Shown here: positions 1 through 64,000 of the stretch, in pieces | How the letters are laid out: every line of letters begins with the position of its first letter | How positions within the stretch are numbered: position 1 is the first letter of the stretch | Origin: Octopus vulgaris | Taxonomy: Eukaryota | DNA: 64,000 bases | NCBI GenBank assembly: GCA_951406725.2 | Contig: OX597824.1 | Span: forward strand, 60,760,001 to 60,824,000 | Reading direction: 5' to 3' | The notes under the pieces: model-generated | Told to the model about the DNA's origin: nothing | The model's input: the letters and a program-made list of their open reading frames with translations, nothing else | Database searches by the model: none | Program-made: the position numbers and the translations under genes

Positions 1-490
1 AAACAGCTAGATATGGTGAAAAAATAGTTGTTAGTATGAGGAACTTGTTCATTCTGATTCTTTGTGGAGAGGTTGACTGCATAAAGGCAGTGTGAGATGT
101 GTGATACCAAAAGGTTGTGGGATAAAGACATGGACTGAGTATGGAAGATCTATTTCAGAGGTTGGAAAGAAATGACACATGCATGATATATGGGATGTGA
201 CATTGAAGACATCAGCCAATGTATCCAAGAGAGAGAAATGTTCTGGTTATGGGCAAGTGATGTGAATTGGTGAGGACTGGTAGATGAAATAGTAGTTTGA
301 AGTGATAGAAAATGATGATGCAGGTGAGAGAAGAGTGAGAAAGATGTGTGAAGTTTTGGAAAAGACAGTTGTCATGATGTTGAGCCTAATTGATGTTGAA
401 TTGAAATAGTATTAAGCATCACATTGGGACTTATTTAAGCCTGTAACTGTATGGAAAAGCATATGTTAAAACAGTGATAATAAAGACAAT
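1..490 (+). repeat. Ancient RTE 3' remnant, copy A of the duplicated intronic segment
   Basis: Collinear with 62296-62860. Confidence 0.75.
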
Positions 491-800
491 GACAACAACA
501 ATGAAGACGAGGATGATGATGATGATGATGATGGAGAAGGTTTACCTAAAGCTAATCTGTTTTGTTTAAAACCGTCAATGTCATATTATATAGGAACATA
601 ATAATAAACAGAAACAGTGAATGTATAACAAAACTCACAATGATAATTTCAGAACTAATTACTGTCCAAATTTCTTATTATTTGATATTATTGTCATAGT
701 TGTCATCATCATCGTCATCATCATCATCATCATCACCATCATTTTCGTCTACATCATTATTGTCATCATCATCATCATCGTCATCGTCACCGTCAACGTC

Positions 801-832
<32 letters not shown>

Positions 833-1118
833 CGTCAGCAACAACAACAATTTATCTTATATTTCTCCACCCATGGTAGTTTGGGTAGATTAGCTACAGT
901 ATATAACAATTTGTTTCAATCAGCATCATATCTTGGGAGGCTTGGTCCCATCAACATAATAAGCTGTTCTTTATCCAACAGCAGTTGTCAATATACAACA
1001 CTGCCAACTCACCTGTACAAAGGATGGTGCAATTTGGGATTTCTTTTTGTACTTTAATTATTATTATTATTATTATATATAAATAGTTAAAGTATCAATA
1101 TTAAATAAATATATTTAC

Positions 1119-1220
1119 TTGAACAGTCTGGTTGAGAAAAGTATTTTGAACTACCACATTTACAATTACAACCATTATCAATCCTTGAACCTTCATTCAG
1201 ACAAACCTTTCCTTTACAAT
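1119..1220 (-). CDS. CAP/CRISP gene exon: EGF-like Cys-rich domain (D)CKGKVCLNEGSRIDNGCNCKCGSSKYFSQPDCS
   Basis: Acceptor ttactttcAG and donor GTaaat. 102 nt, phase 1-1, matching the previous exon. Six Cys in a CxGxVCLNxG...CxCxC...C pattern like the post-CAP EGF-like region of molluscan CRISPs. The gene continues beyond the window start. Confidence 0.85.
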
Positions 1221-2748
1221 CTGAAAGTAAATTAGAAAGTTTTCATGGCTTAATATATTACATTATTGAATTATGTCAGAAATTACATTTTAATTATAAT
1301 GCATTTCTGATAAAAATATAAAACTAAAAATGGGAATATTTGTAAAAAAACAATGCTTTTGTCAAGTTGTAAGAAGGTGGATTGATGACTCATCGTCTGT
1401 TCAGATTTGCCTGATCATGTCTGACCATTGGAACAGTGTATTTCATGGCAGGATGCCCTTTCTGTTACTAACTTTCCCTTCCTGTTTCCAAGCGAATTAA
1501 TAACCTCCCAAGCCTAGTGAACAAATCTCAGACAGTTCAAACATGTTTTATGGAGAGTGGTAGAAATATATGACACTGCATGAATGAGCCATTTGTTTTG
1601 AATGGTGTGCTACATGTGAAGAATTTTCAAAGAGTCTTGACCATGCTTTTGTGGTGGACTGCAAGAAAATCAACCATCAGAATGCTATTCTTTACACATG
1701 CAAACTCACACAGAAACACACACACAACAAGCTTTTTCACTTCCCATCTACCAAATCCACTCACAAGGCTTTGTTCAGCACAAGGTACCCTGCAGTGGGG
1801 TTGAACCCTAAGCCATGCAGTTGGGAAGGAAAGTTCATAACCATGCAGACATGTCTGTGCATGTATAATCCTTTTCTATTATTATTATCTTCTGCAGTAC
1901 CTTCTCCATCATTCCTCGAGTCATTCATGTGCTACACTAAATTATAAAAGACAGTGCAGGAGAACCTGCCATCGTTCTCTTGCAAACCTTTTCTCATGAA
2001 ACTATAATGATACTATTATTGCTATTTGTTCTTTCTAATATTCATCATAATCCCAGTGACTTAGTGATCAGTCAACTGGAATCCTAAACCCACTGACACC
2101 TTAATTTTTTCTGACAATTTTTTTGCTCTTTCTTAATTACATATACTTCTACCAACAACCTACATCATGTTAATATTAACTCTTAATATCTACTGGCTAT
2201 TTGTCTTACAGCACACATTCCCAAGCAGTATATAAATACACTTGTCCCCTATATGGCAAGTTTGACCTATTAATGAAGTTAGTCTCCTGAATCTATAATT
2301 TATGAGCATTATGGTTTTGTTACTATATTTCTGCTGAAATTCACTGCCTTTATTTCAATTAATATTTACAATAATGAAGGTAGCAGGCATTTTGTCGTTC
2401 TGAGTTCAAATTCCACTTTACCTTTCATCATTTCAGGATTGATAAAATAAGTACCAGTTGAGCACTTGGGTTGATGTAATTGACTTACCCCATCCCCTTG
2501 AACTTGCTGGCCTTGTGCTAAAATTTGAAATCTTTATTTACAATTATGAAGAATTTGATAAAATAACTTTGTGATTATTAAGCTGGTATTTAGTTTTAAC
2601 ACAAAAGACAGTATCAAGAGAGGGGTTGGTATCAAAAGGATAACAGATCCTATTAAAGAATTCACACAACAAAATGACAGCTCAACATCCGGCTTATACA
2701 TTCGATTATGAAGGTTTAGAAGTGTATTCAATAAAAAGATTTCCTCAC

Positions 2749-2813
2749 CGATTAGTTGCGTAGGGCCATCACATGATTTATAAGGTCTGTTAAGAGAGTA
2801 AGCACTGTTTCCT
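2749..2813 (-). CDS. CAP/CRISP gene exon: end of CAP domain, (G)GNSAYSLNRPYKSCDGPTQLI
   Basis: Acceptor tgtatgtttcAG and donor GTgagg. 65 nt, phase 2-1. Completes the CNYGPGGN motif and carries the conserved PY. Confidence 0.88.
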
Positions 2814-2875
2814 CTGAAACATACAAAATGAAAAATTTTAAACTGTCAATTCTCTAAAAATCAAAAGGAAAAATA

Positions 2876-3930
2876 TCATCATCATCATCCTCATTGTTTA
2901 ACGTCCGTTTCCCATGCTAGCATGGGTTGGATGGTTCAACCGGGGTCTGGGAAGCCAGGAGGCTGCACCAGGCTCTAGTCTGATCTGGCAGTGTTTCTAC
3001 AGCTGGATGCCCTTCCTAACACCAACCACTCCGTGAGTGTAGTGGGTGCTTTTTACATGCCACCGGCACAGGGGCCAGAGGAGGCTGGCAAGGACCATGA
3101 TCAGTTGATGCTTTTTATGTGCCACAAACATAGAAGCCAGTTAATGGTGGTGCTGGTATTGGCCATGTTTGGATGGTGCTTTTTACGTGCCACTGGCATG
3201 GGTATCACAACTACAATTTCCATTTGATTTCTATTTTGATGTACTTGACTCAATAGGTCTCCTCAAGCACAGCCGGTTGCTCTATGATCCAAGGTAAGCA
3301 CAGCAGGTCACGCTATGATCCGTGGTACTTTTGAATGGGCTGGGGCTGGTTATGTGAAACTGGTGTAGGATAGAGCCATGAACTCACTTTAATTGCTGGG
3401 TTTTCACAGTTGCAGCATATCTCCAAAGCTCTTGGTCTTTCATCATTGCCTCTGTAAGACCCAACATTCGAAGGTCATGCTTGACCACCTCATCCCATGT
3501 CTTCCTGGGTCTACCTCTACCCTGGATTCCTTCAACTGTTTAGGAGTGGCACTTCTTCACACATCTCTCCTCATCCATCCATAGTACATGACCATACCAG
3601 CACAAACGTCTCTCTTGCACGTCACATTCGATGCTTCTTATGTCCAACATTTCTCTCAGGGTGCTTACACTCTGTTGTGTGAGCACACTGATATTACACA
3701 TCCAGTGGACCATGCTAGCTTCATTTCTTTCGAGCCTATGCATGTCCTCTGCAATCATGGTTCATGTTTCATTGCCTTGAAACATGGCATTTTGTACACA
3801 TGCATTGTACAATCTACCTTTCACTCTGAGCTAGATGCTTCTTGTCATCAGTAGGGGTAGAAGTTTTCTAAACTTTGCCCAGGCTATTCTTATTTTAGTG
3901 GTAACACGCTCTGAACACCCACCCCGACTA
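2876..3930 (-). mobile_element. RTE LINE 3' fragment with 3' UTR and (GAT)n tail
   Basis: EDMHRLERNEASMVHWMCN...ERRLCWYGHV. Confidence 0.8.
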
Positions 3931-4743
3931 CGATGATAATTTCAGACATCTAACACCATCTTGTGCTTTTCTGTTTCAAATCAAAGAAAGAAAGAAACAT
4001 ACATAGAAATCAATGGCATAAGAAAGCTTGTTTCAAATATGGATATGGAAACCAGATGGTAATAAATTAGCCTTAAATAAAGGTTAAAAGGTTAATTTTT
4101 GTGTTGAATGGAACCAGTTGCAAAAGATGGAGGATAATTTAGATCCTTCACAGAAACAAAGAAACAGTTGCTAACTACTGAAATGATCAGTTTTTATCAC
4201 TTTATCACTTTGCATTTTGATTATAATTGTATTTTGTCTTTCATTATATCTATGAGTTTAGTTTTGTCTGTAAACTACTTAAAACGAAACATCACTTTGG
4301 TTATGCATTCATAGACTGAATGAAATGACAGTAGGATTTAAAGCAGGACCTATTTAAACAATTACCTGCAGAGCTGTATTTTACACTTTGAATGCATAAT
4401 AAGGATTATACAACACCTTACCAATGCAATATGGGTGTAGAAATATGTCAAAACAATTGTCATTACATTTTCAATCATTTATCTATTTCCACAAACTCTA
4501 TATATACTATGGAATTCCTGATGTATATTCAGTAGTAGGAGCATTTCAACTGTATCATGACATCAGATAGCCAATAACTGCAGACGAGCTTTGCATAGCA
4601 TTCTACGGGGTTTTTACCTGAATTTTATCTATCTATCTATCCACATATGTATCTATCATCATCATCATCATCATCATCATTTAGCGTCCGTTTTCCATGC
4701 TAGCATGGGTTGGACGGAAGCATGGGTTGTATATATTTGTGTG

Positions 4744-4790
<47 letters not shown>

Positions 4791-4838
4791 ACGTTAAACA
4801 ATGATGATGATAACGATATATATATATATATACATATA

Positions 4839-5021
4839 TGAGGGTCTGTCGAAAAGTTCATGACTTTGGATGAAAGAAAATACAGGAGGATCAGTTATGA
4901 TTTTGTTCAGCATATTCTCCTCTGAGATTCACATGCTTATCGCAGTAGTTCTTCAGTTTTTTCTTGGAAGATTGGTCCTCCAATTAGGCCCTTAACGTAA
5001 GAACTTTTCAGCATTTTCTCG
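4839..5021. mobile_element. Small mariner-type MITE
   Basis: Imperfect TIRs GAGGGTCTGTCGAAAAGTTC / GAACTTTTCAGCATTTTCTC with TA flanks. Confidence 0.5.
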
Positions 5022-5347
5022 TATATGTGTATTTCTCTCTCTCTCTCTATATATATATATTTGTGTGTGTCTTTTCCTGTCTCATTGTCTTGACATCGGG
5101 CAATAGTTGTTAGTAAGTGTCACTGTCATGTAAATGACGCTCTTTGTTACTTGGAATAAGGTGAATGTTGGTGATAAGAAGGCCATCCAGCTCTATGAAA
5201 TCAGTCTGATCCATATGAACATGTAAAAAGTGCATGCTGCATATATTTATATGTATGTGTGTACACATATATACATATGCATATATATATATATTCTTTT
5301 GTCCTTGTACCTGTTTCAGTCAGTTGACTGCAGCAATGCTAGGCACC

Positions 5348-5414
<67 letters not shown>

Positions 5415-6113
5415 GTATTCCAACAGATCATAATGCAATCTTTGTATTGTCCTTTTTCATGCCCTGATAATTTTCCACCCAAAGTATTTTGAAATGAAAG
5501 ATTATATATTTATATGTATTTTGTAGTTTAAACTGGATGCAAAATGAAACAATTGTAGGTGAAGATGTTCATTAATTAATAAATTAATTTGTATCCATTG
5601 GATCTCTCCATTTTCAAACTTAATAATAATATTTGATGTTTTATTTTTTATATATTACATGGGCAATAATATTTTCAAACAAGAAATTACAATTGTATTT
5701 GATTGTTCAAGTACAATAATTTTGTGTATGTACATATATTTACTTGACTGCTGACATTTATCAATGGTTTCTGTCATTGTTTTGATTGTTTTGGCAATGG
5801 TATTATTCGTTTCGCATTTCTGTAAATTTTCCATAAGTTTTATGTGACAAATTCATTTATTAACAACATAAAATCGATATCTGTGTGAGCACTGTGCTTA
5901 CTAGATGTAACAACCAAGTTACACTCAAATCATACACTTCAAGCTTTATAAAGGATCAACACATTAGAAAGCTTAGCCCAATGTACACTATACTTAAAAA
6001 AAGGCTAGATGGTCACGGCTGGAATGACCTTCCTCAAAAACCTGCTTGAGATAAAACAAGAATGGATATGAAATAACAAGAGAAATATAAAGTGTTTGAA
6101 GGTTTCAGCTTAC

Positions 6114-6202
6114 CCTGGACCATAGTTACATACATACAGCCTTCCTATATTTGTGCAAGCAGTGTATCCACAACCAACAGTAGCAGAGCTGGCCCAGACG
6201 AT
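6114..6202 (-). CDS. CAP/CRISP gene exon: IVWASSATVGCGYTACTNIGRLYVCNYGPG (CAP1 end and CAP2 motif)
   Basis: Acceptor attttacAG and donor GTaagc. 89 nt, phase 0-2. Contains the canonical VWA...VGCG...YVCNYGP signature. Confidence 0.95.
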
Positions 6203-6613
6203 CTGTAAAATTGAAAATAGACTTAAAACTTTATACCTACCATCGTCTACTTCCAAGTAATACATAGAGTTTAATCTAGGGAACTCTAACATCCCACATA
6301 CTCTCTTTCATCATGTTCACCACATTTATATTGATATACTTCATCAGAGCTTATTTTATTTTTCTAAATCTATGAGAATTTCCTGGGTGTCAATAAGTTG
6401 TGTATATTATATTAATATGTATAATATGCTATATACTTTTTTTGTGAGCAACACTTCAGCATTTGAAGCTGTTGAATTATAAGATTTTAAGAAAGTAAAT
6501 CTTATAAAGATGTATATTCAGTAGTAGGAGCATTTCCATTGTATGATGTCATAAGGCAGCCAATGACAGCAGACAAGCTTTGCATAGCATTCTACAGGGT
6601 TTTTACCTGAACT

Positions 6614-6702
<89 letters not shown>

Positions 6703-6944
6703 CACATGTGTATATATATGAATATATACATGTCTATGTGTATATATGTGTGTGTGTGTGCGTAGCTGTATTTCGTCTGCCGTTACGTTCTGAGTTCAAA
6801 TTCTGTTGAGGTCGACTTTGCCTTTCATCCTTTTGGGGTCGATAAATTAAGTACCAGTTACGCACTGGATTGATATAATCGGCTTAATCCATTTGTTTGT
6901 CCTTGTTTGTCCCCTCTGTGTTTAACCCCTTGTGGGTAGTAAAG

Positions 6945-6983
<39 letters not shown>

Positions 6984-6985
<2 letters not shown>

Positions 6986-7575
6986 CGTAGGAGAGGCTGT
7001 GTGGTAAGTAGCTTGCTTACCAACCACATGGCTCCGGATTCAGTCCCACTGCGTGGCACCTTAGGCAAGTATCTTCTACTATAGCCTCGGACTGACCAAA
7101 GCCTTGTGAGTGGATTTGGTAGATGGAAACTGAAAGAAGCCAGTTGTATATATATATATATGATTTGAAAACCCCACTAGAATTGGAGAAAGCGCTCATA
7201 CATGATCTAAGTTATATGATGTATAAAAAATGTAATATACAAATAAATATCTGTAAATATAAACCATCCGATTTTCTGAGTACCTCATTTCTTCTAATAT
7301 AAAATACCTGTACATCATCTCCAAACCTTCCAATATATATATATGTATGTACGTGTGTATATGTTTGTGTGTCTCTGTTTGTCCCCTCCAACATTGGTTG
7401 ACAACTGATGCTGGTGTGTTTATGTCCCCGTAACTTAGTGGTTCGGCAGAGAGACTGATAGAATAAGTACTAGGCTTACAAAGAATAAGTTCTGGGGTTG
7501 ATTTGCTCAACTAAAGGCAGTGGTCCAGCATGGCCACAGTCAAATGACTGAAACAAGTAAAAGAGTAAAAGAGTA
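6984..7575 (+). mobile_element. tRNA-derived SINE with internal (TA)n; same family at about 29394-29800(-), 60222-60668(+) and 60893-61283(-)
   Basis: tRNA-like head GGCTGTGTGGTAAG...TTCAGTCCCACTGCG, a shared body and a short repeated tail. Multiple copies in the window. Confidence 0.8.
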
Positions 7576-8199
7576 TATATGTGGATGCTACACAATGATG
7601 ATGATGATGATGATATATATATATATATATATGAGAGTCTGTTGAAAATGTTCATGAAACAGGACTTGTCATCAAGCGGGTCACACTAATTAAAAAGATT
7701 TTATAAGATTTACTTTCTAAATTTATTTGACACAAACTGGAGTCGTTCTGTTTCTTTTTTGTATTTGTTTAACTGAAGGAGTTTGATGTTTTCTAAATTA
7801 TCCAACGTTTCTTGCTTTACTAAGAGAGTCCACTTAGTAATCTTTTATCTTTTATTAGTTTCAGTCATTAGACTGTGGCCATACTGGGGCACCACCTTGA
7901 AGAATTTTTAGTTGAATGAATCGACTCCAGTACTTGCTTTTAAGCCTGGAACTTATTCTATAGATCATTTTTGTTGGACCGCCAAGATACAAGAACATAA
8001 ACACATCAACACCAGTTGTCAAGCAGTGGCTGGGGACACAGATGCAAAAACATACACACACACACACATATTTATAAGGTTCTTTTTCTCAGTTTCCCTC
8101 AACCTAAACCAGTCATAAGGCTTTGTTTTACCCAACATCATTCGGACAGTGCTGATGGAATATTTTCCACATCATACAGATAATGTAGCGTTCACGGCG

Positions 8200-8910
8200 T
8201 TGCTGGAGTGAATACTTTCAGCTTTTCTAGTCTACCCCAGTAGTCGAGGTCTGACATGCCATCTACCTCTTTTTTGTGATTGACCTTTGGGGAGCTTCAA
8301 TTCTCATAATATTTTGTTTCGTGTAGGGAGACCACAGTGGATAGCAGTATTCAAGGTGGGGTCGGGCAAAAGTGGAGAAGAGAAGGATAATGGTGTGGGA
8401 ATCTCTCGACTGGAAGGTTCTGAGAATCCAGGAACACATTCTGCGGGCCATGTCAACTTTGCTGCTTATATGTGTAGCCCAGCTTATGTTGTCCACAGAC
8501 TGGGATAGAAGGTCTTCTGGTATATATCCAGCATCCAGTGAGTTCTGCCACAGATTGGCTAGAGGGGGTGCAAGTTGGTATTGACACATCTTCAAGACAC
8601 AGGCAGGAAACCTATCGGGACCTACTGCTGAATTATGCTTCATTTCCTTTATTGCTGCTAAGACATCAGGAGCGCCAAAGGTTATGTCCGATAAAGTGTA
8701 TTGGAGAGTAACATCACTGATACAGCCCAGATCAGTCATATCAGGATTGCTGAAAACAGAGCAGTATTGTTTCTGCAACATCTCTCCCATGGTTTTGGCA
8801 TTGTCTTGAAGAGTACCATTTTCATCAATCAGAGGGCCAACAGTAGAACCAGTGACTGTGTTTTTTTGCAAATGAAAAGAACACTTTGGGATTGAGTTTG
8901 ATCTTCTCAA
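8200..8910 (-). mobile_element. CR1/L2-clade LINE ORF2 fragment, internally deleted
   Basis: AIKEMKHNSAVGPDRFPA is joined directly to the C-terminal RPHLEYCYPLWSP, so the RT core is missing. Confidence 0.8.
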
Positions 8911-9218
8911 TGGCCCAGGCCTCTTCAGCTCTTTTCTGACTATTGATGATAGACATCATGTTGTTTTGGAGTTAATGTTTTTTAATCTCTAGCGACAAGA
9001 TGGCAGTCAGGTTGGTGTGTTGCTGTTGACAGTATTTCAGCTTGTTGATTTTTTTGTTAATTCTTTTAATTTTTCCTGATGAGAGTTTTTCTATTTCTAG
9101 GGATTTTGCACATATGTTCGTAATGGTGTCTACAAATGACTGCCAGGACTTTTTGATGTTTTTGGTGTTAGTGGCTGTGTATGTGTGCGTGAAGGACCAA
9201 TATATATATATATATATC

Positions 9219-10388
9219 ACATCACCGACTCCTTCACCTGCACCTCCAGCAATATCATCTATTGCATCTCCTGTTCTCACTGCCATTCCCTGTACATCGG
9301 ACAAATGGGATGCCGCTTGGCTGACCAGTTCGCAGAACACCCCGAGACATCTGCCTCGGCAATGACACCCTGGTCTTATACCATTTCCGCTCCATCGGTC
9401 ACTCCTTGTAACACCTGTCTGTGATCGGATTGTTCTTGCACAGAGGCCATCCGGACTCCTGTTTGCACTGTGAACAGGGATTAATCTTCTCTCTTCGCTG
9501 TTTTATGCCATTTGGGCTCAACTCTCCTCCCCCTCTTCATCTAACCTCCTCCCTGACTCCTACTTCTCTTCACTCCTACATCTCTTCGCCCCTACTCTCT
9601 TACTCGCTTTCTCTCTTATCTCTCACTTTCCTTGTCTCCTCTCTCTCCCCCATCCCTCCTACTTCCTCCCACCCAACTCTCCTCTCTTGCCCCGACTCCT
9701 ACTTCTCTTCACTCCTACTTCTCTTCACCCCTACTCTCTTTCCCTCTTCTCTCTTCTCTCCTACTCTTTTTCTCACCCATCTTTCCTCTTACTCTCTTTC
9801 TCTATTTCTCTCTTCTCTCTTACTCTCTTTCCTCTTTCTCTCTTCCCTCTTTCTCTCTTCTTTCTTATTCTCTTTCTCTCTTCTCCCTTATTCTTTCACC
9901 CTCTCTTTCTCTCTCCTCTCTTACTCCCTTTCTTCTCTCCTCACATACCTCTACCCCCACCCTCTGCCTACCCACAAACCTCAACCCCAACTCTACCCCA
10001 ACCCTCAGGCGAACCCACCCCCCACCCGTGGTTTCCCTAATCTCGCCTCCCCACACCTCCCAACATCACACCACACCACACTACACCATACAACATTACA
10101 CATCACATCACAACACACCACCCACACACCCATCTCCACATTTTCACACCTACACATACATACACGCACACATCCAGACCACCAGCACTCTTTCACATGC
10201 ACATACATACTCTCTTATACACAAACGCACCTTCATGTTGGGGGTCATCTTTACTTTGTTATCTCCCCTACTATCCTTCTCGTGTGTGACCCTTCTGTCC
10301 GAGTCAGTTGCCATGATAGATCGTTAGCCACTACACACATTTTTTTCTCTCCTTGTTTTTTTTTGTGTCTCTTTCTTTAGAAGAGCGT
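9219..10388 (+). mobile_element. Penelope-like element 3' part: GIY-YIG endonuclease remnant, long CT-rich tract and truncated ribozyme-like end
   Basis: HITDSFTCTSSNIIYCISCSHCHSLYIGQMGCRLADQFAEH. A related minus-strand fragment lies at about 31850-32160. Confidence 0.75.
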
Positions 10389-10389
10389 A

Positions 10390-10890
10390 GTCCATGTGTT
10401 TTAAGGAGTCTATCTTCTTTGTGAAGTGGCGTTGGATCACTTCTAGTTCTGCAATTACTTTTACACTCTGTGGGGACCACAGTTGGGAGCAGTAGTCCAT
10501 ACAACTGAGGACAAAGGTTCTCCAAAGCAGAAGCATTGTGTCTCTGTTGCTCTTCCTGTTCCTGAAGGATCTAGAGATCCAACTTGTCATCCACCTGCAT
10601 AGTATTGCCATCTGAGCAATATGCACATGGAAGCTTGCGTCGTTGCTCACGTGGATTCCCAATTCATGCACCAACTCTAACTCTGTAATTACATTGCCTT
10701 CTGGTCCCGTGTACTTCAACTGCAGTTTATTTGTGGGCTGATAGCCGAGTGCTTCGAATTTTGCGCCATTGAACTGCATATTATTCTCATCAGCTCATTT
10801 ATATATTGCGTTCAGGTCATTCTGCAGTCTTAGGATGTCAGAAGGATCCTTGACCGCCTGCAGTACTTTTGTATTATCGGCGTAGCTGGT
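10390..10890 (-). mobile_element. CR1/L2-clade LINE RT fragment
   Basis: YADNTKV...LQNDLNAIY...MQFNGAKF...MDYCSQLWSP. Confidence 0.8.
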
Positions 10891-11558
10891 GAGTGTTCCA
10901 AGTAAGTTTATTTTAATATTTTTGATGCGACTCTACTCTATATTGATTTCTCCCCCTTTCGTATCCACTCCCATCCTTTTCTCTTTTCCCTTTTCTTCCC
11001 TTCACCACTATCTATCTGTCACCCTCTCTCTCTCCCTTTCTCTCTCTTGTTGCTCACATGTGAACATTGTCCATCTTTCTTTTCCTCACATGATCATCTT
11101 TCTTAATTTTCAGGACAGTCCTAAGGACTGGACGTATTCTATCTTTTCTCTTGTCAAAGAAAATATTTCTCTAGTGTTCGCTATTTCGTTCTGGTCTAAC
11201 GACCCTCCATGTTTGTTTTCATTCGGTTTCCTTGTATGTCTCCACTGTCCTGTTTTGTTCCCAACTTTGACCCTCCATGAATTCCAAATTTTATTTTGGT
11301 ACTTATGGGAGCATCTATCTTATAAGACTCATATAGTCCTTCAATGCTCGAAATGAGGAGTAGACAGCCGAAGACTGATGAAGGGTCATTCTTTGTGCTA
11401 TAATTGTCCTGTTTTCCATTTTTTGTCTCGTTGTTTGCGTATTGAACTCATTTGTTTTTTTATTACACGCTGTTTACTGTTAGTGACATCCTGTACCCAT
11501 ATATGCAGAATGTGTGTGTGTGTATATATATATATATATTATTTATATTATTATTTGT

Positions 11559-11875
11559 TGAGGCGAAATGGCCCAGTGGTTAGGACAGCGGTCGGAGGAA
11601 AGCGGTTTGATTCCCAGACTGGGCGTTATGTGTGTTTATTGAGCGAAATCACCTAAAAGCTCCACAAGGCTCCGGCTCCGGCTGGGGGTGGTGGCGACCC
11701 CTGTTGTACTCTTTCACCACAACTTTCTCTCACTCTCTCTTCCTGTTTCTTGAGTAACGCTGCGATGGACTGGTGTCTCGTCCAGCTGGGGGGAACACAT
11801 ACGCCTCAGAAACTGGGAAACTGGGCCCATGAGCCTGGTTAGGCTTGAAAAGGGCGACGTTTATCGTTTTTTTTT
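11559..11875 (+). mobile_element. tRNA-derived SINE with a MetaSINE-like central domain
   Basis: A/B-box-like TGGCCCAGTGGTTAG and GGTTTGATTCCC, followed by CTGCGATGGACTGG...CGTCCAG. Confidence 0.55.
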
Positions 11876-11994
11876 TATAATATTACTTGACTGAACGCCA
11901 TGCATCAATTTGCATGGGAAGCAGTAATTGAAGTAGATATTTTTGTTACATGTTATTATTAGTTGAAAAAGAGCCGCAATAATTATGCACTAAC

Positions 11995-12062
<68 letters not shown>

Positions 12063-12318
12063 ATAGGGTTCAGCAAAGAATTGCTTTACCGTGGATTGTT
12101 TTCGAGTAATTTGTCTCTTTTTAAAGTAGAGGAAATAGCTAAGGTTCTTTGGCTGCTATTTCATGTCGAATTGTACTTGGTGAAATCATTGATTACTAGT
12201 TAATTAATTAATTTTACCCTTTGTTATTATTGATAATATGTATATATTGATGAATAAACAACATTATAATATGATATTAAATAGATTATATATATTTCAT
12301 TATATATATTATACATAC

Positions 12319-12455
12319 CTGACCATAATGTCCTGTCTTTTTATGGTCATTTGTTCCATTATAAGTGAAGCTCTTATTTTCAGCATTCCATGATCCTATT
12401 ACGTGTGTCCAATTTACATGTCTAAGGCCCAAATTCTGTCCAACGTCAAATTTTC
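12319..12455 (-). CDS. CAP/CRISP gene exon: (G)KFDVGQNLGLRHVNWTHVIGSWNAENKSFTYNGTNDHKKTGHYGQ
   Basis: Acceptor tttgtattgtAG and donor GTatgt. 137 nt, phase 1-0. Contains CAP4 GQNL, WxxE and CAP1 GHYxQ. Confidence 0.93.
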
Positions 12456-13251
12456 CTACAATACAAAAATCATTTTAATATTTAATTTTCCATACAGGTA
12501 TTATTTAGGAGAATTTAACTGCTTCCGTCCAGTCATTGGACTTCCCTTTCAAAAAAGTAAAACGAGTGGTTATTTGTGAGTGAGAATGGTTTGATAGAAT
12601 ATATATCAAGCTTTCACTAATTGTTCTAGGTGTCTATGTCGTATAGGAATTCCATGGCTAATACCCCCATATCATACAATTAGTCACAAATGTTTTCAGC
12701 AGTTACTACAGTGAAATCTTCTCTTGTATGTGGAGACACCATAATAATAAATTTTGCGTAGGCACCACAATTAACCTTGTATTAACCCTGTGAATCAGCG
12801 TATTTCTATGCATAGGTACTCGATTCCCACCTTTGGCCTTAACCATTCCACTTTACAAGCTGATGATATCCATAATTTGGAGGATTCTGAGATTACTTAT
12901 AAAGTGTATTGGTCAATGCTAGGACGTGCAATACCATACTGGGGAGGTAAGCATCCCTGTGTACAAAGGAGGGTTTCAAGACTGTATCATGTAATAGAAA
13001 ACACCTTAATACCGCACACACTTACAGAATAAAATGTTCCAAAATTACTGGACAGAAATATCCTGAACTATACTAGTGCACTACCTGTCATACAGTTAAT
13101 ATGGGAGTAATAGCCATGGAAATCTTATGTTATGGGTACGAAAGGCCATAGCCTTGATCTCCATCTTCCGTTTGTTTTCTGCTTCTACTCTGTGCCCCCA
13201 GTTACACTGTTCCACAGATGCTACTGATAATTTGCAAAATGGGGTTATATA

Positions 13252-14134
13252 CATAGTATGATCAATAAGTATCCGGTCTGTTGCCATAGTAACAAAGCTA
13301 AAGTATGCAGTGTAAAGCTGCTTCACACAGATTGAACTTGAACTCTGATGTGCATGCGCACTAAGTTTTAGCATTCTAGATCACTTTCGCTGTTTACAGC
13401 GGTGCTCGGAAGAAACGTCTGTAGCGTGTGATCGTCGCGTTGACCATGACAGAGAAAGTTAAGCAGAGAATCTGCATCAAATTTTGCCAAAAGCTTGGCA
13501 ATACCTGCTCAGAGACCTACGCAAAGTTTTCAAAACGTTTTCATCGTTCTCGACACAATCAAAGAGATCTTGTGCAACTGAAACCCGAGTGTCTTCTTGG
13601 TCAGCTGAAAGCAGTTTTGGCACAAACTTGGCAGACACTCGTCTCATATCCAAATCTTTAGTGATAATGGACTGAATCGTAACTAATTTGCGCATTCTCT
13701 GATAACTCACAGATGCTGATTCAACGATTTCCCCTCATAGCTGCACGCACATCTGCGATGTTTTTCTGAGTTCTACTGGTTGCTAATCTCCCAGAACGTT
13801 CGTCAATATCAACATTTATTCAGCCATTGTGGAAACGTCTAAACCACTCGTATACATGTTTGCAGCTCATACACCCGTCTCCATACACTTTCTGCAACTT
13901 TTCGTAGGCCTCTGAGCAGGTGTTGCCGTGACAAATTTCTCTGTCATGGTTAATGCGACGAACACACGCTACATACCTTCCTTCCAAGCACTGTTGTAAA
14001 CACCAGAAGTGAGCTAGAACGTTAAAACTTAGTATGCATGAACATCAAAGTTCAGGGTCAATCTTTGCAAAGCAGCTTCACTCTGCATGTTTTAGCCTCG
14101 TTACAATGTCCAGATACTTATTGATCAGACTTCG
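13252..14134. mobile_element. Non-autonomous mariner derivative with two inverted 5' ends
   Basis: TA flanks and TIR core TGATCAATAAGTA. Minus-strand transposase remnant (TKDLDMRRVSAKFVPKLLSADQ). Plus-strand N-terminus (MTEKVKQRICIKFCQKLG) lies within long inverted arms. Confidence 0.8.
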
Positions 14135-14942
14135 TATTGAACGTGTAACACTATTCTTTATATTTATCAGTAAACACTGAGTAGGTGATTTAATAAGATT
14201 ATATAATTTTCAATAAACAGTTACGTAAACCTGTCGCTTAATTTAGGGAAATGTGCGTATGCTCCATAAAGCATAGAATACAAAATATGTTTTGTATATT
14301 TTGTTAATACTATCATGTAGCTCATATTCCACAATCTAGTGTATTCTGTGACTTGATCCCTCCTGTCTTACCACATTAAATATAAAAGCTGAGTAGAACA
14401 TACCACTGAGCCCGAATTTTTGGATATATAGCGTACTTTACACTGCACACACACACATACATACATACCTATAAATATACGATAGTGGTACAACAATGCA
14501 TCGATATTTACTGGAAATAGCAGTCGATAATATACGACACGAGAGTAAAGCTTCACTGTATATATATATATAAAATGTACGTTATCAAGCGCGCCAAAGT
14601 GAAAACATTTGAAAAATACACCCAAATATAATTTGTAGAACTCTATACATTCTCTATTTCGGTTGAGCGTTCAGTATCTAGTTCTGGAAATTGTGTTTTG
14701 TAAGCGACAGACTGATGATCATGCAGATATTTACGTATTTACATAAGTAAATATTAACAAGTGAAACCATGGTACGTAGGTAATCGTTTTTTATTTCGTA
14801 TATTTTCATTTGTCTTGCTCATTTTAACATATTGGTGTTTTGCTGAGATTTTTCTTGAGAACACACTCTTCGTGGTAATGGCGATTTGACGTCTATGTTT
14901 AGCATATTAGGTGTCCAATTTATTGGTCATTCCTCTTAATTT

Positions 14943-14981
<39 letters not shown>

Positions 14982-15166
14982 TACAAAATTAGAAAATGGA
15001 GAAACATACTTAAATCAATAAAACATCAACTATCAGATGATACCCAATCAATACTTTATTACACCATTACATATCCGTAAAGGCATTATACAAAATATAC
15101 AGTAAAAGTAAATAGACAAAGAGATATAAGTATAAAATTTCAAATATAATATGTAATTAAATCAAA

Positions 15167-15276
15167 TCTGACAGCTGTTTCGGCAGTGAGGGCAGTCATA
15201 CCTCATTTAACCTATAAGCCATAAAGGCAGGTATAAATGAGGCATTAACAAGGATGCCCCACGGCCTCTTCAGAGA
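15167..15276 (-). ncRNA. Mirror-image hammerhead ribozyme in the left palindrome arm (sense in the CAP pre-mRNA)
   Basis: Reverse complement of 17049-17158. Confidence 0.8.
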
Positions 15277-15615
15277 ATTAAATTTGTTATAATTGTGAAA
15301 AAGATTATTTAACCATATACATATAAATATAAAAATATAAAAATGTAAAATATAAAAACTTATACATAAACTTCATAACGCTACACTTATATAATATAAT
15401 ACTCATTGGTACAATAATGCAAGGTAAACAGAACAAAATAAAACAAAATATATATCAGTGTATATATTAATATTAATAAGCACCGTTATTATACATATTT
15501 GGCTAATAGTTTTTTAAAAAAACTAACACATAGGGAGATGAAAAATAATAATTAAAACCATGGTTCAGTTCATAAAATTATAAAGCTATAAAAGTCAATA
15601 AAAATTACTATTAAT

Positions 15616-15661
<46 letters not shown>

Positions 15662-16661
15662 GATACAGTTATGTTTGCACCAAGTCCATCCTTTCAAGAT
15701 CGAAATAACTATGAGTTTAGAAATACTGACCACTAGGTAATGATAATTTAGATTAATTCGATTGGCTAGTGGTTTGAAATTTAAATCACAAAAGAAATTA
15801 TACGGTTGGTTAGTCAAGGAACGCCAATATTCACACGCGCATCCACAGATCAATCGCACATACACACATAATTATATGTATACACATACACTTATACACA
15901 TACATAACCACAAGCAACAACTAGCACATAGATAAACAAAAAGGGAAGCAACTATGCTGCCATTTAGTCCTTCAAAATTATAAATATGTCTCAAATAAAA
16001 AAAATGATCCACTCATGCATTTCATAAAATATTTAATTTAAAGATAGAAATATATTTTTAAATATCAGTATGTTACGAAGTCAGATACTATTTCATTGGG
16101 TAACTTAAAATTTATAACACCGGATTGTTGCATAGTAAACATACGGTTGTTAGATTTACCGTAAGTTTGTTACTTACGGTAAATCTAACAACCGTATGTT
16201 TACTATGCAACAATCCGGTGTTATAAATTTTAAGTTACCCAATGAAATAGTATCTGACTTCGTAACATACTGATATTTAAAAATATATTTCTATCTTTAA
16301 ATTAAATATTTTATGAAATGCATGAGTGGATCATTTTTTTATTTGAGGCATAGTTATAATTTTGAAGGACTAAATGGCAGCATAGTTGCTTCCCTTTTGT
16401 TTATCTATGTGCTAGTTGTTTGTATATGGTTATGTATGTGTATACATATAATTATGTGTGTATGTGCGATTGATCTGTGGATGCGCGTGTGAATATTGGC
16501 GTTCCTTGACTAACCAACCGTATAATTTCTTTTGTGATTTAAATTTCAAACCACTAGCCAATCGAATTAATCTAAATTATCATTACCTAGTGGTCAGTAT
16601 TTCTAAACTCATAGTTATTTCGATCTTGAAAGGATGGACTTGGTGCAAACATAACTGTATC

Positions 16662-16710
<49 letters not shown>

Positions 16711-17048
16711 ATTAATAGTAATTTTTATTGACTTTTATAGCTTTATAATTTTATGAACTGAACCATGGTTTTAATTATTATTTTTCATCTCCCTATGTGT
16801 TAGTTTTTTTAAAAACTATTAGCCAAATATGTATAATAACGGTGCTTATTAATATTAATATATACACTGATATATATTTTGTTTTATTTTGTTCTGTTTA
16901 CCTTGCATTATTGTACCAATGAGTATTATATTATATAAGTGTAGCGTTATGAAGTTTATGTATAAGTTTTTATATTTTACATTTTTATATTTTTATATTT
17001 ATATGTATATGGTTAAATAATCTTTTTCACAATTATAACAAATTTAAT

Positions 17049-17158
17049 TCTCTGAAGAGGCCGTGGGGCATCCTTGTTAATGCCTCATTTATACCTGCCT
17101 TTATGGCTTATAGGTTAAATGAGGTATGACTGCCCTCACTGCCGAAACAGCTGTCAGA
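17049..17158 (+). ncRNA. Type I hammerhead ribozyme with long stem II (PLE-type); predicted cleavage after GUC at 17155
   Basis: TCT-CTGAAGA-GGCcGTGGGGCA...TGCCCTCACtGCC-GAAA-CAGCTG-TC-AGA. Intact core, G10.1-C11.1 pair, palindromic stem III ACAGCTGT. Confidence 0.8.
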
Positions 17159-17511
17159 TTTGATTTAATTACATATTATATTTGAAATTTTATACTTATA
17201 TCTCTTTGTCTATTTACTTTTACTGTATATTTTGTATAATGCCTTTACGGATATGTAATGGTGTAATAAAGTATTGATTGGGTATCATCTGATAGTTGAT
17301 GTTTTATTGATCTAAGTATGTTTCTCCATTTTCTAATTTTGTAGTATTAATTTACGGTAATATTATTACCTTTACCCATATAATACAATAGATGAACTGA
17401 TTGTTTGGCAATTTTTAACATCTATGTATTAGTCTTGTTGGGTACCTATCTAGCAGTATATTGGATATATATTATCCCATGGTGGGTTGAATTTTCAACC
17501 CCTATCTCATT

Positions 17512-17563
<52 letters not shown>

Positions 17564-17564
<1 letters not shown>

Positions 17565-17936
17565 TGGCAAAAATGTTTGCGGGCGACGAACATAAAAAAT
17601 TTCATCTTATCTGTAAGAACAACAGTAAATAAATGTACAACTCAGATATGGACAATCTAGGACCTAGGTTTCAAACTTTTGATAATGTAAATTTGATTAG
17701 TTCTCTTCGGCTAGATTCACATAGACAAAATTTCAAATGTTGCTACCTCAATGCCGATATTACTCGTCTGAACGCCTAGCCGAAGAGATCTAATCAAATT
17801 TACATTATCAAACGTAATTTGGAAAGTTCGAAACCTAGGTCCTAGATTATCCACATCTGGGTTGTACATTTATTTAATATTGTTCTTACAGGTAAGATGA
17901 AATTTTTATATTGCCACTCGCAAACATTTTTGCCAG
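17564..17936. mobile_element. MITE/fold-back element with about 150-bp imperfect TIRs, inserted in (TA)n
   Basis: CTGGCAAAAATGTTTGCG...CGCAAACATTTTTGCCAG. The arms pair inward to ...CTTCGGCTAG / CTAGCCGAAG.... TA on both flanks. Confidence 0.75.
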
Positions 17937-17969
<33 letters not shown>

Positions 17970-18612
17970 CAGTCAAAAAGTCTTGGCTATTCCTTCTATT
18001 TCTAAATTCGGTGTGTGGTGAGGCAAATCGTTGCTGAACCCTAATTATTTAGTATTACTTAAACTTACCATGAATTGGTCTTTTACATGCCGAATTCTAC
18101 TTGGTGAAATTACTGACTACTTCTTAATTAATTAATTTCACCCTTTGTCATATATATATATATATATAATGTACAGTGAAGCTTTACTATAGCGTCGTAT
18201 ATTATCGACTGCGATTTCCAGTAAATATTGGTGCATTGTTGTACCACTATCTTTGATTTATACTTTAACCTGTTGGTGCTTTGTTTTCAATACTGCCATA
18301 CTGCACTATTTGATAATTTCTTTCTTTTCATACACACATACATACATACATACATACATACACACACACATACATATATATATTATAGGTATATATGAGT
18401 GTATGTGTGCATGCGTGTATGTAAGTGTATATATCTGTGTATAAGTGTATATGTATGTGTGCGTGTGTGTGTAGATAGATAGATAGATTAACGATACATG
18501 TGGAAACAAATGAGTTTCCTCAAGCCATTTTCACAATCTAAATTTCTACATTCTTGTTATTTTCACAATACATTAAAGAACATTAACATACAAAAGTTAA
18601 TATGTTTCTTAC

Positions 18613-18703
18613 CAGGTATTATTCTCCGGAATGCTGGTTCATGCTCAAAATAGCAATTGTCGGCCCATTTCTGAGCTACATATTCTAAGTCTTCATCCCA
18701 AGA
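18613..18703 (-). CDS. CAP/CRISP gene exon: SWDEDLEYVAQKWADNCYFEHEPAFRRIIPG
   Basis: Acceptor atttcAG and donor GTaaga. 91 nt, phase 0-1. Matches the CAP pattern WDxxLxxxAQxWAxxCxFxH. Confidence 0.93.
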
Positions 18704-19249
18704 CTGAAATTATGGACAGTAAAGATAGCATTTTAATGATGACATTTGCTAGAAATCTAGAATAATTTTGCCAAATCCACCATTTTAGTTTTACTGCTTT
18801 CACCGATGAAATTATAAGTGAAATTATATTGTGAATTCTCTTCCTTTGAGTTCGTCTTATTTTTTTAGTGTGCAGGTACAATAGATAACATACTGTATTA
18901 CACATAAAATAACACATTTAACACATGCGCAATTATAAATACAATAACAATACATAAATGTGACTGCTGCAATTTCAGGATCAAGTTCAGTAATTTTAAA
19001 TGGAAAGGGAGCGTTAAGCACATAGATCCTAATACTCAAAGATCCTAATACTTGAGTGACACATACTTTGATTGACCTTGAAGGGGAGAAAAACAAGGTC
19101 AACTTTTATTGGATATAATTACAGAATTTAACTAAATATTGCAAAGCATTTTGTGCAACACTTAAATGATTTTGTCAGTTGTTTGATTGGCACCAGCTTT
19201 TGATAGTAAAATGAAAATTTCAAAAATAAATACATACAGTTTTTGAGTT

Positions 19250-19805
19250 TTTGGTGCAGTTGCAAACATATAGTTTTTGGTGCAGTTGCAACAACAGCAA
19301 CAGCATCAACAACGATGACTACAACAGCAACAATATCAACTACAAGAGCAACAACAACAAAACCAACAGTTGCTGGAATTAATGTTGAAGAAGTCAGAAT
19401 ATACTCCAGGTTCATACTCGCCAGACAGCGTAGAAGATTCAGTTGAAGAATTCAGTTATAATTCAGAAGAAGGGATTACCTTCTCTGCCTATTTTCGAAG
19501 ATACGAAGAAATTTTCAAAGAAGAATGTAAGAATTAGTCTGACAAGAAAAATGTACGACTACTTTTAAGACAGTTATCCCCTGCTGAACACGAAAAATAT
19601 AGTAATTATACCCTACTGAGATTTGTTTCGATGAAACAATTAATTTTTGTTGAAAATTTTATGTGAAACAAGTCCCCTGTTCAGTACTCGCTGGCAATGT
19701 TTAAATTTGGTCAAAAAAATTATGAAGATTTCGTCACCTATGCTGGGGTTGTTAGTAGAGAGTGTGAAAAATTTAAATTTAATCAATTAACACCGGACAT
19801 GCTCG
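19250..19805 (+). mobile_element. Gypsy gag fragment, related to the element at 53167-56218
   Basis: EEGITFSAYFRRYEEIFKEEC...LFSTRWQCLNLVK...RECEKFKFNQLTPDML. Confidence 0.7.
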
Positions 19806-19984
19806 CAACCATTGATGTTAAATCCGGGACTGGTTTGTAAATTTACGCCGTTTTCCTGGATTTGGTTTTATAAAAAAAAAATCCCAAAACAATATAAGGG
19901 TTAATTATTTTATTCTAGCCATACTTGTGATTTATTCTACGTGAAAGCAGTGCTCGTCACCTTTTGCTAATTTATACGTGTTGC

Positions 19985-22900
19985 ATTCCTTGGCCGGCAT
20001 GAAGCACGCTGCCAATGTTCAGTAGTGATGTAAGAGTTTGGTTCGCACAAATGGAAGTGCATTTCGTCGCAAACAACATTACGTCGGAGTAGCAATAGTT
20101 ATACATCTTGTCAAGCGCCATTCAGGCTCCCCTAGCAGCCAATTTGAAGGATTTCATCACAGACCCACATCACAATACTTCCTATTATTCCATAAAGAAC
20201 AAGGTTCTCAGTCAGACGTGGAGAAACGTTTTCGCACCTTAGTAAATGAGAAGCGCTTGGGCGATAGAATGCTGACCCAACTTCTTTGCCGGATGTGGGA
20301 GCTAACGGAGGGCGCATCTGCGGACATTATTATTAAACAGCTTTACCATCATACGTGCAGGCCATCCTTGCTCCCATGATGGAGGTCAGTATTGTGGACC
20401 AATTGACTTCCACAACTGATAAGATATTGGATTATGCTGGTCAAAGTGATGTTACTATACCGGCCCGGCTACCTGCAGCAGTTTCTTCTTCTTCGTCTTT
20501 AGTAGCATCTGTCTCATCGGAGCATGATTCGACACAAGCGGCAACCCTACAGGCCATTCCGCACGGAATTCTTCTCCACGCCTGAGGTCATTTAATCGTT
20601 CATCTCCCAGATGACGTTCTTTCTCTCCTGATTTTTAATTGACACACCGCTAGTACCATAGACGTTTTGATGTTGCTGCCCAGAAATGTACTGTGTTCTT
20701 ACTCGAAGCAGGGAAATTCCACAGTGGGACACTGAGCAGAGAGCTGATCCCAGTTCGCGCCTGCATAATCGAACATTGTTCGTTGAGGACTTATTGTTGC
20801 ACAAACATTTTCTTATTTATTCTGGTGCTGCCTGCAGTATTTGACCAGTGAAATTCATCAAATATAGCCCTTCTATCTCTCCGATTACCCTGCAAGCTGT
20901 GAGCCACTCACCAATACCAACACATGGCCAAATCTCTTTTTCATTGGATTTAGCTCTGCGAAGAGATTTCAAATGGATTTTCATCAAGGTCGACTTGCCT
21001 TACCCAATCCTCGGTGCGGATTTTCTCCACCACCACTCTATCATGGTTGATGTGCGTAAACAACAGTTATTGGACAACAATTCAGACTTTGCTATCTTTG
21101 GCTGAATTTCAAGCACTTCTTCGGTCAGCCCAGTATTCTTTATCTCAGCGACTGGAAACCAATACCAATCGATGTTAGACTTTCCCCGGAGCTCACTAAC
21201 CTGAAATTCCAAGTGAATAATCCTGATCACTCAACGGAACATTTTATCTCAAAGAATGGTGCTCTAGTGTTTTCGTCCTTGTCGTTTGCCTCCGGGAAGG
21301 ATATAGGCAGCGAAAGCTGAATTCAGTCACATGCTACAGCTCGGAATTATCTGCCCTTCCACTAGTCAGTGAGCCAAGCCGCTTCACATGGCCCCAAGAA
21401 CTCTGACGATTTACGTCCTACGAGGGATTTTAAGCGTCTCAATGCTATCACTATTCCTGATAGGTATCAATTCCTCACCTTCAAGATTTCGCTTCATCAC
21501 TGCATAGCTATACTAAGTTTTCCAAGCTCGATCTCATTAGGGTTACCACCATTAATCCCTGTCTACCCTGAAGACATTCCGAAGGTGGCAGTAACAACTC
21601 CATTTAGCTCTTTCGAATCCTTGACTAGGCCATTTGACCTTTGAAATATTGCCAGCACTTTTCAGTGGTTCATAGATGAAATCATTCGTGGATTGGATTT
21701 CGTTTATGCCTATATCGATGATCTTCTGATTGCCAATTCTTCAACGGAAAAAGTGCTCTTCATTTAAGATTACTTTTCTAGCGACTTACCCAATATAAAG
21801 AGCAGATTAACCTGGCTAAATGTGTTTTGGTACATCGTCCCTTGTGTTTCTTGGTCACATCACAGACAAAGACGGCATTCGATCTCTACCAGGCAAAGTG
21901 CGAGATATTGAGGACATTCTTCCACCGACGTCCTTTCGTCAGTTATGCCACTTTCATGGCTTACTTAATTTCTGTTGTTGTTTTATTCCTCACTGTGCTG
22001 GACCCCTGTATCGACTCACCGAACTTCTCAAAAACCGACGGAAGAAGAATGAGACCATTTCGCTGACTCCTACTCAAACTTTTGAAAGCAGCTCTCATTG
22101 CACATCCTGTCTCCGATGCAAAGCTTTCGCTTGTGGTTGACACTGCAATTAGTGCTGCTTTACAGCAATTTTATCAGCAACACTTGCAACTTCTTGCTTT
22201 TTCTATCAGCAGCTGAAACCTGCTGAAACACACTACAGCGCGTCCAGTCCCAAACTGTTGTCGACATACCTGTCAGTGAAGCATTTTTAACACATCCTTG
22301 AAGGAAGGAGCTTCACTATATATACTGACCATAAACCTCTCACTTTTGCCTTGCGGTCTAAGCCGGAAAAGTACTCACCAAGAGAAACTCGACACCTGGA
22401 CTTTATATCACAGTTCACCAGTGATATTTAACACATCTTCGGTATTCAAAACACTACTGCAGATGCACTGTCCCGTCTACCAATCAATTCAGTAGCATCC
22501 ACTGTGGATATTGATCTGAATGTTTTTTCCTCAGAGCAGTCTCCTCTGGACTCACCCAAGATATCTTCTGAGTGTACGATGTGAAAATTCCAGTACTTGT
22601 CTGTACCAACTTCCGACAAGATGATACTATGTGACGTATTGACAGGTTCACATCGTTCCTTCATTCCAAATACCCATAAACGAGCTGTGTTTGAAGGCCT
22701 GCATAATTTGCCATATCCTGGAGCCTCAGCCTCAATGAAGCTCATTACGGCTAGATTCTTCTGGCCAAACATGAGACATGACATCACTGATTATTCTCGA
22801 TCTTGCTTCCACTGTCAAGGGTCGAAGGTGCATAAAGACATTCATGCACCCTCAGTACCTTCAGCACACTAGAAGCATGCTTCCGCCACATTCACATTGA

Positions 22901-24156
22901 TCTTGCTGGACCCTGGCACGTCAGTCAAGGATATACTTACATTCTACTGGCATCGATCGTTTCACTCGTTGGCCTGAAGCCATTCCTCTAATTGATATTT
23001 CTGCTGACTCTGTAGCGCGAGCGCTGGTATCAGGCTGGATGTCGCGTTACAGTGTCCATACTACCATCACTACAGATCGTGGTAGACAGTTTTAGTCCCG
23101 CTTCTTCTCAGAATTTAATAAGATCATTGGTGCTCAACGGATACATACAAATTACCATCCTGCATCCAACGGAATGGTGGAGCGTTTCCATCGACAGTTG
23201 AAAGCTGCGTTTCGTGCTTACTCTGATAATCAACGCTGCATCGAGTACCTCCCCACAGTACTCCTCGGCATTTGAACTAGGTTCAAGGAGGACTTCGGAT
23301 ACTCTCCAGCAGAGCTGCTGTACGGTGTTCCAATGTCTTTACCGGGACAGATGCTTGCTCCCATAGATCTTTTGGCTCAGGATCTTGCTCTTTGTGTTAA
23401 CCGCCTTCGTTCTTACCTTCAAGACCTGCCAATGACGAACACATGGCGCCAAACTGTGAAACCTGAGGAATATGGCCACGTGGGACCAAGTTTTCGTTAG
23501 AAACGACGCCCTAAGTCCTCTCACTTAACCTTACTCAGGACCTTATCGTGTTCTTTCTCGTTCTAATAAACATTTCACCATTGACTATAATGGTTCTAGA
23601 GACACTATATTGATAGACTTAGAAGGGCCCATACAGATGTTCATACCCCGGAGCCTCATATACTCCCCACACACCACTCCACACACGTCTCCTCCACCTC
23701 CACCAATACGGAATGACAACTCGTAATGGTCGTCGTGTCCATTGACTCAAGAGACTTTGTAAAACTATTTATATATGCCTGTCCTTGTCTCATTTTTGCA
23801 TGCTTGCATTTTTATTAATGTATTCAATTTTTCTTTTCCCATGGTTTGAACATTTCGTTTTGCATCTTTTCTTCTCTTTCTTTCTTACTGTTCTCTATAT
23901 CTACTTGTAATCTGAACACGGGGTCCTGTAGTGAATCAGGAAAGCTCTATTTTGCTGTTGCGGTATAGTACAGTAGTTCTATGGCATGCTCCAGCCAGTC
24001 AGGGCTGGACGCATAGGAATACAAATGGCAGTGATCTGTTTATGCAGAGAAGTGTGTGTGTTTTTTAACTAATTGTCAAAAATACAGCATAGCAGTAGCA
24101 GCTCTCCTTTTTACATGAAAAGATTTTTGTGTGTTCACCACCAACTTCGTGCAACA
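19985..24156 (+). mobile_element. Decayed Ty3/Gypsy LTR retrotransposon (gag-PR-RT-RNaseH-IN) with probable 3' LTR at about 23927-24156
   Basis: PILGADFL (protease), DFKRLNAITIPDRY and YAYIDDLLIA (RT), FTIYTDHKPL (RNase H), [10 protein letters not shown] and HPASNGMVERFHRQLK (integrase). Many frameshifts and stops. Confidence 0.9.
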
Positions 24157-24304
24157 CACTTGAAATTATATCTGCTCTCGATTTGTCACCTCCTGAACAA
24201 CCTAATTCATTTACATTATTTTAATTATTTACATTTGACGGATATTTGTCAGGAATTCTGCAGAAAACTTCGCATCACTGAAGAACTGCTGGATAAAGAA
24301 AATA

Positions 24305-25278
24305 ATGATCAATCGATACTTAACAATAAAAGTAACTACTATCCAACAAAACTTTTGTGATTTGGTTTCCAATTATCCCTACAATTTACTCCCACCTCGA
24401 AAATTTAAAACAAATACAAGTCAAGAAGAATGGGAGATCATTATTAAGCTCAAGGAGGATGACGACATAATTATAAAAGAAACCGATAAAGGGAGTGTTG
24501 TAGTAATCATGGACTCAGAAAAATTCATAAACACTACCCTAATCTTCCTTCATGACAATACCTACTAAGAAAAAATCAACAACTGCAATCAATCCAAGAT
24601 AATGACTGAACTTTTTACCCTTATCCACCAGTTCCAACAAGGTTTAACGGAAAAGGAGAGAGATTGCTTGACTAGATTTGACTGCAAAACCAGCAGCTTT
24701 TATGGACTTCTCAAAATCCACAAAAGTGAGGCCGTAAATGAAGCCTGTAACAAATCAACTTCTGTAATCATAAATATCTCTCATTCAAGAGGTCTCAAAA
24801 TGAGACCAATTGTGGCCGGTCCCTTGAGTGAGACACACAGACTTTATTGACCTCCCCACTAAACCTTTTCTCTAACATATACCGATGATCTGGGATGATC
24901 TGAACTTTTCAAACCATATCCCAAACAAAACCAGCAAGGACTCCTTTCTGGTTTCATTCGATGTAATAAATCTCTTCACCTCGATTCCTCACGAATACGG
25001 AATAATAGCCATACAATACTGGCTGGAAAAATTCCCAAATGACATTCCTGACCGAATCAGAAGAGAATTCATCATTGAAGGAATAAAATTCGTCGTACAG
25101 AAAAACATTTTCAACTTCAACGAGAACACTTATAGACAAAAATCGAGCACAATGATGGGAACGAGGGTAGACCCTACTTTTGTCAACCTTGTCATGGCAT
25201 GATTGGAAGTCCAAATATACAAATATGCTGGACTGAAATTTGGAGACAACTTCCAAAAATACTTACTCACCAGCTGGA
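24305..25278 (+). mobile_element. Penelope-like element reverse transcriptase fragment
   Basis: IIIKETDKGSVVVIMD, FYGLLKIHK, MRPIV, LVSFDVINLFTSIP and MGTRVDPTFVNLVM are PLE RT motifs. Interrupted by stops. Confidence 0.88.
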
Positions 25279-25746
25279 TATATATATGTATATGCATATA
25301 TATATTCACACACACATACACAAATATATATGTATGTATATGCATGTGTGTGTGTGTTTGTGTGTGTATATGTTTCATACACACACATGAAGACACATGC
25401 ACGCTTTGTCTCACTTGACTGACTTACCAGTGTTCCTCATCAAACTGAACAGATTATTTACATCTTCATTGTATTTAAAGGGATCTATGCAGGAACACCA
25501 TCATAAAGGAACACAGATTATTATAAGTTTACTCTGCACATATTCCTGTATACGCAAATACTGAAGATATTAATGACATATTTGGCCATCTTGGAAGTGA
25601 ATTACCATAATTTATCCTCAGTTACCAACCGTTGTTAATTTTACATATATAATTCAAATGCAAAAAAAACTGTTAATTATTTACTCAGATATTTACTATG
25701 TTAGTTCAAAATTTGAAGATTGTATAATGATTTTAAGTTCCCTTAC

Positions 25747-25838
25747 TAATTTCAACATGTCACAGGCTGCTGGATTGACATCTTTCCGAAACAGATTATG
25801 CAAGTCCAGAATAATTTTTCTATCTTCATCTGTTAAAC
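25747..25838 (-). CDS. CAP/CRISP gene exon: (G)LTDEDRKIILDLHNLFRKDVNPAACDMLKL (CAP3 HNxxR)
   Basis: Acceptor ttctattgattAG and donor GTaagg. 92 nt, phase 1-0. Contains HNxxR...VxPxAxxM. Confidence 0.93.
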
Positions 25839-39351: not shown

Positions 39352-40451
39352 TGTTACGGGTTTAACTAGTGCAGTGTTTCTGACCCACATCGTGGATATG
39401 GTTCCAGTATGTCTGGTGAAAATGTGACAGTCTTTTGTCTAATGGAGGACTAATGGGTTTTGGAATGACCTGTGACCTCGTGCGGTTGAGAAAAGGGTCA
39501 GTGAGAATGTGAAAGAGGAAGACAGATTAAGGGAATCTAAGAGCAGATGGAGAGGGTATTGACAGTAAGAGAGAAGGACAGGCAGAGAGTATGGTAGAGC
39601 TGTCATGAGAGAGATAGAGTATAAGACTAAGGGACAGTTAGAGAGGGTATGAGCGGTACAGAGGGAGATGAGGGAGTGGAAGAAGCACAGAGACGAAGTG
39701 AGGTCTTAGAGTCGTTGAGCGGTCGTCGAAGAACACAGACGGATCTGGGAGTCGCTGGCCGGTTTCTGGAGGTCAGAGCGAGTAGATGGAATCTTGGAAG
39801 CGTTGGAATTCTTAGGAGCGAGCTGGGATGCGAAAGCTTGGCGGCACTGATTGGGATATATGCAGAGGGGATATGTACAGAAGGATTTAGCGGTATTCAG
39901 AGGAATTAGCAGGATTGAGAGGAATGGGACACTGGCAGATTCAATTAGGAATTGAGGTATGTGATTTGTGTATTGAACAGTGAAGAGAACAGTCAGAGAC
40001 TCTGTCGATATGTCGATTATCGAGTTGTGGTATTTATGTTCAGAATTGAGTAAAGGACTTGTTGATGTGACTTTATCTGTGATGTTCAGAAAGAGACTTT
40101 AAAAGAACTGTTGTCTTCGGACGTGAACTTTGAATTGTACTCTTGAAATGCTGTTGTATTATGCTTTGATCTGTTGTATGATGTATTGAGTAGTCACGTG
40201 CATGTCTTCCTTTAAATGTCTGCCTTAAATGTATTTGATGTGTAGCAATTGTAATTGTCGTATAAACTGTTGTTTGAATATAAGCCAGTGTCTCTGTTGC
40301 CTTGCCTCTTTTGGTGTCTCTCTCGGGTTGTGCCTCTGTATCTCTGTGCTGCTGCGGTTGTGGTCGTTGTTGTATCTCTCCTCTCTCCTCTTTGGGTTCC
40401 GTGGCGAACTTGTTGCTGTTCGGGCGAGCGACGACAGGTGATTCCGTAACA
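39352..40451. mobile_element. Probable solo LTR (1.1 kb) inserted in (TA)n
   Basis: TG...CA ends with an 8-bp inverted repeat TGTTACGG/CCGTAACA. ATAT on both flanks. No credible ORF. Confidence 0.65.
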
Positions 40452-40533
<82 letters not shown>

Positions 40534-41028
40534 GTGCGTGCATGCGTGCACGCACACACGCACACACACACACATATATGTATATAAGTACACACTCACA
40601 CACACATACATATTGCCATACAAATATCACAGTTAAGTTGCTTTCAGTGATGTGTTTACTTTAAGTATGATGCATAGATAGTTATTTTAACTTAATACCA
40701 CTTCTTTTACATACAGCAGATTTATATTCAGCTGGGCAGCTATAATAATATCAGTGAATGTTTTTTTGTTATTTTACTGTATACTGGAGGAGGCAAATAT
40801 CATCTAGGTATTCAGTTGGCTGCAAGTACACAATACTGATAAAGCCTAACAAAACTGGTTTCAGTGAGAGGGTGACGCCATACTGGGGTACCCACATTTC
40901 AGTTTGATGTGGGTTCATCTGATATTTCAGATAAAAATTTGCCTGGATGTTTGTTGAAGACCTCAACCTCTACACATATCTGTCTGTCTGTCCGTCCGTC
41001 CGTCCATCTGTCTGTCTATCTATCTTGC

Positions 41029-41059
<31 letters not shown>

Positions 41060-41251
41060 ATGTATATATATATGCATAGTTCAAATTTATAGGAAAGATG
41101 AAGATAGGCGAGTTAACAACACGCAGGTCTATTAGTTTGATGCTCGGAAGGAATGAAAAAGTCTTTAATGTTTTCAACCTATACTCTTTGACAGAAAAGA
41201 TTGAGAGAAAGAATGAAAAATGTAAGGTTGGAATAATAATTTATTCCCTAA

Positions 41252-41303
<52 letters not shown>

Positions 41304-42138
41304 TATATACACAAAAGAATACAAAAAATGGGACAGTTGGATGATACAAAAAGGGACATAAAAAAACAAGGACGGGTCATTCAGAGTTTTCTTTTGCCAA
41401 TCGAGTTCCAGATTATCTTTGCAGTTTTGGCTGCTTATACTTGAGACTGCTCCAACTTGGCCAACCCCAAGGAAAATCTAAGCTAAGTGCACTAGATTCC
41501 TTGGAAGAAAGCAGTGAATGTATACGAAAACAAGGATGGAAAAAAACAGAGAAATGGTATACAAATACAAATGTAAACAACAGGACATTAACAACAGGTG
41601 TCTTTCGACTAAGGGCAAATTAAATTAAGCTGGTGTGTGTGGAAGTGAAGCCTTACAACAGGAACATAAGAAGTGACAGGCATGGGAAGGAATATAGATG
41701 TTGCATGGATGGTAGATGAACCAAGAAAGAAAGGTCAGGTTTGGCTAAACATAGGTGGCATGACAGGAGAGGAGAGAGGTAGAGGCAGAGGGATAAAAGA
41801 ATTAGGGAGGGACGAGAAAAAAAGGAAAGGGACAGAGTGAAGTGAAAGAGGAGGGAAAGTGAGAATGAAGGGAAGGCCACTAGTGGACGTGGTATACTAG
41901 CTGCATTAGATTTTTTGATGGTGATAGGGAGATGAATACAAATTGTAGCTAAATTACCATCTCATGACCCCTACTGTTATTTGTCTTCTGCCACTCCAAA
42001 TTATAGTTAGGGTATTTTTCTCTCTAAGTTCATTCTGTTATAGTAATAGAAGCATTTTATTCTTTCATTCTCTAGTTCTGATGAAATATTTGCTAAAAAT
42101 TATAATGGAGTATCCTGTATGTTGGAAACCTATTTTTG

Positions 42139-42223
42139 GCATCTGAAGATGGCAGTGTATTTCAAATTAATGTAATACTTGTATTGCTCAATTAAATGGG
42201 GCTGCCTGAAACGGCCATAATGC
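42139..42223 (+). ncRNA. Type I hammerhead motif (partly degenerate)
   Basis: GCAT-CTGAAGA-T-GGCAG...CTGCC-T-GAAA-CGGCCA-TA-ATGC. Confidence 0.55.
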
Positions 42224-43118
42224 ACTAATATCTGGACATCCTTGTTACATATTTGCTTTAAATTCTCTTTACTTCAAGCTGTGCGGATAATATCAGACTG
42301 ACTTGATGCCTCAACTTAAGTACCCAATTCAACTGAATCTTAATTATTTCTTTATATATGCAAACACATAAGTATGTTGGGTTCTACACCAGGCTACTAG
42401 TCTCACAATGCCTAAGTAAAGTGTGTGTGTGTGTGTGTGTATGTATATATGTATATATATACATATATGTGTGTGTGTGTGTGCACATTTGCATGTATAT
42501 GCATGTGCATGCATGTGCATGTGTGTGCGTGTATGTGTATGAACCTCCATGCCAAAGCGTGAAGATTCATGAGATTTTCTTGGGAAAGTTACAGCTGTAG
42601 CTTCCTGTTTCATTCAGCTGGTTTATCTATGGTTTACTCTGTTATCTTCCTGCTCTCTTGAGCTTTATAATTGAGAAACAGTATCTATTTAACTCTTATG
42701 CACAGGACTGGTTGATGTGACATACATGCACGTCTACATACTAGAGGGACTGTGTGTGTGTGATATGTTTCAAGGCCTCTTCCCATGTCCATAACCTCTA
42801 TGCCTAACCATTGGGCCATCTGCTATTTAACCCATGACTCATCTTCATTATTTCTCTTAGAGTGACAAGCTGGCAAAATCGCTAGCACACCGAGAAATAT
42901 GCTTAGCAGCAAATCATCAGTCTTTACATTCTGAGTTCAAATCCTTCTGAAGTTCACTTTGCCTTTCATCCTTTCAGGGTCATTAAAATAAATCCCTGGC
43001 AAGCACTGGGGTCAGTGTAATTGACTAGCATCTGCCCCTACCCCCAATTATTGACCTTGTGCTAAAATTTGAAACCCTTATTATTTTTCTCTCCCCTTCT
43101 CTCTTTCAGTACACATGT

Positions 43119-43182
<64 letters not shown>

Positions 43183-44071
43183 ACGCACACACATACACAT
43201 ACACACACAAACACATGCATATATGTATAACATCATCATGATCATCATCATCATTTTAAAATCTACTTGCCCAATTTTATATGGGCCCGTTAAAATTCAA
43301 TGAGGCAGATTTTCCAAAGTTAGATACCCTTTCTGTCTCCAAGCCTCACTGCCAAGCAAGTTGATTCTATTCCATGGCCAGTCATGTTTCATGGAGATTA
43401 GAAACAAATGACACTGCTTATATGAGGTGTCATTTACAGCCATCATAATGTGTGAAGACAAAGGCACACACGCATGTATACACACACACATCACAAGCTT
43501 CTTTCAGTTTCTGTCTACCAAATCCACTCATTAAACTTTGGTTGGCCTGTGGTTGAAGACACTGGCTCCAGTTGCCACACACAAGGACTAAATTCACAAT
43601 GATGCAGTTGAGAAAGAAACTTTAACATTGTGACCATTTAGCAGACTACCAGTAGTAGTAAAGCTGCATTCATCTAAACTATGACCAGTTTCTTAACGAA
43701 TAGTTTTTTTTTAATGTTTTATGGATTAGGTGTACAAGAGATTGCCTACAGTGAACAGTGAGCTGCATGCAGATTCTAAGTTATGCTAAAAAATTTACTC
43801 AAGAAGGATTCTTCACGAAATATATCAACTGAAGAATAAGAACTTTGAACAATAGAATTATTCTTGTATGATGGTTAGTTATTCATTCATCATCATCATC
43901 ATCATCAACAGCAACAACAACATTTAGCGTCTCTTTTCCATGCTGGCATGGGTTGGATGTTTTGACAAGAACTGGCAAAGCCAGAGGTTGCACCAGATTC
44001 CGTAATCTGTTTTGGTTTGGTTTCTACAGCTAGACGCCCTTCCTTACACCAGCCACTTTATGGAGTGTAAT

Positions 44072-44312
44072 GAGTGCTTTTTATGTGACACCATTACCAG
44101 TGCTTTCTACATGTCACCAGCACCAGTGCTTTTTATGTGGTTTCAGTACTAGTACCTTTTATGAGACATCATCATGAGTGCGTTTTATGTGGAACCAGCT
44201 CCAGTGCTTTTTACATGATACCATCACCAGTACCAGTGCTTTTTACATGGCTCCAGCATCAGTGCTTTTAATGTGACACCAGCACCCACACCAATGCTTT
44301 TTACACGGCACC
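44072..44312. repeat. Degenerate about 25-bp minisatellite (about 9 units, core CCAGTGCTTTTTAYRTG) in an RTE-associated 3' UTR
   Basis: Repeated core visible by eye. Confidence 0.7.
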
Positions 44313-44699
44313 TTGGTTTTAGGATCTCAGTTCTGTTGTGGCGGGAGGGTCTTCTCCAGTACGGCAATGTGCCACAGATCTCAGTCCTCTGTGCCACATA
44401 TCTCACTCCTATTTACCAAGGATCTTTGAATGTGTCTGTATAATGGATGATAGGACCCCATCATTATGCAAATTTAGAAAGTTTGGAAGAAATTTAAACA
44501 GTTCTACTTCCATACTAACCATTATCAGGAGTATTATTTTGTTTATTGACTGTCAAGAATACTCAATTAGATTCAAACCAATGTGTACAATAAGGTGATC
44601 TTTACAAGCATTAAATGCCATACCTGTACAGATGCGGGAGAAGGAATGATTCAAAGAATTCCTGTCTAGAGCAATATGGAATATTGTTTATAGGGATTT

Positions 44700-47115
44700 T
44701 TCTAATGGTTCCCACGCCACCAAACATTTGAGTGAGTTTGTTGTCTGCACATTTTTAGTGCTTGTTGTACTCACACATTTGCCACACACAAAGTATATTT
44801 TCTCTGATAACCTTCCTGTGATACTGCTACACTTCTTATGTGTCCAAAGCTTGTACTGGGTACAGTGTATGGAATTTCCACCAACACTCATCTTGCTTAT
44901 CAAGCAGGGCCATCTCCCTGAAGGGACTTGTGATTTGTCTGTTTTCCTAATTACTAGGACTTCAGTCATTGCTAAATTAACTCTAAGGGCCTTAGATTCC
45001 AAGTTTTGCTTCCATACCTGAAATTTCTTTTATAAGTTAGTGATTCAGCTATCTATAGGTAACTATGTTAATGATCTACCTGTAGGTCATCAACATAGAG
45101 GAGCTCTCAGGGGCAACTGGCCTTGAATTCATCTCTGGTAAGGCCTGGAGGACTAAAATAAACAAGACAGGACTGGAAACCGAACCTTGGTGCACTTCTG
45201 CTTGTGCAGTGAATTCATTGCTATACTTGTTGCCAACCTTCACCTTACTGGCAGCATCCCTGTACATAGCTTGTGCAGCTCTCACTAACCACTCATCTAT
45301 CCCTAGCTTCTGCATTGACCACCAGATAAGGGAGCAGGGGAGTGTCAAATCCATGTACAGAGGTTTATCTTTGGCTAAATACTTCTGCTGTAGTTACATA
45401 ATCAGGAATATAGTATCAGTTGTGCTCCAACCTTGTACAAATCCAAACTGCATTTCATTTATGTTAACTCTCTTCCAAATTAATTGAGTTATGACCCTTT
45501 CTGTGACTTTCATCATCTGGTCCAGCAATTTGATGCCTCTGTAATTATTTCTGTCTAAGGCATCACCTTTGTCTTTATAGTAGCTGGCTATAATGCTGCT
45601 ACACCAATTGTTGGGTGTGACTCCCTTGTAGACAACCTAATCAACTATACGGGTGACTAAGCCATATCCTACTCCACCAGATATTTTAAGTATCTCAGCA
45701 GTGGCTCTTGATGGGTTGGAGCTTTTTCTGTTTTCATAACCTTAGTTGCTTCCTTTACCAAGGGATTGTCAATTTGGATAGCTGGGCCCTCAGCTGGATC
45801 TACATTTGGCAAACTAACCTTCTCCCATGCATTCTCTATATTTAGAAGCTTTTCAAACTGGCATTTCCAAGCCTCTTTCTTAGCAGAATCATTAAATGTA
45901 AGTGAACTATGCAGACACATTTCTCTCCTATGATATGATTTTTTTCTCACACGCTGTCACACTTTAAGTCTCTGGTCCTCACAGCACAGAACATTGGCAA
46001 ACTTCTTTTCTGCTTTTCTTCTGGCTAAATAATACCTATCTTCTAGCCTCCCTTCTGGCTATCTGATACACTTCCCTGTTATCACCACACTTATAGATCT
46101 TCCAGGCCTGTTTCTTTTCTCTAATGGCCCTGTCAACTACATAATTTCACTGCCATTTCACCTTAAGTTGAGAAGGGACTTTGCACCAGCCACAAATTTG
46201 GTCAGTGACCCTCAACAGGTTGTCCTGGAGGAACCTTCAGTTGTCCTCCGTGTTATATGTCACTATATCATCCTCCTTTTCATCAAATGCTTCAAATAAC
46301 ATATCTCTAAATCTCTGACCATTCAGAGGATCCTTAAACTTCCAGACTTTTCTTTTCCCCACTGGTTGTCTTCTTGGTAGCCTTTTAGCCCTGATTCTGA
46401 AGCTGCTAACAACTAACCTATGCTGAGGGGCGTATTCTTCATATGGGAAAATTTTGGCATTTATAAGCAGCCTTCTTTCCTGTTTTCTGGCAAGAATGTA
46501 ATCAATCTGGTAGGCAGACTAACCAGATTGACCAGGTGACTGGCAGGTTTCTTGAAATTAGTATTGCAGATCATAAGGTCATTTGCATCACAGAACTCCA
46601 GCAACCTGGTTCCTTCATCAATATAGGAACCAAATCTATTGTCACCATGCATGCCATGGAAGCCACTTGGATGTTGCTCAACATGCCCATTGAAGGCACC
46701 AGCCACAAAGACAATGTCACTTGTCATTTATTGCCAAGGTAGTCTGCAAAAGGGTGTCATAAAATCGGTCTTTCTGTTCATCAGGTAGACTTGGCTGAGG
46801 GGCGTAGGCCAAGTAAAGGTTGCCATTCCATTTTTCAAAACTAGTTTAAGCTTAAGTATTCTATCACATACTCTGATTGCCTTGATCACCTTATCAATCC
46901 ATCTCTCAGCAAGAAGTATGCTGACACCACCGTCCCATCGCTGTTCCCTACCCAGAAGATTCTATAGTTCTGCTCTTTGCCTGTGAGGAACCTGGCAGAA
47001 CTTCCTCTCTATCTTACTTCTTCGATGCAATACACATCTACATGCTTCTGTTCAAGCATCACAACAATCTCACCACACCTACTTTTTAATGAGCCTACAC
47101 TGAGTGTGTCAGCTG
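44700..47115 (-). mobile_element. Decayed RTE LINE (APE endonuclease and RT)
   Basis: AGAFNGHV...EGTRLLEFC...ICNTNFKK (APE) and VHQGSVSSPVLF (RT). Confidence 0.85.
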
Positions 47116-48252
47116 TGGGGGAGACACACAGGAATGGGGGACAGCATTCTGCATTTGAAAAGAAAGCTCACATGTATGTTTCCCGGTTCAAATAAGTTTC
47201 AACCTGCATTTATTTCACCATCATTTTATTCACTTCACACTCACTATGTTTATCAGGAGATAGCCCACTAGATAGGGGTGGGAGAAAGAGATAGCATTCT
47301 GTATAGGTTTCTGGTAGAGGTTTTAGGAGAAAGACTTCCAGTATAGGTAGAAGGGTAGGGTGGGTGTATATACAGTGAATGACCAAGCAGTTTAGCTGTC
47401 CCATGCCAAAGGTAAGGCCATATAAAATATCCAACCAAAGTGAAAGCATCTATTTGACATATAGCATGGAAAAAAAGTGAGGTTTTACACATAATACGAA
47501 CAAGACAAAATAAAATGAGAATCGAAACAAAATGAAGAGGTGAAAAACAGCACCTTTTCACTAGTATTGCTTAATGCAGTTATTATTTAACATATAGCAT
47601 GGAAAAAAGGGAGGTTTTAGACATTAAATGAGTGAGATAAAATTTTTGAGAATTAAAGCTATGGAAGAAAAATGGAACTGTTTATTTGAACATTAGGATT
47701 AGTTAACTTTACTATATAATATATAGCATGGAAATAAATGAGGCTTTGTAAGTAATATTAGTAATATGAAGTGAGGTGAGAAGTAAATCTAGGATAAGAA
47801 AATGAAGTTACTCATCTGAACATTTCTTATTCATAACATGACTAAAATTGCAAATATGAGGTAGGACCTTAAGGAAACTAATTCACAAGGAGTGGAAGTA
47901 ATACCCTTGTGCTGAGGTCGAAACAGCCAACAGGTGTTGCAAATGCCAAAGATATAAGGCTATATGTGGTAAAATACAGTATTTGATTGGCAAATAGCTA
48001 CTAACATTCCAACTAATTTTTTGCCACTATAAATAGGCATTTTCCTAAATTGAATAAATATGATAGAATCTTTACGGCAAATCTCAGTGTTATATCTAGT
48101 TTGCCTATATCAAGCAGTAATCAGTATACTCCATGCATAAAGCTGCATGTACAAAAATACTTGCAACATATAAAGGACAATAAAACTACATGTAAATAAA
48201 ACTTGATTTATATAAAGGAAGATACAGATTGGCCTCACTGGTAAGTTCTACA

Positions 48253-49140
48253 TCTATTATATAAAATCCGATCTGTCTGTCTGTGTGTCTTCTAGAATCT
48301 CGGGCGTCCTCCATCTGATTGCGCTCAAATTTGATATGTAGATACTGACGGTATTAAGGCATGTATAAGTCTTGAAAAAATTACAAAATTCGATTCCAGG
48401 TGAGAATACGATCGATAAAGCCGTGGGAACGTGCATTTGTACATGCAAGTACATCAGCTATTGCAATCGATACTATGCGTATACGAGAAAAATGCACATG
48501 CAGTTTGCACAAAAAAAGCCGGCTGGCTTGAAATAATGCCACAAAATGCAGTATATTTAAGAGACCAAAAAAGTAAGATGCAAAAGAGATATTTTCTTCA
48601 AACTTGGCATGAAGGAAGGAAAGACTATTTGGTTTCTCATGAATTTTTTTTTTGCCTTAATTTCGTTTAACAAAACCAAAAATTTTATTGAAATAAAGGC
48701 ATGCTTAATTATTTTTTAATGAAAAGAAAACACTGATTGCTTTTTATTCGTCAGATATGATTCAGCACCGTCCATTAGTTGGGGGGAGGTGCGTTTTGCT
48801 CATATCTCATAAAATTATAACTGAATTAGTGACCAGTAGCTGTATACAATATATCTGAAATTCATTAATTCCTAATTCCCCTAGTGGTTAAAAATATACC
48901 CTGATCTTATTTAAGGTATCAAGGTTCCAGATTTTCCTCTCACATTCTTTGCACTCAAAAACTATAATCACCTACCAAATATAATGTTAGCTTAACCCAA
49001 ATACCCTTATTTCTTTTCAGACCATGTCAGTGATTGGACCTTGAATAAAGTTGCATAGACTAATGATGACTATAACTGGGTGCAAATGCAATTGTGAGAT
49101 GTCTATGCAGCAGAAGCGTGCATCGGTCACATTTATATGT
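48253..49140 (+). mobile_element. Possible non-autonomous Helitron-like element (3' end uncertain)
   Basis: 5' end A|TCTATTATATAAAA followed by (CTGT)n and GATTGCGCTCAAATTTG, typical of such elements. No clean hairpin-CTRR end found. Confidence 0.4.
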
Positions 49141-49708
49141 TATATAATTGACTGTAGTAATTAAAAATACTCAGATGTATTAATCTCCAAAGTCACTGTA
49201 ATTATCTTGGACATACCACTTGGTAAACTATCTATAATCCAGCAAAGCAAACCCAAGGTTTATCCATCACATGAAATATATTGGGATTGCTTACCTCAAG
49301 TAATCCTAAGTGCTCCTTACCACTCAAACCCAAGATAGAGAGTTTGAGTGAGTAGTTTCTTAATGTATCTAGGATGGCAGTGATGCCAAATAAAATTGAT
49401 TGGATCCTGGCAATCTATCTGAGTCATGCTTGCATGGAAAACAATGATGATGATGATGATAATGGTGGTTATTAATGCTAAATGTAAGGTAAATAGGAAA
49501 ATTATATAATCATATTAGCAACATCCTGTATCAGATATTTAGATATTTACTTTTGTTTAGTTGTTAATATTAGATAGAATTTTTCTGGTAAATTAGTGTA
49601 AGAATAAAATATTTATTAAAGATTATGATTACAGGGAGGAGGTAAAATATTCTGGTTTATTAATGTTAAGGTATAGCATTCTGGGAATAACTTCATGAAA
49701 TGTCTTAC

Positions 49709-49802
49709 CTGAGTGAATGCAGATGTAGTAGTAGTAGTATTTGGAACAATAGTCGTAGTAGTAATAATAATAGTATCTTTTAATGAAGAGGGCTTCATAG
49801 AA
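49709..49802 (-). CDS. Putative Thr-rich (mucin-like) exon SMKPSSLKDTIIITTTTIVPNTTTTTSAFTQ
   Basis: Pyrimidine-rich acceptor ...gatttatctAG and strong donor CAG|GTaaga. 94 nt, phase 2-0, compatible with the downstream phase-0 Cys-module exons. Confidence 0.5.
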
Positions 49803-52800
49803 CTAGATAAATCTTAATAGATGAAGAAAAATAAAATTTACATAAAATAAATTATATAAAATTGCAATAGAAGTTTGAAGTGAAGTGAAATAGATAAGGT
49901 GAAGACAGATGGAAGACTTAGAAGAAAAGGAAGAGGGAGAGAAACAGATAATCCTCCAGATAGATCCATATATATAAAACCCCCACATACATATATATAG
50001 AGAGAGGAAGAGAAAGAGAGTATAATAGTAAAGAATAGGAGAGATAGAATAAAGAAAGATGGAGGAAGATGTATCATGTCAATCTTACTATATTATAAAA
50101 TATTTGTTATTATGATTTAATAATCTAATAATTATATGGAGATGTGCATAATTATATTGAGATGTGAACTTAAGATGTTGAACTATTGATCAATATGTCG
50201 TGAGTTCAAACCTTATGAAGGCTGTACAATTATTCTTTTGTGTCTGTAGTCACGGTGACATAATTTTATGTGATTTAGTTCTGTTTGACTGACAGTCTCT
50301 ACACCTTCTCCAAGTGAGTCAGTAATTTGCAGAAAGGACAACCAGCTGTAAAAGACATTGCTCCAGTGATATGCAAATGTATAATTTTCTATGATCCATC
50401 AAATGGTAAGGTAGATGTAAAACAGCAAAACAGGTCAATAATCAATAAACAATAAAGTTTCAAAAAATAGGAATCATCAGACAAAAGAGGTTTGCAAGCC
50501 AAGATTTGATTGATTTTATTCAGATCGAATTACATCTGTAGCAAATATTTGTGACAGGGAAGTGTTTAAATTAACTGCTAAAAGAAGTTGCTGGTAACGT
50601 TGACAATGTGGTCCCTTTACAATGCTATGCAGCACCTAGAGAATGGAGAAATATATAAGATAAAGCAATCAGTTTCACAACAACTGATTTATCCCCTTAT
50701 ATCATGTATTCATCCAATACAATCTATTAAAGCAAAAAGAAAATAGCTGAGCATTTAATCTACTCAACAACAGATGGATAATGTTTCATGGAGTTTCTAT
50801 ACATTACACTGATTAGTTTGTTGTGTGTTTTGATAAAACAAACTAGAGCTGTATTATTTCTCAGTACACAGACATATAAAACAATGATTAACAATAGACA
50901 TGACAAAGTAGTCACCTTTAACAAAATCAAGACACAGCCACTACACATATTGAACAACATTCACACAACAGAATGTCAAGTGTGTGTGTGTGTATGTATG
51001 TATAAGCAATGAAAATCTTACACTTGTAATTTTATTCCATAAGTTGGTTGTGAATCAAATTATAATGTCTGATGAAGTGAATGAACTCTAAATTTATTAC
51101 ATAAATTGTATAACTTGGTGTGAAATAAATAGCATTTGTCCTCTGAAACATATGTAACATTGACTTGACTTCCCTTTTCCTCACTTAAATTATTTTATTA
51201 TTCACTCTGTGAGGATTATAATATACCAATATGATACGCATTCTTTGGATTGGTTGAGTGCTTCTTTAATAATTAAAAGAAGTATAACTAATCATTATTT
51301 GGTTATTAAAAAAAAAATTCTAACCCTTATACTGATATTTGAACACTTTGCTAGTCAGATTCATGTATGAAGTGTTGCTGAAGTGATCATCTGTAATTTA
51401 CCTATCCCCCCCAATTATTATATGGTTGTTTATAGTGACTACACATATATTTAACTAATTGTTGGTTATTTAAATATTAGGTTTCATTTTTACAACTAGA
51501 AAGATCTATTTCTTTTATTAGTTGTTGATCCTCAACAGATCTACTCTGGGATGGTACATCTTACATATAAAAAAAGGCCATCTGACTGTTAGATAAATCT
51601 CCTCTGGGATCCTTTTGGTGTTTAGTTGATCTGGTAAAGATGGCAACGAAATTTTCCTCAAATCACACTTTGTTATGAAAAGAATGATACATTGAACAAT
51701 GTACTTGTTGATATATAAAAAATACAAGATGGTCATGGTTGAAAATCCTTTGATTGTTAGCTTGCTCAGTTAGGACTGACTTGGGTTTAGAAATAACAAC
51801 AACCACTCCACATCTCTCTCTCTCTCTCTGTCTCTTCCCCACTTAAATACTCCTTTCTGTTTCCCTTTTGATCTTAGATTTATTCATGCTTTTGAATTCT
51901 TCCTGTGCAGATACAAAATTCTTATCTACTGGAATTTAAAATTAATTGGAATTCAGTTGAAAGCTGTTGAAAAGAATGGTTTTATTAATTCCTCGTTTGA
52001 TGGAGTATATTGTGCTGTTGTCAGATCGGATCAAAATTGGTCTGTTGCTGGTAACCATGTGGATGAGCACTATCTGTTTTATGGTTGGTCCATTTGTGAC
52101 TAAACTGGCATGATGATGATGATACTGGTGGTGGTGGCATCATGACCAGATAAATAAACCATACCTGTCTACAAGGGTGGATGAACTTAACACGGAGTCA
52201 ATAGCCCTTCACCAATCCCTTCATCAAACAAATGGAGTGACCTCATCAAGTTTTTCTTGGCAATCCCTGCAGCCAATGTCTTGCTCAGATCTATTGGCTA
52301 TACCATTCCTCTGATCTAGGAAACTAGCGTTAAAGAACCCCCTTGATAAGTACAGTTCTGGTCAAAGTTACACCATTATTTAATCATAACCATTAACCCC
52401 ATTCCCCATGGAAGTACACTATGACTCCAGTTTAAGAATCATGGAGATAGTCATTTGTACTAATTGTTGATGAGCAAAGTTCCTCCTGTCACATGGTCAT
52501 AAATGATACACAGCTGTCATTCATTGTGCTATAAATAAAAACAAAAGATCTACTGATGCATAAGTTTACACACTAACATGCCCTATACCATAATAATTAG
52601 CACTATAAGAATCTTTTGGTAATTTTCCTTAAAAGAGTAAGTTATTATCAGTATTTTATTACATTTTTTTAATAATTTTGAAGAAGAGTAATGCTTATGA
52701 GTCTTTGAATGTCTTCAGCAATTGGCAAGAAGACAAAATCATGATGCATGGAAACTAGGAAACTACTTCTTATTCTGTTTGATGCTAGCATTCCATTATG

Positions 52801-53166
52801 AAAGAAACGTTCTGGAAGACAGCCTAGACTAATAATTTTGCTTGTTTGTTTGTTACACTTGTCTCAGTTTTCTGTGAAATGTGTAACTGTTTACATTACA
52901 CACACACACACACACATATAACTTTTATCTTTAACTTGTTTCAGTCATTAGACTGCAGCCAGGCTGGGGCACTGCCTTGAAGAATTTTTAATTGAATGAA
53001 TTGAAGCCAGTACTTTTCTTTTTAAGCTTAATACTTATTCTATCAGACTCTGTTGCCAATAAAATAGTACCAGTTGACCACTAAGGTTAATGTACCCCTT
53101 TCCCTAAAATTGCTGGCTTTGCCCAAAGTTTCAAACTAATGTTTAGTTTGAAATTCTCTATACATC

Positions 53167-56100
53167 TGTTGTAACATAATTGTTACAATAAATAAGATAA
53201 CCAGACAACAGAAACAACAATGTAGCAATCTAACAAATCTCTTTACGAACCAACAATCAATATTCCTTGTGAACTAACCAACTGACACCTTCCAACTTCA
53301 CTGCAAACTAACACGAACTTCACTCAACTCTGAACTCTGAACTTATGAACTCACTCAGATCATTATTATTCATAGTTTATTTGGAGCAGTCTATTTCTCA
53401 CAAGGAGGCATCATAACTCTCATCACAATATCTCCCCTTTTGAGATTTCGACAACTGTGAGAAAGTGGAATTTAAAAATTTTTTCTTATTTTCTTTCCAG
53501 CACCTCTCACACTTTTTTTTAACTGCTGCATTTTAATTGTTGCCCGACTTTTAAGGTAGTATTGTCCGTTGCACACAGCATTTTGCTTTTCGTTGTATTA
53601 AGCACTCTTGTTTTTTTTTTATTTAATACCTTTTTCGTTTAAGTATTACTTCCAGATATTCAATCTGTTTTCGTTTTCTGAAGCTAGTTCTATGGGGTTC
53701 AATATTTCTTGGTGCTGGCACTTCAAACATATCATAGAAGACTTCCATTGGCATTATCCTTTGTTCTTCTGTATGTCTCATCTTTCACTGGTTAAAGTTT
53801 CCCTTATGTTCTGAACATTGTCCTTTAATTAAATACATCATGTTACCTAACCTTTTGATTACACAGCCATCCACCCAATCTTCTTTACCATTTTTATAAT
53901 TTTTAAAATGAACTTTATCTCCTACTTCAAAATATTTTGTAATATTTCTTGTATTTCCTTCAAATGTATTTTTTGTCTTTGCCTTATATGTATTTTTCCT
54001 TGCAATAATTTATCGAAGATCAGTTTTATTTTATACATGAACATTAACTCTGCTGGTGACTTTCCTGAATTAGTATTTGGATTTGGTGTTATTCTTTATA
54101 CTCACAAAAATTTCATTGGGAGCTGCCCATTTCACGTAGTCTACTTTTTCAATGATTCCGTTTTTTTTCAAATCTGTCCTGCCCATTATCCACTTGCTTT
54201 ATTGCTGCAAAAGGCACTTTCCTATTAGGCTGGGACACAGGTGTACCGTTATCAACTAATTCAAAACGCGCTTCAGTTTCTGTACATAAACCTAGTTTGT
54301 CCGAGAGTACTTGCGGAAACATTTAAAAATTTTCTCTTCAGACAAATTACTTTTAGAGGGACACCCATTAACGTTTTTACAATAGAGATTTATGGGGAGG
54401 CCTCATAAATTGAATAATTCTGACCAATCAGTACTCAACATATCAGTTGCATTTTTAACGATGAAGACTTTCGCCTTGCATGTTTTCTCTCGAAATGTGA
54501 CGTTAGTCTACATTTTGCCTATGAAATATAATTTGTCACTCGTCACACTACGAACAAATTTCACGGTTTTCCCCTCATATAGGTTTCCTTATTTTCTTCG
54601 TATGTCCATATTTGTTATTGAAATATCACTTCCAGTATCCAACAGAAGTTTAATATATATTTCATTTATTTTTCTGTGTATGAATTTTGGTATTTGGGAG
54701 TTGATTTTTGCTTCTGCTGGAGCACTCTGGGATTTTTAACATTTTACCTTCATAATTTTGTTTTGCAGTGTGAACTCTTGTGATCAATTCTTTTGTAACT
54801 GTAACATTTTTGATTTTAAATAGACAGTCTTTTCTGAAATGTATGCCTCCCCCTCCACATCCATAACATGGTTTAGGACGTGGTGCTCTTTTTAGTTGTA
54901 CTTTTCCGGTTAGTATATCTGTACTTTTGAGGAGTCCTTTTCTTGAATTTTTTCCACATCGTGTTTCAGGTTTACCATCCTTTGGCATTCTTTTGCCACA
55001 GACTGTAAAATTAGATCTTGGTTCGCTTGTTGCAATTTAGAAAAAATTCTTGCCTGAATTTCTGTATCTTCTCTTGCTGTAAGGCCTTGTACGAAAATAA
55101 GACACTTGAACATCTCAGGTGTAAGTTCTTTGAGTTTAAAACTTTCACACATCCTGTTGACTGTCCTGGCATATGCGATAAAATCAACATTTTCTTTTTA
55201 CGTTATATTCCAACATTCTCTTCGAGTGAAGTTTTTTCACCGAATACGTTAGACAGCAATTCTATTGTTTCTTTAAAATAAATTTCATTGGGTTATTTGG
55301 ACAATATGAAATTTCAGTAATTTTCACGTTCTAACGAAGCTAATTTTCACAATAACAATCTCATTTTTTGTTCGTCCGATCATGATTTACAATCTTTTAA
55401 AAAAATCTCCTCGTACCTTCTGTTGTACGATGCGAAAGTTATACCCTCCTCTGGGTTATAACTGAATTCATTAATAGAGTTCGAAACGCCGTCTGGCGAA
55501 AACGAACTTATCTCATTTTTGGACTTCTTTGAATATAGATCCAGTAATTGTTGTTGTTGTAGTTGTTGCTATAATAATTGCTTCTGCAACTCCTCTTGCT
55601 GCTCTTGTTGATGCTTTTGTAACTGACCTTTGGAAGCTAATAGGGCTTCCATTGTTTAACAAGTTGCAAGGCGGCAAGCTTGCAGAAACGTTAGCATGCC
55701 AGGTGAAATGCTTTGTAGTATTTCGTCTGTCTTTACATTCTGAGTTCAAAGTCTGCTGAGGTCGACTTTGCCTTTCATCCTTTCGAGGTAGATAAATTAA
55801 GTACCAGTTACATAGTGGGGTCGATCTAATCGACTGGCTCCCTCCTCAAAAATTTTGGGCCTTGTGCTTAGAGTGGAAAAGATTATTTAATAAGTTGTAT
55901 CACGAACAAATTGTTAAATAACCTATGTGAGCTTCGAAACCCTCCTCGCCAGATGTTGTAACGTAATTGTTACACACAATAAATAAGATAACCAGACAAC
56001 TGTAACAACAATGTAACGAACTAACAATTCTCTCTATGAACCCTCAATCAATATTCCTTGTGGACTAACCAACTGACACCTTCTGACTTCACTGTGAACT

Positions 56101-56218
56101 AACACGAACTTCTCTCAACTCCGCATTTTGAATTTATGAACTCACTTGGATTGTTACTATTTATACTTTACTTGGAGCAGTCTATCTCTTGCAAGGGGGC
56201 GTGGTAACTCACATCTCT
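53167..56218 (-). mobile_element. Internally deleted Gypsy LTR element; LTRs at 55954-56218 (5') and 53167-53427 (3')
   Basis: Direct LTR pair, PBS-like TGGCGAGGAGG, PPT AAAAGGGGAGATAT, and TSD ACATC/GCATC. Gag remnant LTPEMFKCLIFVQGL and zinc knuckle CYGCGGGGIHFRKDC. A SINE is inserted at about 55665-55885. Confidence 0.88.
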
Positions 56219-56498
56219 GCATCTATGCATGTGTACACACATTTTCCTTGTTATCAGAGTCGTGTGTCTTATGTGTAGCTATATGAGTGCTGGGGATAGG
56301 AATACAATTGATTAAAGGTAACAATGATAATTATTAGCATTTCATCTGAATTAATTTTTCCAATATTATATATCCATGCACATATCATCATGATATATGA
56401 AAGAAATTGTTGTATACAGTGCTCAATCCTTTCTAGTGAAAGCACAAGGTCCGAAATTTGGGGAGAGGGGACTGATACTTAATTTATCGACCCCAAAA

Positions 56499-56533
<35 letters not shown>

Positions 56534-56573
56534 TATATAATTGTTAAACATGACATCAAACATTAAAGTAAGG

Positions 56574-57155
56574 CAAACATCTCAAGTCATATACAATACC
56601 ATTATAAGAAGAAATTCAAAATCTTACAGCTGTTACCGAGATATCCCTGAGTATGGGATATTCCATCATCAGAGATAAATAAGGGAAACAATATGGAAAA
56701 TGATAATGTATACATCCATAAGATGACAACGTAGAGGAAGGGAGTAAATGAATGAGGGGATGGAAAGAGAGAAGAAAGAAGAAGCACAAAAGTTCATAAT
56801 TCAACTTTCCGACGTTATAGAAACCAGACCATGAGTCCTTAGGTGCAATCCTGCATAGATCCATGAGCGTAAGTCTTTATGCAGGATTGCACCTAAGGAC
56901 TCATGCTCTGGTTTCTATAACTTCAGAAAGTTAAATAATGAACTTTTATGTTTCTTTTTTCTTCTCTCTTTCCATCTCCTCATTCTTCTACTCCCTTCCT
57001 CTATGTTGTCATCTAATGGTTATATACATTCTCATTTTCCATATTGTTTCCCTTATTTATCTCTGATGAGGGAATATCCCATATTCGGGGATATCCCAGC
57101 TGTAAGATTTTGAATTTCTTCCGATAATGATATTGTATATGACTTGAGATGTTTG
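56574..57155. repeat. Diverged palindrome (about 280-bp arms, 20-nt spacer) with a decayed hammerhead in each arm
   Basis: Arms 56574-56857 and 56878-57155. CTGATGA-..ATATCCC/GGGATAT..-CAGCTG-TA-AGA is present in both. GAAA is deleted in the right arm and mutated to GTAA in the left. Confidence 0.85.
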
Positions 57156-57160
57156 ACATT

Positions 57161-57369
57161 CATTATTAGCACTTTCATTTCTTTCTTGATCTTGTCAAAT
57201 AAAATTTTGTGAAAGTACAGACAGCTTGTTCATTTATATAAGACAGATGATTTTTGGGGTTTCCCCCACACCAAAATAATCTGTTTTATATAAATGAACA
57301 AGCTGTTTGTACATTCACAAAATTTTATTTGATAAGTTTGAGAAAGAAACGAAAGTGCTAACGATAATG
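57161..57369. repeat. Imperfect palindrome, about 100-bp arms with a short spacer
   Basis: TCAAATAAAATTTTGTGAA...CAGCTTGTTCATTTATATAA is mirrored by TTATATAAATGAACAAGCTG...TTCACAAAATTTTATTTGA. Confidence 0.8.
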
Positions 57370-57514
57370 AAATAATAAGAAGATGTTTTTTCCCAAATTT
57401 CTGACGACTTTTTTCTCAAGATATATATATATATATATTGATAGAAATGGTAAAACAACAAAAGAATGAAAGAGACCTCGATATTATGTAAATAGAAGAA
57501 TTTATCTGTAAATG

Positions 57515-57721
57515 TAATATGTGACAATTATTTGGTAGCCAAGATAAAACTCCAAGTTTCGGATGCCGGGGTGGGAATCCATGCCGCCATCTCTTCAGTT
57601 ATCTTCAGTCATCCATCTCTTCAGGGGCTGGATAACCGAAGAGATGATGGTGTGGTGTGGATTTCCACCCTGGCATCCGAAACTTGGAGTTTTATATTGG
57701 CTACCGAATAATTGTCACATA

Positions 57722-57724
<3 letters not shown>
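57515..57724. repeat. Palindrome with about 90-bp hammerhead-containing arms
   Basis: ATGTGACAATTATT...AAACTCCAAGTTTCGGATGCC is mirrored by GGCATCCGAAACTTGGAGTTT...AATAATTGTCACAT. Confidence 0.85.
57543..57603 (-). ncRNA. Type I hammerhead motif in the left arm of palindrome 57515-57724
   Basis: On the minus strand: GATAA-CTGAAGA-GATG...CATC-C-GAAA-CT-TGG-AG-TT-TTATC. The mirror copy at 57631-57695(+) has CTGA mutated to CCGA. Confidence 0.55.
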
Positions 57725-57780
<56 letters not shown>

Positions 57781-57946
57781 AGAGAGAGAGAGAGAGAGAG
57801 AGAGATTCATACATATATATATGCATGTATATATATATGTATGTGTGTGCGTGCATATGTATGTGTGCACATATATGTATATATACATGTATATATATAT
57901 ATGTATATATAAGTGAGAAAGTTGGTGTGTGAAAGCACGTGGTTGA

Positions 57947-58061
57947 ATATATAGAAAATAGTAAAAAGTGAAAAAACTAAGGAAGGCTTGTTTTAAAAGG
58001 TTAAAGGTTTTAACCTTTTAAAACAAGCCTTCTGTAGTTTTTTTTACTATTTTCTATATAT
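57947..58061. repeat. Short palindrome, about 55-bp arms, flanked by TA
   Basis: GAAGGCTTGTTTTAAAAGGTTAAA / TTTAACCTTTTAAAACAAGCCTTC. Confidence 0.75.
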
Positions 58062-59051
58062 ATATATATCATCATTATCATCATCATCATCATGATATAT
58101 ATATATATATTCAATACAATGCTCTCAAGGACAGATAACAAGATAAGAGAATCACATAGTTGAGAGAAAAATGGAAAAATGAAATATGGATGTGGACTAA
58201 ATCACTTCTAAGTTTTCAGATTCATTCCTCCTATGATGTTTTGCCATTGTCTACAAACCTAGTATGATGGAATGTATCAAAGAATGAGAAATGCAGATGA
58301 GGATATGTCAGAACACTGAAATATATTCTTTTCAACTGCTGCTATTGAATCGATATACATAGAGATGCAATCTCATCCTTAAGGTCATCTTCAATGTTAT
58401 AAGGAACAAAGTTGATTTCATCAACAGTGGAGAAAAACCACTGAAGAAATCAAACAGGTTTCATTACCTTTCTACATTCAGGACAGTAGATCCTTTTGAA
58501 GAAGAAGAAACTTCCTTGGAAGGTGGCTGCAGATTTTCATGGGTGCCAAGGATTCTTTCCCATTCCATTTATAAATGAAATGAATATTAACTTGGGGTTG
58601 AAAGATCAGCCATTATAAATGCTTCCTTGAAGAATATGAAGACACAGGCTGTAAAGCCGAGCATTTTCCAAGCGCAGTTGAAAGTAGAGGATCCATTGGA
58701 CACGGTGTGAGGCTATTGTTGTCACCAAGGCTAACTCATTCTAAGGCAAATACCACCATGAGTGATATCCAAACCACAGTGGAGATGGCAAGCCACTGGA
58801 TTTGCTTAAAAAGAGACAAAGAGCAATGGCTAGAAGAAAATTGAGCAAAATCTAATAACCTGTTGATCTAGCAAGTGGGACCTCAGTTCAGTGAAGGGGA
58901 TTGGGGTGCAATGATGCCATTGAGAGGAAGGCCCCAAAATGGCACACATTCTCTCCTGATGACACCATAAACTTGTTAGCATCCAATATGCAGAGCTTCC
59001 AACAGGTAGCATTTAAATTTGCAAGTTATTTGCAATATAAATATATATATG

Positions 59052-59099
<48 letters not shown>

Positions 59100-59719
59100 C
59101 TGGAGAGAGAAAAGGAGAGCAAAAGAGAAATCAGAGTGAAAATGAAGGTAATACAGAGGAAAATAGAAGTAGGAAAAGGTGAATAAGACAAGACATGGTA
59201 ACATTGTTAACAACAGAATATTGTTTCATAGTGAATTGTTGTGAGTGATTAGACTGGCTGAAAATATTGAGATAACGCCAGTTTAGCTGAAAAAAAACTT
59301 TTCTGTTTATATCACTGAATACCTAATCAGACATATATAAATACATACATGCATACATACATACATACATACATACATACATACATACACATATATATAT
59401 GTGTGTATATATATGTGTGTGTGTGTGCATGTGCGAGTATGTGTGTGTGCGTTTATGTATATATTATATATATATGCATATTTGTATGCATATTTATAAA
59501 TTTACATATTATATACACAAACACACACATGTAAACATGTATGTATATAGGTACGCATGTATATTATTAACTTTTACTATAATCGCTTTGGGATAGAGTG
59601 CTTAGATAACTAACTGAAATATAATTAAACTTTGGCTGTATTTACAACCCACTAATTTTGATTGCAATAATGACTTGATAACATTGTCAATAAATTATTT
59701 AAATGGTTCCTACTGTATG

Positions 59720-59768
<49 letters not shown>

Positions 59769-60376
59769 ACATAAATAATATATAAATATATGTATATATA
59801 CAAACATATATGTACATACCTACATATATATGTATATATACATGCATATACATCAAAAAAACGTTGAACACAATGAGGAACGAAAACATAAAAACAAAAA
59901 CATAGAAACGAAATTTTTGAACAGCGGAAAAAACCCCCAGAGAAACGAAACATACAACATAAAGAATATTCTCCTTCTTCAGTTGTCCCTGTTTCAACTA
60001 CTCCACGTGTGAGCCAAAACTTTTGCAATATATTTGTTGCTTATTTGCTTTATATAAACATTAGTAGACATTCAAATAACTATACAGACTATATAGACCC
60101 CGCTAATGGCAGAGTTATTTCTTTGCTTATCTACTTTGTTAATTATACGGGCAATATCTTTGGTATATAACTTAAGAAACAGCCATAAACAACTGGAATT
60201 CTTCCATATACGTTCTTTCAGTGGCTGTGTGGTAAGTAGCTTGCATATGAACTACATGGTTCCGGGTTCAGTCCCACTGCGTGACACCTTGGACAAGTGT
60301 CTTCTACTATAGCTTCGGGCCAACCAAAGCTTTGTGAGTGGATTTGGTAGACGGAAACTGAAAGAAGCCTGTCGTA

Positions 60377-60437
<61 letters not shown>

Positions 60438-61991
60438 GTATGTGTGTGTGTGTATATGTCTGTGTGTTTGTGCTTCTCCCCCTAACATCGCTTGACAACT
60501 GATGCTAGTGTGTTTACGTCCCTGTAACTTAGCGGTTCGGCAAAAGGGTCCGATAAAATAAGTACTAGGCTTACAAAGAATAAGTCCTGGGGTCGATTTA
60601 CTCGACTAAAGGCAGTGCTCCATCATGGCCGCAGTCAAATGACTGAAACAAGTAAAACAGTAAAAGAGTATATACTTTTAAATGAATTTCAAATATTCCT
60701 ATCTGTATATGTCTTTTGCATATCTTTGGCTGTTCTGCAAAAATTATTGCCCAATTTCAGTTACTGTGTACATGCAGTACATTGTCTGTATCAAAATATC
60801 GAAAATTTCATCTGGACATTTTGGTTCCTGTCATAAAAGTAATTTGTTAATGAATTATACTTTTCATTTTCTATTCTATTCTTTTATCTTTCATCTCTTA
60901 CTTGTTTCATTCATTAGCCTAGGGCAATGATGGGGCAGTGCCTTGAAAAAGTTTTAGTCAAATGAATCGAGACCAGTACTTATTTACTTTTTTAAAGCCT
61001 AGTACTTATTTTATTGGTCTCTTTTGCCAAACTGCCAAGTTATGGGGATGTAAACATACTAACACCAATTGTCAATTGGAGGTGGGAGACAAACACAGAC
61101 ACAAGGACAAGCACACACACATTCACACACAAGCACACACAAATATATAAAATAGGATTCTTTCTGTTAGTCTTTGGTCGGCCTGAGGCTGTAGTAGAAG
61201 ATATTTGCTCAAGGTGCCATGCAGTGGAACTGAACCCAGAACCACGAGGTTGGGAAGCAAGCTTCTTACTGCACAGCCATGACTCTGAAATAATATATAT
61301 CATCTTCTATATTATATTACATATTATAGTATACTTTAAATACTGTGAGCACTGAGATCCTCACTGACAAGTCTCTAATTTGTTTTATGGCTATTGTCTT
61401 TAAGTCTATTGTGTTAGGCAGTCAAATGTTGTGCTAACCACCACACCAAAGTGTAATGGTTAGAACAGCTATACAGCTACAACAGGTATAGTGTTTGCAT
61501 CTTGCAACGTTTTCCCTGCTTCTTTTTACATTTAGAGATGTATAATCCTCCTTTAAAGTGCATCTTTTATGCTGCCATGGGTTGGACAATTTGTTAGGAT
61601 CCAGCAAGTCAGAAGACTGCATCTTGTGCTAATGTCTGCTTTGGCATGGTTTCAAATGTCAACCACTTTACAGAGTGCACTGAGAACGTTTTCATAGCAC
61701 CAACACTACTAGTAAGATGGCTGTAGTTATAAAAAGCATATATTGTAAATATGCCTTTTTTATAAATACATTGAAGACAAACATATATCTAAATGTTTAC
61801 CTACTTACCTATCTATCTCTGGAAACTTATTTCTATTTACCTTTAGTTACCTTTTGTAACTTACTTCAATAAACCTACTCTTCATTTATTTTTATATAAA
61901 TACATTGATTACCCTAACAATGGTTGAACAATCCTATGGGCTGTTAATATAGAAAGGAGAGAGGAAGTAAAATCATAGAAAATACAAATTA

Positions 61992-62135
<144 letters not shown>

Positions 62136-62295
62136 TCATAGAGAAGGCAAAACCTCACCTCTATCTCAGAAGTGGTATCATTTCAAATTTAGTAAGAAAG
62201 TTCAAATTTAGTAAGAAAGTTCAATGAGAAATACAAAAAAAAATGTAGGTAGGGTCTCTTCAGGTGTGATAAATGCATATGTGACATAAATAACA

Positions 62296-62860
62296 AAAGA
62301 GCTGGATATGGTGAAAGAGTAGTTGTTAGTATAAGGAAGGGGACAAAAAAGTTGGGGGAACATGTTCATTCTGATTCTTTGTGTAGAGTTAGACTTCAGA
62401 AAGGAGGTGTGAGATGTGTGGTACCAAATGTTATGGAATAAGGACATGGACACTGAGTGTGGAAGATCTGCTTCAGAGATTGGAAAGAAATGACACATGC
62501 ATGATGTATGGAATGTGTAACATTAATCCACATGAAAGATGGTGCACAGCTGAGTTGAGAATGTGTCTGGTGGTTGAAGAAACCAGCTGATGTATGCAGC
62601 AGAGACAAATGTTCTAGTTCTAGTCAAGTGATATGAATGGATAATGACTTGTATACAAAAATGTAATGTGTACTGGTAGAAAATGATGATACAGGTAAGA
62701 GAAGAATGAGGAAGATGTGGGAAATGTTAGTAAAACCAGTTCTTAAGATGTTTAGTCTAATGGATGCTTAATTGAAATAGTATTAAGCATCATACTAGCA
62801 TCTATTCAGTCTACAATGGCAAAGAAAATCACATTGAAACAGTGATAATAAAAGTGACAA
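62296..62860 (+). repeat. Ancient RTE 3' remnant, copy B of the duplicated intronic segment
   Basis: Shares blocks such as TGTTCATTCTGATTCTTTGTG, TTGGAAAGAAATGACACATGCATGAT and ATTGAAATAGTATTAAGCATCA with 1-490. Confidence 0.75.
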
Positions 62861-64000
62861 GTGGTGATAATGATGATTAGATATATTTTGCTTTAAATAT
62901 CCATTCTAAGATATAGGGACTTATCAGTAGAATATAATAAGAAAATTTCTGGCGACTTCTTTAGTTTTTCTAAGAAATAATAACCTCACCGCCACTACCA
63001 CCACCACTGCCATCCCTCCTACTGTAGTATATATGAGGGACCAAAGATATCGCTTCAGTATATTAAATGTCTGAGATATCTAAGAGTTGTTTTTTGTAGA
63101 CAGCTAAGTTATTACTGTGAGCTTGTCAGAAAGAGAACCATTTAAGTAATCTGAGGTAGTTAGGTTATTTGATATACATGAAGTACATCAGGTAATCTGA
63201 TATTATAGCTAATATAAATGTTGATTACCAGTAGCTCATTAGTTATCAATGCCTTTTGGTATTAGTAGTCTTTCATATATCCCTATATTATTCAAGTATC
63301 TTTATTCTGTTTTCATCACCATCATTATTCTTTAATTTCTGCCTTCCATTTTGGCATGGGTTGAATGGTTTGACAGGAGCTGGCCAGGCAGAAGACGGCA
63401 CCAAACTTCTGTGTCTGTTTTGGCATGGCTTTTATGGTTCAATGCCCTTCCTAACACCAACCTCTTAGCAGATGGGACTGAGTGCTTTTTACATGGCAAG
63501 GTTAGTTTTGGCATGGTTTTTACAGCTGGATGGTTACCCTTCCAAATGCCAACCACTTCAGAGTGTGGACTGGATGCTTTTTATGTGGCAAAAGCACTGA
63601 CTGGGTCATCAAGTAACTTGCAAGAGAAAGATCCTTTGAGAAAACAGGGGGCATTGGAGGAGGTAATCTTGTGTCAGATGACGAAATGTTAGACTGTGAC
63701 AGTGATAGAAAGAGATGTCTTGCACTTAATGTCGACACAACAGTTATAACTAAAATAATTTGTCAGTCTGCCTCATGCTCCAGGTGGACAAAATCTGAGT
63801 GGCATTGCCCTGGAGGATGGTGAAGGAGACATGCTGGAATAGCCATTCTGACTCATGGGCTTGCACTTGTGGATAGCACCTCTGTCCTGATAACTATGAG
63901 CAGGGATGTAGTCCAGCGGGTCACCACTACCCCAAGCTCTACCATAAATCTGTCAGAGGGTGGCCACTACTTAGACATCTTGCCTTTCTTGGCATAATGA

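Follow-up and report, generated by a model that had tools for sequence, protein, structure and literature searches.

Insertions of Penelope-like elements (PLEs) are described with an inverted, 5'-truncated copy at their 5' end, a tail of 30-40 bp that is often present at one end only, and (TA)n targets (PMC8557442, including its Figure 2 legend). The preference for (TA)n targets is recorded for Neptune, Hydra, and Naiad among PLEs. For instance, Penelope-13_HM has a 966-nt inverted copy, carries a hammerhead on each strand, and lies in (TA)n (PMC8557442). Head-to-head PLE structures with palindromic junctions have been read as self-priming on an antisense template (PMC3846280), and pairs of hammerheads on opposite strands are reported 100-700 bp apart (PMC4209133). 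PLE hammerheads with a 2-bp stem III are reported to be inactive or weak as monomers, and a single minimal motif gave no cleavage (PMC4209133). In work with a purified PLE protein, both strands were cut and then extended, and initiation took place at two sites, one at each limit of the tail; the PLE hammerhead needs protein for its activity and is dispensable for insertion (PMC11167929). Retrozymes, in turn, are defined by tandem monomers and circular RNA (PMC7229834; bioRxiv 10.64898/2026.07.22.740005).

Here we describe an insert in the window, by which we mean the whole analyzed stretch of 64,000 nucleotides from Octopus vulgaris. Our preferred reading, to which we assign a probability of roughly 0.8, is a single insertion by the enzyme of a Penelope-like element, which placed two 5'-truncated copies of a very common hammerhead repeat head-to-head in a TA microsatellite within an intron of a CAP gene.

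Architecture of the insert and its host intron

The insert as a whole (14981-17517) is asymmetric and not a pure palindrome. Its inverted arms, 14981-16166 (1186 nt) and 16172-17344 (1173 nt), are 97.9% identical over 1192 alignment columns and are separated by the 5-nt spacer TTGTT (16167-16171), which agrees with a preceding sequence-only reading that had given arms of about 1.18 kb and a 5-nt spacer. The same reading had placed the palindrome inside (TA)n. This holds on the left side, where the left arm alone directly adjoins (TA)17 (14947-14980), the left half of the microsatellite target; on the right side, the arm continues into a one-sided tail of about 170 nt of further family sequence (17345-17517, plus strand), and only then follows (TA)23 (17518-17563), the right half of the target. 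The left copy has its sense on the minus strand and spans 14981-16172 when the spacer letters are included, with a 1-nt overlap at 16172, whereas the right arm (16172-17344) is a 5'-truncated, non-coding family copy with its sense on the plus strand and a body of 25% GC. Any target-site duplication would be hidden by the (TA)n. On the right, the insert is adjoined by a MITE-like fold-back of about 370 bp with perfect terminal inverted repeats in (TA)n (17564-17936). The palindrome and both of its hammerhead motifs are real in the assembly.

The host intron (12456-18612, minus strand, 6.2 kb) lies between two phase-compatible CAP-like exons. The upstream exon (18613-18703, minus strand) matches the Pfam CAP family at E 0.0034, which is below the curated cut-off, and GLIPR1 at E 0.00047; the downstream exon (12319-12455, minus strand) has weak CRISP matches, the best at E 0.026. 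Because the two exons join in phase, have AG/GT ends, and are both weakly CAP-like, the insert is intronic, in line with the earlier placement within a CAP gene. A decayed mariner-like element with inverted repeats of about 81% identity (13244-14142) is located in the same intron.

There is no credible open reading frame in the insert, which contains only short stop-to-stop frames, and a tblastn search with six homologues of a PLE reverse transcriptase (RT) fragment gave no match better than E 0.058; the copy is thus non-coding, as had been noticed from its letters. No RT or GIY-YIG sequence was found in the 1.35 kb of family sequence. Elsewhere in the window there are a broken PLE reverse-transcriptase remnant (24389-25277), which is 75-81% identical to Octopus proteins, with 81-82% identity to proteins of Octopus sinensis and O. 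bimaculoides in three of six hits, and a separate endonuclease-end remnant (9155-9376). At the DNA level, the palindrome arm resembles none of the window's other PLE remnants. Remnants of LTR retrotransposons (gag/pol, integrase zinc domain) occupy 19210-22872 and 54662-55570.

The twin hammerhead motifs and their masking

Each arm contains an identical 104-nt type I hammerhead motif, at 17052-17155 on the plus strand and at 15273-15170 on the minus strand. In the right copy, the core C3-U4-G5-A6-A7-G8-A9 (17052-17058, mirrored at 15273-15267) is followed by stem II (17059-17143) with the G10.1-C11.1 pair, by GAAA (17144-17147), by the palindromic stem III (17147-17154), and by C17 (17155), with the predicted cut at 17155/17156; the conserved core is complete in both arms. 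Stem I is open, and stem III has only 2 bp, capped so that ACAGCUGU is self-complementary. The 85-nt stem II folds at -40.7 kcal/mol (z -6.6), and none of 200 shuffles is as stable; the constrained hammerhead fold, with all three stems, likewise has -40.7 kcal/mol. A strict scan found the motif twice in the window, whereas 0.005 hits are expected per shuffled window and one of 200 shuffles had a hit. The intact type I core, the unusually long stem II of about 85 nt, and the palindromic stem III that the sequence-only reading had ascribed to each arm are all borne out by these results.

Two further hits of a loose scan, for which 0.64 hits are expected per window, were rejected as chance (51069 plus, z 0.02; 35761 minus, z -1.13), as neither has fold support. 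An Rfam search returned no match at the gathering score and no hammerhead family among the 21 matches to E 10, as expected because stem II is 85 nt long; the matches below gathering (miRNA and similar) were rejected as hairpin-driven. Pattern scans gave no match in metagenome contigs or prokaryote genomes. Our literature search found no paper on a hammerhead with a long stem II in a retrotransposon, and the papers on octopus hammerheads, judged by title, include none that describes the palindrome's family, which Repbase or Dfam, both outside the search, may catalogue. A second, older head-to-head palindrome belonging to another family was found at 56564-57165; it is about 88-91% complementary, has a 20-nt spacer, and contains a pair of decayed type I hammerheads, whose cores lie at 57064 (plus) and 56672 (minus), with a stem II of about 36 nt and with the same letters in stem I and in the ACAGCTGT stem III as the main insert. 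Its left arm is about 30 nt longer, up to (TA)/(CA)n, and this extension is possibly a tail.

Among the variants listed for the family contigs, none falls into the hammerhead core, two change G-C to G-U in stem II, which preserves the pairing, and two lie in unpaired places, with no two-sided covariation in stem II. The motif holds four of the 39 variable places (P 0.025, or P 0.66 in the worst case for eight further rows outside the listed ones). In public run X8, which is guessed to be RNA and may be DNA, a 138-nt contig spans the predicted cut and is identical to 17053-17190. In this family-wide and possibly DNA-derived run, 18 of 41 variable places are A>G or T>C, compared with 7 of 33 in X3 (P 0.05). 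The 47 aligned X8 contigs are family-wide and come from another individual, and they are taken as evidence on neither cleavage nor editing.

Whichever strand is transcribed, the RNA contains the antisense copy upstream of the sense hammerhead. When the 2369-nt minus-strand RNA is folded, all 104 nucleotides of the sense hammerhead are paired with the antisense copy, and the duplex has -257 kcal/mol vs -48 kcal/mol for the hammerhead motif. The proposal that the antisense copy is transcribed first and that the resulting hairpin masks the ribozyme thus agrees with both the geometry and the computed fold. The hammerhead fold costs 7.4 kcal/mol relative to the minimum-energy fold of the monomer, and the stem III palindrome can pair between molecules at a computed -11.1 kcal/mol. 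Since each transcript has a single sense motif, these two values imply that the lone motif would probably be weak even if it were unmasked. The hammerhead is probably a dimer-type passenger that would have no activity in the host pre-mRNA. The 1.17-kb near-perfect intronic hairpin would be well suited as an editing substrate, provided that the gene is expressed; RNA editing is heavy in coleoids.

Masking also bears on the proposal of a dedicated non-autonomous fold-back family, in which the palindrome is the mobile unit and is kept in introns because its ribozymes are masked. Masking is indeed thermodynamically certain once the hairpin forms, as the above energies indicate. However, it holds for any head-to-head insertion in either orientation, and therefore a single locus shows no selection for it. 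Moreover, little activity is to be expected from a single hammerhead of this type in any case (PMC4209133), and Xenopus retrozyme copies, 42-44% of which overlap introns, are depleted there after size normalisation (bioRxiv 10.64898/2026.07.22.740005). For a transcript with one sense hammerhead of a weak monomer type, self-inhibition may be unnecessary as a cause of intronic tolerance.

Family ends, junction, and origin of the head-to-head arrangement

The family was characterized from contigs of public runs. Twenty of the 24 listed runs, which carry three organism labels and come from 11 studies, hold part of 16730-17500; the best run has a share of 0.66, that is, only 66% of the words, and shared alleles may thus be strain or subfamily differences. 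In these runs the family reaches very high depth, and its unique sequence extends over at least 1.35 kb. Among the contigs on 16985-17516, the tail and the ribozyme region have equally deep coverage (the depth is high in X1, X2, and X3), and hence the tail is family sequence. At least 13 X2 contigs depart behind 17347, which corresponds to the left arm's end, and at least one X3 contig departs behind 17513, the right copy's end, among the 24 of 184 loose ends listed. All of them enter (TA)n, and therefore the insert combines one short and one long natural family end, the long one being represented by few of the listed contigs.

The deep 3' module (17025-17517) comprises about 490 nt. The median summed depth of 17039-17344 exceeds that of 16184-16651 by 11.8x in X1, 7.9x in X2, and 8.2x in X3, the three runs compared, a ratio that is compatible with 3'-anchored truncation, with differing likeness cut-offs (85 and 88), added depth from diverged relatives, and depth not being copy number. 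The last 65 nt or so of the tail (17452-17516) are common to diverged relatives, as seen from a depth peak and from long loose ends before 17452-17454, and may represent a common enzyme-recognition end; the hairpin at the end of the tail is unremarkable (z -1.1). The last letter of a splice-acceptor-like motif (17329-17344) coincides with the short family end, and stem II contains a donor-like motif (17121-17129). PLEs are known to have introns in their 5'-UTRs. The corresponding spliced joint, from the donor-like motif to 17344, was absent among the joints listed for contigs on 16985-17516.

At the centre, among the contigs on 16130-16655, one X2 contig runs from the left arm through the spacer to 16172 and continues with 21 letters unlike the window, while on the right arm two contigs (X2 and X5) have 12 unaligned letters in front of an alignment that begins at 16172. 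We therefore read the spacer as 5' letters of the left copy itself and the centre as a probable point of 5' truncation, on the evidence of one contig that runs through and two that are indirect; a contig with a family-wide junction may still exist. None of the 32 listed contig pieces, of 1884, bridges the centre, and no joint does so among those listed, although contigs cannot prove absence.

The central and outer ends argue against the palindrome as a mobile unit. The fold-back family discussed above would account for truncation points that lie only 5-6 nt apart in the two arms and for the lack of an ORF in the part of the family seen. Against it, the family sequence continues past the centre, where it supplies the spacer, and the two outer ends are different natural ends; thus we regard a fold-back family as very unlikely, and this part of the sequence-only reading is not retained. 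A Foldback or MITE-type DNA transposon was rejected for similar reasons, as the ends of the insert differ by the tail and family sequence runs through its centre. The locus was also called retrozyme-like, and this fails for want of head-to-tail monomers; a non-LTR retrozyme was rejected because no direct repeat of the arm is present at the locus and no returning joint was seen among those listed, although the edges of the aligned stretch could conceal one.

The arms differ by nine events. Six of these lie in a divergent patch (15891-15997, mirrored at about 16333-16444) and comprise a 14-nt duplication, a short local replacement, two substitutions, and two 1-nt indels. The remaining three are a substitution at 15013/17312, a slip in a homopolymer near 15510, and a single TAA unit. 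The 14-nt indel, the TAA unit, and the substitutions had been noticed before; the differences are not scattered, however, as six of the nine fall within 107 bp (P 0.002). The left arm's 14-nt duplication was found in X3 (depth 1545) and X5 (depth 690), and X2 shows it as a loose end. The arm's extra T behind 16394 occurs as a common allele of the family in each of the four runs, and a 1-nt gap at 16421 in X3 and X5 fits the arm's local replacement. Three of the six clustered differences therefore recur as family alleles, and the other three are unattested in the runs. The patch thus carries real family alleles, introduced by conversion from another copy or left as a polishing imprint, and not of random read errors. 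Outside the patch, a private C at 17312 is found in the right arm only, whereas both arms have 16214T, 16333A, and 17249G, at each of which all depth in four of four runs has another letter. Because these three letters are common to both arms and absent from the runs, the arms derive from one source, unless the letters are strain alleles. The pattern suggests one template plus a converted or polished patch.

These differences are also what an assembly or library fold-back artefact would have to explain. The palindrome is known from the assembly alone; the left arm is one base longer in all three homopolymer differences; and the 107-bp patch is about as long as one short read, as polishing with reads of other copies could leave. 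On the other hand, a fold-back would mirror the tail and the flank, and here the insert is followed instead by unique sequence and by the next CAP exon in its proper order, the CAP exons remaining colinear across the insert. In addition, the left end is a natural family end, and the extra T and the 14-nt duplication recur in the runs as given above. We consider an artefact highly improbable. Polishing is a reasonable, if less than even, candidate for the patch by itself, but not for the palindrome.

Another possibility is that a solo copy was inserted first and that its mirror arm was added later by DNA repair, through fold-back at a break and subsequent template switching. Such an origin would fit the 5-nt loop with its 1-nt overlap, and also the fact that the arms are nearly identical and have rare alleles in common. 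Repair, however, would place the left end exactly on a natural family end and next to (TA)n only by chance, and the spacer belongs to the tail-less copy, whereas a fold-back that started from the tailed copy would require the other one. This scenario has little chance of being right.

We return to insertion by a PLE enzyme, for which the hammerhead near the 3' end, the inverted 5'-truncated copy, the one-sided tail, and the (TA)n target fit an EN+ Penelope-like element. The colinear CAP exons and the second head-to-head palindrome, at 56564-57165, also speak for this reading. In the proposed course of events, the PLE enzyme would cut both strands of (TA)n; one DNA end would prime reverse transcription at the short start site, giving the left copy, and the other would prime at the long start site, 170 nt further on, giving the right copy with its tail. 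The centre would form at the stop of the left cDNA, which would snap back over a 5-nt loop and then anneal to the second, tail-bearing cDNA; alternatively, both cDNAs may have run off the same RNA 5' end. A patch of about 110 bp in one arm was probably replaced from another family copy, by conversion or assembly polishing, and the hairpin would be a by-product of insertion. Both variants of the centre account for the near-equal truncation of the two copies, for their common alleles, and for their unequal ends, and hence these features cannot separate the two. A pure one-cDNA snap-back was rejected, as from the left it gives no tail and from the right it puts the spacer in the opposite orientation. 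Thus, the junction anatomy of this young copy, with its spacer from the tail-less arm, two natural ends, and shared rare alleles, excludes one-cDNA fold-back. Twin priming is known from L1; judged by title, none of the papers found on Penelope, twin priming, and inversion deals with PLE inversions.

As neither an ORF nor an autonomous partner was found, membership of the family in PLEs is unproven. Its upstream sequence was seen for 21 letters only, and the present copy has no RT or GIY-YIG ORF; two possibilities are about evenly likely for the family, namely that it is an autonomous element's long non-coding end and that it is a non-autonomous rider. A much broader proposition combines an undescribed octopod family, non-autonomous, very abundant, and 1.35 kb or more in length, with a working hammerhead of 85-nt stem II and a 170-nt tail, with insertions that record PLE inversion by snap-back of the first cDNA and its capture by a second one from the other DNA end, and with preferential retention of intronic copies as self-masking palindromes and kilobase-long ADAR/Dicer substrates; taken as a whole, we find this proposition improbable.

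Comparison with known systems

The class is known debris of Penelope-like retrotransposition. The sequence-only reading had linked the locus to PLE pseudo-LTR hammerheads and inverted termini, and this link is supported by the matching published layout, which is head-to-head with a tail at one end (PMC8557442, PMC3846280). The octopus insert shares with inverted insertions of EN+ PLEs the head-to-head copies, the outward-facing hammerheads, the tail at one end, and the (TA)n target; it differs in that no ORF was reached, in that both copies are cut at almost the same point, and in its tail of about 170 nt vs 30-40 nt (PMC8557442, PMC3846280). The tail length counts against our preferred reading, as does the lack of any known link between the family and an RT or GIY-YIG sequence. 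The junction bears on the question, left open in PMC8557442, of how inverted structures are formed by PLEs.

Particular PLE groups were considered and set aside. Naiad is defined by having no canonical hammerhead (PMC8557442), whereas the octopus insert has a canonical core; the hammerhead listed for Hydra-1_Obim has different stems, with a 22-nt helix II (PMC8557442 supplement). When nine short family motifs were compared with the consensus sequences in the PMC8557442 supplement, eight had no match and one had an unrelated chance match.

Poseidon of Anolis carolinensis, studied in vitro, resembles the inferred insertion in that both strands are cut and extended at AT-rich DNA and in that two internal starts bound the tail; Poseidon, however, has an ORF that begins within stem II, unlike the octopus insert, and far less distance between its two starts (PMC11167929). 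Metazoan non-LTR retrozymes are similarly non-coding and low in GC, and have a type I hammerhead, a short palindromic stem III, and a proposed dependence on PLEs (PMC7229834; bioRxiv 10.64898/2026.07.22.740005). They are built as head-to-tail monomers of about 300 nt with circular RNA, whereas the octopus family has a single motif in each copy, unique sequence of 1.35 kb or more, and no tandem arrangement.

At the level of the motif, the octopus copies share with metazoan PLE hammerheads the intact core, the G10.1-C11.1 pair, the palindromic 15.2-16.2 positions and loop 3, the occurrence in opposite-strand pairs, and a helix II larger than usual; that helix has 6-8 bp in the published motifs, in contrast to the interrupted 85-nt hairpin of the octopus insert (PMC4209133). 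Stem II has at most 53 nt in 34 rows of File S2 of PMC8557442, a file whose searches favour short stems. The 85-nt stem II and the 170-nt tail thus both exceed the published examples with which they were compared.
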